This document shows positions 1-64,000 of a DNA stretch of 64,000 nucleotides, in pieces. The notes under the pieces were generated by a model. The model saw only the letters and a list, made by a program, of their open reading frames with translations, searched no databases and was not told where the DNA came from. Both the position numbers and the translations under genes were made by a program. Every line of letters begins with the position of its first letter. The stretch's first letter is position 1. Location: contig JBJOMY010000002.1 of assembly GCA_046052125.1 (NCBI GenBank), forward strand, positions 160,001 through 224,000, written 5' to 3'. Origin of the DNA: Cyanobacteriota bacterium. Lineage in GTDB: Bacteria > Cyanobacteriota > Cyanobacteriia > PCC-6307 > Cyanobiaceae.

Positions 1-77
1 TGGCCGATTCCGATCCCAGCGCTGAGGCCAGCGAGCTGGGCTGGAAGCTCAACCCCCTGCTGGAGGCCCTGGCATGA
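1..77 (+). CDS. 3' end of a chorismate-binding enzyme (PabB/anthranilate synthase component I family), partial
   Basis: Frame from nt 3 reads ADSDPSAEASELGWKLNPLLEALA*, matching the C-terminal ADSDPxxExxE..K motif; stop overlaps the next ATG (ATGA). Confidence 0.65.
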   Translation, partial: ADSDPSAEASELGWKLNPLLEALA

Positions 78-886
78 GCAGCAGTGCAGTGGCGTTCTTC
101 GATGGCTGCTGGGCTGAGCCATCTCAGCTCTTCATTCCTCTGAGCGACCGCGGCCTGCAGTTGGCCGATGGCCTGTTTGAAACGGTGCTGGTGCTGAGCG
201 GCGAGCCCAAACTGCTGGAGGCCCATCTGGAGCGTTGGCAAACCAGCGCTGCTCTGCTCGCCATGGCCCCGCCGCCAGAGGCGGCTGAGGTGCAACCGCT
301 GATTCAAGAAGCGATTAGCCGGGCCGGTCTCCAGACAGGCAACGGCGCGCTGCGGCTGAACTGGAGCCGCGGCACCAGCCAGGGCCGCGGGATCGATGTT
401 CCAGATCAGGCCGAACCGCGCTTCTGGCTGCAACTGAGCCCGCACGAGCCGCTCTTCACTGCCCAAACGGCGATCGTGAGTCGCCATGAACGGCGCAACA
501 GCGCCAGCCGCTTGAGCCAATGCAAAACCTTTGCCTACGGGCAGGCGATTCAGGCGCGCCTGGAGGCACAGCAAGCCGGCGCCGATGAGGCCTTGTTGCT
601 GGGCTGCGGCGGTGAACTCTGCTGCGGCAGCACCGCCAACCTGCTGATCGAGCGCCAGGGGCAATGGCTCACTCCAGCGCTGAGCAGCGGCTGCCTACCC
701 GGAGTGATGCGGGGGCGACTGCTGGAGCTGGGCCTGGCCCGAGAGGCCCAGCTGCAAGCCACCCCTGAACCTGGCGACGCTTGGCTGTTGATCAACAGCC
801 TGGGCTGCCGGCCGCTCAGCTCCGTGGAAGGCCAAGCGCTTGAGCTCCGCCACGACGCCGCAGCGCTGTGGCGGAGTCTGCTTTAG
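74..886 (+). CDS. pabC: Class IV aminotransferase, probable 4-amino-4-deoxychorismate lyase
   Basis: DRGLxLADGLFET, GSTANL and CLPGVMR motifs; coupled to the upstream PabB-like gene. Confidence 0.75.
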   Translation: MSSSAVAFFDGCWAEPSQLFIPLSDRGLQLADGLFETVLVLSGEPKLLEAHLERWQTSAALLAMAPPPEAAEVQPLIQEAISRAGLQTGNGALRLNWSRGTSQGRGIDVPDQAEPRFWLQLSPHEPLFTAQTAIVSRHERRNSASRLSQCKTFAYGQAIQARLEAQQAGADEALLLGCGGELCCGSTANLLIERQGQWLTPALSSGCLPGVMRGRLLELGLAREAQLQATPEPGDAWLLINSLGCRPLSSVEGQALELRHDAAALWRSLL

Positions 887-910
887 TCGCGCATCGCTAG
901 GGCGACTCGC

Positions 911-1393
911 TCAGTTGCAGCCCTGCACGGAGATCCGATAGGTGAAGCCGGTGGCCGCCTGATCAGCACTGGCGCCGATCTTGAAGTTCACCTGGCTCAC
1001 GGTCTTACCGGGCACAGCTTGCACCACCCAGTCACGTCCGGTGCCAACCCCAGGGGTCAACGAATCGTTGATCACCTGCAGGTTGGAGCCATCGGTGAAT
1101 TTGAGATAACCCTGGATCGGATAAGTGGCGCTCACCGATGAGTTCGCCGTGAAGAACAACTTGTAAGAGTTGAAGGGCTGGGTCACGAAGAAATCCGTGT
1201 TCCAGTTGGGCCGGGTGAAGGGCAGCGGATTCCCGGGGCTGATGGTTTTGGTCACGATGTTGGTGACGCCATTGCCGCCGACCGGAGCCAGGAACTGACA
1301 GGTTTGGGCGGAAGCGGAAGCAGTGGCCATCAGCATGCAGCTGCCGGCGGATGCCAGGGCGAGCTGCATGGGCCGGCGCAGGGACAGACGCAT
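911..1393 (-). CDS. Secreted beta-rich hypothetical protein
   Basis: Signal peptide ending ASA-Q; a Cys near each end of the mature chain (TCQF...QGCN); start placed at ATG 1393. Confidence 0.7.
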   Translation of the reverse strand: MRLSLRRPMQLALASAGSCMLMATASASAQTCQFLAPVGGNGVTNIVTKTISPGNPLPFTRPNWNTDFFVTQPFNSYKLFFTANSSVSATYPIQGYLKFTDGSNLQVINDSLTPGVGTGRDWVVQAVPGKTVSQVNFKIGASADQAATGFTYRISVQGCN

Positions 1394-1464
1394 CGAAAAC
1401 GTTCCTGAATGTCGGACCCGATTGTGCATCAAATCCCACAACATGGGCGCAGTTGCCTCTGCCC

Positions 1465-3042
1465 ATGTCGGCGACCAGCAGCCATCCAACCCAGGCTCCA
1501 GAGGGGTTAAAGCGCAGCCTCGGCTTGCGAAGTCTCACCCTGGCGGTGGTCACCAGCACCATCGGTTCGGGTTGGCTGTTTGCCCCGCTCTATGCCGCCC
1601 GCTTCGCCGGTAGCGCCAGTTTGCTGGCCTGGCTATTGGGAGGGCTGATGACCTTTGCCCTGGCGCTGGTGTTCGCCGAACTCGGCGCCCTGGTGCCCAG
1701 CTCCGGAGCCCTGGCCCAGATCCCGCTGCTCAGCCATGGCCGCTGGGCGGGCTTCATCGGCGGCTGGTGCGCCTGGATCGCCTACCTCACGTTGCCAACG
1801 ATTGAAGTGTTGGCGATGGTGCAATACCTGGCCAGCAGCTTCCCCTGGCTCACTGCCGATGGGGGGCAGGGACAGGTGCTCAGCTCAGCCGGACTGGGCA
1901 TCGCCGCCGCGCTGTTGGTGCTGATGGCCTGGATCAACCTGGCTGGCGTGAGCTGGCTGGCCCGCTGGATTGACGGACTCACCAGCTGGAAGCTGGTGGT
2001 GCCGCTCCTGGTGTCGCTGAGCCTGATGGCCGTGGCGGGCCATTGGAGCAATCTCAGCCTCAGCAGCAACGCCCAAGGCGCAGGCCTCACAGGCGTGGTG
2101 GGTGCCATCAGCGGCGGCGGCATCCTGTTCAGCCTTCTGGGCTTCCGCACCGCCATGGATCTGGCCGGTGAAGCCCGCAACCCGCAACGCAACGTGCCCC
2201 TGGCGATGGGGCTGGGACTCGGGATCTCGCTGGCGATCTATCTGGTGCTGCAGTTGAGCTTCCTGGTGGCGGTGCCGCCCCAGGCCCTGGCGCAGGGCTG
2301 GGGCAGCCTGCAGCTCACCGCCCACGGCGGACCGCTGGTGGCGATCGCCACGGGTCTCGGCATGGGCTGGGTGGTGATGCTCCTGCTCAGCGATGCAGTG
2401 ATCTCTCCCGGCGCCACGGCCATGACCTACATGGGCGTCTCAGCGCGGGTGGCCTGGATGATGGGAAAGCTCGGACTCCTGCCCGCCTCCATGGGCCGAC
2501 TCAACCGCCAGGCCGTGCCGGTGGTGGCGCTGCTCTGGAGCCTGTTGATCGGCGTGGTGATGCTGCTGGGAGGGCCCAGCTGGCAACAGGTGGTGAGCTT
2601 CCTCACCGCCACGCTGGTGATCGCTCTGGCTGTCGGCCCGGTGAGCCTGCTCGCCCTCAGGCGGCAACTGCCCCAGGCCGATCGCGCCTTCCGCCTGCCG
2701 TGGGCTGAACTGGTCTGCCCACTCACGTTCGTGCCCGCCAGCTGGGCCGTGATCTGGTGCGGCCGTAGTGCCCTGGAAGGAGCGATCCTGCTGGTGGTGG
2801 TGCCGTCACTGTTGTTCGGCCTGCTGCAGAGCCGAAGCCAACAACAGCTCCACGCCGGCTCAGGCAGCTGGTGGTTTCTCTATCTCGGCGGTCTGCTGTT
2901 GATTGCAGAACTCAGCCAGGGCGGTGCGAGTCAGCTGGTGCTGGTGGCCCTGTTTGCCCTGGCTGTGTTTCCGATCGCTGTTCGGGCGCGGCTACCAAGG
3001 GCCTCAGCAGAGGCCCAGGTGGCCATGGAACTCACACCGTGA
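1465..3042 (+). CDS. APC family amino acid permease
   Basis: LKRSLG..TIGSGW, AELG..PSSG and AGEARNPQRNVP motifs; 12 or more hydrophobic segments. Confidence 0.9.
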   Translation: MSATSSHPTQAPEGLKRSLGLRSLTLAVVTSTIGSGWLFAPLYAARFAGSASLLAWLLGGLMTFALALVFAELGALVPSSGALAQIPLLSHGRWAGFIGGWCAWIAYLTLPTIEVLAMVQYLASSFPWLTADGGQGQVLSSAGLGIAAALLVLMAWINLAGVSWLARWIDGLTSWKLVVPLLVSLSLMAVAGHWSNLSLSSNAQGAGLTGVVGAISGGGILFSLLGFRTAMDLAGEARNPQRNVPLAMGLGLGISLAIYLVLQLSFLVAVPPQALAQGWGSLQLTAHGGPLVAIATGLGMGWVVMLLLSDAVISPGATAMTYMGVSARVAWMMGKLGLLPASMGRLNRQAVPVVALLWSLLIGVVMLLGGPSWQQVVSFLTATLVIALAVGPVSLLALRRQLPQADRAFRLPWAELVCPLTFVPASWAVIWCGRSALEGAILLVVVPSLLFGLLQSRSQQQLHAGSGSWWFLYLGGLLLIAELSQGGASQLVLVALFALAVFPIAVRARLPRASAEAQVAMELTP

Positions 3043-3739
3043 GGAAGCGATCCACCACGTCCTTGCTCAGTTCGCTGGTGGGTCCGCTGGCCACGATCCC
3101 GCCGCGCTGCATCGCGTAGTAGCGATCCGCCTGACGCACGAAGTGCAGGTGCTGCTCCACGAGCAACACGCTGATGCCGGTGGCCTCGATGATGCGGCGC
3201 ACAGCGCGCTCGATATCGAGCACCACCGAAGGCTGAATGCCCTCGGTGGGTTCATCGAGTAGCAGCAACTTCGGCTTCCCGAGCAGGGCTCGGGCAATGG
3301 CGAGCTGTTGCTGCTGGCCGCCGGAGAGATCACCGCCGCGACGGGCCAGGAATTTCTCCAGGATCGGGAACAGCTCGAACACGAGCGGATCGATATGGCG
3401 GTGTTTCGCCATCCCACCCGGCAGGGCCTCCAGACCAAGCAGCAGGTTTTCGCGCACGGTGAGCTGGGGGATGATCTCCCGCCCCTGAGGCACGTAGCCC
3501 ACACCCACGCGAGCGCGCCGGTGGGGCGGCAGTCCGGCGAGAGCGCGCCCTTCGAGCGACAGATCCCCACTGCGTTGCTGCAGGAGTCCGATCACCGTTT
3601 TGAGCAAGGTGGTCTTGCCGACACCATTGCGGCCGATCAGGCACACCATCTCCCCAGGAGCAACGCTGAGGTCGACATCCCGCAGGATATGGCTCTCGCC
3701 GTAATAGACGTTGAGCCCACGAATATCGAGCAGGGTCAT
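3032..3739 (-). CDS. urtE: Urea ABC transporter ATP-binding subunit
   Basis: GRNGVGKT, LSGGQQQQ, DEPTEGIQPS; last gene of the urt operon. Confidence 0.95.
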   Translation of the reverse strand: MTLLDIRGLNVYYGESHILRDVDLSVAPGEMVCLIGRNGVGKTTLLKTVIGLLQQRSGDLSLEGRALAGLPPHRRARVGVGYVPQGREIIPQLTVRENLLLGLEALPGGMAKHRHIDPLVFELFPILEKFLARRGGDLSGGQQQQLAIARALLGKPKLLLLDEPTEGIQPSVVLDIERAVRRIIEATGISVLLVEQHLHFVRQADRYYAMQRGGIVASGPTSELSKDVVDRFLTV

Positions 3740-4506
3740 GCCATCTCCTCCGGATTGTCGCTGCCGAGATACACCTCAATCACCCTTGGATCGTTCTGAA
3801 CCTGATCCATGGAACCCTCACACAGCACATGACCTTCATGCAGCACCGTGACCGGTGCCTGCAGGTCGCGGATGAACTCCATGTCGTGCTCAATCACCAA
3901 CACGGTGTGATCACCGGCCAGCTGTTTGAGCAGATCAGCGGTGCGCTCGGTTTCCTCATCGGTGAGGCCCGCCACCGGTTCATCCACCAGCAACAGCTCA
4001 GGATCCTGCGCCACGAGCATGGCGATCTCGAGCCACTGCTTCTGGCCGTGGGAGAGGCCTCCCGCCGGCTGCTGAGCCTGCCGTTCCAGACCCACCACCG
4101 CGAGCAGGTGCTGCACACGGTCGCGCTGCTCGGCTGAGAGCGATCCGAACAACAACGCCGCCGGGCCATGGGGGCCCCGCACCGCCAGTTCGAGATTGCG
4201 GCGCGGCGAGAGGTTCTGATAAACGCGGGGCGTCTGGAACTTGCGGCCGATGCCCAACCGGGAGATGTGATGCTCACTGCGACCGGCGATGGAGCGGCCG
4301 CGGAACACCACATCCCCCTTGGTGGGTTTCACCTTGCCGGTGATCACATCAAGGAAGGTGGTCTTGCCGGCACCGTTGGGGCCGATCACCGCCCGCAGCT
4401 CGCCCGGGGCCAGCTGCAGGTTGAGGTCGTTGAGGGCCAGAAAACCGTCAAAGCTGACGGTCACGCCCTGCAGTTCAAGCAGGTTCATCGAATGCGTGGT
4501 GGTCAT
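3736..4506 (-). CDS. urtD: Urea ABC transporter ATP-binding subunit
   Basis: GPNGAGKT, LSHGQKQWLEI, DEPVAG. Confidence 0.95.
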   Translation of the reverse strand: MTTTHSMNLLELQGVTVSFDGFLALNDLNLQLAPGELRAVIGPNGAGKTTFLDVITGKVKPTKGDVVFRGRSIAGRSEHHISRLGIGRKFQTPRVYQNLSPRRNLELAVRGPHGPAALLFGSLSAEQRDRVQHLLAVVGLERQAQQPAGGLSHGQKQWLEIAMLVAQDPELLLVDEPVAGLTDEETERTADLLKQLAGDHTVLVIEHDMEFIRDLQAPVTVLHEGHVLCEGSMDQVQNDPRVIEVYLGSDNPEEMA

Positions 4507-5660
4507 CAGCGCTGTCCTCCGCTGCGGCTGGCGAGTTGGTCACCCTCGGCCTGCACCTGGGGATCGAGTTCCAGGGCCGGGTAGGTGGAGCTGCGGGGGG
4601 TAAAGCCCACCATCGCGATCAGGCGGCCGGGGCCACCCTGTCGCCACCAGCCCACCAACCCATCAGGCAGAGCCAGCACCACCAACAGGAACAAACCGCC
4701 CTGGATGAACAGCCAGGTTTCCGGCAGAGCTTCACTCACCAAGCTCTTGGCGTAGTTGATCAACACCGCACCGAGGAGGGCGCCGAACAGGGTGCCGCGT
4801 CCACCCACCGCCACCCAGATCACCATCTCGATCGAGAAGGGAACGGCCATGTACTGAGGCGACACGATGCCGGACTGCACCGTGTAAAGCGCACCGCTGA
4901 TGCCCGCCAGGGCACCGGCGACAGCGAACACAACAGTCTTGTAAGCGGTTGGGTTGTAGCCGGTGAAACGCAGTCTGGGCTCGTCGTCGCGAATGGCGAT
5001 GAGGGCATCACCAAAGCGGCCACTGGTGAGCCAGCGGCAGAGCAAAAAGGCGAGCACCGTGAGCACCACCGTGAGCCAGAAGAGGTTGCGCTGCATCGCA
5101 TCACTGCCGATCAGCTCGCCAAAGATGCGGGCTGTGGAGGTTTTCAGGCCATTGGTGCCATTGATCAACTTCTGCTGACCGTTGAAGAAGTTGAAAAACA
5201 CCAGGAGCGCCGCCTGGGTGAGGATCGAGAAATAGACCCCCTTGATGCGGTTGCGGAACACCAGATAGCCGAGGGCACCGGCAACCAGCGCCGGGATCAC
5301 CCAGATGGCGAAGAAGGTGAACAAGGGCGATTCAAACGGTTGCCAGAACGCCGGCAGGCTCTTCACGCCATAGAGGGAGAAAAACTCCGGCAGCTCACCG
5401 GGTTTGAGCTCATTGAGCTGCAAATACATCGCCAGGGCGTAGCCACCCAGGGCAAAGAAGATGCCCTGGCCCAGGCTGAGCAAGCCCGTGTAACCCCAGA
5501 TCAGATCCACGCCGAGGGCAACGATGCCCAACGACAGGAAACGGCCGAGCAAATTCAAACGGAAGGGCGACAGCAGCGCCGGCAACACCAGGGCAGCCAC
5601 CACGATCAAGAGCCAAGGCAGCCAACGACGCAGCTGCCGGGAGGCAAACAGATCAGCCAT
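4506..5660 (-). CDS. urtC: Urea ABC transporter permease
   Basis: WGYTGLLSLGQG, KGVYFSILTQA, VAVGGRGTL. Confidence 0.95.
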   Translation of the reverse strand: MADLFASRQLRRWLPWLLIVVAALVLPALLSPFRLNLLGRFLSLGIVALGVDLIWGYTGLLSLGQGIFFALGGYALAMYLQLNELKPGELPEFFSLYGVKSLPAFWQPFESPLFTFFAIWVIPALVAGALGYLVFRNRIKGVYFSILTQAALLVFFNFFNGQQKLINGTNGLKTSTARIFGELIGSDAMQRNLFWLTVVLTVLAFLLCRWLTSGRFGDALIAIRDDEPRLRFTGYNPTAYKTVVFAVAGALAGISGALYTVQSGIVSPQYMAVPFSIEMVIWVAVGGRGTLFGALLGAVLINYAKSLVSEALPETWLFIQGGLFLLVVLALPDGLVGWWRQGGPGRLIAMVGFTPRSSTYPALELDPQVQAEGDQLASRSGGQR

Positions 5661-5663
5661 CGA

Positions 5664-6821
5664 TCAGGCCTCCACCATCCGACCTTTCTGCGGGAACAGG
5701 CCAGCGGGCCTGATCTGCAGAAACACCACGATTAAGGCAAACACGAGCACCTTCGCCATCGACGTGGTGGCGAAGAACGTGATCACCGTATTGAGACCTT
5801 CCGGCATCGCCGGCCACACCAGCAGCAGGGAGCCGGAGCCCACCACATAACTGAGCACGCCAATGCCTAAGGCCGCGAGCACGGTGCCGGCCAACTTGCC
5901 CACACCGCCAAGCACCACCACCATGAAGCAATCCACGATGTAGTTGCCGCCGAGATTCGGACCCACCGATCCCAGAAGCGTCACCGCCACACCAGCCACG
6001 CCGGCCAAACCAGAGCCGATCAGGAACGTGAGCGCATCCACCTTTTCCGTGGGAATGCCGAGACAATCACTCATCGTGCGGTTCTGGGTGACGGCACGAA
6101 TGCGCATCCCCCACACACTCTTCTGCAGAAACCAGTTCACCAACAGCAGCGCCACGATCGTGAGCGCGATGATGAACAAACGGGCCGCCGGCATGTTCAC
6201 CGCACCCACATCAATCGAGCCGCGCAGCCACACCGGAGCAGTGACATCGATGTTGCGGGCACTGAACCAGGGCTGATCAAACACCCTCTGCTCGCCGAGC
6301 AGTGAAGCGATCACCACACCCACTAAACCGGTCACCACCCAGCTGCCGGTGCCGAGCAACGGCGTCCAGCGCTGCTGCCACCAGCGAGCGGGCGTACAGC
6401 GAGGAATCAACAGACCCGCCACCACGGCAACCACCAGCCCGATCGCAAAAGCGCTCGACACCGAGCGCACGAATTGCTGCAGGATCAGGCTCACGCCCCA
6501 GGTGGCCAGCAACGTTTCCAGGGGCCGTCCATACAGCCGCCGAATCACCGTTTTCTCGAGCAGCAAACCAGCCAACCCACTCACCAGAAAGGCGCAGGGC
6601 AAGGCCACCAGGATGTAGATCGGAAACAGCGCCTCAGGCAGCACCGCTTTAAAGATGTTCTGCACCACAAACGTGGTGTAAGCGCCAAGCATCATCAACT
6701 CGCCATGGGCCATGTTGATGACACCCATCAGGCCAAACACCACCGCCAGGCCCAGTGCAGCCAGCACCAGAACCGAGCCGATGGCCAGGCCGTTGAAGAG
6801 TGTGTCGTAGAGAAGATCCAT
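5664..6821 (-). CDS. urtB: Urea ABC transporter permease
   Basis: FGLMGVINMAHGE, YGRPLETLLATWG; start trimmed to MDLLYDTLFNG. Confidence 0.95.
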   Translation of the reverse strand: MDLLYDTLFNGLAIGSVLVLAALGLAVVFGLMGVINMAHGELMMLGAYTTFVVQNIFKAVLPEALFPIYILVALPCAFLVSGLAGLLLEKTVIRRLYGRPLETLLATWGVSLILQQFVRSVSSAFAIGLVVAVVAGLLIPRCTPARWWQQRWTPLLGTGSWVVTGLVGVVIASLLGEQRVFDQPWFSARNIDVTAPVWLRGSIDVGAVNMPAARLFIIALTIVALLLVNWFLQKSVWGMRIRAVTQNRTMSDCLGIPTEKVDALTFLIGSGLAGVAGVAVTLLGSVGPNLGGNYIVDCFMVVVLGGVGKLAGTVLAALGIGVLSYVVGSGSLLLVWPAMPEGLNTVITFFATTSMAKVLVFALIVVFLQIRPAGLFPQKGRMVEA

Positions 6822-6871
6822 CGCGACCAGCAGCGGTCTCAGGCAAAGGGAAAAAACAAAAGCAGGGAAAC

Positions 6872-6896
6872 AAAAAGGGGGAGATTGCTCTCCCCC
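6872..6896 (-). terminator. Intrinsic terminator/stabilising hairpin between urtA and urtB
   Basis: Minus strand GGGGGAGA-GCAA-TCTCCCCC-TTTTT: 8-bp stem, GNRA loop, U-tract. Confidence 0.75.
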
Positions 6897-6926
6897 CAAT
6901 CCCTCAAGAGATGCCAGATGTGTGGA

Positions 6927-8219
6927 TCACATCTTGTACTTGCCTGCGTCGGGACGGTTCTGGGTCCAGTCACAGGTGTAGCCCTTGGTTTCAGGCACGT
7001 ACTGGTTCCAGGCCACAGGCTTCACGAAGCCCTTGTTCTCGAGAATCTTGAACATGCCGTCCTTCTGAACCTCGCCGATCAGCACAAGCTTCTCAACGTG
7101 GTGGTTGGGCATCACGGTCACCTTGCCTTCGGGAGCATCGAAGCTCACGCCGATCAGGGCCTCACGCACCTTGTTGTCGTCGACGCTGTTGGCTTTTTCA
7201 GCAGCAGCAGCCCACAGGTAGACCATCATGTAGGCGGCTTCAGCGGGGTCGTTGGTGACGCGCTTATCGCCGTACTTCGCCTTGAAGTTCTTGGTGAACT
7301 CCTTGGAAGCGGGGGTGTCGAGGCTCTGGAAGAAGTTCCAGGCGGCGTAGGTGCCTTCGAGGTACTCAGGACCGATGGCGGCGATCTCCTCTTCGGCGAT
7401 CGAGAAGCTCATGATCGAGTAGCCGTTGGCCGGGGTGATGCCGGCAGCCTTCATCTGCTTGAAGAAGGCCACGTTGCTATCGCCATTGAGGGTGTTAACA
7501 ATCACACCGCCCTTGGGCAGCGCCTGCTTGATCTTGGCGATGATCGGAGCCACTTCGGTGTTACCGAGGGGCAGGTAGTCCTCACCGACCACCTTGCCGC
7601 CATTGGCCTTCAGCTGCTCCTTCATGATGGTGTTGGCGGTACGTGGATACACGTAATCCGAGCCCACCAGGAAGAAGTCTTTGCCCTTGTTCTTCAGCAG
7701 CCAATCCACAGCGGGCTCAGCCTGCTGGTTGGGAGCAGCACCGCTATAGAAGATGTTCTTGGAGCACTCCTGACCTTCGTACTGAATCGGATAGAAGAGG
7801 AAGTGATCCTTGGCTTCGAACACCGGCAGCATCGCCTTGCGGCTGGCGGAGGTCCAACCACCAAACACGACGGACACCTTGTCCTGATCGATCAGTTTGG
7901 TGGCCTTCTCAGCGAAGGTGGGCCAATCGGAAGCACCGTCTTCCTCGATCGGAACGATCTTGAGCTTCTTGCCGTCGATGGTGATCCCGCCCTTGGCGTT
8001 GATCTCATCGATGGCCATCAGCTCAGCTTCGGCCACCGTGTTTTCGGAGATGGCCATGGTGCCAGAGCGGCTGTGAAGGATGCCCACCTTCACTTCGCCG
8101 TCGAAATCACCACCGGCCTTCTCACCGCCGCCGCAGGCCACCAGCGAGAGGGAGGTGGCGAGGGCCGTGGCACCGCCCAGTAGACGCAGCGAAGTCTTCC
8201 GCATCGAAGGGGACGTCAT
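6927..8219 (-). CDS. urtA: Urea ABC transporter substrate-binding lipoprotein
   Basis: Lipobox LVAC, VGILHSRSGTMAISE, EDGASDWPTFAEKA, GWTSASRK, YEGQE. Confidence 0.95.
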   Translation of the reverse strand: MTSPSMRKTSLRLLGGATALATSLSLVACGGGEKAGGDFDGEVKVGILHSRSGTMAISENTVAEAELMAIDEINAKGGITIDGKKLKIVPIEEDGASDWPTFAEKATKLIDQDKVSVVFGGWTSASRKAMLPVFEAKDHFLFYPIQYEGQECSKNIFYSGAAPNQQAEPAVDWLLKNKGKDFFLVGSDYVYPRTANTIMKEQLKANGGKVVGEDYLPLGNTEVAPIIAKIKQALPKGGVIVNTLNGDSNVAFFKQMKAAGITPANGYSIMSFSIAEEEIAAIGPEYLEGTYAAWNFFQSLDTPASKEFTKNFKAKYGDKRVTNDPAEAAYMMVYLWAAAAEKANSVDDNKVREALIGVSFDAPEGKVTVMPNHHVEKLVLIGEVQKDGMFKILENKGFVKPVAWNQYVPETKGYTCDWTQNRPDAGKYKM

Positions 8220-8264
8220 ACAAGGAAAGTCACAAAAGGGCTGCCGCCGATCAGCGGTGAGCGG

Positions 8265-8307
8265 AACGTATCGGCGCGGCAGACCCCGCTTTGGTAGCCG
8301 ATCGAAC
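8265..8307 (-). promoter_or_regulatory. NtcA-activated promoter of urtA
   Basis: Minus strand GTT-CGATCGGC-TAC (8307-8294), 23-nt spacer, -10 hexamer TACGTT (8270-8265). Confidence 0.7.
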
Positions 8308-8376
8308 AATTTCCTCAACTCGCGAGACTCATTGCCCCGCAGGCAATCTCAAGGGCCGCCACCACGCCGCTTGACT

Positions 8377-8390
8377 GTGTCGGTTGCTAC
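8377..8390 (-). promoter_or_regulatory. Second, distal NtcA-like site upstream of urtA
   Basis: Minus strand GTAGCAACCGACAC (GTA-N8-CAC). Confidence 0.5.
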
Positions 8391-8402
8391 TAACCGCGGC
8401 GA

Positions 8403-9008
8403 TCAGCCCGGCAATTGCTTCAACACAAACGCTTCAACCTCTGCGAGTCCCTCGCCGGAATGGAGGTTGGTGAAACACCAGGGGCGGCCCGAACGCATCC
8501 GCTCGGTGTCGCGCTCCATCACCTCAAGGCTGGCTCCCACCAGGGGCGCCAGATCGATCTTGTTGATCACCAACAGATCGGAGCGGGTGATGCCTGGGCC
8601 GCCCTTGCGGGGAATCTTGTCGCCGGCCGCCACATCAATCACATAGATGCAGAGGTCCACCAGCTCCGGGCTGAAGCTGGCGGCCAGGTTGTCGCCACCG
8701 CTCTCCACCAGCACCAGATCCAGCCCTGGATAGGCGGCCTCCAGCTCAGCCACCGCCGCCCGATTGATCGAGCAGTCTTCGCGGATGGCGGTGTGAGGGC
8801 AACCGCCCGTTTCCACGCCACGGATGCGCCCCGGTTCCAGGGCTCCAGCGCGGGTGAGGAACTGGGCATCTTCCTGCGTGTAGATGTCGTTGGTGACCAC
8901 CGCGAGCTCGAGCCGATCCCGCAGACGGCGGCAGAGCGCCTCCACCAAGGCGGTTTTGCCGGATCCCACGGGACCGGCCACCCCGACGCGTAGACGACTG
9001 GGTGCCAT
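8403..9008 (-). CDS. ureG: Urease accessory GTPase
   Basis: [13 protein letters not shown] Ni motif, ESGGDNL, NKID. Confidence 0.97.
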
Positions 9009-10021
9009 CAACGCACCACCTGATCCGCCCGCTTCAGCAGCTCGTCGGGCACGCTGACGCCGATCGCCTTGGCGGTGGCCAGGCTCACCAGCAGATCCGT
9101 CTTGGTGAGCGGTTCGAACGCCATCTGAGCGGGCGACTCGCCCTTGAGCACGCGCACCGCCAGGCGCCCAGCGGCGGCGCCGTCATCGCGGTAGTTCCAA
9201 CCGATCACCGCCAGGCAACCAGGGAGCTGAATATCGGGCGGATCAACGGAATACACCGGAATACGGTTCTCCAGGCCCACCTTGCAGATGGCAGCGAAGG
9301 CCTGAATGGTGGCGTAATCGCCGATTTTCACGAACGCCTCCACCTCCTTCTCCGCGAGGGCCTTGGCGGCCTGCTGCACCTCACCGGAATTGGCCACCGC
9401 CTGCTCCACCAGGGTGATGCCGCGTTTCTCGGCTTCCTTGCGCAGGATCTTGGCTTCGTAATCGGAGTTGGGCTCACCTGGATTGAAAATCAATCCCACG
9501 GACTTGATCGCCGGATTCACCTGCCGCGCCAGGTCCAGCTCCTGGCCCACGGGGTTGGTGCCCACGGTGCCCACCACATTCGGGCGATGCTGCCCCACGC
9601 CACCGGGCGGGGTGCCAGCGCCGGCACCCCACGGATTGGAGCAGTAGCAGAACACCACCGGAATCGACTCCGGCATCACCTTCATTGCGGCCTGCAGCGG
9701 CGGCGTCCCCACCGCCAGCACCATGTCCACGTTCTCCGCCAGGAACTGCTTCATCACCAGGGTGGTGTTGGGCAGCTCACCGGCCGCGTCCTTGCGCAGG
9801 AAGGTGGCGGTGTCGCCGTCGCGGTAGCCGGCGGCGGCCAACGCCTCCTCAAATCCCTCGCGGGTGAGGTTGGGCGGCGGTGCATCCACCATCTGCAACA
9901 TGCCGATCAGCGGGCCCTTGCGCGGTGCCTTGCCACCAAGGCGGCCGCAGGAGGCCAGCACGAGCGAACTGCCGAGGCCCGCACCAGCGAGAGCCAGAAA
10001 CCGACGGCGGGGCAGGGTCAT
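9008..10021 (-). CDS. ABC transporter substrate-binding lipoprotein (ABC_sub_bind/COG2984-like), Tat signal
   Basis: PRRRFL twin-arginine motif plus lipobox [16 protein letters not shown] and [13 protein letters not shown] segments typical of the family. Confidence 0.85.
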
Positions 10022-10821
10022 GGCAAGGAAGAGTCGTCCACCGGCACTGTGGCGCTGGCGTAGAGCGCACGCAACGAGGCAGCGGTCAACGCTTGCCGCT
10101 GCAGAGCCGACCAGTCGCCAATCACCTCACCCGCCTGCAGCATCACCAGGCGATCGCCGTAGTGCAGGGCCTGCTCCAGGCTGTGGGTGACCATCAAGGT
10201 GGTGGTGCCCAAGCGAGCCACCAACCGGGCGGTGAGTGCCATCACACCGGCTTCAGCGCGGGGATCCAGAGCGGCGGTGTGTTCATCGAGCAGCAGCAGC
10301 CGCGGTTCGCCCAGGCTGGCCATCACCAGGCTGATGGTCTGCCGCTGACCTCCGGAGAGCTCGCCCACCGGCGTATCCAGGCGATCCGCCAGCGGCAGAC
10401 CCAGATCATCGAGCAGGGCGGCATAGCGGCGCTGATCGCCGCGGCCGGGATGGAGACCGAACAGGGCCCCGGGGGAGAGCAGGGAGCGGCGGCGGCACTC
10501 AGCTAGGCGCAGGTTTTCAGCGATGGTGAGCCCTGGCGCCGTGCCATCCAGCGGGTTCTGCATCACCCGTCCGATGGCACGGGCGCGCCGATGCTCCGGC
10601 AGGCGCAGCAGCTCACGCCCCTCCAGCTGCACTGAGCCCGCTCCTGCAGGCAAACGTCCGGCAATCAGATTGAGCAACGTCGACTTACCGGAGCCATTGC
10701 TGCCGATCAGCACCAGGAACTGACCGCTGCTGCAGGACAGGCTGAAGTTGCTGAACAACTGACGCCAGCCGCCACCGGGCAGGGCATGGCCCCAGCTCAG
10801 CCCCGCAATCTCCAGGCTCAC
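10018..10821 (-). CDS. ABC transporter ATP-binding protein (COG1101-like)
   Basis: IGSNGSGKSTL, RVMQNPLDGTAP, LSGGQRQ, LLDEHTAALDP. Confidence 0.9.
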   Translation of the reverse strand: MSLEIAGLSWGHALPGGGWRQLFSNFSLSCSSGQFLVLIGSNGSGKSTLLNLIAGRLPAGAGSVQLEGRELLRLPEHRRARAIGRVMQNPLDGTAPGLTIAENLRLAECRRRSLLSPGALFGLHPGRGDQRRYAALLDDLGLPLADRLDTPVGELSGGQRQTISLVMASLGEPRLLLLDEHTAALDPRAEAGVMALTARLVARLGTTTLMVTHSLEQALHYGDRLVMLQAGEVIGDWSALQRQALTAASLRALYASATVPVDDSSLP

Positions 10822-11678
10822 GCCTCACCCCCGGGAGCCGACAGCCCAGGGATGCGCAACCGGCCCAAGCCCAAAGCCGCCAATAGCAGCAATGCCGTGG
10901 CCAGCTTGAGATCCACCGGATCCAAACCCAGCTGGAGGGCCAGGGCGATCATGGCGCGGAACAGCACCGACCCCACCACCACCGCCACCAGCGACCAGCC
11001 GACTGAACGGGGCCGCAGCACCGACTCACCAACAATCACCGCCCCCAGGCCAAGGATCAGGGAGCCGAGGCCCATGGTGACGTCGGCAAAACCCTGATAG
11101 GTGGCGACCAGCGCACCGGCCAAAGCCACCATGGCGTTGCCGGCGGCGATGCCCAGGGTGAGGCCACGGCGGGTGGAGATGGCATTGGAGCGGGCCATCA
11201 CCGGGTTGTTGCCAATGGCCCGCAGCGCCAGGCCGAGATCGGTGCGCAGCAGCAAGGCCAACAGCGCGATCAAACCGATCACCACCAACAGCAGAGCGAT
11301 CAGCCACTGCATGTCGCTGCTCACCGCCAGCTGCACATCGGTGAGCGGGATGTTGGAGCGACCCATCAACCGGAGGGTGATCGAATACAGCCCCGTGGTG
11401 GTGAGGATGCCGGCGAACAGATCATTCACCCCAAGGCGGGTGTGGATCAGTCCGGTCACCATTCCAGCGAGGGCCCCCAAACCGACTGCCACCAGCAGAG
11501 CCACCGGCACCGCCACCTGCTCACTGAGCAGCAGGGCGGCGCTGCCACCACCGAGGGCGAAGGAGCCATCCACCGTGATGTCGGCGAAGTTGAGCACCCG
11601 CAGGGTGAGGTACACGCCGAGAGCGAGGCCGGCATAGGCCAGGCCCTGGTCGATGGCGCCGATCCAGAGGGTGAGCAT
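10818..11678 (-). CDS. ABC transporter permease (COG4120-like)
   Basis: LRVLNFADITVDGSF, LYSITLRLMGRSNIPL, YQGFADVTMG. Confidence 0.9.
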   Translation of the reverse strand: MLTLWIGAIDQGLAYAGLALGVYLTLRVLNFADITVDGSFALGGGSAALLLSEQVAVPVALLVAVGLGALAGMVTGLIHTRLGVNDLFAGILTTTGLYSITLRLMGRSNIPLTDVQLAVSSDMQWLIALLLVVIGLIALLALLLRTDLGLALRAIGNNPVMARSNAISTRRGLTLGIAAGNAMVALAGALVATYQGFADVTMGLGSLILGLGAVIVGESVLRPRSVGWSLVAVVVGSVLFRAMIALALQLGLDPVDLKLATALLLLAALGLGRLRIPGLSAPGGEA

Positions 11679-11713
11679 GGCTGCATTGTGCCGAGATCAG
11701 TCGGCGCTGCCCT

Positions 11714-12397
11714 TCAACTGCGGAACAAGCGTGAATAGAGCTCCGCATGTTGGAGTTGCGCCAAGCCCGCACCCACGCCGCCGTTGTGCAGCTGCCGAGG
11801 GTCTCGCTGGGCCAGATCCTGCGCCCGTTCAGCAATCAGAGCGGCCAGAGCGAGCTGCAGGCGCTGCCCCTGGGTGGGCCCGAGCGGCACCAGACGCACC
11901 GCAGCACTGATCTGATTGGCAACCCAGCTGTAGAGGTAGGCCTCCTCCATGGCGGGTGAGCCGATCTCCAGGCACAGGCTCGCCCAGGCAAAGGCTGCTG
12001 GCCAGGCCAGCAATGGCGCACCCGGGCAGAGGGGCCAACCCAGATCCGCCAGCAGCTGCAACAGCGACTGCCCCATCTGACGCTGCTGAGCCCGCACCTC
12101 CGCCGCCTCCCGCTGGGCGAGCAGCCAGCCATCGAGCTCCGCCGCCGCGCTCAGATCAGCGCCACCCCCCTGATGCAGACGCAACACGCTCTGCAACGCC
12201 GAGAGCCCCGCCGCTTCAAGGGCCACGGCACCGCGACGGAGCTCATCGCTCAGCCAGTACTCGAGGGCTTCAGCGCCGGCGATCGCCCCGCGCTGCACCA
12301 GCACTTCCAGGCCTTCCGAGTAGCTGAACGCCCCCACCGGCAAGGCCGGACTCACCAGCTGAAACAGCCTCAGGCGGGCGGCGTCAGCGCTGCTCAC
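11714..12397 (-). CDS. ureF: Urease accessory protein
   Basis: SPALPVGAFSYSEGLE; C-terminal YSRLFRS. Confidence 0.95.
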   Translation of the reverse strand: MSSADAARLRLFQLVSPALPVGAFSYSEGLEVLVQRGAIAGAEALEYWLSDELRRGAVALEAAGLSALQSVLRLHQGGGADLSAAAELDGWLLAQREAAEVRAQQRQMGQSLLQLLADLGWPLCPGAPLLAWPAAFAWASLCLEIGSPAMEEAYLYSWVANQISAAVRLVPLGPTQGQRLQLALAALIAERAQDLAQRDPRQLHNGGVGAGLAQLQHAELYSRLFRS

Positions 12398-12885
12398 GGG
12401 TGGTGGTGGCTATGGGCGTGGTGGTGGCCGAGCCCCTCGTAGGCACCGGCCTCCGGCTGGAAGGGCAACTGCAACAGGTCCACCGTCAGGCCCCGTTGCC
12501 GCAGCAGTTCGGCGAGCACGGGATCCTGCAGCACCACCAGGCGATCGGCATGGAGCTCCATCGCCACGTGGCGATTGCCGAGGTGATACGCGGCCTGCAG
12601 CAGAGCGAGGGGGTCAGCACTGCGCACCTGCATCACCGGCTCGGGTGCGGCTTGCACCTGCACCTGCACCGCGCCGTCGTCGCTGAGTAGACGTTCACCT
12701 GGCCGCAGGGCGGCGCCGCGGGGCAATTGCAGCAGCAGGTCACGGCCACAGGCGGAGCGCCGATGACCGCGCAGGCTGGTGCGTTCATCAGCCGCCAAAA
12801 GCAGTTGCAGCGGCTCGAGATCCACGGGCGGGGGCACTTGATCCGCCAGACGCTCCACCAACAGGATCGGGGCTTGCTCCGGCAT
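12394..12885 (-). CDS. ureE: Urease nickel metallochaperone
   Basis: AYHLGNRH, FQPEAGAY, His-rich tail HHHAHSHHHP; start uncertain (12885 or 12903). Confidence 0.93.
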   Translation of the reverse strand: MPEQAPILLVERLADQVPPPVDLEPLQLLLAADERTSLRGHRRSACGRDLLLQLPRGAALRPGERLLSDDGAVQVQVQAAPEPVMQVRSADPLALLQAAYHLGNRHVAMELHADRLVVLQDPVLAELLRQRGLTVDLLQLPFQPEAGAYEGLGHHHAHSHHHP

Positions 12886-12934
12886 CTCCAGCTCTGGCTC
12901 CACGGCACACTGATCGGCGAGGGGGCACCTCCCT

Positions 12935-12948
12935 GTGATCATCGCTAC
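12935..12948 (-). promoter_or_regulatory. NtcA-like site at the ureE/ureD divergence
   Basis: Minus strand GTAGCGATGATCAC, followed 22 nt later by CAGTGT (-10-like) toward ureE. Confidence 0.55.
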
Positions 12949-13855
12949 CGCTTCAACGGCCGCAGCCGCCTCGGGCTGGAGCGCCTCCGCCAACCTGCGC
13001 TTCAGCCAGCGCAACGGCATCACCCATCACCAGGGGGGAGCCAGTGCCCCGCTGAAGCTGATGCGCAGCTTTAGCCAGAGCAGCGGCCACTGCGAGCTAC
13101 CGCTGCTGCACACCGCCGGCGGCCTGGTGGGGGGCGACCGGCTGCAACTCGACGCTGAGCTGCAAACCGGCAGCCGCGCCCTGATCACCAGCGTGGCCGC
13201 CCAGAAGGTGTATGGCAGCGTGCGCCGCTCCCGTCTCCACCCCGAAGGCTCCTGGGCGAGCCAACAGCTGCACTTCCGCCAGGCTGAAGGCAGCGATCTG
13301 GAGTGGCTGCCCCAGGAGCTGGTGCTCTATGCCGATGCGCTCTACCAGCAGGATCTGCGGGTGGAGTTGGCTCAAGGCGCCAGCTTCCTGGCCATGGAGG
13401 TGGTGCGGCTGGGGCGCACCGCAGCAGGAGAAAAGCTGGGAGAAGGCCGCTGGCGCTCCTGCGTGGAGATCCAGCGCCTGGCCACCCCAACCGCTGCCCC
13501 GTGCTGGGAGCTGGTGGATCGGCTCGAGCTGGGGGGCGATGGCCTGGCAGCGGAGCACGGCATGGCGGGCCTGCCGGTGTTCGGCTCGCTGGTGTGGGCC
13601 GCACCACAGCCATTACCGGCTGAGCAGCTGCAACACCTGCTCGAGCAGGCGCGCTCAGCCCGCAACGGCCTGGAAGGGTCCATGGCCTGCGGCCCGCTGG
13701 AGCAGGGCCTCGTGGCCCGCTATCGCGGCCCCTCCAGCCAGGCGGCCCGCTTCTGGTTCTGCCGGCTGTGGGCGCTGATCAGAGAGCAACGGGGGCAAGC
13801 CGCGCCGCAACTGCCGCGGGTGTGGCCGTTCCAGGAGAACCCCTTTGCAGCTTGA
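12935..13855 (+). CDS. ureD: Urease accessory protein
   Basis: LLHTAGGLVGGD, TSVAAQKVYGS, LEWLPQE, PRVWP. Confidence 0.93.
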   Translation: MIIATASTAAAASGWSASANLRFSQRNGITHHQGGASAPLKLMRSFSQSSGHCELPLLHTAGGLVGGDRLQLDAELQTGSRALITSVAAQKVYGSVRRSRLHPEGSWASQQLHFRQAEGSDLEWLPQELVLYADALYQQDLRVELAQGASFLAMEVVRLGRTAAGEKLGEGRWRSCVEIQRLATPTAAPCWELVDRLELGGDGLAAEHGMAGLPVFGSLVWAAPQPLPAEQLQHLLEQARSARNGLEGSMACGPLEQGLVARYRGPSSQAARFWFCRLWALIREQRGQAAPQLPRVWPFQENPFAA

Positions 13856-13951
13856 GCGCCGCTCAAGTGTTCAGGCTGAACACAATCGTGCACGGGCGCC
13901 GATCACAGTGATTGCGTTGACTGGGAGTCCCGGTCTGGCCCACCCCCTGCC

Positions 13952-14254
13952 ATGCATCTGACCCCTCAGGAGAAGGACAAGCTCCTGATCGTGACCGCGG
14001 CGCTGCTGGCGGAACGACGCCTCAACCGCGGCCTCAAGCTCAACCACCCGGAAGCGGTGGCCTGGCTGAGCTTCCAGGTGCTCGAAGGCGCCCGCGATGG
14101 GAAGAGCGTGGCCGAGCTGATGCAGGAGGGCACCACCTGGCTGAGCCGGGATCAGGTGATGGAGGGCATTCCCGAACTCGTGCATGAAGTGCAGATCGAG
14201 GCGGTGTTCCCCGACGGCACCAAGCTCGTGACCCTGCACGACCCGATTCGCTGA
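13952..14254 (+). CDS. ureA: Urease gamma subunit
   Basis: [11 protein letters not shown]...[14 protein letters not shown]. Confidence 0.98.
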
Positions 14255-14273
14255 CCACCCCCGCCGCAATCCC

Positions 14274-14606
14274 ATGGCATCACTGACTTCCAGGGGCCTC
14301 ATCCCCGGCGAACTGCTCCCTGAACCCGGCGAGCTCGAACTCAACGCCGGCCGGCCCGTCACCACCGTGCTGGTGGCCAACACGGGCGATCGCCCCGTGC
14401 AGGTGGGATCGCACTTCCACTTTTTTGAAGTGAACGCAGCGCTGGAGTTCGACCGAGAGGCCACCCGCGGCCAACGGCTCGACATCCCTGCCGGGACGGC
14501 GGTGCGCTTTGAGCCCGGCGATAGCCGCGAAGTGCAGCTGGTGCCCTTTGCCGGCGAACGGCGCATCTACGGCTTCAACGGCCTGGTGAACGGCCCCCTC
14601 GACTGA
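14274..14606 (+). CDS. ureB: Urease beta subunit
   Basis: [30 protein letters not shown]. Confidence 0.98.
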
Positions 14607-14612
14607 TCTCCC

Positions 14613-16309
<1,697 letters not shown>

Positions 16310-16325
<16 letters not shown>

Positions 16326-16708
16326 ACCAGGGGCGGCACCCGCGGCAGGGGCCGATCCAGCTGCACACCAATCACCTGCAGGGCCCCCAGCCCGTCGGCC
16401 GGGGTGCTCCAGCGCAGGGTGGCGGGCAAACGCACTGCTGCAAAAGCGGGGTGGTTGCTTACATCGAGCAGCAGGGGGCAACCCGACGAAAGCGCCGCGT
16501 TGGCCTGCACCAGCAGAGCCAATCCGCCATGGCTGATGTCGAGGATGTCGGCGCTGAGCCAGGCGCCGGGTGGCGCTGCCTGAGGCAGCGCGCGCAGTTG
16601 CACCGGCAGCACGCTGCCCACGGGCAGGCGGGGGTCGTGACGGCGATTGAGTGGCGCTCCCACCTCGTCCCACAGGGGTTGATCCAGCGGTGGGAACGGC
16701 CCGGCCAT
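16310..16708 (-). CDS. Single-domain PilZ protein
   Basis: RRHDPR (RxxxR) and DISHGG (DxSxxG) c-di-GMP motifs; beta-barrel pattern ending IGVQL. Confidence 0.75.
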
Positions 16709-16757
16709 GGGCTGAACGCTAGGCAGCGTGCAGGCGTCGGGGCAACCCTGCGCTTCC

Positions 16758-16799
16758 GTAGCAACAGCAACCTGGGGGGGCCAGGGAGCTCTGCATGAT
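16758..16799 (+). promoter_or_regulatory. NtcA-type promoter of the ATP-grasp operon
   Basis: GTAGCAACAGCAAC (GTA-N8-AAC), 22-nt spacer, CATGAT, then ATG at 16821. Confidence 0.65.
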
Positions 16800-16820
16800 C
16801 ACGCCACCGCAGGCTCGGCG

Positions 16821-18260
16821 ATGTTCACCGACTACCGGCCCAGCAAGGGCTACGACGAATATTTCAGTGCCAGCGAGGAGCCCCGCCGCGCTCTGCAGCC
16901 CCTGCTCTCCTCCCTGGGCGCGCTCGGGCTGGAGCAGCTGAACCGCAACCACGCCGCGGCCGGCATGTTGCTCAAGCGCCTGGGAGCCACCTTCCGGCTC
17001 AACGACTCCGGCAGCCGCGGCGGCGAGCGCATCCTGCCCTTTGATCCCCTGCCCCGTCTGATCGGCGCCAGCGATTGGGAGCAGCTGCAGCGCGGCCTAA
17101 TCCAGCGCCTGGAGGCGATTGATCTGTTCCTGGCGGATGTGTATGGCGATCAGGCGATCCTTCGCGATGGCGTGATCCCCAGGGAAGACGTGGAGAGCTC
17201 CCAGGGCTGGCGCCCCCAGCTCCGCGGCTTCCGGCCGCCTCTGGGCAAGTGGTGCCAGATCTCCGGCCTGGATCTGATCCGCGATGGCCTGGGCACCTGG
17301 CGGGTGCTGGAGGACAACCTGCGCTGCCCTTCGGGAGTGGCCTACTTCCTCGAGAACCGGCGCGTGATGAAGCGCATGTTCCCGAGCCTGTTCAGCGGCC
17401 GCACCGTGCAGCCGATCGACAGCTATCCCTCTCAGCTGCTGCAGACCCTGCGGGATCTAGCCCCTTGGACCGAAGCCCCGCGGGTGGTTCTGCTCACGCC
17501 GGGGGTGTTCAACAGCGCCTACTTCGAGCACAGCTACCTGGCCCAGCAGATGGGCATCTCCCTGGTGGAGGGCCGGGATCTGGCCTGTCAGGACGGACGG
17601 GTGTGGATGCGCACCACCCAGGGGCTGGAGCCGGTGGATGTGATCTACCGCCGCATCGACGACGACTTCCTCGATCCGGCCGTGTTCCGCAGCGATTCAA
17701 TGCTGGGGGTGCGCGGCCTGATGGAGGTGTACGCCCAGGGCCGCGTGGCGATCGCCAACGCACCGGGCACCGGCGTGGCCGACGACAAGCTCATCTACGC
17801 CTACGTACCCGAGATGGTGCGGTATTACCTGGGCGAGGAACCGATCATCGAGAACGTTCCCACCTATCTCTGCTCCAGGCCCGATGACCAGGCCTACGTG
17901 CTGGCGCACCTAAACGAGCTGGTGGTGAAGGCGGTGTCGGAAGCGGGCGGCTACGGGATGCTGATCGGCCCCCATGCCAGCCAGGCCGAGATCCTCGAGT
18001 TCGCCGAGAAGATCAAGGCCGATCCGCGCAATTTCATCGCCCAGCCCACGCTGGAGCTCTCCACCGTGCCCTCCCTGAGTGAAGGAGAGCTGTATCCCTG
18101 CCACGTGGATCTGCGGCCCTATGTGCTGCGGGGCAAAGACTCCTGGGTGACCCCCGGCGGCCTCACCCGGGTGGCGCTCAAACGGGGTTCGCTGGTGGTG
18201 AATTCATCCCAGGGCGGCGGCTGCAAAGACACCTGGATCGTGGAGGAAGCCGCATGCTGA
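16821..18260 (+). CDS. Circularly permuted type 2 ATP-grasp protein
   Basis: YDEYF, VLEDNLRCPSGVAY, YFEHSYLA, IYRRIDDDFLDP, HVDLRP, NSSQGGGCKDTW. Confidence 0.93.
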   Translation: MFTDYRPSKGYDEYFSASEEPRRALQPLLSSLGALGLEQLNRNHAAAGMLLKRLGATFRLNDSGSRGGERILPFDPLPRLIGASDWEQLQRGLIQRLEAIDLFLADVYGDQAILRDGVIPREDVESSQGWRPQLRGFRPPLGKWCQISGLDLIRDGLGTWRVLEDNLRCPSGVAYFLENRRVMKRMFPSLFSGRTVQPIDSYPSQLLQTLRDLAPWTEAPRVVLLTPGVFNSAYFEHSYLAQQMGISLVEGRDLACQDGRVWMRTTQGLEPVDVIYRRIDDDFLDPAVFRSDSMLGVRGLMEVYAQGRVAIANAPGTGVADDKLIYAYVPEMVRYYLGEEPIIENVPTYLCSRPDDQAYVLAHLNELVVKAVSEAGGYGMLIGPHASQAEILEFAEKIKADPRNFIAQPTLELSTVPSLSEGELYPCHVDLRPYVLRGKDSWVTPGGLTRVALKRGSLVVNSSQGGGCKDTWIVEEAAC

Positions 18261-19249
18261 GCCGCGTTGCCGATTCGCTCTACTGGATCAATCGCTACGT
18301 AGAGCGCGCCGAGAACCTCTCTCGCTTCGTGGAGGTGAGCGAGGCCATGGCGCTCGACTGCCCGCCTGGCAGCGCTGAACCCTGGCAGCCGCTAATCGAT
18401 GCCAGCGGCGATCGCGAACTGTTTGATCAGCTCTATCCCAACGGTGGACCCGAGCAGGTGGTGGAGTTTCTGGTGAAGGCCGAGGCCAACCCCAGCAGCA
18501 TCGTGAACTGCATCGCCCTGGCCCGCGAGAACGCCCGCCAGATCCGCGATGTGATCACCACCGAGATGTGGGAGCAGATCAACGGCCTCTACTGGACCCT
18601 GCTGGAGAGCGAGAGCTTCTGGCACCAGCCGCCCCAGGAACAGCTGCGCGAGATCCGGCGCGGTTGCCAACTCTTCTATGGCATCACCGATGCCACCCTC
18701 AGCCGCGATCTCTCCTGGCAGTTCAGCCGTTTGGGCCGCTTGATCGAGCGCGCCGATAAGACGACGCGCATCCTCGATGTGAAGTACTTCCTGCTGCTGC
18801 CCAGCCCGGAGGAAGTGGGTGGCGTTCTGGATGAACTGCAGTGGATCTCCCTCCTGCGCACCGCCGGCGCCTATCAGATGTTCCGCCAGTCGCAGCAAGG
18901 TGTGATCGCGCCAAGGGCGGTGGCGGCCTTCCTCTTGCTCGATCCGAGCTTCCCCCGCTCGGTGCGCTACTGCCTCGATCGCATCCACGAAACCTTGCAG
19001 GTGGTGGCGGCCAGCCCTGTGCCCGGCAACCCCGACGCGCTCGAATGCCTCAGCGGCCTCACCCGCGCCCGCTGGAGCTACACCGGCATCGATGAGTTGA
19101 TCGCCGGTGGCCTGCACGAGGCGATCGACGCGCTTCAACAAGATCTGAATAGCCTTCACGAGCTGATCCACTCGCGCTACTTCGTGTTGCCGAGCCTGGC
19201 CCCAGCAGCAACCGCCACCAGTGACGACCTGGCATGCGCGCCCGCCTGA
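18254..19249 (+). CDS. Alpha-E domain protein
   Basis: MLSRVADSLYWINRYVERAEN and GRLIERADKTTRILDVK (two ER motifs), FPRSV. Confidence 0.93.
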   Translation: MLSRVADSLYWINRYVERAENLSRFVEVSEAMALDCPPGSAEPWQPLIDASGDRELFDQLYPNGGPEQVVEFLVKAEANPSSIVNCIALARENARQIRDVITTEMWEQINGLYWTLLESESFWHQPPQEQLREIRRGCQLFYGITDATLSRDLSWQFSRLGRLIERADKTTRILDVKYFLLLPSPEEVGGVLDELQWISLLRTAGAYQMFRQSQQGVIAPRAVAAFLLLDPSFPRSVRYCLDRIHETLQVVAASPVPGNPDALECLSGLTRARWSYTGIDELIAGGLHEAIDALQQDLNSLHELIHSRYFVLPSLAPAATATSDDLACAPA

Positions 19250-20103
19250 TCCACCGGTTCGATTACCGCTACACCAAGCCCGTGGTGCTGGGTCCCCATC
19301 GCTTCTGCCTGCGGCCACGGCCCCATGGCTTTCAGCGCTTGATCGACTTCCGCCTGGAGATCTCTCCCGATCCCAGCCAGCTCTATGACCTATTGGCCGC
19401 CGGCGGCGACACGATCACCCGGGCCCGCTTCCTCGGGGAGAGCGATCACCTGCTGGTGGTGGCCACCAGCGAACTGGAAACCTTCAACCCTCCGCTGCTG
19501 GAGGCCTGCCTCGATGAGCCGATGGCGCAGCTGCCCGTGCAGATCGGCAAGCTCAACCCCGATCTCTTGAGCAACCTGCAGGGCTGGCTGCCCAACGGCC
19601 AGCACGATGCGGCGGCCGTGGATCTGGCCCAGGAAGCGCTGATGGGCAGCGATGGGCGCAGCCTCAACTTCCTGCAGCAGCTGATCGAGGTGATCCAGGA
19701 CCGGGTGAAGTACACCCAACGCCACGTGGGTCCGGCGTGGCCCGCTGGCCGCACCCTCAAGGAACGGGTGGGCTCCTGCCGCGATCTGGCGATGCTGATG
19801 ATCGAGTGCTGCCGCAGCGTGGGGCTGCCCGCCCGCTTTGTGAGCGGTTACCACCTGGTGGAACCCAAACCCGAGCGCTACGACCTGCACGCCTGGGCCG
19901 AGGTGTATCTGCAGGGAGCGGGCTGGCGCGGCTTTGACCCCAGCGGCAAGGGCGCCGTGGACGACCGCTACATCCCGGTGGCCACCTCGTCCCGCTCCGA
20001 TCTCACCGCGGCGGTGAGCGGCACCTTCTCCGGCCCACCCGGGGTGGAGAGCGAGCTGGAGTGGGAGATCACTGCCGAAATCTTGAGTTCTGCGCTGCGG
20101 TAG
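19234..20103 (+). CDS. Bacterial transglutaminase-like protein
   Basis: Catalytic triad segments GSCRD, HAWAEVY and GFDP; PARFVSGY. Confidence 0.92.
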   Translation: MRARLIHRFDYRYTKPVVLGPHRFCLRPRPHGFQRLIDFRLEISPDPSQLYDLLAAGGDTITRARFLGESDHLLVVATSELETFNPPLLEACLDEPMAQLPVQIGKLNPDLLSNLQGWLPNGQHDAAAVDLAQEALMGSDGRSLNFLQQLIEVIQDRVKYTQRHVGPAWPAGRTLKERVGSCRDLAMLMIECCRSVGLPARFVSGYHLVEPKPERYDLHAWAEVYLQGAGWRGFDPSGKGAVDDRYIPVATSSRSDLTAAVSGTFSGPPGVESELEWEITAEILSSALR

Positions 20104-20490
20104 CCGTTAGTGCTGCCGGATCGGCAGAGCCGCGCGTAGACAGACCCAGCCACCGCCGCCGGATGTTCCTCTCCAGCTGGAACTGCGCGAGGCGGGCAGC
20201 ACCACAATCGCGGCGCGCTGGCAATTGGCGAGTGAGTCCGGCGGTTTTGAGCTGCTCACTGATCCCCGCTCAGAGGCGATGGGCCATGAAGCGAGCGCGG
20301 CCCCTCTACGTGGCGCTGGGCAGCATTGCAGCACAGTCGATCTACGGCTTTGAAGCACCCGAAATCTGAAGGGAATCAGGCCTGAGGTTCAGCTTTTTTT
20401 CCTGAGCCTCAAGATTGATTGCGTGGGCAAAAACACACATGCCAGGTCGTGTCCGGCAGACGTAGAAACAGATCAGTACGGAGCCGATTC

Positions 20491-20694
20491 ATGGGCGGGC
20501 AGCTGCACCTTGTTGGCCTCACTGGCGATGGATGTCGGATTGCCCGCGATGGAGCCGGCGGCTACGTGGTGAACCACGCCGAGGTGGATGGCGCCTGGCA
20601 GCGGGTAGCCAACCTGCCCGCTGCCTATGCCGTCTGTGAACAGTTCAACCACCGCGAGGTGGTGCCGCTGCCCCGCCGCCGCGAGCAGGCCTGA
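20491..20694 (+). CDS. Small hypothetical protein (67 aa)
   Basis: ATG preceded by GGAG; host-like codon use; fills the gap and ends 3 nt from the convergent gene. Confidence 0.5.
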   Translation: MGGQLHLVGLTGDGCRIARDGAGGYVVNHAEVDGAWQRVANLPAAYAVCEQFNHREVVPLPRRREQA

Positions 20695-20697
20695 GAC

Positions 20698-21255
20698 TCA
20701 CCAGCTCACGCCGTGCAATTTGGGTAGGGGCGCCGTCTTGAACGTGGTGGCAAACAGCCGCGGAATCAGGCGGCTGTTGTACACGCGGAACTCACGCACC
20801 ACACTGGCGCCTTCCTCCCGCACGGCCTGATTGAGCACCACCGAACCGTCGGGATCGGAGACGGAGCGATGGAAGGTGCCGGGCGGAATGCGCAGGATGT
20901 CGCCACCGGTTTCCAGGCGAACAATGTGGTACGGGTAATTCCAGCCGAAGTTCACCAGGTAGAAGGTGCGGCCGCCGTGGAGGGCCAGCAGATTGTCTTC
21001 CTGGTGGGGGTGCAGATAGAACTGCCAGGCGCCAGTGTTCTCCTCATCCGGAGGGCTCACCGCCGGGCCCGAGTGGATCACCAGATCGCGCGCATTCGAT
21101 TCGGCAACGGTGATGTCGAAGAAGCGAACCGCGGGAGTATCGCGGAACTTTTCATAGGGAATCAGCTCAAACATCGGAGCCCGCTCCGGGGAGGCGAGCT
21201 CCAGGGATCGGCTTTCACGCTGAAGTGAGTCCTGCTGCAGCGGCAATGCAGACAT
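20698..21255 (-). CDS. Cupin-fold conserved picocyanobacterial protein
   Basis: YLHPHQEDNL and LRIPPGTFHRS match cupin metal motifs 1 and 2; an alternative start at MFELIPY is possible. Confidence 0.8.
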   Translation of the reverse strand: MSALPLQQDSLQRESRSLELASPERAPMFELIPYEKFRDTPAVRFFDITVAESNARDLVIHSGPAVSPPDEENTGAWQFYLHPHQEDNLLALHGGRTFYLVNFGWNYPYHIVRLETGGDILRIPPGTFHRSVSDPDGSVVLNQAVREEGASVVREFRVYNSRLIPRLFATTFKTAPLPKLHGVSW

Positions 21256-21379
21256 GGCGAATGATGCGGCGGTGGCCTGGGGGATGGGCCAATGAACCGC
21301 GAAAGGAGGTTCGCAATGGTTCGCAGTACTACGTAATCAACGTTTCCACAGACCAGTGCGTTAGGTGGTTTTGGCGTAC

Positions 21380-21393
21380 GTAGCGTTGGTTAC
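21380..21393. promoter_or_regulatory. Consensus NtcA box
   Basis: GTAGCGTTGGTTAC (perfect GTA-N8-TAC) in the divergent intergenic region. Confidence 0.7.
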
Positions 21394-21411
21394 AACTTGG
21401 GCTGTTTTCTG

Positions 21412-21771
21412 ATGACGACACCCTCCTTCAACTGCGCAGCCCGCACCCAGCAAGCCCTCGTACTGCTGCTAAGCCAACAGCTGATCGATGCCCAGATCGT
21501 GCGAGCGGATCGCCCTGGCACCAATCGCCTCTGGCAGGAGGTCGGGGCACTGGAGATCGAACCCGAGCGCATCGAAAATCTGCTCTATTGCGGTCTTGAT
21601 GGCAGCGATCGCCAAGGGTTGATCGCCGAAGACAACGGCTGGCTCAGCCGCAACAGCCCGCGTCCACGCAACCGCTGGAACGTGTGGGGTGGCCGCCGCC
21701 GTCAGCCTTGCCGGAGCGGAATCGGCATCTCCACCTCCGCTGGCTTGGGCGCACAGCTCGCCACACGCTGA
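21412..21771 (+). CDS. Hypothetical protein
   Basis: Plausible helical protein; the 3' end overlaps cobA on the opposite strand by 70 nt. Confidence 0.55.
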   Translation: MTTPSFNCAARTQQALVLLLSQQLIDAQIVRADRPGTNRLWQEVGALEIEPERIENLLYCGLDGSDRQGLIAEDNGWLSRNSPRPRNRWNVWGGRRRQPCRSGIGISTSAGLGAQLATR

Positions 21772-22502
21772 TTCACCACTTCACCGATCACCACGATCGA
21801 CGGGGACGCCAGCTCAGCGTCCCGCACCGCCTCAGCTAGACCCGCAAGATCCGCAATCACCGAGCGCTGACCGCGCACCGTGCCCTGCTGCACAGCCGCG
21901 GCGGGAGTTGTGGGGGGGAGGCCGCCAGCAATCAGCTCCTCACAGATGTGGGGCAAGTTATGCAGCCCCATGTAGATCACCAGGCCATCACTGCTGCGAG
22001 CCAAGGCCTGCCAATCCACACCAGGGCGCGCTTTATCGATTTCCTCGTGCCCGGTCACGAAGGTGACCGAACTGCCAGCGCGCCGATGGGTCACCGGAAT
22101 GCCCACGTAGGCCGGGGCGGCGATACCAGCCGTGACCCCCGGCACCACTTCCACGGCGACGCCATGGCGCTCAAGATGGGCGGCTTCCTCTCCACCACGC
22201 CCAAACAGGAAGGGGTCACCCCCTTTGAGCCGCACCACACAACGGTGGCGGCCCGCCAGCTCCACCAACACCGCATTGGTGCTGGGCTGTGGCACGGAAT
22301 GGTGTCCGCGCCGTTTGCCCACGAAGTGCTTCTCCGCCGTTTCGGGCACCAGCGCCAACACCTCCCGCGGCACCAACGAGTCGTACACCAGGGCATCGCA
22401 GCTGGAGAGCAGGCGATGGGCCTTGATCGTGAGTAGATCGGGATCGCCGGGTCCCGCCCCCACCAGATACACCTTGCCGGTGGAGCCAGCCTCAGCGCTC
22501 AT
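21702..22502 (-). CDS. cobA: Uroporphyrinogen-III C-methyltransferase
   Basis: VYLVGAGPGDPDLLT, RLKGGDPFLFGRGGEE, PVTHR. Confidence 0.95.
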   Translation of the reverse strand: MSAEAGSTGKVYLVGAGPGDPDLLTIKAHRLLSSCDALVYDSLVPREVLALVPETAEKHFVGKRRGHHSVPQPSTNAVLVELAGRHRCVVRLKGGDPFLFGRGGEEAAHLERHGVAVEVVPGVTAGIAAPAYVGIPVTHRRAGSSVTFVTGHEEIDKARPGVDWQALARSSDGLVIYMGLHNLPHICEELIAGGLPPTTPAAAVQQGTVRGQRSVIADLAGLAEAVRDAELASPSIVVIGEVVNQRVASCAPKPAEVEMPIPLRQG

Positions 22503-23236
22503 GGCAGGGCCTCCAGTTGGGCCAACAGAAAATCGCGCACGGCAGGCAGATCGAGCAGAGGGGGCAGCACCTCAGCCGATGGTGCACACCCACCCATGTT
22601 GAGGGATTCACTGAGGCGATTGGCGGCGAGGGTGAGCGGCGCCAGCAACTGCGGTTTCACAGTCTGGGCAGCGAGGCTGGCGCAGGGATCGCTGTAGGAC
22701 GCCGCCGCCCCCGGATAGCCCAGCACCGCGGCCAGGTGGTTGAGATAGCGATCACTGAGGGCACCCTGGAGTGGATGGTGCAGCCACAGCAAAGAGCGAC
22801 CCTGAGCGAACTCCGCCCATGTAGCAGCCAACAGCTGTTGCCATTGCCGCCAGGCTCCAAGAAATGGCAGGCGGCGTACCGCCACCATGGCTTCGCCCCC
22901 CGCTGCAGAGCGGTGATGCCAGCCGGCGGTGATCGCGGGCAGGTCGCTGCGCACGTGCTCGCCAGGCAGCAACAACAAAGGCACCAGCGTCAGCGCTCCC
23001 GCCAGGCGGGCGGCCAACCAGAAACGGCCATCACCATCGGGGGTGACGGCCGTAAGGGCCTGCACCAAAACCGGCGCTCCACGGCGCTGCTCCAACTCAG
23101 CGGCGAGTTGCTGCAATGCCACTGGGATCACTCCCCCCTGGCGGCCGTGCACGACCAGCACAAGCGGAGTGCGCTGCTCACAGCGTTCAGTGGATTCGCT
23201 CAGCCCCAAGGGCCCATGGATCACCGTTGCCATCAC
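22499..23236 (-). CDS. CbiX/SirB-family chelatase
   Basis: LVVHGR and PLLLLPGEHVRSDLP; coupled to cobA. Confidence 0.75.
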   Translation of the reverse strand: MMATVIHGPLGLSESTERCEQRTPLVLVVHGRQGGVIPVALQQLAAELEQRRGAPVLVQALTAVTPDGDGRFWLAARLAGALTLVPLLLLPGEHVRSDLPAITAGWHHRSAAGGEAMVAVRRLPFLGAWRQWQQLLAATWAEFAQGRSLLWLHHPLQGALSDRYLNHLAAVLGYPGAAASYSDPCASLAAQTVKPQLLAPLTLAANRLSESLNMGGCAPSAEVLPPLLDLPAVRDFLLAQLEALP

Positions 23237-23311
23237 CCTGGCAGGTCAGGGGCAGCTTCAGACAAGAGCCCAATCCAGCTGTGAGCCAGGATTAAAAGCG
23301 GCAAGCCGGTC

Positions 23312-24382
23312 ATGGGTGGCATGGTTGAAGAACCCAGCCCAAACGCACTCTCAGACGATCGATCGGCGGCCAAGCTTCGTTTTCGCACCTATCTCGGCAA
23401 GGTGGGCAGCGGCGAACACACCAGCAGTGGCCTGAGCCGCGAGGAAGCGGCCGATGCCATGGAGCTGATGCTCGATGGCATCGCCAGCCCGGTCCAAATC
23501 GGTGCCTTCCTGATCGCCCATCGCATCCGCAGGCCCGAGCCCCAAGAACTCGCCGGGATGCTGGATGTGTACCGGCGCCGGGGGCCATCCCTCACCAGCA
23601 GAGAACCGGCGATCTGCTTCGGCATGCCATTTGATGGCCGCAATCGCACCGCGCCGATCTACCCGCTCACTGCCTTGGTGCTGGCGACCGCGGGGGTTCC
23701 GGTGGTGCTGCACGGCGGCCAGCGCATGCCTGTGAAATACGGCGTGACTGCCGCGGAGCTCTTTAGCAGCCTGGGACTAGCCCTGAGCGGTCATCCGCTG
23801 AGCTGGGTCCAGACCTGCCTGGATCGTTGGCACTTGGCTCTTGTGCATCAGCCGGACCACTTCCCTGAAGCTGATGGCTTGATCGAAATCCGCGATGAAA
23901 TCGGCAAACGCCCACCGCTCGCGAGCTTGGAGCTGATCTGGACAGCCCATCGCGGCAATCACGTGCTCGTGAGCGGCTTTGTCCACCAGCCCACAGAGGC
24001 CAGAACTTGGGAAGCACTGCACCTGGCGGGTGAAACCAACGTGCTCACCGTGAAGGGGCTGGAGGGCGGCACCGATCTGCCCATCAGCCGCACCTGTGTG
24101 GCCGGCCGGAGCGAAAGCGGCAACGGTGAGCGCTTGTTGCTGAATCCGCGCGAGCACGGCTTCGAAGGCACTGACCCAATCTGGGACAGCCTGCCAAGCT
24201 GGAGCCAGCAGGCTCTGGCCGCCCTGAGCGGACAAGGTGAGCTCGCCGACGCATTGCGCTGGAACAGCGGCACCTATTTATGGCTGGCGGGGCGATGCGC
24301 CGACCAACAGGCGGGCATCCAGAAGGCGGACACCCTTCTGCAGAGCGGTGCTGCTCTACGACTTCTGGAGCAGATGCGCTAG
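23312..24382 (+). CDS. Anthranilate phosphoribosyltransferase-like protein (TrpD2/YbiB, CnaT-like)
   Basis: KVGSGEHTS..LSREEA, QIGAFLIAHRI, PFDGRNRT, PVKYGV, GFVHQPTE, KGLEG. Confidence 0.8.
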   Translation: MGGMVEEPSPNALSDDRSAAKLRFRTYLGKVGSGEHTSSGLSREEAADAMELMLDGIASPVQIGAFLIAHRIRRPEPQELAGMLDVYRRRGPSLTSREPAICFGMPFDGRNRTAPIYPLTALVLATAGVPVVLHGGQRMPVKYGVTAAELFSSLGLALSGHPLSWVQTCLDRWHLALVHQPDHFPEADGLIEIRDEIGKRPPLASLELIWTAHRGNHVLVSGFVHQPTEARTWEALHLAGETNVLTVKGLEGGTDLPISRTCVAGRSESGNGERLLLNPREHGFEGTDPIWDSLPSWSQQALAALSGQGELADALRWNSGTYLWLAGRCADQQAGIQKADTLLQSGAALRLLEQMR

Positions 24383-24651
24383 GGGCGGAATTGAAAACCA
24401 AAAAGTTTCCGAACACCGCTGCACAAATCGGCCGCTAGGTCTACTTTTTCGAGCACTCCGCTGGTCCTCCAATGCTCGTGAAAAGCGGCACCGGCTCCTT
24501 CTCCATGGTGGGAGGAATGGTGATGAGCGCCCCGCAACAGCACACCGCTCGCCATAAGCAGCACTCACCGCTGAGCCAACTGGTGCGTCAACTCCTCAGG
24601 CCTTTCAAATAAGGCTGCGTGGGAAGGTGAAGCCAACACCGGGCCACCGCC

Positions 24652-25908
24652 ATGAGCTGGAGCCGCCCCTCCACCTCCCTCTGCGCCTTCATCACGCTGC
24701 TGAACGACCGGCTGGGAGAAAGCATCGTTTTCCCGCTGCTGCCATTTCTGCTCGCGAGTTTCACCAGTAACGGCCGCACCCTCGGGCTGTTGGCGGGCAG
24801 CTACGCGATCGCCCAGTTCGCCTTCACCCCGCTGATCGGCGCCCTCAGCGATCGCTACGGCCGCAAACCCGTGATCGCCGTGTGCGTGGCGGGGTCGGTG
24901 TTGGGGCTTGGCCTGTTTGCCATCACCTTGAGCATCAACTGGCAGGCGATCCCCTGGGCCGCCGGGGGGCTGATTCCCCTGGCGCTGCTGTTCTGCGGAC
25001 GGCTGATTGATGGGGTGAGTGGTGGCACGGCCGCCACCGCCGGCGCCGTGCTGGCCGACATCTCCACCCCCGAAAACCGGGCCAAAGCCTTCGGGCTAAT
25101 CGGCGTGGCCTTCGGGCTTGGCTTCATCCTCGGGCCCGCCTTCGGCGGCGTGCTGGCTGGGTTCAGCGTGACGCTGCCCGTGTGGGTGGCCACGGGATTC
25201 GCCCTGGTGAACTTGCTGCTGGTGGTGGTGTTGCTGCCGGAAACCCATCCCCAGGAGGCGCGGCGGGCGATGCCGCGCAAACGCGATCTCAACCCCTTCA
25301 CCGCCCTCAAGCGGGTGTTCACCAACCCTCAGGTGCGCCGGCTCTGCGCCGCGTTCTTTCTCTTCTTTATGGCCTTCAACGGCTTTACGGCCGTGCTGGT
25401 GCTCTATTTCAAGCAGGCCTTCAACTGGGGACCTGGCCTTGCCACCACAGCCTTCCTGGTGGTGGGTGTGGTGGCCACAGTGGTGCAGGGCGGGCTGATC
25501 GGACCGCTGGTGGCGCGCTTCGGCGAGTGGCGCCTCACCCTGGCGGGCCTCGGGTTCGTGATCATCGGTTGCCTGCTGATCCCGATGGCCAACAGCAGCA
25601 ACGCCGCGGGAGTGGTGTTCAGCGCCGTGGCGATCCTGGCCCTCGGCACCGGTCTGGTGACCCCATGCCTGCGGGCGCTGGTGTCGCGCCGGCTCGGCGA
25701 CAGCGGCCAGGGTGCAGCCCTGGGCAGCCTGCAGGGGTTGCAGAGCCTGGGCAGCTTCATCGGCCCGCCCGTGGCCGGCTTCAGCTACGACATGCTCGGG
25801 CAGCGCAGCCCCTTCTGGCTGGGGATCGCCCTGCTGGTTGGCGTAGCCGCCCTGGTGGCGGGAGGGCTGCCGTCAAGCGGCCAGAACACGCAAAACAGAC
25901 CAACCTGA
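24652..25908 (+). CDS. MFS transporter (TetA/DHA1-like)
   Basis: GALSDRYGRKP (motif A) and GFILGPAFGG (motif C). Confidence 0.9.
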   Translation: MSWSRPSTSLCAFITLLNDRLGESIVFPLLPFLLASFTSNGRTLGLLAGSYAIAQFAFTPLIGALSDRYGRKPVIAVCVAGSVLGLGLFAITLSINWQAIPWAAGGLIPLALLFCGRLIDGVSGGTAATAGAVLADISTPENRAKAFGLIGVAFGLGFILGPAFGGVLAGFSVTLPVWVATGFALVNLLLVVVLLPETHPQEARRAMPRKRDLNPFTALKRVFTNPQVRRLCAAFFLFFMAFNGFTAVLVLYFKQAFNWGPGLATTAFLVVGVVATVVQGGLIGPLVARFGEWRLTLAGLGFVIIGCLLIPMANSSNAAGVVFSAVAILALGTGLVTPCLRALVSRRLGDSGQGAALGSLQGLQSLGSFIGPPVAGFSYDMLGQRSPFWLGIALLVGVAALVAGGLPSSGQNTQNRPT

Positions 25909-25943
25909 TTGCTAATTTGCACAGATAGGTCGATCGGTGATGC

Positions 25944-28082
25944 ATGGCTGAACCCGCGGTAGCGCCGGAGCTGTACATCAACCGGGAGCTCAGCTGGGTT
26001 GCCTTCAACCAACGGGTTCTCTCCCAGGCGCTGAGCGAGCACACGCCACTGCTGGAGCAGGCCAAATTCAGCGCGATTTTCAGCAATAACCTCGACGAAT
26101 TTTTCATGGTGCGTGTGGCTTCGTTGAAGTCACAGGTAGAGGCCGGCGTTCAAACCCTCAGTGACGACGGCCTCACGCCAAGCCAGCAGCTGGCGAAGGT
26201 GCGCGAAGCGCTGGCGCCGCTCCTGAGCCAGCAGCAGGCCCACTACCGCCACTACCTCAAGCATCAACTGGCAGACGTTGGTGTTCACCTGATCGACTAC
26301 GCCAAGCTCAACAAGAAGCAGAAGCAGTGGGTCAACACCTACTTCCAGAACGCCATCTTTCCGGTGCTCACACCACTGGCGGTGGATCCGGCGCACCCCT
26401 TTCCGTTTATCAGCAACCTCAGCCTCAACATTGCTGCGCTGATTCGCGACCCCGATTCAGGCCAACAACAATTCGCCCGCGTGAAGGTGCCGCAGAAAAA
26501 CCTGCCGCGCTTCGTGCAGCTGCCCGTTGAACTCAGCGACCACGAACCCAGCCCGGTCTACACGGCGGTTCCGCTGGAGCAGGTGGTGGCCTTCAACCTG
26601 AAGCTGCTCTTCCCCGGCATGACGGTGGAAGGCCACTACTTCTTCCGCGTCACCCGCGACGCCGACCTGGAGCTGCGGGATCTCGAAGCCGACGATCTGA
26701 TGGAGGCCCTGCAGCAGGGTCTGCGCAAACGGCGCATGGGCGGCGAGGTGGTGCGCCTCGAAGTGGCCGATGAGATGCCCCAAGACGTGGTGGATCTTTT
26801 GCTGGAGGGCACCGGCGTGGAGCCGGCGGATCTCTATCGGATCAACGGGCCGCTGGGCCTCGACGATCTGATGAGCCTGATGGCCGTGCCCCTGCCGAAG
26901 CTCAAGGACAAGCCCTACCGCGGCCGCACCCCAGCGGTGCTGGCCCGGGCCCAGAAGAGCCTGCTGGAAGACGGTTCGATCAAGGCGGAGGAATTCGAAA
27001 GCATCTTTTCCGTGCTGCGCCGCGGCGACGTGCTGCTGCATCACCCCTTCGATCTGTTCTCCACCTCGGTGGAGGAGTTCATCAACCAAGCGGCCGACGA
27101 CCCCTCGGTGCTGGCGATCAAGATGACTCTCTACCGGGTGTCGAAGGACTCGCCGATCATTGCCGCCCTGATCCGGGCAGCCGAAAACGGCAAGCAGGTG
27201 ATGGCCTTGGTGGAGCTCAAGGCTCGCTTCGATGAAGACAACAACATCCAGTGGGCCCGGCAGCTGGAGCGCTCCGGCGTGCACGTGGTGTACGGGGTGA
27301 TCGGCCTCAAGACCCACACCAAAATCACCCTGGTGGTGCGCAAGGAAAAGGAGCGGCTGCGCAGCTACTGCCACATCGCCACCGGCAACTACAACTCCCG
27401 CACCTCCACCCTCTACACCGATCTCGGCCTGCTCTCCGCCAGGCCGGAGCTGGGCCAGGACCTGGCCGAACTGTTCAACTACCTCACCGGCTTCTCCAAG
27501 CAGCAGGAATTCCGCAAGCTGCTGGTGGCACCGGTGACGCTCAGGCGGCGCATGCAGGAGCTGATCCAGCGCGAAACGGAACACGCCCGGGCCGGACGCC
27601 CCGCTGCGATCAAAGCGAAGATGAACGCGCTGGTGGATCCGCGGATCATCGGCCTGCTTTATGAAGCCTCTCAGGCCGGCGTAAAAATCGACCTGGTGGT
27701 GCGTGGCATGTGCAGCCTGCGACCAGGCGTTGAAGGGGTCAGCGACAACATCCGCGTCTCGAGTGTGATCGGTCGTTTTCTGGAGCACTCACGACTCTTC
27801 TGGTTCGCCAATGGCGGCACCGATGAGATGTATATCGGCAGCGCCGATTGGATGGGCCGCAACCTCGATCGCCGCGTGGAAGCGGTGGTGCCGATCGAAG
27901 ATCCCAACCTGCACCAGAGCCTGCTCCGCCTGATCGACGCCTACCTCGCCGACAACTGCACCGCCTGGGACATGCAGACCGACGGCAGCTTCGTGCGCCG
28001 CATTCCCGACGATGACAACATCGCCGTTCAGGCTGGCCTGATCAAGGACTGGCACCAAGGGCTATCTGGCGGCGACAGCTAG
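25944..28082 (+). CDS. ppk1: Polyphosphate kinase 1
   Basis: YINRELSW, NLDEFFMVRVA, ELKARFDE, KTHTK, RFLEHSR. Confidence 0.97.
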   Translation: MAEPAVAPELYINRELSWVAFNQRVLSQALSEHTPLLEQAKFSAIFSNNLDEFFMVRVASLKSQVEAGVQTLSDDGLTPSQQLAKVREALAPLLSQQQAHYRHYLKHQLADVGVHLIDYAKLNKKQKQWVNTYFQNAIFPVLTPLAVDPAHPFPFISNLSLNIAALIRDPDSGQQQFARVKVPQKNLPRFVQLPVELSDHEPSPVYTAVPLEQVVAFNLKLLFPGMTVEGHYFFRVTRDADLELRDLEADDLMEALQQGLRKRRMGGEVVRLEVADEMPQDVVDLLLEGTGVEPADLYRINGPLGLDDLMSLMAVPLPKLKDKPYRGRTPAVLARAQKSLLEDGSIKAEEFESIFSVLRRGDVLLHHPFDLFSTSVEEFINQAADDPSVLAIKMTLYRVSKDSPIIAALIRAAENGKQVMALVELKARFDEDNNIQWARQLERSGVHVVYGVIGLKTHTKITLVVRKEKERLRSYCHIATGNYNSRTSTLYTDLGLLSARPELGQDLAELFNYLTGFSKQQEFRKLLVAPVTLRRRMQELIQRETEHARAGRPAAIKAKMNALVDPRIIGLLYEASQAGVKIDLVVRGMCSLRPGVEGVSDNIRVSSVIGRFLEHSRLFWFANGGTDEMYIGSADWMGRNLDRRVEAVVPIEDPNLHQSLLRLIDAYLADNCTAWDMQTDGSFVRRIPDDDNIAVQAGLIKDWHQGLSGGDS

Positions 28083-28084
28083 CC

Positions 28085-28098
28085 GTAACGGCCGCTAC
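28085..28098. promoter_or_regulatory. Consensus NtcA box upstream of the sigma factor gene
   Basis: GTAACGGCCGCTAC (perfect GTA-N8-TAC); extended -10 TGcTACATT at 28171-28179. Confidence 0.6.
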
Positions 28099-28213
28099 AA
28101 ACAAGAAGAAAATCCAACGGAAAGGCTGCAGCAAGTCTTCCAATTCGCTGCGTTCTCAACACAGTGAAAGTGCTACATTCCGGCCAAATCAAGTTGAGGT
28201 CGGGGTCACGAGC

Positions 28214-29248
28214 ATGTCTCACCACTCCACCAACCCTCAATCTCTCCCTCCCCTCCAGTCCGACCCCGCTGGATTCCACGCCATGGATACCAACAATGCC
28301 GCTGCTTCCGGGCTGATGAACAACAGATCAGTCACCCGAAACGGCGCATACCGGCAGGGAGGTCGCCTCAGTGCTGATTCGATCGGCTGGTACCTGAGCA
28401 ACATCGGTCGGGTGCCGCTGCTCACCCCCGCCGAAGAAATCGAGCTTGCCCATCATGTGCAGGCGATGAAGAAGCTCCAGGAGCTTCCCAGCGATCAACT
28501 CACCCCACGCCAGAAGCACCAGATCCGCATGGGCTGCCGCGCCCGCGACCGGATGATGGCGGCCAACCTCCGGCTGGTGGTGAGCGTGGCCAAGAAATAT
28601 CAAAACCAGGGTCTTGAGCTGCTCGATCTCGTTCAGGAAGGAGCGATCGGACTGGAGCGGGCGGTCGACAAGTTCGATCCCGCCATGGGCTACAAGTTCT
28701 CCACCTATGCCTATTGGTGGATCCGCCAGGGCATGACGCGCGCCATCGACAACAGCGCACGCACGATCCGCCTGCCGATCCACGTGAGCGAAAAGCTCTC
28801 CAAGATGCGGCGTATCACCCGGGAACTCTCCCACCGCTTCGGCCGCCAGCCGAATCGCCTCGAACTGGCCCACGCCATGGGCATGTCGCCCGATGAGCTG
28901 GAAGATCTGGTGTCGCAAAGCGCACCCTGCGCCTCCCTCGATGCCCATGCCCGCGGCGACGACGACCGCAGCACCCTCGGGGAACTGATCGCCGATCCCA
29001 ACAGCAACGAGTCCATGGATTCCATGGACCGCAGCCTGCAGAAAGAGCACCTCGGCACCTGGCTCTCCCAGCTCAATGAGCGCGAGCGGCGCATCATCGA
29101 GCTGCGCTTCGGCCTCGAGGGCAACGAGCCCCTCACCCTCGCCGAGATCGGCCGTCAGATCAATGTGTCGCGCGAACGGGTGCGCCAGCTGGAAGCCAAG
29201 GCAATCCTCAAGCTGCGCATGATGACCAACTATCAGCAGGCTGCCTGA
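28214..29248 (+). CDS. Group 2 RpoD-family sigma factor
   Basis: YLSNIGRVPLLT, ANLRLVVSVAKKY, KFSTYAYWWIRQ, SRERVRQLE; no region 1.1; start may be 28283. Confidence 0.95.
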   Translation: MSHHSTNPQSLPPLQSDPAGFHAMDTNNAAASGLMNNRSVTRNGAYRQGGRLSADSIGWYLSNIGRVPLLTPAEEIELAHHVQAMKKLQELPSDQLTPRQKHQIRMGCRARDRMMAANLRLVVSVAKKYQNQGLELLDLVQEGAIGLERAVDKFDPAMGYKFSTYAYWWIRQGMTRAIDNSARTIRLPIHVSEKLSKMRRITRELSHRFGRQPNRLELAHAMGMSPDELEDLVSQSAPCASLDAHARGDDDRSTLGELIADPNSNESMDSMDRSLQKEHLGTWLSQLNERERRIIELRFGLEGNEPLTLAEIGRQINVSRERVRQLEAKAILKLRMMTNYQQAA

Positions 29249-29259
29249 GCCCGCTGCCC

Positions 29260-29937
29260 TTGAACGACGTTCTGATCCAACAGCTCATCGGCGTCGCCGT
29301 TGTGGTTCTTTGGCTCGCCGTTGTGGTGGTGACCGCTCTGGCGGTGCGCCATCGCTGGCCGCAGCAGCGGGAATGGAGCCGCAAGGTGGTGCACATCGGC
29401 ACCGGACCGGTGGTGTTGCTGGCCTGGGGGCTGGACATCGACCGCTGGGTGGCGCTCCCCGCAGCAATCGCCGTGACCGCAGCCACAGCGATCAACCATC
29501 GCTTCCGGCTGTTGCCAGCCGTTGAGGATGTGGGCCGCCATAGCTACGGCACCATCGCCTATGGCGCCTCCATCGCTCTGCTGCTGGCATTGTTCTGGCC
29601 CAGTCAGCCCCTGGCCGTGGCAGCGGGCGTGTTGGTGATGGCCATCGGCGATGGGCTGGCGGGCCTGATCGGACCGCAGCTCAACTCACCGCGCTGGCGC
29701 CTGTTCGACCAGGGCAAATCCCTGGCGGGCACCCTGGCCATGGCCTTGGGGGCCCTGGCGGTGCTCACACTGCTGCACTCCACCGCTTTGAGCCAGGGCC
29801 TGGGGGCGCCCAGCCTGCCCAACTTGATGTTGATCGCGGCCATCGCCACGGCGCTGGAGCAACTCAGCGCCTTCGGCATCGACAACCTCAGCGTGCCGTT
29901 GAGCGCCGGACTGCTCTGGCAGCACTGGAGCCTCTGA
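29260..29937 (+). CDS. Dolichol/phytol kinase family membrane protein
   Basis: SRKVVHIGTG, GDGLAGLIG, KSLAGT, DNLSVP. Confidence 0.88.
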   Translation: MNDVLIQQLIGVAVVVLWLAVVVVTALAVRHRWPQQREWSRKVVHIGTGPVVLLAWGLDIDRWVALPAAIAVTAATAINHRFRLLPAVEDVGRHSYGTIAYGASIALLLALFWPSQPLAVAAGVLVMAIGDGLAGLIGPQLNSPRWRLFDQGKSLAGTLAMALGALAVLTLLHSTALSQGLGAPSLPNLMLIAAIATALEQLSAFGIDNLSVPLSAGLLWQHWSL

Positions 29938-29945
29938 GGCCAGGC

Positions 29946-30278
29946 TCAGGCCTGCAGCATCGCCTCACAGCGACGCTCCCAGTCGTGCTTGGTGCCTAAG
30001 CCCGCCACCAGTCGGCGGTCGTGCGGCTCCACCAGCAACCGCTGCTGCCATTGGCGAATCGCTTCGGCGCGCTCAAGCCAAACATCCACCACCGTGCTGT
30101 GGATCACCTCCAGATCCCAGCCGCGGCCGCGGGCGGTGTCGAGCGCCCAGCCCAGCAGATCATCCAACTGAAACGGCCGAAAGCCTGCGAACACCGGCCC
30201 CTGGCTGACGCTGCTCTGCTCCAGATAAAAGAGCTGCAAAGGATCAGTCACACCACACAACTGCAGGAGATAGGTCAT
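29946..30278 (-). CDS. Hypothetical protein (110 aa) preceded by CIRCE
   Basis: Only sensible ORF in the gap; ATG 30278 preceded by a purine run (AGGGGG); no recognised family motif. Confidence 0.7.
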   Translation of the reverse strand: MTYLLQLCGVTDPLQLFYLEQSSVSQGPVFAGFRPFQLDDLLGWALDTARGRGWDLEVIHSTVVDVWLERAEAIRQWQQRLLVEPHDRRLVAGLGTKHDWERRCEAMLQA

Positions 30279-30368
30279 CAACAGACCCCCTGATCGCGTT
30301 TGATCAAACACTAACCGCAGCCGATCGGGCCGCTGTTCAGCTCAAACAGTTTGCAACGAGGGCATGAA

Positions 30369-30395
30369 TTAGCACTCCAACAAAGCGAGTGCTAA
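30369..30395. promoter_or_regulatory. CIRCE element (HrcA operator)
   Basis: TTAGCACTC-CAACAAAGC-GAGTGCTAA, an exact consensus with 9-nt spacer; the inverted repeat extends to 14 bp (30364-30400). Confidence 0.92.
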
Positions 30396-30412
30396 TTCAT
30401 CACTTGATCAAC

Positions 30413-31486
30413 TCAAACCAGAGCCGCAGCCTTGCTTTTCGCCTGAGCCACCGCCCCAGCCAGCTCCGCAAGCACCTCACGGGTAGCGCCCAGATCGATG
30501 CAGGCATCGGTGATGCTCTGGCCGTAGGTGAGCTGGCTCAGGTCAGCGGGGATCTTCTGGTTGCCGGCCACCAGATGGCTCTCGATCATCACGCCCATCA
30601 CGTGGCGGGATCCCTGGCTGAGCTGTTGAGCCACCGCCGCAGCCACCTCGCCCTGACGGCGGTAGTCCTTATTGGAGTTGCCGTGGCTGCAATCCACCAT
30701 CACCCGCGCCGGCAGGCCGTCCTTCTCCAGGGCCGCCGCCGCCGCTTCGATCGCCTCGGCGTGGAAGTTGGTGCCCTGCTTGCCGCCCCGCAGCACCAGA
30801 TGTCCATCGGGGTTGCCGGTGGTGGTCACGATGGCGGCACTGCCGTCCTTGTTGATGCCCAGGAAATGGTGAGGGCGGGCCGCTGCCTCCATGGCGTTGA
30901 TGGCGGTGCTGGCGCTGCCATCGGTGCCGTTCTTGAAGCCGATTGGCATCGACAGCCCCGAGGCCATCTCGCGGTGGGTCTGGCTTTCGGTGGTGCGGGC
31001 GCCGATGGCGGTCCAGCTGATCAGATCGGCGATGTATTGCGGCACCACCGGATCGAGCAGCTCGGTGGCAGCCGGCAAACCCATCTCCGCCAGATGCAGC
31101 AGCAGGCCGCGGGCCAGCTTCAGGCCGGTGTTGATGTCGTAGCTGCCATCGAGGTGGGGATCGTTGATCAAGCCCTTCCAGCCCACGGTGGTGCGGGGCT
31201 TCTCGAAATACACCCGCATCACCACCTCCAGCTGATCGCGGTGACGCTGGTGCTCCTCAGCAATCGCTGCCGCGTACTCCTTGGCGGCGTCCACATCGTG
31301 AACCGAACAGGGGCCCACGATCACCAGCAGGCGCTGGTCATCACCCCGCAGGATCGCCTTGATGCGCTCCCGGGCTTCGCGCACCGTGGCAGCCGCCGTA
31401 TCGCTGAGGGGCAATTCCCGATGGAGCAGCGCTGGTGCCACGAGCGGCCGCGTTTCCACCACGTGGAGATCAGAGGTGGGAATCAT
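30413..31486 (-). CDS. aroF: Class I DAHP synthase
   Basis: GPCSVHD, RVYFEKPRTTVGWKG, IGARTTESQ, DCSHGNS. Confidence 0.93.
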   Translation of the reverse strand: MIPTSDLHVVETRPLVAPALLHRELPLSDTAAATVREARERIKAILRGDDQRLLVIVGPCSVHDVDAAKEYAAAIAEEHQRHRDQLEVVMRVYFEKPRTTVGWKGLINDPHLDGSYDINTGLKLARGLLLHLAEMGLPAATELLDPVVPQYIADLISWTAIGARTTESQTHREMASGLSMPIGFKNGTDGSASTAINAMEAAARPHHFLGINKDGSAAIVTTTGNPDGHLVLRGGKQGTNFHAEAIEAAAAALEKDGLPARVMVDCSHGNSNKDYRRQGEVAAAVAQQLSQGSRHVMGVMIESHLVAGNQKIPADLSQLTYGQSITDACIDLGATREVLAELAGAVAQAKSKAAALV

Positions 31487-31625
31487 GCCGGCAGCCGCAC
31501 AGGGGCAGGGGGATAGGAAAGCCTAAAAGCCCGATTGCAGCCGTTGTCACCAGATCAGGGCAGGGCGGCAAAGAACAATGGGTGTCACGTCACAGTTCGT
31601 CAGGTCCGCCGGACCCCTAGCGCCG

Positions 31626-34241
31626 ATGGTTGCCAGCAGCTTCCTTGCCGACTACCGCGCCGCCGCCGCGGAGCGCAAAGCCCTGGGCATTCCGGCCCTG
31701 CCCCTCACCGCCGCCCAGGCCCAGGACCTCACCGAGCTGCTGCAGGCACCGCCGGCCGGTGAAGAAGCCTTCCTGCTGCACCTGCTCTCCGAGCGCATCC
31801 CCCCCGGCGTGGATGAAGCCGCCTATGTGAAGGCCGGCTGGCTGAGCGCCGTGGCCATGGGCACCAGCTCCAGCCCGCTGCTGAGCCCAGTGGAGGCCGT
31901 GAATCTGCTGGCCACGATGATCGGCGGCTACAACGTGGGCGCTCTGATCGAGCTGCTCTCCAGCGCCGATTCCACCATCGCCGAAGCCGCAGCAATCGGC
32001 CTGAGCCGCACCCTGCTGGTGTACGACGCCTACAACGATGTGCTCGAGCTGGCGGCGAGCAACCCTTACGCCAAGCGCGTGATCGACAGTTGGGCAGCGG
32101 CCGAGTGGTTCACCGCCAAGCCCGAACTGCCCGCCGAGATCACCGTGACGGTGTTCAAGGTGGAGGGCGAAACCAACACCGACGACCTCTCCCCCGCCAC
32201 CCACGCCACCACCCGCCCAGACATCCCCCTGCACGCCACGGCGATGCTGGAAACCCGGATGCCCGGCGGCCTGGAGTTGATCAGCCAGCTCAAGCAGAAA
32301 GGCCACCCCGTGGCCTACGTGGGCGACGTGGTGGGCACCGGCAGCTCCCGCAAATCCGCGATCAACTCGGTGCTCTGGCACACCGGCACCGACATTCCCC
32401 ACGTGCCCAACAAGCGCAGCGGCGGCGTGGTGCTGGGCGGCAAGATCGCCCCGATCTTCTTCAACACCGCGGAAGACTCCGGCGCCCTGCCGATCGAGTG
32501 CGACGTGAGCGCCCTCAACTCGGGCGATGTGATCACAATCCGCCCCTATGCCGGCACGATCGAGCGCGCCGCCGGCGAGGCCAACGCCGGTGAAGTTGTG
32601 GCTCGCTTCGAGCTCAAGCCCAGCACGATCACCGATGAAGTGCGCGCCGGTGGCCGCATCCCCCTGCTGATCGGCCGCTCCCTCACCGACAAGGTGCGCG
32701 CCCAGCTGGGCCTCCCCGCCAGCGATCTGTTCATCCGCCCCTCGGCCCCGGCTGATAGCGGCAAGGGCTTCACCCTCGCCCAGAAGATGGTGGGCAAGGC
32801 CTGCGGCCTACCCGGCGTGCGCCCGGGCACCAGCTGCGAGCCGCTGATGACCACCGTCGGCTCCCAGGACACCACCGGGCCGATGACCCGCGATGAGATG
32901 AAGGAGCTGGCCTGCCTGGGCTTCAGCGCCGATCTGGTGATGCAGAGCTTCTGCCACACCGCCGCCTATCCCAAGCCGGTGGACCTCAAGACCCACGCCG
33001 AGCTGCCCGACTTCATCAGTTCGAGGGGCGGCGTGGCCCTGTGCCCCGGCGACGGCATCATCCACAGCTGGCTCAACCGCATGCTGATGCCCGACACCGT
33101 GGGCACCGGCGGCGACAGCCACACCCGCTTCCCCCTGGGCATCTCCTTCCCGGCCGGCTCGGGCCTGGTGGCCTTCGCCGCGGCCATCGGCGCCATGCCG
33201 CTCGACATGCCCGAATCGGTGCTGGTGAAGTTCTCCGGCTCGCTGCAGCCGGGCGTCACCCTGCGCGATGTGGTGAACGCCATCCCCTATGTGGCGATCC
33301 AGCAGGGGCTGCTCACCGTGGAGAAGGCCGGCAAGAAGAACATCTTCAGCGGCCGAATCATGGAAATCGAAGGCCTGCCTGATCTCAAGCTGGAGCAAGC
33401 CTTCGAACTCACCGACGCCACCGCCGAGCGCTCCTGCGCCGGCAGCACCATCAAGCTCTCGGTGGACACGGTGAGCGAATACCTGCGCAGCAACGTGGCG
33501 CTGCTCAAAAACATGATCGCCCGCGGCTACAGCGATGCCCGCACCCTGGCCCGCCGCATCAAGGCGATGGAAGCCTGGCTGGAGAACCCGGTGCTGATGG
33601 AAGCGGACGCCGATGCGGAGTACGCCGCCGTGATCGAGATCAACCTCGATGAGATCACCGAGCCGATCCTGGCCTGCCCCAACGACCCCGACAACGTGAA
33701 AACGCTCTCGGAAGTGGCGGGCGATCGCATCGATGAGGTGTTCATCGGCTCCTGCATGACCAACATCGGCCACTACCGCGCTGCCGCCACCGTGCTTGAG
33801 GGCCAGGGCCAGAACACCGCGCGGCTCTGGGTGTGCCCTCCAACCCGCATGGATGAGGAGATGCTCAAGCAGGAGGGCTACTACGCCATCTTTGAGAAGG
33901 CAGGCTCCCGCATGGAGATGCCCGGCTGCTCGCTCTGCATGGGCAACCAGGCCCGCGTGGAAGACAACACCACCGTGTTCTCCACCAGCACCCGCAACTT
34001 CAACAACCGCCTCGGCAACGGCGCCCAGGTGTATCTGGGCAGTGCCGAACTGGCGGCGGTGTGCGCCCAGCTGGGCCGCATCCCCACCAAGGATCAATAC
34101 CTGGCGATCGCCGCCGCCAAGATCGATCCCCGCGGCGCCGAGCTCTACCGCTACCTCAACTTCGATCAGATCGAAGGCTTCGAGGACAGCGGCCGGGTGG
34201 TGAGCGCCGAGCAGGAGGCGAGAGTGTTGGCAGAGGTCTAA
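31626..34241 (+). CDS. acnB: Aconitate hydratase B
   Basis: [38 protein letters not shown]. Confidence 0.98.
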
Positions 34242-34250
34242 GCCAACACC

Positions 34251-35861
34251 CTGAACCAGGAAACCCTGCTGTTTGAACCCGCCGCCCCGGCCGCCGGGGC
34301 GCTGCGGGCGGTGTTGGCGTTCCCCAGCACCTACACCGTGGGGATCACCAGCCTGGGCTACCAGGTGGTGTGGGCCACCCTGGCGCAGCGCAGCGATGTG
34401 GATGTGCGGCGCCTGTTCACCGATCAGGGGGATCCAGCGCATCGCCACTGCGACCTCTTCGGGCTCTCCCTGAGCTGGGAGCTGGATGGTCCAGTGCTGC
34501 TCGATCTGCTGGAGCAGCAGCGCATCCCCATCTGGGCCGCCGAGCGCGGCGATGACGATCCGATCGTGTTCGGGGGCGGGCCGGTGCTCACCGCCAACCC
34601 CGAACCCCTGGCGCCCTTCTTTGACGCGGTGCTGCTGGGCGATGGCGAGCTGCTGCTGCCGGCCTTTATCGATGCCCTACAGGACTGCCGCGAAGCACCG
34701 CGCCCGGAGCGCCTGCGCCGGCTGGCCGCGGTGCCCGGCGTTTACGTGCCAGGGCTCTATGCCCCCCGCTACGGCGCTGAGGGCGAACTGCTGGCCGTTG
34801 AGCCCACAGAACCCGGCATCCCAGCCACCGTGGCGAAGCAAACCTGGCGGGGCAACACCCTCAGCCACTCCACGGTGATCACCCCGGAGGCGGCCTGGCC
34901 TTCGATTCACATGGTTGAGGTGGTGCGCAGCTGCCCGGAGCTCTGCCGCTTCTGCCTGGCCAGCTATCTCACCTTGCCCTTCCGCACACCGAGCCTCGAC
35001 GACGGCCTGATCCCGGCGGTGGAGAAGGGCCTCACCGCTACCCAGCGGCTCGGGCTCCTTGGGGCCTCTGTGACCCAACACCCCCAGTTCGGCGATCTGC
35101 TGCACTGGCTCGATCAAGACCGCTTCGAGGGCACCCGGGTGAGCGTGAGCTCCGTACGGGCCGCCACGGTGACGCCGGAGCTGGGGCGGATCCTGGCCAA
35201 GCGGGGCAGCAAATCACTCACGATCGCGATCGAAAGCGGCAGCGAGCGCATGCGCGAGGTGGTGAACAAGAAGCTCGCCACGGAGGAGATCTATGCCGCT
35301 GCCCGCTACGCCAAAGAAGGCGGCCTCACCGGACTCAAGCTCTACGGAATGGTGGGGCTGCCGAGCGAAGAGGAGACCGACGTGGAGGCCACCGCCGAGC
35401 TGCTGCTGGCTCTGAAGAAGGCAACACCTGGGCTTCGGCTCTCGCTTGGGGTGAGCACCTTCGTGCCCAAGGCCCACACCCCGTTCCAGTGGCAGGGGGT
35501 GCGGCCCGAGGCCGAGAAACGCCTGAAGCTGTTGGGGAAACGGCTCAAGCCCAAGGGCATCGAGCTACGGCCCGAAAGCTACGGCTGGAGCGTGATCCAG
35601 GCGCTGCTCTCCCGCAGTGATCGGCGCCTGGCCCCGGTGATTGCCGCCGCCCGCGGCCGCCACGAAAGCCTGGGGGGCTGGAAGCAGGCCTACCGGGCTG
35701 TGCGCGAGGGCGACGCCTCAGGCTCTGACCCGCTGCCACCCGCCTGGGAGGAGGTGATTCACAGCACCTGGAGCTCCGACCAGGTGCTGCCGTGGGAACA
35801 CCTGGAGGGTCCGCTACCGAAGACAACCCTGATCAAGCATCAGCAGGAGGCGCTGGCCTAA
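34251..35861 (+). CDS. Radical SAM protein (B12-binding-like N-terminal domain)
   Basis: CPELCRFC motif; FVPKAHTPFQW; start uncertain (CTG 34251 versus GTG 34311). Confidence 0.85.
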   Translation: MNQETLLFEPAAPAAGALRAVLAFPSTYTVGITSLGYQVVWATLAQRSDVDVRRLFTDQGDPAHRHCDLFGLSLSWELDGPVLLDLLEQQRIPIWAAERGDDDPIVFGGGPVLTANPEPLAPFFDAVLLGDGELLLPAFIDALQDCREAPRPERLRRLAAVPGVYVPGLYAPRYGAEGELLAVEPTEPGIPATVAKQTWRGNTLSHSTVITPEAAWPSIHMVEVVRSCPELCRFCLASYLTLPFRTPSLDDGLIPAVEKGLTATQRLGLLGASVTQHPQFGDLLHWLDQDRFEGTRVSVSSVRAATVTPELGRILAKRGSKSLTIAIESGSERMREVVNKKLATEEIYAAARYAKEGGLTGLKLYGMVGLPSEEETDVEATAELLLALKKATPGLRLSLGVSTFVPKAHTPFQWQGVRPEAEKRLKLLGKRLKPKGIELRPESYGWSVIQALLSRSDRRLAPVIAAARGRHESLGGWKQAYRAVREGDASGSDPLPPAWEEVIHSTWSSDQVLPWEHLEGPLPKTTLIKHQQEALA

Positions 35862-37189
35862 CGGATCCCGCAGCGCAAGCCCGCCAGCAGCACCCAGCCT
35901 GCGATGTTGATCCGGCTGTCGTACATGGGGATATCGGTGGCATGCAGCACCGCGAGCATGAACGCAGCCGTCCACCAGGCCCGCTCAAACACCGGAGCTT
36001 TCAACATCCCTTGGCGCACACCACGGATGTAAAGCCAGAGCACCAGAGCCACCACCAACACAGCCACTGGCAAGCCATGGCTGAAGGCCAGGTCCACGGC
36101 GATGTTGTGGGGGTGTCCGTGCCACCGACCGGTGCGCAACGGGTAGATCACGCTGAAGGCGGCCGCGCCCCAGCCGAGCCAGGGGCGCTCGGCAATCAGG
36201 CCGGAGGCCACACTCCACTGGGTGATCCGCAGCGACGCGAGCTTGCGCTGACTGTGGTGATTGAGGTCGTTGAGGCGTCCCCAGATCGACTGCGGAACAA
36301 GGGCACGGGCGGGCTCCTGCAGCAGCGCCGGCACCCCCGGCAGGGTGGCCAGCAACACCGGAAGCAGAGCCAGCGCCAATAACGGCAGCAACCAAATCCA
36401 GCTGGCAGGACCCGCCACCAGCGGCACCGCCATGAGCATCACCCCCCAGGCATTGCGGGAGTCAGTGAGAAGCATCGAGGCCACCTGAGCGACCACGAGG
36501 CCAAACACCACCAACAGGCGCCAGCCACTGCCAGCCATCCGTTCACGCCAATTCCGCCAACAGGCGATCAAGGCCGCGAGCAGCAGCGGCCAGCTCAACG
36601 ACAACCAGGCGGCCGTGATGTTGGCGTAATCGAACAATCCGGAGAGCCTTCCCGTGGGATTGCCGCCCTCCTTGAGATGCCAGATCACGGCACCGCCCAG
36701 GATCTGCCAGGGGCCATGCCAACCCAGCCACAGCTGACCAAGCCCGGTAACCAGCACCGGAACCGTGCCGGTGGCGATGGCCAAGCCAATCCGGCGCCGG
36801 GCCTGGGGATCGGATACATAGGGCTGAAAGCCCCAGAACCCCCAGAACAGCGGCAGCCAATTGCCCAGGCCCACCCAGGCCAGCATTGGCGAGTAGCTGG
36901 GGAACTCGGCGCTGCGCAGCGTCACCGCCAGGGCACCGGCCACCATCAAGGCCGCTACCACCGCGAGCACCAAGTTGACGCGGTCGCTCCACAGCGGAGC
37001 ACGTTTGCGACTGCCCTGGATCAGCGCCGGGAACAGCAAGAGCGCGGCGAACAACGCGCTGGAGGGGAGCACAAACATCCCCAGCTGAAAACAGCGCCAG
37101 CCGAGCGGATCGGCCTGAGGCGGCCGCTGGGCATCCAGGCGCTTCAGCAAGCGGCCCATACCTTGGCCAGCCGCGTGGAGGGCGCTCAC
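35858..37189 (-). CDS. O-antigen ligase family membrane protein
   Basis: RLSGLFDYAN, TDSRNAW, PWLGWG, HPHN. Confidence 0.85.
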   Translation of the reverse strand: MSALHAAGQGMGRLLKRLDAQRPPQADPLGWRCFQLGMFVLPSSALFAALLLFPALIQGSRKRAPLWSDRVNLVLAVVAALMVAGALAVTLRSAEFPSYSPMLAWVGLGNWLPLFWGFWGFQPYVSDPQARRRIGLAIATGTVPVLVTGLGQLWLGWHGPWQILGGAVIWHLKEGGNPTGRLSGLFDYANITAAWLSLSWPLLLAALIACWRNWRERMAGSGWRLLVVFGLVVAQVASMLLTDSRNAWGVMLMAVPLVAGPASWIWLLPLLALALLPVLLATLPGVPALLQEPARALVPQSIWGRLNDLNHHSQRKLASLRITQWSVASGLIAERPWLGWGAAAFSVIYPLRTGRWHGHPHNIAVDLAFSHGLPVAVLVVALVLWLYIRGVRQGMLKAPVFERAWWTAAFMLAVLHATDIPMYDSRINIAGWVLLAGLRCGIR

Positions 37190-38058
37190 TCGAACACCGC
37201 CGTGCGGCCGCGGTAAACCATCACCTGCCGTTTGAGATGCAGCCGCACCGCCCGGGCCAGGGCCAGGCGCTCGGTGTCGCGGCCCTTGCGGATCAAATCC
37301 TCCACCTCATCGCGGTGGCTCACGGACACGGTGGACTGGGCAATGATCGGCCCGGCATCCAGTTCCTCGGTCACGTAGTGGCCAGTGGCGCCGATCAACT
37401 TCACGCCGCGCTCCCAAGCGCGGTGATACGGCTGGGCCCCCTGGAAGGCCGGCAGGAAGGAGTGGTGGATGTTGATCACCTGGTGAAAGGCATCAGGCGG
37501 ATCAAACGCCGCGAGAAAGCGAGGTGTGAGCACCTGCATGTATTTGGCCAGGATCACCAGCTCGATGCCGTGCTCCGCCAGCAACTCGAGGTGGCGATCC
37601 TCCGCTTGCTCGCGGTTGTCGTTGCTGATCGGCACGTGTTCGAAGCGAGCCCCGAACTCCTCCGCGATCGGGGCCAGATCGAGATGGTTACCGATCACGA
37701 GGGGCACCTGCATCGGTAGTTCGCCGGTGCGCGTCCGCCAAAGCAGGTCCAGCAGGCAATGGTCCTGCTTGCTCACGAAGATCGCCGCGGGAGGGCGGTA
37801 ATCGGAGAAATTCACCTTGTATTGGCCGCCCAGCCGATCAGCCAGCGCCCAGGCGGTAGGGCAGATCGCCTCACGCGGCAGGCCAAAGCCCTCGAGCTGC
37901 CACTCGATACGGCTCAGGAACAGGCCAGCCCCCTGGTCGCTGTGATGATCGGCGTGCACGATGTTGCCGCCATTGGCAGCCACCCAACCGGCCAGCTCCC
38001 GCACCAGGCCGGGCTGATCCGGGCAGATCATCTGCAGGATGGCGGTGGCAGCCGTCAT
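37186..38058 (-). CDS. purU: Formyltetrahydrofolate deformylase
   Basis: ACT domain CPDQPGLV, LAKYMQVL, INIHHSFLPAF. Confidence 0.96.
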   Translation of the reverse strand: MTAATAILQMICPDQPGLVRELAGWVAANGGNIVHADHHSDQGAGLFLSRIEWQLEGFGLPREAICPTAWALADRLGGQYKVNFSDYRPPAAIFVSKQDHCLLDLLWRTRTGELPMQVPLVIGNHLDLAPIAEEFGARFEHVPISNDNREQAEDRHLELLAEHGIELVILAKYMQVLTPRFLAAFDPPDAFHQVINIHHSFLPAFQGAQPYHRAWERGVKLIGATGHYVTEELDAGPIIAQSTVSVSHRDEVEDLIRKGRDTERLALARAVRLHLKRQVMVYRGRTAVFE

Positions 38059-38221
38059 GGCGGGGCGGGGCGCAGCCCTGAAAGTTTGGATTCTGCCGGC
38101 AGGGGCCTACACAGATCCGATGGAGGGCCCCAGCACATCGATGCCGTTGCAGAGCGCGCCAGGGCCAAAACCCCTGGGTAAAGTCCCGCAATCCAGCTCC
38201 GTTCCGATGGCGGCTCAGTCC

Positions 38222-38713
38222 ATGCCTGCACTGATCAACCAGCTTTCCGCAAGCCTGCGCCGCCTGGCCCTGGTGGCGCTGGCCGTGGTGCTGAGCTTCG
38301 GGCTTACCGCCTGCGCCGGTGGCAACGCCAAGGCGCCCAGCCTCAGCGCCGATGACATCGCCGTGATCGAGCGCCAGGCCGAAGGTTTCCTCGCCGCCCG
38401 CGACCGCCTGCCCGAGCTCGCCACCCTGGTGAACGAGCGCGACTGGACCTTCACCCGCAACCTGATCCACGGCCCCATGCAGGAAGTGGGCCGCGAAATG
38501 CTCTACATCAACCAGCGCCTGCTGCCCGCCGAACGGCCGGAAGCCACCAAGCGCGCTAACGCCCTCAAGGACGCTTTCGCCGAGCTCGATGAGGCCGCCC
38601 GCCTGCAGGACGCCACCAAGCTGAGCAAGGCCTACATCAAGGTGGCCAGCGGCTTCGGCCTCTATGCCCAGATCCTGCCGGCCCAGGTGCAGGCCGATCT
38701 GAAGCAGAGCTGA
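38222..38713 (+). CDS. psbQ: Photosystem II extrinsic lipoprotein CyanoQ
   Basis: Lipobox LTAC; DWTFTRNLIHGPMQEV. Confidence 0.88.
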   Translation: MPALINQLSASLRRLALVALAVVLSFGLTACAGGNAKAPSLSADDIAVIERQAEGFLAARDRLPELATLVNERDWTFTRNLIHGPMQEVGREMLYINQRLLPAERPEATKRANALKDAFAELDEAARLQDATKLSKAYIKVASGFGLYAQILPAQVQADLKQS

Positions 38714-38774
38714 CCCGGCTCCTGCCATCCAGCCTCTGATCCCAACGCCCACCCACCGGCCCACATCGATCTGC

Positions 38775-39839
38775 GTGATCGGTGCCGGTGTGGTGGGCCT
38801 TTCTGTGGCCTGGCTGCTCAGCCAACAGGGCCACACCGTGCTGTTGATCGACCCGGCGCTCGAGGGCGGACAGAGCAGCGAAGCCGGCAGCAGCGCCGCA
38901 CTAGGACTGTTGATGGGCCAGGTGTTCCGGCGCAGCAGCGGCCGCGGCTGGAGGCTGCGGCAGCAATCCCTGGCGCTTTGGCAAGCCTGGCGGGCAGAGC
39001 TAGAGGAGCGGGGCGCACTGATCCCCTTCCGGCCGGGGCTGCTGCAGCTGGCCAGCAACCACGAAGAATGGCTGGCCCAGCAACGCTTGGCTGATCAACG
39101 GCAACGCCAAGGGCTGCCCCTGCAGCTCCTGGGGCCCGAAGCCCTTCAGGCGTTGCAACCCGCATTGCCCAGGAGCGCTGTCGGTGGCCTGCTCTCGCCG
39201 CTGGACGGACAGATCGATCCGCTGCCGGCAATGCAATCCCTGCTCAACGACGCCCGGCACCAGGGCCTGCAGACCTTGGCCTGCAACGCCCTGGCGATTG
39301 AGCGGGGCAGCGGCGCGCCGGAGCAGCGCTGGCGCATCCACACCGATGCAGGCCTTCATCACAGCCACTGGCTGGTGATCGCAGCGGGATTGGCGAGCCC
39401 AGCCCTGATCAGCCCTCTCGGCCATGAACGGCCCCAGGGCCCGGTGCTCGGGCAGGCCCTCGAACTGCAACTGCCTGAGGGCTGTGACGCCAGCGGCTGG
39501 CCCGGCAGCCTGAGCTGGGGCGGGATCAACCTGGTGCCGCGGCCGGGACGACGGCTCTGGCTGGGCGCCACCGTGGAGCCGGGCGTGACCGCGGGCTCTT
39601 CAGAAGCCCTGGCATCCCTGCGGGATTTGGGTGGCGCCGCACCGCCGTGGCTCCTCGAGGCGGAGGTGCTGCGGCAGTGGCAAGGTCTGCGGGCCCGGCC
39701 GGACAACCGCCCGGCCCCCCTGATCGAAACGCTGGAACCAGGCCTACTGCTCACCAGCGGCCACTACCGCAACGGCGTGCTGCTGGCCCCCGCCAGCGCA
39801 GCCTGGGTGGCGGAGCAAGTGGCAGAAGCACAGCCTTAA
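38775..39839 (+). CDS. FAD-dependent oxidoreductase (DAO/glycine oxidase family)
   Basis: IGAGVVG, WQGLRARP, GHYRNGVLLAP; the true start is probably further upstream. Confidence 0.85.
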   Translation: MIGAGVVGLSVAWLLSQQGHTVLLIDPALEGGQSSEAGSSAALGLLMGQVFRRSSGRGWRLRQQSLALWQAWRAELEERGALIPFRPGLLQLASNHEEWLAQQRLADQRQRQGLPLQLLGPEALQALQPALPRSAVGGLLSPLDGQIDPLPAMQSLLNDARHQGLQTLACNALAIERGSGAPEQRWRIHTDAGLHHSHWLVIAAGLASPALISPLGHERPQGPVLGQALELQLPEGCDASGWPGSLSWGGINLVPRPGRRLWLGATVEPGVTAGSSEALASLRDLGGAAPPWLLEAEVLRQWQGLRARPDNRPAPLIETLEPGLLLTSGHYRNGVLLAPASAAWVAEQVAEAQP

Positions 39840-39864
39840 CCAGCCCCTAAGACAGACTGAGCGA
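39835..39864 (+). promoter_or_regulatory. Putative Pho box
   Basis: CTTAACCA / CCTAAGAC / CTGAGCGA at 11-bp spacing upstream of pstS, resembling the cyanobacterial CTTAACCT repeat. Confidence 0.55.
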
Positions 39865-39923
39865 GCGAACCCTGGGTCATCGCCGCGGTCGCTCATCGAC
39901 CGGCTACCCCCCCCTTTCCCACC

Positions 39924-40922
39924 ATGCGCCGCACCACCACTGCCCGCGTCCTCACCGGACTGGCCGGAGTCGCCACCAGTTTGAGCCTTGTGTCCTGTTC
40001 GGTTGGAGGGGGCAACGGGCCGAGCGGCAACCTCTCCGGCGCCGGCGCTTCCTTTCCCGCCGCCATTTACCAGCGCTGGTTCCAGGAGCTGGCGAGTCAG
40101 GGCGTGAAAGTGAATTACCAGTCGGTGGGATCCGGCGCCGGCGTGCGCCAGTTCGCTGCCGGCACCGTGGATTTCGGAGCCTCCGATGCACCGATGAAGG
40201 CCGATGAGATCGCCAAGGTGAGCCGCGGCGTGCTGCAGATCCCGATGACCGCCGGCGCCATCGCCGTGGCCTACAACAACCCCGGCTGCGATCTGAAGCT
40301 GAGTCAGAAACAGCTGGCCGATGTGTTCCTCGGCAAGATCAGCAACTACAGCGAGCTGGGCTGCGCCGCCAAGAAGATCACCGTGGTGCACCGCTCGGAT
40401 GGGTCCGGCACCACTTACAACTTCACCAAGCACCTCGCCGCCATCAGCGATGGCTGGAAGAGCGGCCCCGGCAACGCCAAAACCGTGGCCTGGCCCACAG
40501 GCGTGGGCGCCAAGGGCAATGAGGGCGTGGCGGCCCAGCTGAACCAGGTGGATGGCGGCTTGGGCTACGTGGAGTCGGCCTATGTGAAGGGCAAACTCCA
40601 GGCCGCTGCCCTGGCCAACGCTTCCGGCACCGTGGTGAAACCCACCAGCGCCAGCGAGAGCGAAGCCCTCGCCTCAATCGAGCTGGGCCCAGATCTGATC
40701 GGCAGCAACCCCAACCCCTTGAAGGGTTACCCGATCGTCACCTTCACCTGGATCCTGGCCTACAAGAGCGGCAACGGTCCCAAGGCCGAGGTGCTGAAGA
40801 AGGCCTTCAACTTCATGCTCTCCGAGCAGGCCCAGGCGCAGGCCTCCCAGCTGGGCTACGTGACCATGCCAGCAGCCGTGATCGAAAAAGCCAAAGCCGC
40901 CGTCGCCAAGATCGGCGAGTGA
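39924..40922 (+). CDS. pstS: Phosphate ABC transporter substrate-binding protein
   Basis: GAGASFP, YQSVGSGAG, DFGASD, HRSDGSGTT, YPIVTFTW. Confidence 0.96.
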   Translation: MRRTTTARVLTGLAGVATSLSLVSCSVGGGNGPSGNLSGAGASFPAAIYQRWFQELASQGVKVNYQSVGSGAGVRQFAAGTVDFGASDAPMKADEIAKVSRGVLQIPMTAGAIAVAYNNPGCDLKLSQKQLADVFLGKISNYSELGCAAKKITVVHRSDGSGTTYNFTKHLAAISDGWKSGPGNAKTVAWPTGVGAKGNEGVAAQLNQVDGGLGYVESAYVKGKLQAAALANASGTVVKPTSASESEALASIELGPDLIGSNPNPLKGYPIVTFTWILAYKSGNGPKAEVLKKAFNFMLSEQAQAQASQLGYVTMPAAVIEKAKAAVAKIGE

Positions 40923-40957
40923 TCTGTTCGGAGCGAAGCTCCTCCAATCCCAGCGCC

Positions 40958-40981
40958 AGGGCCCCTCGAGGGCCCTTTTTT
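40958..40981 (+). terminator. Intrinsic terminator of pstS
   Basis: AGGGCCC-CTCGA-GGGCCCT followed by a T run. Confidence 0.8.
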
Positions 40982-40990
40982 CATGGCATG

Positions 40991-41015
40991 AAAAAACCCC
41001 GGCCGAAGCCGGGGT
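40991..41015 (-). terminator. Intrinsic terminator of dnaK
   Basis: Minus strand ACCCCGGC-TTCG-GCCGGGGT-TTTTT. Confidence 0.85.
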
Positions 41016-41062
41016 CTGGAACAGGTTCAACACAGCCGACCCAAATAGCCGGCTGATCGAAC

Positions 41063-42961
<1,899 letters not shown>

Positions 42962-43014
42962 GGATGTCCTCTGAACTGGAGGCATCCTCAACAGCAGGCC
43001 CCAGTCAGGGCTAG

Positions 43015-43029
43015 GTGTGGTTGCCGAAC
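43015..43029 (-). promoter_or_regulatory. K-box-like element upstream of dnaK
   Basis: Minus strand GTTCGGCAACCACAC; the GTTCGG core matches but the spacer is 1 nt shorter than the GTTCGGNNANCCNNAC consensus. Confidence 0.45.
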
Positions 43030-43943
43030 AGAACCCACCCACCGTGACGCGCCTGCCCAGGATCAGCGGCTCCACTGCCCTTGTGGGCGTGCTGGGCGAT
43101 CCCGTGCGGCACTCTCTCTCACCGGTGATGCACAACGCCGCCCTGGAGGCGATGGGACTCAACTGGGCCTACCTGGCCCTGCCCGCCCCGGCCGCTGAAC
43201 TGGCGGCGGTGGTGCGCGGCCTGGAGGCCGTGCAATGCCGCGGCCTGAACGTGACCATCCCCCACAAGCAGGCGGTGGCGGCCCTGTGCCGCAGCCTGAG
43301 CCCGCTGGCGGAGCGGCTCGGGGCCGTGAACACCCTGGTGCCCCTGGAGGGTGGTGGCTGGCATGGCACCAACACCGATGTGGAGGGGTTTTGCGCCCCC
43401 CTGGCCCGGGAGGGCCGCAGCTGGAGCGGCGCCAGCGCCGTGGTGCTGGGCTGCGGCGGCAGCGCCCGTGCCGTGGTGGCCGGCCTGGCCGAGCTGGGCT
43501 TCAGCCAGATCCACCTGGCTGGCCGCCGAGCTGAAGCCCGCGACGCCTTCCTGGCGGACTGCCGCAGCTGGGCACCGCAGCTGCAGGGGCTGAGCTGGGA
43601 TGGCGCGTCCGGGGAGCTCACAGCCTCCCTGGCGCAAGCCGATCTGCTGGTGAACACCACCCCTGTCGGCATGGCCTCCGCGAGCGATCCCGCCGCTGCA
43701 CAGGCCTGCCCTCTGAGCGCCACCGAGCTGGCCGCCCTGCGAAGCGACTGCTGGGTGTACGACATCATTTACACGCCACGGCCCACCCAACTGCTGCAAA
43801 GTGCTGCAGCCCGGGGCTGCCGCAGCCTCGACGGCCTGGAGATGCTGGTGGAACAGGGCGCCGCGGCCCTGCGCCTGTGGAGCGGCCGCCCGGATGTGCC
43901 AGTGGAGGTGATGCGCCAGGCACTGCTTGAGCAGCTGCCATAG
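43017..43943 (+). CDS. aroE: Shikimate dehydrogenase
   Basis: [37 protein letters not shown]. Confidence 0.95.
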
Positions 43944-43968
43944 CCTCGGCGGCACTGGCTTGAGAGCG

Positions 43969-44430
43969 ATGGGCGACATCCCCTGGTGGCAACGATTGCT
44001 GGCGGTGCTCGCCTACCTGCTGCCCTGGGCCGACACCCTGCCCTTCGCCGAGTCGCTCGACAACCTCTTTCCCGCACTGCAATGGCTGATGCTGCCGGCG
44101 CTACCGGTGTTGCTGCTGGAGAGGAACGTGCCGTTTGGCGGTTTCCTGCTCTTCCTGGTGCTGTTCCTGGCGGTGGTGCGGAACCCCCGCATTCCCTACT
44201 TCCTACGCTTCAACGTGCTGCAGGCGATCCTGCTCGACATCGTGCTCGTGGTGGTGTCGCTGGCCTTCCAGCTGCTGCGGCTGGGCAGCCTGGGGTTCGC
44301 GGGCCGCACCCTCGCCAACACGGTGTTTCTGGGGATGCTCGTGCTGCTGGTGTTCGCCGTGGTGCAGTGCGTTCGCGGCAAGGAGGCTGATGTGCCCAGC
44401 CTGTCCGAGGCGGTGCGCATGCAGCTGTAG
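43969..44430 (+). CDS. Tic20/Ycf60 family membrane protein
   Basis: [37 protein letters not shown]. Confidence 0.85.
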
Positions 44431-44519
44431 GGTGGGCAATCCGCCGCTGGAGAGCAGGGGCTCAGCCCCGAAGCGCCAGCCACCGTTCCCTTCGGCGTCC
44501 ACGTCGGATCGCGCAAGTC

Positions 44520-44888
44520 ATGTCGCAGCCCTACTACGAAACGATGTACATCCTTCGTCCGGACATCCCGGAGGAAGAGGTGGAGACCCATGTCACCAAG
44601 TACCGCGATCTGGTGACTGAAGCCGGCGCTGAGGTGCTCGATTGCCAGATGCGCGGCAAGCGCCGCCTGGCTTACCCGATCGCCAAGCACAAGGAAGGCA
44701 TCTACGTGCAGCTCGCCCACAACGGCGACGGTCAGCAGGTGGCCACCCTCGAGAAGGCGATGCGCATCAGCGAAGACGTGATCCGCTACCTCACCGTGAA
44801 GCAGGACGGTCCTCTGCCCGCTCCCCGCACCGGCCCCATCCCCCAGGCCAGCAGCGACGCTGCCGCCCTGCAGACCACCGAAGCCTGA
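44520..44888 (+). CDS. rpsF: 30S ribosomal protein S6
   Basis: [26 protein letters not shown]. Confidence 0.97.
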
Positions 44889-44905
44889 TCGCTTCCTGCA
44901 GCTTG

Positions 44906-44946
44906 AATCCCGGCCAGGCCTTGGTTAAGGTTTGGCCGGGATTTTT
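44906..44946 (+). terminator. Long hairpin terminator after rpsF
   Basis: AATCCCGGCCAGGCCTT-GGTT-AAGGTTTGGCCGGGATT (17 bp with G-U pairs) followed by TTT. Confidence 0.7.
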
Positions 44947-44965
44947 GCTTTCAGGACTGGATACG

Positions 44966-45367
44966 GTGGACGCGACGATCGCCGACCAGCCTGAACAAGA
45001 ACCAGAGCTGATCACCCACGAGCAGCAGTTGAAGCTGGCCTTGGCCAGTGCCGAGCGCAAGCTCGCCGAAGCACGGCTGCAGATTGCCGAACTGGAGGCC
45101 CTGCTCGACGAGATCCCGGAGATCTTCGAGCGCAAGTTCGAACAACGGCTGCAACCGGTGTTGGAGCGTCAAGAGCGGCTGCTCGACGACAACACCGACC
45201 TGCGCCAACAGATCCAGCTGCTCGCTCCGGTGCCGGGAGAAGTGCGGCTCCGCTTCAATCCAGAGGCCGGCCGAGCGAGCAACAGCCTCTCGCTGCCGCA
45301 GCTGCCGAGCAGGCCCCCCATCCGCCGCGTGGGCCGGGCTGATCGCCAGGGCCCACGCGCCGCCTGA
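44966..45367 (+). CDS. Coiled-coil hypothetical protein
   Basis: GTG start after AGGA; heptad-rich LASAERKLAEARLQIAELEALL. Confidence 0.65.
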   Translation: MDATIADQPEQEPELITHEQQLKLALASAERKLAEARLQIAELEALLDEIPEIFERKFEQRLQPVLERQERLLDDNTDLRQQIQLLAPVPGEVRLRFNPEAGRASNSLSLPQLPSRPPIRRVGRADRQGPRAA

Positions 45368-46567
45368 TCAGCGCTGGCTGGCGGCCCAGAGGCGTGTGGG
45401 GAGACCCCACACGTAGATGAAGCCCTCGGCGGCGCGGTGATCGAACTGATCGCCGGCGTCATAGGTGGCCATATCGGGCACGTAGAGGCTGTTGGCGCTG
45501 CTGCGGCCCACCACGGTGGCGTTGCCCTTGTGCAGCTTCACCTTCACGCTGCCGTTCACCGTGCGCTGGGTGCGCTCAATGAAGCCATCAAGGGCGTCCT
45601 TCAGCGGGCCATACCAGAGGCCCTGATACACCTGATCCGCCCACTGCTGCTCCAGCTGACGCTTGCTGCGCAGCACATCGGCGGCGAGGGTGAGGCTCTC
45701 CAGCTCCTGATGCGCCTTGATCAGCAGGAGCAGGCCAGGGGTTTCGTAGATCTCACGGCTCTTGATGCCCACCACCCGGTTCTCGATCATGTCGAGCCGG
45801 CCGAAGCCGTGGCTGCCGGCCAGTTCGTTGGCACGGCGGATCAGGCTCACCGGATCGAGCTGCACCCCATCAATGCTCACGGGATTGCCGTTCTCAAAAC
45901 CGATCTCCACCACCTGGGGCTGATCGGGAGCGGCATCCACGCTCACGGTGAGGGCATAGATCTCCTCGGGGGGCTCCACGTTGGGATCCTCGAGGGGGCC
46001 GGCCTCAATCGAGCGGCCCAACAGGTTGAGATCGATTGAATAGGGCGACTTCTTGCTCACGGGCGAGGGGATGCCGCAGCGCTCGCCGTAGGCGATGGTT
46101 TCCTCGCGGCTCATGCCCCACTCCCGGGCGGGGGTGAGCACCTTCAGATCGGGGGCAAGGGCGCCGATGGCCACATCGAAACGCACCTGGTCGTTGCCCT
46201 TGCCGGTGCAACCGTGGGCCACCGCATCAGCGCCTACCTCGCGGGCAATCTCCACCAGGCGGCGGGCGATCAGCGGGCGCGCCAGGGCGGTGGAGAGGGG
46301 ATAACGGCCCTCATACAGAGCATTGGCGCGGATCGCCGGGAAGGCGAACTCCTTGATGAAGGGCTCGATCAGGTCGCCCACGATCGACTGGCTGGCACCG
46401 GAATCGAGCGCCTTCTGGCGGATCGGCTCGAGCTCGTCGCCCTGGCCCAGGTCGGCGGCGAAGGTGATCACCTCCTCCACACCCCATTCGTTTTTGAGAT
46501 AGGGGATGCAGACGCTGGTGTCCACACCACCGGAATACGCCAGTACCGCCTTCTTGGCCCTGCCCAT
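45368..46567 (-). CDS. argG: Argininosuccinate synthase
   Basis: [30 protein letters not shown]. Confidence 0.98.
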
Positions 46568-46851
46568 CAACGCTCTCCGTGCGCGCAATCGATCGATTCT
46601 CCACTGTCGCGGTGGCGCAGCATCCGCGCGATCAGCAGGGCCGCCATCAAAGCCGGCGGCACCAGCACCAAGGCCAGGGCCACGAGCGCAGCCCGGCCTG
46701 GATCCGCCTGGGCCCAGGTTTGCTGCAGCAAAGGGATGGGCCAGCGCGCACCAGCTCCCACCAACAACGCGCTGAGCGCCAGGGCTGCAAGCCAGGGCTT
46801 CAGCAGAGCGCGCCAGACGGGGGTTTCAAGGTGCGCCAGGGAATTCACCAT
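46567..46851 (-). CDS. Small membrane protein
   Basis: Two hydrophobic segments; TGATG coupling to argG. Confidence 0.6.
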
Positions 46852-46939
46852 GCTGCTCCGTTAGGATGGCTGATTGGCAACCGCCGGGCCGCAGGCCCCC
46901 AAGCGCCGCCCGCCAGCCGAACGCCCTAAGCAGAACGCG

Positions 46940-47215
46940 ATGAGCAGCAATCTCAGCACAAGCCTCAGCCAGCTGGATGGCATCAACCCGTCGCTCACCC
47001 GCTACGGCCGCAACGAGCCTGCGCCCGTGCTGCCCCTGCGCGAGGAGCCCGATCTGTTGAGCTGGCTCGAGAGCAGTGGGCGCCTGGTGGCCGATGAGGA
47101 AACCGCCAGCAGCGATGTGAGCACCGTGGAAGAGGAAGAGCTCTCCGCGCTCATGGGCGAAAAAGAGGACTACAACGCCGCCGACGAGCAGACCGAGGAA
47201 GACTGGGAGGACTGA
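46940..47215 (+). CDS. DUF3134-like acidic small protein
   Basis: [31 protein letters not shown] with an acidic tail; upstream of mraY. Confidence 0.75.
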
Positions 47216-47229
47216 TTCCTCAGCAGCCC

Positions 47230-48324
47230 TTGATCTCCCCCACCAGGCTGATCGCCGCGATGCCCAGCAACAGCCGCTCCCTGGCGCTGTTGCTGGGCTT
47301 GCTGCTGTTGGGCGTTTCCGTCTTGAGCGACTGGCTCAGCCAGGCCCCGCAACTCACCCTGCCGCTCGTGATCAGCGCTGCGGTGAGCGCTCTGCTCTGC
47401 GCCTGGGGCGTGCCGCAGCTGCGGCGCTTGAAGCTGGGACAGGTGATTCGCGAGGAAGGGCCCCAGGCGCACCAGAGCAAAGCGGGCACCCCCACCATGG
47501 GCGGCCTGCTGGTGGTGCCTGTGGGGGTAATTGCTGGTGGTCTGGTAGCCCCTGCAGACCAGCGGCTGCTGGCGGTGGCCGCAATCACCCTGGCCACCAT
47601 GGCCATCGGCGCTGTGGACGACTGGCGCAGCCTCACCAAACGCCACAACACCGGCCTCACTCCGCGCGGGAAGCTGCTGCTGCAGGCCCTCTGCGCCGTG
47701 GCCTTTCTGGCCTGGGCCCACTGGGATCAGCAGGTGGCTGCGTTCATCGCCCTGCCCCTCGGCTGGGTGCTGCCGCTGGGGCTGCTGATCTGGCCGCTGG
47801 GGCTATTTGTGTTTCTGGCGGAGAGCAACGCCACCAACCTCACCGATGGCCTCGATGGCCTGGCGGCCGGCTGCGGAGCAATTGTGTTCAGCGGCCTGGG
47901 GCTGCAACTGATGCTCAGGGGCCATGAAGGCGATCCCGCCATGGCCGGCTTCTGCGCCGCCATGGCGGGCTGCTGGTTGGGTTTTCTGCTGTTCAACCGT
48001 CACCCGGCTCGGGTGTTCATGGGCGACACCGGCTCCCTGGCCATGGGCGCAGCCCTGGCCGCGGTGGCGCTACTCAGCAACAGCCTCTGGCCGCTGCTGG
48101 TGATGGGCGGGGTGTTCCTGGCGGAGTCGCTGTCGGTGATCGCCCAGGTGTGGGTGTTCAAAGCCACCAAGGATCCCGCCACCGGCCAGGGCAAACGCGT
48201 GCTGCGCATGGCGCCGCTGCACCACCACTTCGAGCTCGGCGGTGCCAGTGAGCAGCAGGTGGTGGTGGGCTTCTGGCTGATCAGCCTGATACTGGTGATC
48301 GTGGGCCTGGTGCTGTTGCCCTGA
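47230..48324 (+). CDS. mraY: Phospho-N-acetylmuramoyl-pentapeptide transferase
   Basis: [36 protein letters not shown]. Confidence 0.97.
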
Positions 48325-48578
48325 TGGCGTATTTCACCTGGAAGGAAGCCGGCCTAACGGCCGATTGCGCCAGCCTCGAAGCGATGGCGGCGCGGTTTGA
48401 GGAAGCGGCTGCGCTGATGCGCCGCATGGCGAACGAAGGGTTCGTGCTGGAGCGCCACAGCGATGGCCAGCACATCACCCACAGTGATGACTCCGTTTTC
48501 GCCGCCTACGGCTTCATCGATGAGCAATCGCCGGTGCGGCAGCTGAATCTGATCGACTCCATCGGAAGCGCCGGCTGA
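48324..48578 (+). CDS. Small hypothetical protein
   Basis: TGATG-coupled to mraY; host-like codon use. Confidence 0.7.
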   Translation: MAYFTWKEAGLTADCASLEAMAARFEEAAALMRRMANEGFVLERHSDGQHITHSDDSVFAAYGFIDEQSPVRQLNLIDSIGSAG

Positions 48579-48589
48579 ACGGCTGGCCC

Positions 48590-48778
48590 TCAGCCAGGCC
48601 GCCGCAGATAGCCCACCAGCCACACCACAATGAAGGCCAGCGCCGAAAGACCCAGATACACCAGGGTCCAGCGCTGCAGGCTCTCGATGCTCAACCCGTT
48701 GAGCAGGCCATCGGCGGCATCACCAGCAGTGGCATAGCCCAAGAACAACAGCCGGGCCAACGGAAGGAACAGCAGCAC
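48590..48778 (-). CDS. Small membrane protein
   Basis: C-terminal hydrophobic helix WTLVYLGLSALAFIVVWLVGYLRR; start uncertain. Confidence 0.5.
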   Translation of the reverse strand: MLLFLPLARLLFLGYATAGDAADGLLNGLSIESLQRWTLVYLGLSALAFIVVWLVGYLRRPG

Positions 48779-48828
48779 AGGGGAGCGCCGGGGCAGGATC
48801 GGGGCAGTCTCTCGCCTCAGCCGCGGCC

Positions 48829-50019
48829 ATGGCCAGCTCAACCTTTCCGCGCACCCTGTTGCTCTTGGGCAGCGGTGAGCTGGGCAAGGAGGTGGCGATC
48901 GCCGCCCAACGCCTGGGCTGCCGCGTGATCGCCGTGGATCGCTACGCCGGCGCACCGGCGATGCAGGTGGCGGATGTGGCCGAGGTGGTGGCCATGACCG
49001 ACCCAGAGGCGCTCAAGGCCGTGGTGCGCCGGCACCAGCCCGATGTGGTGATCCCTGAAATCGAAGCGCTAGCGGTGGATGCCCTGGCGGAGCTGGAAGC
49101 TGGCGGCATCACTGTGATCCCCACGGCCCGGGCCACGGCCGTCACCATGAACCGCGACCGGATCCGCGATCTGGCCGCCTCGGAGCTGGGGCTGCGCACG
49201 GCGCGCTTCGCCTATGCGGCAAGCGCCGAGGAGCTGGCCGCCGCGGCCGCACCCCTGGGCTGGCCAGTGGTGGTGAAACCGGTGATGAGCTCGTCCGGCA
49301 AAGGCCAGAGCGTGGTGGAGGGGCCGGAAGACATCACCGCCGCCTGGGAAGCAGCGATGGCTGGCGCCCGGGGCAGCGGCGAGCGGGTGATCGTGGAAGA
49401 GTTCCTGCGCTTCGAGCAGGAGATCACCCTGCTCACGGTGAAGCAGTGGAACGGGCCCACCCTGTTCTGCCCGCCGATCGGTCACATCCAGGAACGGGGT
49501 GACTACCAATGCAGCTGGCAGCCGGCCCACCTGGAGTGGGAGCAGCTGGCTGCCGCCCAGGCCATGGCCCGCCAGGTCACCGACAACCTCGGTGGAGCTG
49601 GAATCTTCGGGGTGGAGTTCTTCGTGTGCAGCACCGCCGATGGCGGCAGTGAAGTGGTGTTTTCCGAGCTCTCGCCCCGGCCCCATGACACAGGCCTGGT
49701 GACCCTCGCCGGCCAGAACCTGAGCGAGTTCGAGCTGCACCTGCGGGCGGTGCTGGGGCTACCGATCCCTGAGATCCGCTCCACCGGACCCGCCGCCAGC
49801 CGGGTGATCCTGGCTGAACAGGCCAGTGAAGCCGTGCGCTTCTCCGGCCTGGAGCAGGCCCTCGAAGAGGTGGATGTGCAGGTGCTGCTGTTCGGCAAGC
49901 CCGACACCCGGCCGTACCGCCGCATGGGTGTGGCCTTGGCCAGCGGCAGCAGCCTGGAGGAGGCCCAACAGCGCGCCGATCAGGCCGCGGCCGCCATCCG
50001 CGTGCTGCCGGCCAGCTGA
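48829..50019 (+). CDS. purT: Formate-dependent phosphoribosylglycinamide formyltransferase
   Basis: LLGSGELGKE, KPVMSSSGKGQS, SPRPHDTG, RRMGVA. Confidence 0.97.
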   Translation: MASSTFPRTLLLLGSGELGKEVAIAAQRLGCRVIAVDRYAGAPAMQVADVAEVVAMTDPEALKAVVRRHQPDVVIPEIEALAVDALAELEAGGITVIPTARATAVTMNRDRIRDLAASELGLRTARFAYAASAEELAAAAAPLGWPVVVKPVMSSSGKGQSVVEGPEDITAAWEAAMAGARGSGERVIVEEFLRFEQEITLLTVKQWNGPTLFCPPIGHIQERGDYQCSWQPAHLEWEQLAAAQAMARQVTDNLGGAGIFGVEFFVCSTADGGSEVVFSELSPRPHDTGLVTLAGQNLSEFELHLRAVLGLPIPEIRSTGPAASRVILAEQASEAVRFSGLEQALEEVDVQVLLFGKPDTRPYRRMGVALASGSSLEEAQQRADQAAAAIRVLPAS

Positions 50020-50096
50020 TCCAGCTGGCCGAGAGGCCCAGACCCCACTGGCCACAAGGGAAGACGCGCGATACGGTTCGGCCACGCAAGCCGTTC

Positions 50097-51128
50097 ATGT
50101 CGCAGGCTCAGCCCAGTCCAGCCCCCCGCCGCGGGTCCCGTAGTCAGTCGCGCGGGCAGCTCAAGCCTGTGGAGCGGCAGCAGCGGCGCGGCCGTAGGAC
50201 GGCGCCCGCCAAGGCATCGGTGACGCCGCTGGACGAGCGCCGGCGGCCCAAGAAAACCCGGGGCGGCCTGCCCCGGTTGCCCCTGTTTGTGGCCGGCCTG
50301 GGCCTGGGCTATGGCCTCAACGGCCCGATTCCGCACCTGGCCGCCGGCCTGCTGGCCGGCCTGCACAGCCCCCATGCGGTGCTCGGCGCCTTGGTGTCGC
50401 CAGCGGGCATGGGTGATCGGCGCATTGTGGTGATGGGCACCGACCATGTGAGCACCAACACCGATGTGATGTTCACGGTGCAGCTCAAGGATGGCCGCAC
50501 CCAGCTCACCCAGGTGCCGCGCGACACCTTCATCGAGTCGGAGAAATACGGCGTGATGAAGGCCAACTCCCTCTACAGCAGTGGCGGACCCCAGATGGTG
50601 AAGCAGGAGCTGAGCAAGCTGCTCTCCGCGAAGGTGGATCGCTATCTGGTGATCAACCTTGGCGCCGTGCAGCGCCTGGCGGATGCCCTGGGCGGCGTGG
50701 AGGTGGATGTGCCGAAGCGGATGGTCTACGTGGACAACAGCCAGGGGCTGTACATCGACCTCTATCCAGGCCGGCAGCTGCTCAAGGGCGAGGCCCTCGA
50801 AGGCTTCCTGCGCTTCCGCCACGACGAGCTGGGCGACATCGGCCGCATGGAGCGCCAGAAGCTGGTGCTCAGTGAGGTGTTCAAAAAGCTCGCCAACCCC
50901 GTGATGGCCACCCGGCTCCCTGAGCTGATGCGCATTGCTGGAAAAGACGTCCTCACCGACCTCTCCCCCGTGGATATGGGCACCCTGGTAACGGCGATGG
51001 CCACCACCAAGCTCAGCTCCAGCCGCCTCTCGGGCACGCCCTACTGGCATGAAGACATCAGCTACTGGCTGCCCGACGCCAACCCCAACCGCGAGCTCTA
51101 CCGCAGCCAGGAGCGACCACCCCTCTGA
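50097..51128 (+). CDS. LCP (LytR-CpsA-Psr) family protein
   Basis: TDVM, VPRDT, GGVEVDV, LRFRHDELGDIGRMERQ. Confidence 0.9.
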   Translation: MSQAQPSPAPRRGSRSQSRGQLKPVERQQRRGRRTAPAKASVTPLDERRRPKKTRGGLPRLPLFVAGLGLGYGLNGPIPHLAAGLLAGLHSPHAVLGALVSPAGMGDRRIVVMGTDHVSTNTDVMFTVQLKDGRTQLTQVPRDTFIESEKYGVMKANSLYSSGGPQMVKQELSKLLSAKVDRYLVINLGAVQRLADALGGVEVDVPKRMVYVDNSQGLYIDLYPGRQLLKGEALEGFLRFRHDELGDIGRMERQKLVLSEVFKKLANPVMATRLPELMRIAGKDVLTDLSPVDMGTLVTAMATTKLSSSRLSGTPYWHEDISYWLPDANPNRELYRSQERPPL

Positions 51129-51129
51129 A

Positions 51130-53247
51130 TCAACGCCGCAAAAAGCGGTAGTGATCCAGCCCTTCGAGCACACCCCACGCCTGACGGCGTGAGGCGAAAA
51201 ACACCGTGGAGCGGCGGCGCAGCTCATTGAGGGAGCGGTCGTGATCGCCCACCACCACCCCCAGGGCCCGGCCGCTGAGCAACTCACCATCCCCCTGCTG
51301 GGAGGCCACCACCAGCACCTGCTCCAGCGGCAACCCCCAGCTGAGGCTGAGATGGCGAATCGCCTCCGCTTTCGAGGCCCTCAACGGCAGCACATCCAAA
51401 AACCAGTGGTGGAACAGGTGGGCGCGGGCCTCAAGCCGGCCCTGCCGCACCCGTTGCCGCACCATCTCCGGCACACCAGCCGGCGGCGCTTGCAACGTGT
51501 AGCTCACCTTGAACGGGCCCTGCTGAGCCTCGGGCTGCGGCAACAGCCGCGGGGCCAGATCCGCCAGGGCCTGCTCCACGGCATCACGCCGCCAGCCCTG
51601 AGCAATGTGCTGCCGCCAGGCCTGATCCGGCACACCCTCGGGGCCATAGCGGATCTCCGTGCCTGCCTCGAGAATCCACACCTGGGGGAGCGGCAGATGC
51701 AGCTCCTGATAGCGCAGGCGGGCCGAGGCGAAACCGCGGCCGCTGAGCATGCCGATACCGCAGCTGGGGTCGGCGGCCAAACGCCGGCGCAGCTCCTGCA
51801 ACCCGGCGGGATCGGGGGCATCAAGGCACACATCCAGATCGAGCAGCAACAACCGCTTCACCGGGGGCGATGGCGCCGCCGCCACGGCCGACTGCGGCCG
51901 TGGCTCCACTAGCTCACATCGGCGCTGGGCCAGGCCCAGATAGCTACAGCCATGGGCATCCCAGCTGAAATGGCGGCTCACCGCCTCGATGCCGTTGTCG
52001 CGCCAGCGGCGCCAGCGCTGCGGGTCGGCGGCTGCAGCCTCCAGCCCCTGCTGCAGGGCATCGAGGTCCGTCACGTCCACCAGCTGGCCATTACCGCAGC
52101 GCTGCAGGATGTCGCGGGGCCCGCCGTCATCGGTGGCCACTACAGGCAACCCGCAGGCGGCGGCCTCCAGCAGCGTGAGGCCAAAGGGTTCGGTGAGGGC
52201 CGGGTTCACGAACACGCCGCCGCGGCGGGAGGCCCAGCGATACATCGCCGGGATGTCGTCGCCACCGTGCTGCTTGGGGTAGGCGACGCGCCCATAGAGA
52301 TCGAAGCGATCCACCAGCTCGAAAATCTGCTGAAACTGATCGCGCTGCTGCCTCTCCATGGCGCGGGGATCCTCCCGGCAGCCGAGCACCAACACCAGGT
52401 TGTGGCGCTCCTGCAGCAGAGCCGAGCGGCCATAGGCCTCCACCAGGGCCGGCACGTTTTTGCGGCGCACGGCCCGGCAGATGCAGAGCAGCGGCGGCTT
52501 CGCCGGCTCCCGCAAAAACGGATCCAACAGGGCTGAAATCGCCTGCTCTTCCCCGGGCAGCTCCTGAGGATGGAAGCGGCGGGCGTCCACCCCCGGCGGC
52601 ACCACAACGGCCTTCTGAGCCAGAAAGCGGTCGTAGCGGCTGTATTGCTGCTCCGCCTCCTGCTGGGTGCTGGTGATCACCAGCTCCGCCTGGGCGAGGG
52701 TGCGCTCCTCCGCATCAATGCGCTGGCTGATCGCGTAGCTGTGCTCGATCTGATCGTGGGTCATGCCCGCTGCCAGCAGGCGGCGCTGCTTCTCGCGGCC
52801 GAGGGAATGGCCCGTGAACACCAGAGGAATCCCCGTGCGCTGCGACACCAGCGCCCCCACATAACCGGCATCGGCGTAGTGGGCATGAATCCAATCTGGG
52901 CGGCGCTTCTGAGCCGCGACATGGGCCACCAGCGCATCGGCCAGCTCATCGAGGTGGGGCCAGAGCTGCTCCTTGCGCAGATAACGGCGGGGACCGAAGG
53001 GAAAGCGCAGGATGCAGGCACCGTTGCCGAGCTCCTCACGGGGCTGGCTGTAGTCCGGGGAAACGCGCCGGTCGTGGATCTGGCGGGTGATCACCTCAAC
53101 GCGGTCCACCTCCGGCCGCGCCGCCAGAGAGCGGATCAGCTCCAGCACATAGGTGGTCTGCCCGCCGGTATCAGCATCACGCCCTAATTCCAGCTGCTGA
53201 CCACGAAACAGACCATGCAGATGCAGGTGAAGCAGATAGGAACCCAC
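51130..53247 (-). CDS. sps: Sucrose-phosphate synthase (GT4 domain plus HAD-like domain)
   Basis: HGLFRG..LELGRDADTGGQ, HAHYADAG, NPALTEPFGLTLLEAAA. Confidence 0.93.
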   Translation of the reverse strand: MGSYLLHLHLHGLFRGQQLELGRDADTGGQTTYVLELIRSLAARPEVDRVEVITRQIHDRRVSPDYSQPREELGNGACILRFPFGPRRYLRKEQLWPHLDELADALVAHVAAQKRRPDWIHAHYADAGYVGALVSQRTGIPLVFTGHSLGREKQRRLLAAGMTHDQIEHSYAISQRIDAEERTLAQAELVITSTQQEAEQQYSRYDRFLAQKAVVVPPGVDARRFHPQELPGEEQAISALLDPFLREPAKPPLLCICRAVRRKNVPALVEAYGRSALLQERHNLVLVLGCREDPRAMERQQRDQFQQIFELVDRFDLYGRVAYPKQHGGDDIPAMYRWASRRGGVFVNPALTEPFGLTLLEAAACGLPVVATDDGGPRDILQRCGNGQLVDVTDLDALQQGLEAAAADPQRWRRWRDNGIEAVSRHFSWDAHGCSYLGLAQRRCELVEPRPQSAVAAAPSPPVKRLLLLDLDVCLDAPDPAGLQELRRRLAADPSCGIGMLSGRGFASARLRYQELHLPLPQVWILEAGTEIRYGPEGVPDQAWRQHIAQGWRRDAVEQALADLAPRLLPQPEAQQGPFKVSYTLQAPPAGVPEMVRQRVRQGRLEARAHLFHHWFLDVLPLRASKAEAIRHLSLSWGLPLEQVLVVASQQGDGELLSGRALGVVVGDHDRSLNELRRRSTVFFASRRQAWGVLEGLDHYRFLRR

Positions 53248-53361
53248 CCCAATCGACGGCGATTAACTCACCCTTAGCCATGGTTTCAAGGCCGCGCAGC
53301 AAGCCATGCGCAAGAGATCCGGTCTGCGTGCAAAAACGCTGACCAACAATCCAAAACCCAA

Positions 53362-55371
53362 TCAGGCCTTACCCACCAACTTCTGGCGCAGACCCTTGAT
53401 GCGATCGCGCAGGTTGGCGGCCTCCTCAAAGTCGAGATTTTTGGCGGCGTTCTTCATCTTGTCTTCCAGCTGCTGGATCAGCTCCGGCAAGGAATCCAGC
53501 GGCACCTCGTTCTGCTCCGCCTGTTCGGCCGCCTGCTCGAGCTGATCGTCGTTGAGGCGACGCGACACCTCCAGGAACGCCAGGATCGAATTACCGGCTC
53601 GCTTGCCCGCCGGTGTGGGTGTGATGCCGTGCTTCTCGTTGTAGGTCTGCTGGATGGCGCGGCGGCGCTCGGTTTCCGAGATCGCTTTGGCCATTGAATC
53701 GGTGAGGTTGTCGGCGTAGAGCAAAGCCACACCCTCCACGTGCCGAGCGGCACGGCCGATGGTTTGGATCAGGGAGCGCTCGGCCCGCAGGAAGCCTTCC
53801 TTGTCCGCATCGAGGATCGCCACCAGGGACACCTCCGGCAGATCGAGCCCCTCCCGCAGCAGGTTCACCCCCACCAGCACGTCGTATTCGCCGTTTCTGA
53901 GGTCTTGGATGATCTCGATCCGCTCCAGTGAGTGAATCTCGGAGTGGAGGTAGCGCACCCGCACGCCGTTCTCAGCCAGGTAATCGGTGAGGTCTTCGGC
54001 CATGCGCTTGGTGAGGGTCGTCACCAGCACCCGCTCCTGTTTCTCCGCCCGGGTGCGGATCTCACCGAGCAGATCGTCCACCTGACCATCGGTGGGGCGC
54101 ACCTCAACGATCGGATCGAGCACACCGGTGGGGCGAATCACCTGCTCAACCACCTGGCCATTGCTCTGGCGCATCTCCCAATCGCCTGGGGTGGCGCTCA
54201 CGAAGATCGTCTGGCGCGCCTTTTCCCAGAACTCCTCACCCTTAAGGGGGCGGTTATCGGCGGCGGAGGGAAGCCGGAAGCCGTGCTCGATCAGCACCTG
54301 CTTGCGCGACTGATCGCCGTTGTACATCGCCTGGAGCTGGGAGCAGGTGACGTGGCTCTCATCCACCACCAGCAACCAGTCGTCGGGGAAGTAATCGATC
54401 AGGCATTCCGGCGGTGTGCCGGCCGGTCGACCCGCCAGATGCCGGGCGTAGTTCTCCACGCCATTGCAGTAGCCCACCTGCTCGAGCATCTCGAGGTCGT
54501 AGGTGGTGCGCTGCTCCAGACGCTGAGCTTCCAGCAAGCGGCCCTGTTCATTCAGCACATCCAAGCGCTCGCGCAGCTCGCTGCGGATCTCCTTGATGGC
54601 ACCCTCCAGGCGCTCCTTCGGGGTCACGAAGTGCTTGGCGGGATAGATATTGATGCTTTCGAGGCTCTGCAGAATTTCACCGGTGGTGGGATCCACGTAG
54701 CGGATCGCCTCCACTTCATCGCCGAACAGCTCAATGCGCACGAGCCGGTCTTCGTAGGCGGGGCCGATCTCGAGCACGTCGCCGCGCACCCGGAAGCGAC
54801 CGCGGGAGATCTCCAGGTCGTTGCGGGAATACTGGTTGTTCACCAGCTCCCGCAGGGAGCCGCGCAGGTTGAGGGTGGAGCCCACCTCGAACTTCACTGC
54901 CGCCTTGAGGTATTCACTGGGAATGCCAAGGCCGTAGATGCAGCTGATCGAGGCCACAACGATCACATCGCGGCGCTCAAACAAGGAGCGAGTCGCCGAG
55001 TGGCGCAGCATGTCGATCTCTTCGTTGATCGATGCCGTCTTGGCGATATAGGTGTCGGAGACGGGCACATACGCCTCCGGCTGGTAGTAGTCGTAGTAAG
55101 AGATGAAATATTCGACTGCGTTGTTGGGGAAGAACTCCCGCAACTCATTGCACAACTGAGCCGCCAGCGTCTTGTTGTGCGCGAGCACCAATGCCGGCCG
55201 GCCGGTGCTGGCAATCACATTGGCGATCGTGAAGGTTTTGCCGGTGCCGGTGGCCCCCAGCAGGGTCTGATAGCGCTCACCACCCTCAACGCCAGCCACC
55301 AACCCGGCGATCGCAGTGGGCTGATCACCCTTGGGGCTATAGGGGGCGCGGAGGTCGTAGGGGCTGGCCAT
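53362..55371 (-). CDS. uvrB: Excinuclease ABC subunit B
   Basis: [30 protein letters not shown]. Confidence 0.98.
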
Positions 55372-55426
55372 CAACCCATTCTCGGGGAGATGGCCGGCCC
55401 ATTGCGGTCGCCGTTCTGGCCGTGGC

Positions 55427-56197
55427 TCAGAGGGCGGCCTTCACGGCGGTGCCCAGGGCCTCACGCAGACCGCGCACCACTGCAACCATTGCCAGCTCGT
55501 CGTTGAGCTTGTTCACGGCAGAACCCACGCCCACGCCGGAGGCGCCGGCGGCGATCGCCATCGGCACGGTGACGGCGGAGAGACCGGAGGCGCAGAGCAC
55601 GGGGGCATCGAGCTCAGCGGCCTGCACGGCGCGGCTGATGCTGTGGGCAGCGGCCAGGGTGGGGGCGGCCTTCTCGATCAAGCCGAGGCTGCCGGCGCTG
55701 AAGGGCTTGGCGCTGGTGCCGCCTTCGGTCTGGATGATGTCGGCGCCAGCCGCCACCAGATCCACCGCCAGTTGCTCCTGCTGATCGAGGGGGAGCACGT
55801 GGGGCACGGTGACACTCAGCACCACCTCGGGCAGCAGCTCACGGGTGCGGCGGGTGATCTCGAGCACTTCAACGGCATCGAAGATGCGGCCGAGGGGATA
55901 AAAGGCGTCGTAGTTGCCGATTTCCACCATGGCGGCACCGGCGGCCACCGCAGCGGGGAACAGTTCAGGATCCACGGCGCTCACGCAGATCGGCAGGCCG
56001 CTCACGGCAGCGGCGAGCTGCACCAGAGCCGGATCGCAGGCCACATCGATCAGATCGGCGCCACCGAGACCCGCAGCGCGGCTGATGCGCTCCACACTGG
56101 CGGCATCGAAGTTGGTGAGGCCGGCGATCACCTTGAGGGCGCGGCGCTCCACCAGAGCTGTGCGAAGCGATGCGGGCAGCTGGGCGAGACGCGACAT
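55427..56197 (-). CDS. DUF561/Ycf23 family protein
   Basis: [36 protein letters not shown]. Confidence 0.85.
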
Positions 56198-56249
56198 GCC
56201 AGTGCAGACAGAGTGGGTCGATTCTCCCACGCAGCATTTGGCGTGAGCG

Positions 56250-57221
56250 ATGGCAGAACGCTGGAGCCCCTACCACCTGCGCCTGCATCGCTGGCTGCTC
56301 CACCGGGCGGACCTGCTCCCCGACGGCGCCGGCCTGCTGCTGGCCGTTTCCGGCGGACAGGATTCGATGGCCCTGCTGGGCTTGCTGATGGATCTGCGGC
56401 GCCTGCATCACTGGCGGCTGCAGCTTTGGCACGGCAATCACCAGCTCCGGCCCAACGCCACCGAACAGGCCGATGAACTGGAGGCCTGGGCCCGGCAGCA
56501 GCAGCTGCCCATTCAGGTGGACACCTGGATCCACCCCAGGACCGACGAGGCCGCCGCCCGGGCCTGGCGCTACGACGCTCTAGCGGCCGCAGCACGCGCC
56601 GGCGGGGTGAGCCATGTGGTGACGGGACACACGGCCAGCGACCGGGCCGAAACCCTGCTGTTGCAGCTGGCCCGCGGCAGCCACCGCCGCGGCCTGGCCA
56701 GCCTGCGACCCACACGCAGCCTGGCGCCGGATCTCACCCTCACCAGGCCACTGCTGCTGTTCAGCCGAGCCGAAACCGCCCTGATTCGCGAGCAGCTGTA
56801 CCTACCGCTCTGGCTGGATGCCAGCAACAACGAAGCACGGTTCAGCCGCAACCGGGTGCGCCAGGAGGTGATGCCCGTGCTCGAGCAGATCCACCCGGGG
56901 GCCGCGCGCCGCATCAGCGGCGTGGCCGAACGGCTGGCCCAGGAACACGACAGCCAGCAACAACTGGTGGAGCTGGCCCTTAGCGGCCTCCGCAGCGAAA
57001 TCGACCGCTTGAATCGCCGCGGCCTGATCGCTCTGCAGCCGGCCAATCAACGCCTGATGCTCCAGGCCTGGCTGGAACAGCTGGGCCTGCCGCCCCTGCC
57101 CGCCGATCAGCTGCAAACGCTGTTGGATCGATTAGGCCCCTCGCAGCCTCCCGGCCGTCTGGCCCTCCCGGCCGACCACTGGCTGCACTGGGATCGCCAA
57201 CAGCTCTGGCTCGAGCCCTAA
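56250..57221 (+). CDS. tilS: tRNA(Ile)-lysidine synthetase
   Basis: AVSGGQDS, AARAWRY, TGHTASDRAET, SRNRVR. Confidence 0.93.
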   Translation: MAERWSPYHLRLHRWLLHRADLLPDGAGLLLAVSGGQDSMALLGLLMDLRRLHHWRLQLWHGNHQLRPNATEQADELEAWARQQQLPIQVDTWIHPRTDEAAARAWRYDALAAAARAGGVSHVVTGHTASDRAETLLLQLARGSHRRGLASLRPTRSLAPDLTLTRPLLLFSRAETALIREQLYLPLWLDASNNEARFSRNRVRQEVMPVLEQIHPGAARRISGVAERLAQEHDSQQQLVELALSGLRSEIDRLNRRGLIALQPANQRLMLQAWLEQLGLPPLPADQLQTLLDRLGPSQPPGRLALPADHWLHWDRQQLWLEP

Positions 57222-57313
57222 GCGCCGAGGCTGCAGAGCACCTCGGCCAGCGGCAAAACCAGCGCAAGCGGCTTAAACAGGGGAGCACCCCACGTAGGCA
57301 GCCAACCGGCACC

Positions 57314-58015
57314 ATGCAAAGCGCTCTGGAGCAGGCCTACAGCGCCATCGAGCGGAGCTATGCCCAGGGCCACTTCCCGGAAGCGCTGGAGCAGGCCATG
57401 GCGCTGCAGCCCCAACTCGAGCCAGGGCGAGCGGACCTGCTCGATCAGCGCCTGCAGCTGCTCATCGGCCACATCCATCTGTATGGCCTGGCTCAGCCCC
57501 AGCAAGCGGAACTGGCCTACGGCGCCGTGCTCAACCAGTGCAACGAAGCGGGCTACCGGCGGTTGGCCGAGCAGGGCCTGGCTCAGTGCCAGGGGGAACC
57601 TGCAACAGAACCACAGGCACGCGAGCCGGAACCCTTCAACCTGCCAGCCACGCCTTGGCTGGCGCAGCTGCGCGATCCCCAGCAAGCGCTGGCGGAGATT
57701 CAACAGGCGTGGGCGTCGGTACCAGCGGCAACACCAGCCGCCCAGCCGGAGCCTCAGCCGCTGGCCGGCAGTGGGATCGCTGCCAGCCCCTGGGACTCTG
57801 CAGCGCAAGCACAGATACCGGAGACGCCACCGGTTACGGCCGCGGAAACCGATTCACCTGAACCGGATTCGCCCGACACCGATGGATCTGAACCCGCGGG
57901 AGCAACGAGCTCAGAGCAAACCAACCCTGAAACCACTGCCGAGTCGGTGGCTGATGAGCTCGACAAGGGTCTGCTGCTGGTGAAGCTCTCCAGCCCGGGC
58001 GGCCAGCGGGACTGA
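57314..58015 (+). CDS. Hypothetical protein with a TPR-like N-terminus and a low-complexity acidic C-terminus
   Basis: Helical Y...G.F..AL pattern; Pro/Glu/Thr-rich tail. Confidence 0.65.
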   Translation: MQSALEQAYSAIERSYAQGHFPEALEQAMALQPQLEPGRADLLDQRLQLLIGHIHLYGLAQPQQAELAYGAVLNQCNEAGYRRLAEQGLAQCQGEPATEPQAREPEPFNLPATPWLAQLRDPQQALAEIQQAWASVPAATPAAQPEPQPLAGSGIAASPWDSAAQAQIPETPPVTAAETDSPEPDSPDTDGSEPAGATSSEQTNPETTAESVADELDKGLLLVKLSSPGGQRD

Positions 58016-58042
58016 GCCCGCCGGCGCCCAGGGCAGAGCCGA

Positions 58043-60028
58043 TCAGCTGGCGGCGGCTGAGCGGCGGCGGCGGGTGCGGCCGCTGATCTCAGGCTCTTCG
58101 GTGCGGGCCGGTGTTGCGGCGGCAGCCACTGGAGCCGGAGCTGCAGCAGCGGCGGCGGGAGCAGCTGGGGCAGCTCCAACGGCCGCCAGCTCGCGGCGGG
58201 GCTGGGCGGCACGCTCGGGACGCTCACCCCGTTGCACATCGCGGCCACCGCCACGGCCGCCGCGGGGGGCCGGACGACTGTCGGGCTCGGCATCGGCGCG
58301 GCCCTTGTAGGCCGGAGTGCCGCCGGGGGCGGGCTGCACCAGGCAGATGATCAGCGGCTCCACCTGCAGCTCACGGCGGAGGCGGCGTTGCAGACCGATC
58401 TCGATCTCGCGTTGCACACCCATCCAATCCACGTCGGGTGCCTTGCCTCCGCTGTTGCGCGAGAGCTGCTGCCAGCGGTTCTCGAGCACCCAGGTGATCT
58501 CGCGCTCGGCCCAGAGGCTGAGCTTGCGCGGATCGGCGGCGGTCACCACACCGCGCAGATTCACGCGAGGCGGAGCGGCCATCACGCCATCGGTGCTGAT
58601 CACCGCGAGCATGGTGATCACGCCGTCATCAGCGAGCTGCTGACGCTCCTTGAGCACGCGGGCATCAACGATGCCGTTGCGGGAAGCATCGAGCAGCTCA
58701 ATTCCGGCCTTCACCGGCTCACCTTTATTGATCGAATCGGGGGTGAGTTCGACCACATCACCGTTATCGATGATCAGGATGTTTTCGGCGGGAATCCCCA
58801 TGGATTGCGCTGTTTTGCTGTGGCAAACGAGCATGCGGTGCTCGCCGTGCACAGGCACGAAATACTTCGGCTTGGTGAGCGCCAGCATCAGTTTCTGGTC
58901 TTCCTGGAAGCCGTGACCAGACACGTGAATGCCTTCGCCCTTGCCGTACACCACCTTGGCGCCCAGCATCATCAGCCGGTCGATGGTGTTCACCACAGAG
59001 ATGGTGTTCCCGGGAATGGGGCTGGCGGAGAAGATGATCGTGTCTGAGTTCTTAACCTGCACCTGCGGGTGCTCACCGCGGGAGATGCGGCTCAGAGCAG
59101 CCAGTGGCTCACCCTGGCTACCGGTCATCAGCAGCAGGGTTTCGCGATCGGGCAGATCACGGATCTGCTTGATCGGCACAAACAGATCATCAGGGGCGCG
59201 CATGTAGCCCAGCTCACGCGCCTTGGCGATCACGTTGAGCATGGAGCGACCGAGCAGGCCCACCTTGCGGCCGTTCTTGAGGGCCAGCTCGAGAATCATC
59301 GCCACCCGGTGAATCGAGCTAGCGAAGGTGGTGATGATCACCCGGCCTTCCGCCTGGGAGATGTGGCGATCCAGGCAGGGGAACACGGAGCGCTCTGGCG
59401 GGCAGAAGCCCGGCACCTCGGAGTTGGTGGAATCGCTGAACAGGCAAAGCACACCCTGCTCGCCGTAGTGGGCCAGGCGGGCCATGTCGAAGGTTTCACC
59501 GTCGACGGGGGTGTGATCGAACTTGAAGTCACCGGTGAAGATCACGGTGCCCACCGGCGTGGTGATGGCCAGCGAGAAGCTGTCGGCCATCGAGTGGGTG
59601 TTACGGATGAACTCCACCGAGAAGTGCTGACCCACCTTCACCACATCGCGGGGTGCGACGGTTTGAAGGATGGTGCGATCCATCACACCGGCTTCTTCCA
59701 TCTTTCCGGTGAGCATCGCCAGCGCCAGGCGCGGACCATGAATCACTGGAATATTGAAGTTCTTCAGGTGGTGAGCAATACCACCGATGTGATCTTCGTG
59801 ACCGTGGGTCACGATCATGCCGCGGATGCGCTTCTGGTTTTCCTTCAGATAGCTGGTGTCCGGCATCACCACATTGACGCCGTGCATGCCATCACTGGGG
59901 AATGCCAGACCGGCATCCACCAACATGATGTCGTCGCCGTATTCAAAAACGCAGGTGTTCTTGCCGATCTCGTGAAGGCCACCGAGAGGGATGACCCGCA
60001 GGCAGGGTTTCTTGACTTGGTTCGTCAT
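58043..60028 (-). CDS. rnj: Ribonuclease J
   Basis: GGLHEIGKN, THGHEDHIG, HVSGH, PVHGE. Confidence 0.96.
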   Translation of the reverse strand: MTNQVKKPCLRVIPLGGLHEIGKNTCVFEYGDDIMLVDAGLAFPSDGMHGVNVVMPDTSYLKENQKRIRGMIVTHGHEDHIGGIAHHLKNFNIPVIHGPRLALAMLTGKMEEAGVMDRTILQTVAPRDVVKVGQHFSVEFIRNTHSMADSFSLAITTPVGTVIFTGDFKFDHTPVDGETFDMARLAHYGEQGVLCLFSDSTNSEVPGFCPPERSVFPCLDRHISQAEGRVIITTFASSIHRVAMILELALKNGRKVGLLGRSMLNVIAKARELGYMRAPDDLFVPIKQIRDLPDRETLLLMTGSQGEPLAALSRISRGEHPQVQVKNSDTIIFSASPIPGNTISVVNTIDRLMMLGAKVVYGKGEGIHVSGHGFQEDQKLMLALTKPKYFVPVHGEHRMLVCHSKTAQSMGIPAENILIIDNGDVVELTPDSINKGEPVKAGIELLDASRNGIVDARVLKERQQLADDGVITMLAVISTDGVMAAPPRVNLRGVVTAADPRKLSLWAEREITWVLENRWQQLSRNSGGKAPDVDWMGVQREIEIGLQRRLRRELQVEPLIICLVQPAPGGTPAYKGRADAEPDSRPAPRGGRGGGRDVQRGERPERAAQPRRELAAVGAAPAAPAAAAAAPAPVAAAATPARTEEPEISGRTRRRRSAAAS

Positions 60029-60114
60029 TCAGGAAGAGGAGTCCGGCGCAGCCGGATGCAGAACGGAAACATCGGGGGAGCAAACGCCATGGCGCGCTCC
60101 AGTGGGCCTTGGCG

Positions 60115-61044
60115 TCAGGTAGGACGCAGGGCTGCAAGAACGGAAGAGAGTCGGTCGCGCACGTCGTTAGAAGCGGATACGAGAGGAAGCCTTGGGGCAC
60201 CCACGGGCCAGCCGCTGAGCTCCAGCGCGGCTTTCACGGGGATGGGATTGGTGGTGCAGAACATCGCCCTGCAGAGGGGCAGCAGTTGTTCGTGCACGGA
60301 GAGGGCGGTGCGGAGGTCGCCGGCCAGGAAGGCCTGCACCATCTGCTGGATCTGATCACCAGCCACATGGCTGGCCACGCTCACCACACCCACCGCACCA
60401 ACAGCGAGCATCGGCAAGGTGAGGGCGTCATCACCGCTGTAGATCGCCAGCCGTTCGCCGCAGAGGGCCCGCAGTGCACTCACCTCCTCGGTGGTGCCGC
60501 TGGCGGCCTTGAAGCTCACCAGGTTGGGAAGATCCATCAGCCGAGCCGTGGTCTCGGGGCTGATGCTGCAACCGGTGCGGCCCGGAATGTTGTAGAGCAT
60601 CAGCGGCAACTGGGGCGCCGCTGCAGCCACGGCGCGGAAATGGGCCTCGAGGCCCTCTTGGGGCGGCTTGTTGTAGTAGGGCACCACCACCAGAGCGCCG
60701 TCAGCCCCGAGGGCCGCCGCTTCAGCAATCGCTTCCACCGCTTCCGCGGTGCAGTTGCTGCCGGTGCCCGCCAGCAGGCTGGCCCGCTGACCCACCGCCT
60801 CTTTCACGGCGGAGAAGAGCTGATGCTGCTCCTCCCAGCTGAGGGTGGGGGATTCTCCGGTGGTGCCACACAGCACCAGACCATCGGAGCCGTGATCCAC
60901 CAGATGGCTGGCCAGCCGTGCCGCCAGCTCCAGATCCACCGACCCATCGGCGGCAAAGGGGGTCACCATGGCCGTCACCACCCGGCCGAAGGGGGCGGGG
61001 GAGGCTGCGCCGGCGGTGAGGGGAGTCGACGCCATGGCGCTCAT
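60115..61044 (-). CDS. dapA: 4-hydroxy-tetrahydrodipicolinate synthase
   Basis: [28 protein letters not shown]. Confidence 0.97.
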
Positions 61045-62117
61045 GCGCTCACTCCAGCGGTGGCGGCTCCCGCAGCAGCGGCAAGCGCGGGATCCATCAG
61101 CAACTCAGCAATCTGGATGGCGTTGAGGGCTGCGCCCTTACGGATCTGATCACCACAGAGCCAGAGCTCGAGGGCATTGGGCTCGCTGAGGTCCTGGCGG
61201 ATCCGGCCCACGGCCACCGCATCCCGGCCCGTCACATCGGTAGGCATCGGGAAGCGATTGGCGTTGAAGTCTTCAATCAGCTCGACGCCCGGAGCCTCTG
61301 CCAGCAGAGCCCGGGCTTCCTCCACCGGGAATGGCTCATTGAATTCAATGTTGATCGCCTCGGAGTGGGCCCGCAGCACCGGCACCCGCACACAGGTGGC
61401 CGACACCCGCAGATCCGGCAAACCCATGATCTTGCGGGTTTCGTTGAGCATCTTGAGCTCTTCCTCGCAGTAGCCGTTGTCCTGCAGCGGGGAGTTGTGC
61501 AGGAAGAGGTTGAACGCAAGCGAGTGGGGCAGCACGCTGCTCTGGGGCGTGCCCCCATCGAGCACGGTGCGGCTGAGCTGAGCCAGCTCCTCCATGGCGC
61601 GAGCGCCTGCACCACTGGCCGATTGATAGGTGCTCACCACCACGCGACGCAGGGAGCGGCGGGCCGCCAGCGGCGCCAGGGCCAGCGTCATCAAGATGGT
61701 GGTGCAGTTGGGGTTGGCGATCACCCCGTTGTGGTGGAAGGCGGCGTGGGGGTTCACCTCGGGCACCACCAGCGGCACCTCCGCATCCATGCGGAACGCA
61801 CTGGAGTTGTCGATCACCACCGCACCCGCGGCAGCCGCCACAGGCGCCCACTGCTTCGACACCGAGCCGCCGGCGGAGGCCAGCACCACATCCACGCCGT
61901 TGAAGGCCTCGGCGCTCACGGGCTCGATCGTGAGGGTCTGGCCGTTCCACTCAACCTGTTGACCAGCCGAGCGGGGTGACGCCAGCAGGGTGAGCCGCGC
62001 CACCGGGAAACGGCGCTCAGCCAACAGCAGCAGCAGCTCCTGACCCACAGCACCGCTGGCGCCGAGAACGGCTACGTGCAGGGGGCGCTGGGGCAGAGGG
62101 CGAATGGAGCTGGTCAA
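61041..62117 (-). CDS. asd: Aspartate-semialdehyde dehydrogenase
   Basis: [33 protein letters not shown]. Confidence 0.97.
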
Positions 62118-62409
62118 CGGACGTTCAGAAGAAAACGGTGAATGCTGAAAAACGGGAGCTCAGTCGGGGAGCTCAACCAACAGCTGTCCAATGGGCTTGG
62201 AGAGACAGGCTGCGCAGGAAGCGATCTGCCAAACATGGTGCGGAAGCCCGCTGGGCTTTCGCTAAAAACTCTTCAGGTCGCTGTTCTTGCCGCCAACAAT
62301 ACGTGCTCAACGCAGGCCCGGCGACAGAGCGTGAAAGCTCGTCACAGGTCAGTTCATAGGATCGTTGGCTGCCCTACCGAATCGCTTCGGTCTCCGACGC
62401 CACCTCTCC

Positions 62410-63846
62410 ATGAGCCCTGCCGCTTCCACCGCTAGCCAATCCGAGCTCAAGGTGAGCACCAGCCCTCGCCCCGGCAGCCGGATGGCGGTGGAGATCAGTG
62501 TTCCCGCCGGCCGCACCCAGACCAGCCATGAGCAGGCGGTGGAGAAGCTGAGCCGCACCATCAAGCTCCCCGGTTTCCGCAAGGGCAAAGTGCCCCGCAC
62601 CGTGCTGGTGCAGCAGATCGGTGCTGTGCGCATTCGCGCCACCGCCCTCGAGGAGCTGGTGGACAACGTGTTCCGCGATGCCCTCAAGCAGGCTGAAATC
62701 CCCGCCATCGGCCAACCCAGCGTGGATGGCGGATTCGAATCCCTTCTGGAGCGCTTTGAGCCCGGCAAGGAGCTGAGCCTCACCCTTGAGATGGATGTGG
62801 AGCCCACCCCCAGCCTCAAGAGCACCAAGGGGCTGAAGGCCGAGGCGGAGAGCGTGAGCTTCGATGCCGCCCGCGTCGACGAGCTGATCGAGCAATCCCG
62901 CCGCCAGCTGGCCACGCTGGTGCCGGTGGACAAGCGTGCCGCTGAATCCGGTGATGTGGCCGTGATCAACTTCTCCGGCACCTACGCCGATAACGGCGAA
63001 GCGATCAGCGGCGGCAGCGCTGATGCCATGGAAGTGGAGCTGGAAGACGGCCGCATGATCCCCGGCTTCGTGGAAGGGATCATCGGGATGAAGCCCGGTG
63101 ACAGCAAGACCGTGGCCTGCCAGTTCCCCGAGGAGTACCCCCAGGAGGACGCCGCCGGCCGCAAAGCCAGCTTTGAGATCACCCTCACCGAGCTGAAGGC
63201 CCGCGAACTGCCCGCCCTCGACGACGCCTTCGCCCAGCAGGCCAGCGACAAGCAGACCCTGGCCGAACTGCGCGCCGACCTGGAGGAGCGCCTCAAGGAG
63301 GACGCCGAGCGCCGCAACCAGTCGAACCGCCACGACGCCCTGCTGGCGGCCCTGGTGGAGCAGCTCGAGGTGGAACTGCCCGAAACCCTGGTGCAGGAGG
63401 AGATCATCTCGCTGCTAGAGCAAACCGCCGGTCAGCTCGCCCAGCAGGGCATGGACGTGAAGAAGCTGTTCACCCCTCAGCTGATCCAGAGCCTGCGCGA
63501 AACCTCCCGCCCGGAGGCCGAAGAGCGCCTCAAGCGCAGCCTGGCCCTCAAGGCCCTGGCCACCACCGAGAAAATCGAGGTGGCCGCCGATGAGATCGAG
63601 GCCAAGGTGAAGGAGCTCAGCCGTGGCTTCAGCGACAGCTCCCGCATCGATCCCGCCCGCCTGCGCCAGGCCGTGCAGGAAGACCTGATGCGCGAAAAGC
63701 TGATGGGCTGGCTGGAGAGCAACTCCACCATCACCGAAAAGGCCCCCGAAGCCGAGGGCGACCAAGCCAAGAAGGCGGCAGCCAAGAAGAGCACCGCCAA
63801 AAAGGCCAAGGCGGAGACCGACGCCGAGCCCGCTGCCGAAGCCTGA
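62410..63846 (+). CDS. tig: Trigger factor
   Basis: [25 protein letters not shown]. Confidence 0.97.
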
Positions 63847-63884
63847 TCCCCATAGATTGGCCGGACTGACGACAGTCCGGCCGC

Positions 63885-64000
63885 GTGATCAACGCCAGCA
63901 CCCCTCACCCGATCCAGAACCGCTGGCTGGGGACTCGCCCGGAAGCCACCATTGCCTCACCAGCCCCGGTGGCAGCTCCGGGCGTGCTGCCCACCGTGGT
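63885..64000 (+). CDS. clpP: ATP-dependent Clp protease proteolytic subunit, 5' part only
   Basis: GTG frame MINASTPHPIQNRW...PGVLPTVV matches the ClpP N-terminus; canonical position after tig. Confidence 0.7.
   Translation, partial: MINASTPHPIQNRWLGTRPEATIASPAPVAAPGVLPTV

Follow-up and report, generated by a model that had tools for sequence, protein, structure and literature searches.

Organization of the locus

The window analysed here is a stretch of 64,000 nt (positions 160,001 to 224,000 of contig JBJOMY010000002.1, assembly GCA_046052125.1) from the genome of a lake picocyanobacterium. On its minus strand the genes ureE, ureF, permease, ATPase, SBP and ureG follow each other in this order, the SBP being the solute-binding protein of an ABC importer. 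The features of the region are the following.

12935..12948, minus strand: putative NtcA-like box (GTA-N8-CAC) between the divergent ureE and ureD genes, 50 nt 5′ of the ureE start codon
12394..12885, minus strand: ureE (PF02814/PF05194; NF009751 above cut-off)
11714..12397, minus strand: ureF (PF01730)
11685..11690, minus strand: CACAAT hexamer with 6 nt between it and the permease ATG; putative −10 box of an internal promoter for leaderless transcription
10818..11678, minus strand: ABC permease (TrpY-like), 286 aa (PF02653, E 6e-22)
10018..10821, minus strand: ABC ATPase (TrpZ-like), 267 aa, GTG start (PF00005)
9008..10021, minus strand: SBP (TrpX-like), 337 aa, with a twin-arginine-like motif and a lipobox-like Cys (PF04392, E 5e-52)
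8403..9008, minus strand: ureG, its start overlapping the SBP stop (TGATG) (TIGR00101, 323.5 bits vs cut-off 204.2)
8377..8390, minus strand: putative NtcA-like box (GTA-N8-CAC) between ureG and urtA
6927..8219: urtA, neighbour of ureG, a TIGR03407-type SBP gene

The permease and ATPase genes overlap by 4 nt (GTGA), as do the ATPase and SBP genes (ATGA). The SBP stop and the ureG start share 1 nt, and 35 nt separate ureF from the permease gene. The sequence-only reading had described a three-gene ABC importer between ureF and ureG on one strand with these overlaps, and all of this was found in the sequence. Its assignment to the family of Trp/Tyr/Phe-type importers also holds, as the cassette contains the complete TrpXYZ-type gene set, with a PF04392 SBP, one PF02653 permease and one PF00005 ATPase in one unit. 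The GC content (0.666–0.675) and GC3 (0.79–0.84) of the cassette are the same as those of the ure genes, which argues against a recent foreign insert. Together with this composition, the age of the clade and its near-absence outside the host's family rule out a recent horizontal insertion.

Distribution and genomic homes of the cassette

A match to the SBP, fragments included, is present in 97 of the 401 genomes of the family (7 of 64 genera), which shows that the arrangement between ureF and ureG is not due to chance. Tabulation of the neighbourhoods revealed the recurrent linkage to ure on which the earlier reading had placed weight: 38 of the 79 cassette loci of freshwater picocyanobacteria are at ure, 31 lie beside carB away from ure and 10 at neither. 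The 72 close homologues include 31 at carB and a further 10 away from both ure and carB; nine of these 10 lie at a site with missing ure genes. Outside the family, SBP matches were found in only 3 of 286 cyanobacterial genomes, and two class-level matches from outside the family display ordinary pocket motifs when aligned. The plasmid search returned nothing but distant permeases with less than 60% identity. As judged from two trees, both quick searches, the clade seems to have had its ancestral home at the ure site, which lies within a nitrogen-scavenging island containing urt, an APC amino-acid permease and urease. A description of an importer sited between ureF and ureG was not found in the open-access literature.

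Of the 36 loci with the SBP gene directly 5′ of ureG, some of which are the same genome counted twice, 31 have the two genes overlapping or at most 3 nt apart. In 24 loci ureG is preceded instead by a divergently oriented mlaE, which indicates that coupling to the SBP is not required for ureG. Other inserts in ure clusters are TauE, Mem_trans, a Na/H exchanger, a DUF1400 hydrolase and MlaD/MlaE, and thus the cluster tolerates unrelated genes.

Retention of the cassette after urease loss

In four genomes (G085, G158, G176 and G209, all 99% complete) no UreG match was obtained, and the permease, ATPase and SBP genes are all free of stop codons. A UreC match was likewise absent (4 of 5 genomes tested). 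In G323 and G331 the flanks are contiguous, the ure and urt genes between them are missing and the cassette is whole; UreC was not found in either genome. In two clades with the ure genes deleted at the site, dN/dS amounts to 0.05–0.06 for the SBP, 0.07–0.10 for the permease and 0.08–0.10 for the ATPase, compared with 0.12–0.18 for ure-linked copies. The cassette is therefore under purifying selection after the ure deletion, and not relaxed. Searches of G085 and G331 (93% complete) for NiFe-hydrogenase, HypA and Ni-SOD found none of these; the positive control of the Ni-SOD search was recovered in 4/4 cases. An arginase-family match was likewise not obtained for these two genomes, which makes it less likely that the cargo serves only the conversion of arginine to urea.

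An importer supplying nickel to urease, the first option of the sequence-only reading, is contradicted by the intact cassettes in genomes without urease or other detected nickel enzymes. The accompanying remark that the cluster holds no nickel importer is correct, and two HupE/UreJ genes lie elsewhere in the host genome, both downstream of cobalamin riboswitches. CbiM and NicO gave no match in this genome. Among 80 genomes, HupE/UreJ is present in 79, and CbiM in 2 of 45 genomes with the SBP vs 4 of 35 without an intact SBP; the cassette shows no complementary distribution with known Ni/Co importers in this set. Four complete, urease-positive genomes of the same genus (G009, G098, G125 and G149) are without the cassette, CbiM and a high-scoring HupE. 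The DsbD_2 (UreH/SodT) search matched 80 of 80 genomes, nearly all in single copy; these matches are probably CcdA, which makes this search uninformative on nickel import. With the nickel importers of urease clusters (HupE/UreJ, UreH/SodT, NiCoT, NikMNQO and NikABCDE) the cassette shares its site among the urease maturation genes. It differs from them in that its proteins match none of the known nickel-transporter families, in lacking a clade-specific His ligand, in being kept without nickel enzymes and in its own predicted promoter.

Fold and binding pocket of the SBP

The predicted structure of the SBP (pLDDT 91.5) was compared by Foldseek, and the TM values by target are 0.96, 0.95 and 0.94 for 3LKV, 3LFT and 6HNI, respectively, with rmsd of 1.5–1.8. 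All three liganded PF04392 structures contain Trp, Tyr or Phe (PMC10443332 and PMC6816091, in their available parts). The best matches in both sequence and fold are the Tyr-binding lipoprotein CD0873 of Clostridioides difficile (6HNI) and the Phe-binding VC_1101 of Vibrio cholerae (3LKV), with 27–29% identity; the SBP differs from both in the clade-specific Y126, W131 and Y236 and in its N-terminal twin-arginine-like motif. The RR motif is found in 94 and the lipobox in 81 of 102 SBP relatives. The TrpXYZ system of Streptococcus suis and S. pneumoniae SP1069 (3LFT) shares the three protein types with the cassette. Identity to TrpX is about 26%, and the SBP scores 144.7 bits with the TrpX equivalog NF041285, below the cut-off of 390. 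The cassette further differs from TrpXYZ in its order permease–ATPase–SBP and its position within a ure cluster, and no T-box was found in the window. The adjoining urea importer UrtABCDE has in common with the cassette the Class I SBP fold type, the ABC importer architecture and the nitrogen-scavenging island, but Urt comprises two permeases and two ATPases, and UrtA belongs to PF13433/TIGR03407.

The pocket of the SBP contains Y126, W131, G154, Y236, D260 and Y277. Of the TrpX ligand residues T108, A127, T129, D152 and N233, the first and third are kept as T106 and S128, the latter as a Thr-to-Ser exchange, and the others are changed (A127 to Y126, D152 to G154 and N233 to Y236, as mapped on the sequence alignment alone). 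With three of the five conserved ligand residues changed, a ligand other than an alpha-amino acid is possible. The Trp-selecting Gln of TrpX corresponds to Tyr in the SBP. Tyr236 and Trp131 are invariant in the picocyanobacterial clade; all 101 members also retain Thr106 and Asp235, and 96 retain Ser128. The position of N233 is Tyr in 101/101 clade members vs Asn in 234 of 300 outside domains, and that of D152 is variable in the wider family (Asp in 41/300). In the alignment, D260 and Y277 fall on the residues by which CD0873 selects Tyr, E263 and Y279 (PMC6816091, available part); Asp is also the commonest residue at the D260 position outside the clade (110/300). These patterns suggest that the pocket has been remodelled in this picocyanobacterial clade; the bulky Y126, W131 and Y236 would probably narrow it.

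Predicted promoters and regulation

Of 68 loci, 30 have an NtcA-like box 5′ of ureE; for urtA the count is 47 of 72. The loose NtcA pattern has 71 matches across the window, so single matches mean little and only positional recurrence was used. No such box was detected 5′ of the permease gene in 38 loci away from ureF or in 29 carB-site copies, and thus the cassette does not take nitrogen control along to other sites. The −10-like hexamer is found at the identical position in 46 of 58 loci in ure, carB and urease-deleted contexts, compared with mostly 0–3 per gene in the exact-position controls (ureA and urtA excepted), for a pattern set post hoc in related, non-independent genomes. When the hexamer is allowed anywhere in −32..−5, it precedes 58/58 permease genes and also 55/66 SBP genes, which makes this looser test uninformative, and the exact-position test alone was used. 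A sigma-70 consensus scan of positions 6500–14500 returned 0 promoters; it requires a −35 box and is silent on a −10-only promoter. The conserved position of the hexamer suggests a leaderless promoter that belongs to the cassette. The proposed co-regulation with urease is therefore borne out only in part: ureE has an NtcA-like box 5′ of it, but the cassette seems to have a promoter of its own.

Freshwater RNA contigs from four runs cover the cassette and are thinner over ureF, and some span the permease/ATPase, ATPase/SBP and SBP/ureG junctions; strand, start and level are not resolvable in them, DNA carry-over is possible and ureF diverges faster, and the contigs were for these reasons not counted as evidence.

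Orphan SBPs

In four genomes (G168, G202, G218 and G371) a close SBP lies between ureF and ureG and no cognate permease was found at E≤1e-8. In 16 further genomes an SBP paralog occurs, again with no cognate permease found. The orphan SBPs form a single clade (support 100) with the pocket kept and a dN/dS of 0.11, and three of the four junctions listed share one common deletion junction. Only short SBP fragments were found in G010, G126, G150 and G186, and they adjoin ureG in the three of these loci that were examined.

Proposed function of the cassette

The importer of an organic nitrogen compound, the second option of the sequence-only reading, ranks as the best explanation. We propose, with about an even chance of being right, that the cassette is a self-contained TrpXYZ-type importer of a small organic nitrogen compound that is likely not needed for urease activation. 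The cargo is predicted to be an amino acid or a close derivative other than the Trp, Tyr and Phe of the solved relatives. The lipoprotein SBP would be exported, probably by Tat, bind the solute between its two lobes and pass it to a homodimeric permease powered by two identical ATPase subunits. Transcription would start from the leaderless promoter within the 35-nt gap 3′ of ureF; under nitrogen starvation, transcripts from the NtcA-type promoter of ureE would probably also run on into the cassette, and ureG would be carried on the 3′ end of the cassette transcript. Such a promoter would explain both the move to carB and the survival of the ure deletion around the cassette. The persistence of orphan SBPs under selection at the ure site (20 genomes) is left unexplained by this proposal.

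A classical importer of Tyr, Phe or Trp, like CD0873, VC_1101 and TrpXYZ, is unlikely. It would account for the common fold and gene set and for the alignment of D260 and Y277 with the selecting pair of CD0873, and a few homologues are named "putative tryptophan/tyrosine transport system" in the database. The score far from the TrpX cut-off, the universal Tyr in place of N233 and the probably narrowed pocket speak against it. Moreover, freshwater strains are described as lacking pathways to break down Phe, Trp and Tyr, the last of which was a poor nitrogen source (PMC11851481, available part). Slightly less probable is a cargo that is no nitrogen source, for example an organic acid or another small metabolite, with the ure location merely a matter of history. 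The missing equivalent of TrpX D152, the carB copies without NtcA-like box and the tolerance of ure clusters for unrelated inserts favour this; the seemingly ancestral site inside a nitrogen-scavenging island opposes it, as do the known ligands of the family, all amino acids in the accessible part of PMC10443332.

The orphan SBPs would be explained if the SBP bound urea, a small amide or a guanidino compound and also served the UrtBCDE (or a Liv/Nat-type) translocator. Their single clade, kept pocket and low dN/dS agree with this, as do UrtB and UrtC, which we take to be permeases of the branched-chain-type class like that of the cassette. The SBP is however not of the UrtA family, whole cassettes remain where ure and urt are both gone, and only short SBP fragments were found in four genomes; we regard a shared translocator as doubtful, slightly more so than a cargo without nitrogen value. 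Least probable of all, indeed very unlikely, is an importer of nickel or a nickel chelate feeding urease maturation. The frequent and apparently ancestral ure location favours it, and in the host, where neither CbiM nor NicO was matched, the riboswitch-controlled HupE/UreJ may import cobalt (PMC4284471, available part). It is opposed by unrelaxed selection after urease loss, by intact cassettes in G085 and G331, by the non-complementary importer distribution and by the urease-positive genomes without cassette, CbiM and high-scoring HupE. The sole invariant His of the SBP, H145, is common outside the clade too (236/300 domains), and ABC_sub_bind is absent from the metal-binding SBP families in the available part of PMC10443332. 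A nickel importer would make the cassette the first metal-binding PF04392 system, and the evidence opposes this.

The locus calls for caution with guilt by association, as a transporter tightly coupled to ureG is likely independent of urease and dispensable for it. Many amino acids support the growth of freshwater picocyanobacteria, among them basic ones for which no transporter is known, and a survey of seven transporters does not include the cassette system (PMC11851481, available part). The cassette is a widespread, conserved importer with a distinct pocket in a group that uses amino acids without a known transporter. Speculatively, and a little less probably than the aromatic cargo, the clade could be the missing arginine/lysine/histidine-type importer of these organisms, a Trp/Tyr-type SBP rebuilt to an acidic, aromatic-lined pocket (D235, D260, Y126, W131, Y236 and Y277) and also usable as an orphan via a shared translocator. 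Both homes of the cassette, beside urease and just 3′ of carB, touch arginine/urea metabolism.

Organization of the cassette

The genes for a permease, an ABC ATPase and a substrate-binding protein (SBP) are located between ureF and ureG, in the following arrangement:

12394-12885, minus: ureE
11714-12397, minus: ureF
10818-11678, minus: permease, PF02653
10018-10821, minus: ABC ATPase
9008-10021, minus: SBP, PF04392
8403-9008, minus: ureG
12935-12948: NtcA-like box upstream of ureE
8377-8390: NtcA-like box upstream of urtA

The urtABCDE genes come after ureG, and ureDABC runs divergently from ureE. The source is a GC-rich picocyanobacterium; the closest titled match of the SBP (92%) is a Vulcanococcus record. 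Re-reading of the junctions showed the gene overlaps exactly as described from the sequence alone, and ureF and the permease gene are separated by 35 nt. The GC and GC3 values of the cassette equal those of the ure genes, and each of these genes is present once in the genome. The cassette is a real and conserved feature. Within a known family of importers, it represents a new variant, belonging to picocyanobacteria. No published description of the ureF-cassette-ureG arrangement was found in the literature searched outside subscription journals.

Several neighbouring elements were observed. As is to be expected at urease genes, an Rfam 5_ureB_sRNA match (14769-15054) lies antisense to the beginning of ureC. 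The ATP-grasp (circularly permuted)/Alpha-E/transglutaminase operon after ureC (16728-20103) stays in place in urease-deleted relatives. The gene of an APC-family amino-acid permease (1351-3042) converges on urtE and is kept beside the cassette in the urease-deleted loci L037 and L043.

Distribution and genomic context

The SBP was matched in 97 of 401 family genomes, fragments counted, and in 7 of 64 genera; UreG was matched in 309 of the 401. Beyond the family, matches occurred in just 3 of 286 cyanobacterial genomes, and two same-class matches outside the family have the ordinary motifs HPxLD, AVTDP and TDN. Among 79 fetched loci with flanks of up to 8 kb, 72 contain a close SBP (at least 60% identity), with 31 at ure (including L102, a chimeric contig), 31 at carB and 10 at neither. 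Recurrent linkage to ure, proposed as a check in the sequence-only reading, is present, but it is not exclusive. The order at the second site is carB-DUF3386-[cassette]-exporter-tpiA-folP. Nine of the 10 remaining loci lie at the usual place on the chromosome and lack ure genes on the visible side; the tenth, L033, is too short to judge. A paralog SBP (38-51% identity) was found in seven loci, every one at ure. Among 40 ureG regions from genomes picked for the absence of a close SBP at that place, 38 have ureF and ureG as direct neighbours; unrelated inserts are frequent in the wider ure cluster.

In quick tree searches, in which long branches meet near the root, all picocyanobacterial SBPs form one clade with a long stem (support 100). 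The paralogs, as a group, and the most basal of the close copies are located at ure; the carB label requires two changes on the tree, and a single origin is possible too. The ure site is therefore probably ancestral to the cassette clade, with a later move to carB. The ure genes around the cassette have been lost in two separate clades.

A TauE/SafE-family gene (PF01925) lies on the opposite strand between ureF and the cassette (L064, L066, L068, L084:5502-6302) or alone between ureF and ureG (L141). The ureE-ureF region is enlarged in L144, L145 and L146: two stretches at separate places match ureF, and ureE is followed by ~800 additional nt. In L102:3958-6108, on a contig titled Verrucomicrobia, a glutamine-synthetase-like gene is joined to the 3′ half of the SBP gene and ureG, likely a chimeric assembly. 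The cyanobacterium G622, of another family, has a lone ordinary-pocket PF04392 gene ~2.8 kb after ureC (L202:9580-15100), possibly by chance.

The binding protein and its pocket

The predicted SBP structure (pLDDT 91.5) matches VC_1101 (3LKV), SP1069 (3LFT) and CD0873 (6HNI) with TM 0.94-0.96. Their ligands are given as Phe, Trp and Tyr, respectively, in PMC6816091. The accessible text of a 2023 survey lists these three as the sole liganded PF04392 structures and does not place PF04392 among the metal-binder families (PMC10443332). Pocket residues were mapped through sequence alignment, with no structural superposition. The conserved ligand residues, in TrpX numbering, are T108, A127, T129, D152 and N233 according to PMC9382623. 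The SBP clade retains T106 (101/101) and S128 (96), whereas A127 and D152 correspond to Y126 (99) and G154 (75; never Asp), and N233 to Y236 (101), a position that is Asn in 234/300 outside domains. Since the D152 position is variable across the wider family (Asp in 41/300), its loss weighs less than Y236. W131 is present in 101 clade members. The single invariant histidine, H145, occurs in 236/300 outside domains too and is not a mapped ligand position. The SBP misses the TrpX equivalog cut-off by a wide margin. Given this and the changed ligand residues, the cassette, predicted to work as a TrpXYZ-type importer, is placed by the residue test outside the aromatic-amino-acid subgroup. A classical Tyr/Phe/Trp importer, for which the alignment of the Tyr-selecting E263 and Y279 of CD0873 with D260 and Y277 of the window SBP might be cited, is therefore regarded as unlikely.

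Possible substrates

The proposal that the cassette imports nickel for urease is highly improbable, as it is intact in genomes without urease or other nickel enzymes found. Its three genes are free of stops in G085, G158, G176 and G209 (99% complete), none of which is among the UreG matches; when these four and G269 were searched for UreC, G269 alone gave a match. In G323 and G331 ure and urt are absent between contiguous flanks and UreC is missing, whereas G363 retains a UreC match in two pieces (71-78% identity). NiFe-hydrogenase (30/39 genomes) and HypA (3/5) were found in neither G085 nor G331, and Ni-SOD in 0/39 genomes (positive control, 4/4 other family genomes). In urease-deleted clades (1-6 non-independent pairs per group), the SBP has pairwise Nei-Gojobori dN/dS values of 0.05-0.06, the permease of 0.07-0.10 and the ATPase of 0.08-0.10; ure-linked copies give 0.12-0.18. 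Neither HupE/UreJ (79/80 genomes) nor CbiM (2/45 genomes with the SBP vs 4/35 without an intact one) shows a pattern complementary to the cassette, and the cassette is absent from complete same-genus genomes that encode urease, with neither CbiM nor a high-scoring HupE replacing it. In favour of nickel, no dedicated importer is evident in the source genome among HupE/UreJ, CbiM and NicO: the latter two have no match, and both HupE/UreJ genes lie behind cobalamin riboswitches, a control tied to cobalt uptake in a review (PMC4284471). These genes (L150:1290-2031, L151:1501-2258) adjoin CobW-like GTPase ORFs, recognised by eye.

The best reading, which we consider about evenly balanced between right and wrong, follows the alternative raised from the sequence, import of an organic nitrogen compound: the cassette would act autonomously and, with its specificity altered, take up an organic nitrogen source resembling an amino acid. 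A cargo without nitrogen and a urea or amide route shared with Urt are both quite unlikely. As far as its available text goes, a 2025 survey of 295 picocyanobacteria describes seven amino-acid transporters, the window cassette not among them, and reports that basic amino acids, which have no known transporter, support growth (PMC11851481). The accessible part of a 2022 survey reports amino-acid ABC transporters enriched in freshwater and Ni-SOD absent, with no mention of the cassette (PMC9361551). An arginase/agmatinase-family gene (G000:C2:144748-145515) lies ~23 kb from ureG in the source genome and 17-33 kb away in G168 and G009; urease-free G085 and G331 gave no such match.

Regulation and possible coupling to ureG

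The hexamer CACAAT is located exactly 6 nt ahead of the permease ATG, within the gap after ureF. This spacing presumably marks a -10 element ahead of a leaderless transcript, making it a candidate promoter. The exact place is taken in 46/58 loci (carB 28/28, urease-deleted 6/6, ure 12/24) by a hexamer whose second base is A and whose sixth is T; in the remaining ure loci it is displaced upstream. Control genes gave low frequencies for ATPase (2/44), SBP (3/66), ureG (0/22), ureC (0/55) and tpiA (0/24), and higher ones for ureA (17/61), urtA (11/44) and folP (3/7). A stricter pattern, derived from the observed hexamers themselves, is found in 46/58 loci vs 0.5% of the genome's ATG triplets. NtcA-like boxes recur upstream of ureE (30/68 loci) and urtA (47/72), and none was found upstream of the permease gene (0/38).

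The SBP-ureG overlap, from which translational coupling of ureG to the transporter had been suggested, is common (overlap or a gap of at most 3 nt in 31/36 loci). In 24 loci, however, ureG is preceded by a divergent mlaE gene, so ureG does not depend on such coupling. The divergent mlaE/mlaD pair (PF02405/PF02470) lies on the opposite strand between the SBP gene and ureG in many relatives (L039, L104:4014-5663, L034:4144-5627, L152-L166).

Orphan and decaying binding proteins

G168, G202, G218 and G371 retain a close SBP gene in the ureF-ureG interval but yielded no cognate permease. These orphans form one clade with the pocket kept and a dN/dS of 0.11. Sixteen genomes retain the paralog SBP alone (dN/dS 0.29-0.37), in others the SBP has decayed in place, and lone PF04392 genes occur in two other cyanobacteria too. 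The simplest account is that orphan SBPs would be served by a shared translocator. For the entire cassette, the genomes that carry it in the absence of urease speak against a role tied to urease. The paralog SBP was always found together with mlaE/mlaD, often without a permease or ATPase nearby, and could serve an MCE-type system as its periplasmic shuttle. In the orphan loci L050, L052 and L069, the permease and ATPase genes are deleted and a 90-nt gap between ureF and the SBP gene still contains a CACAGT hexamer, as if the cassette promoter had been retained.
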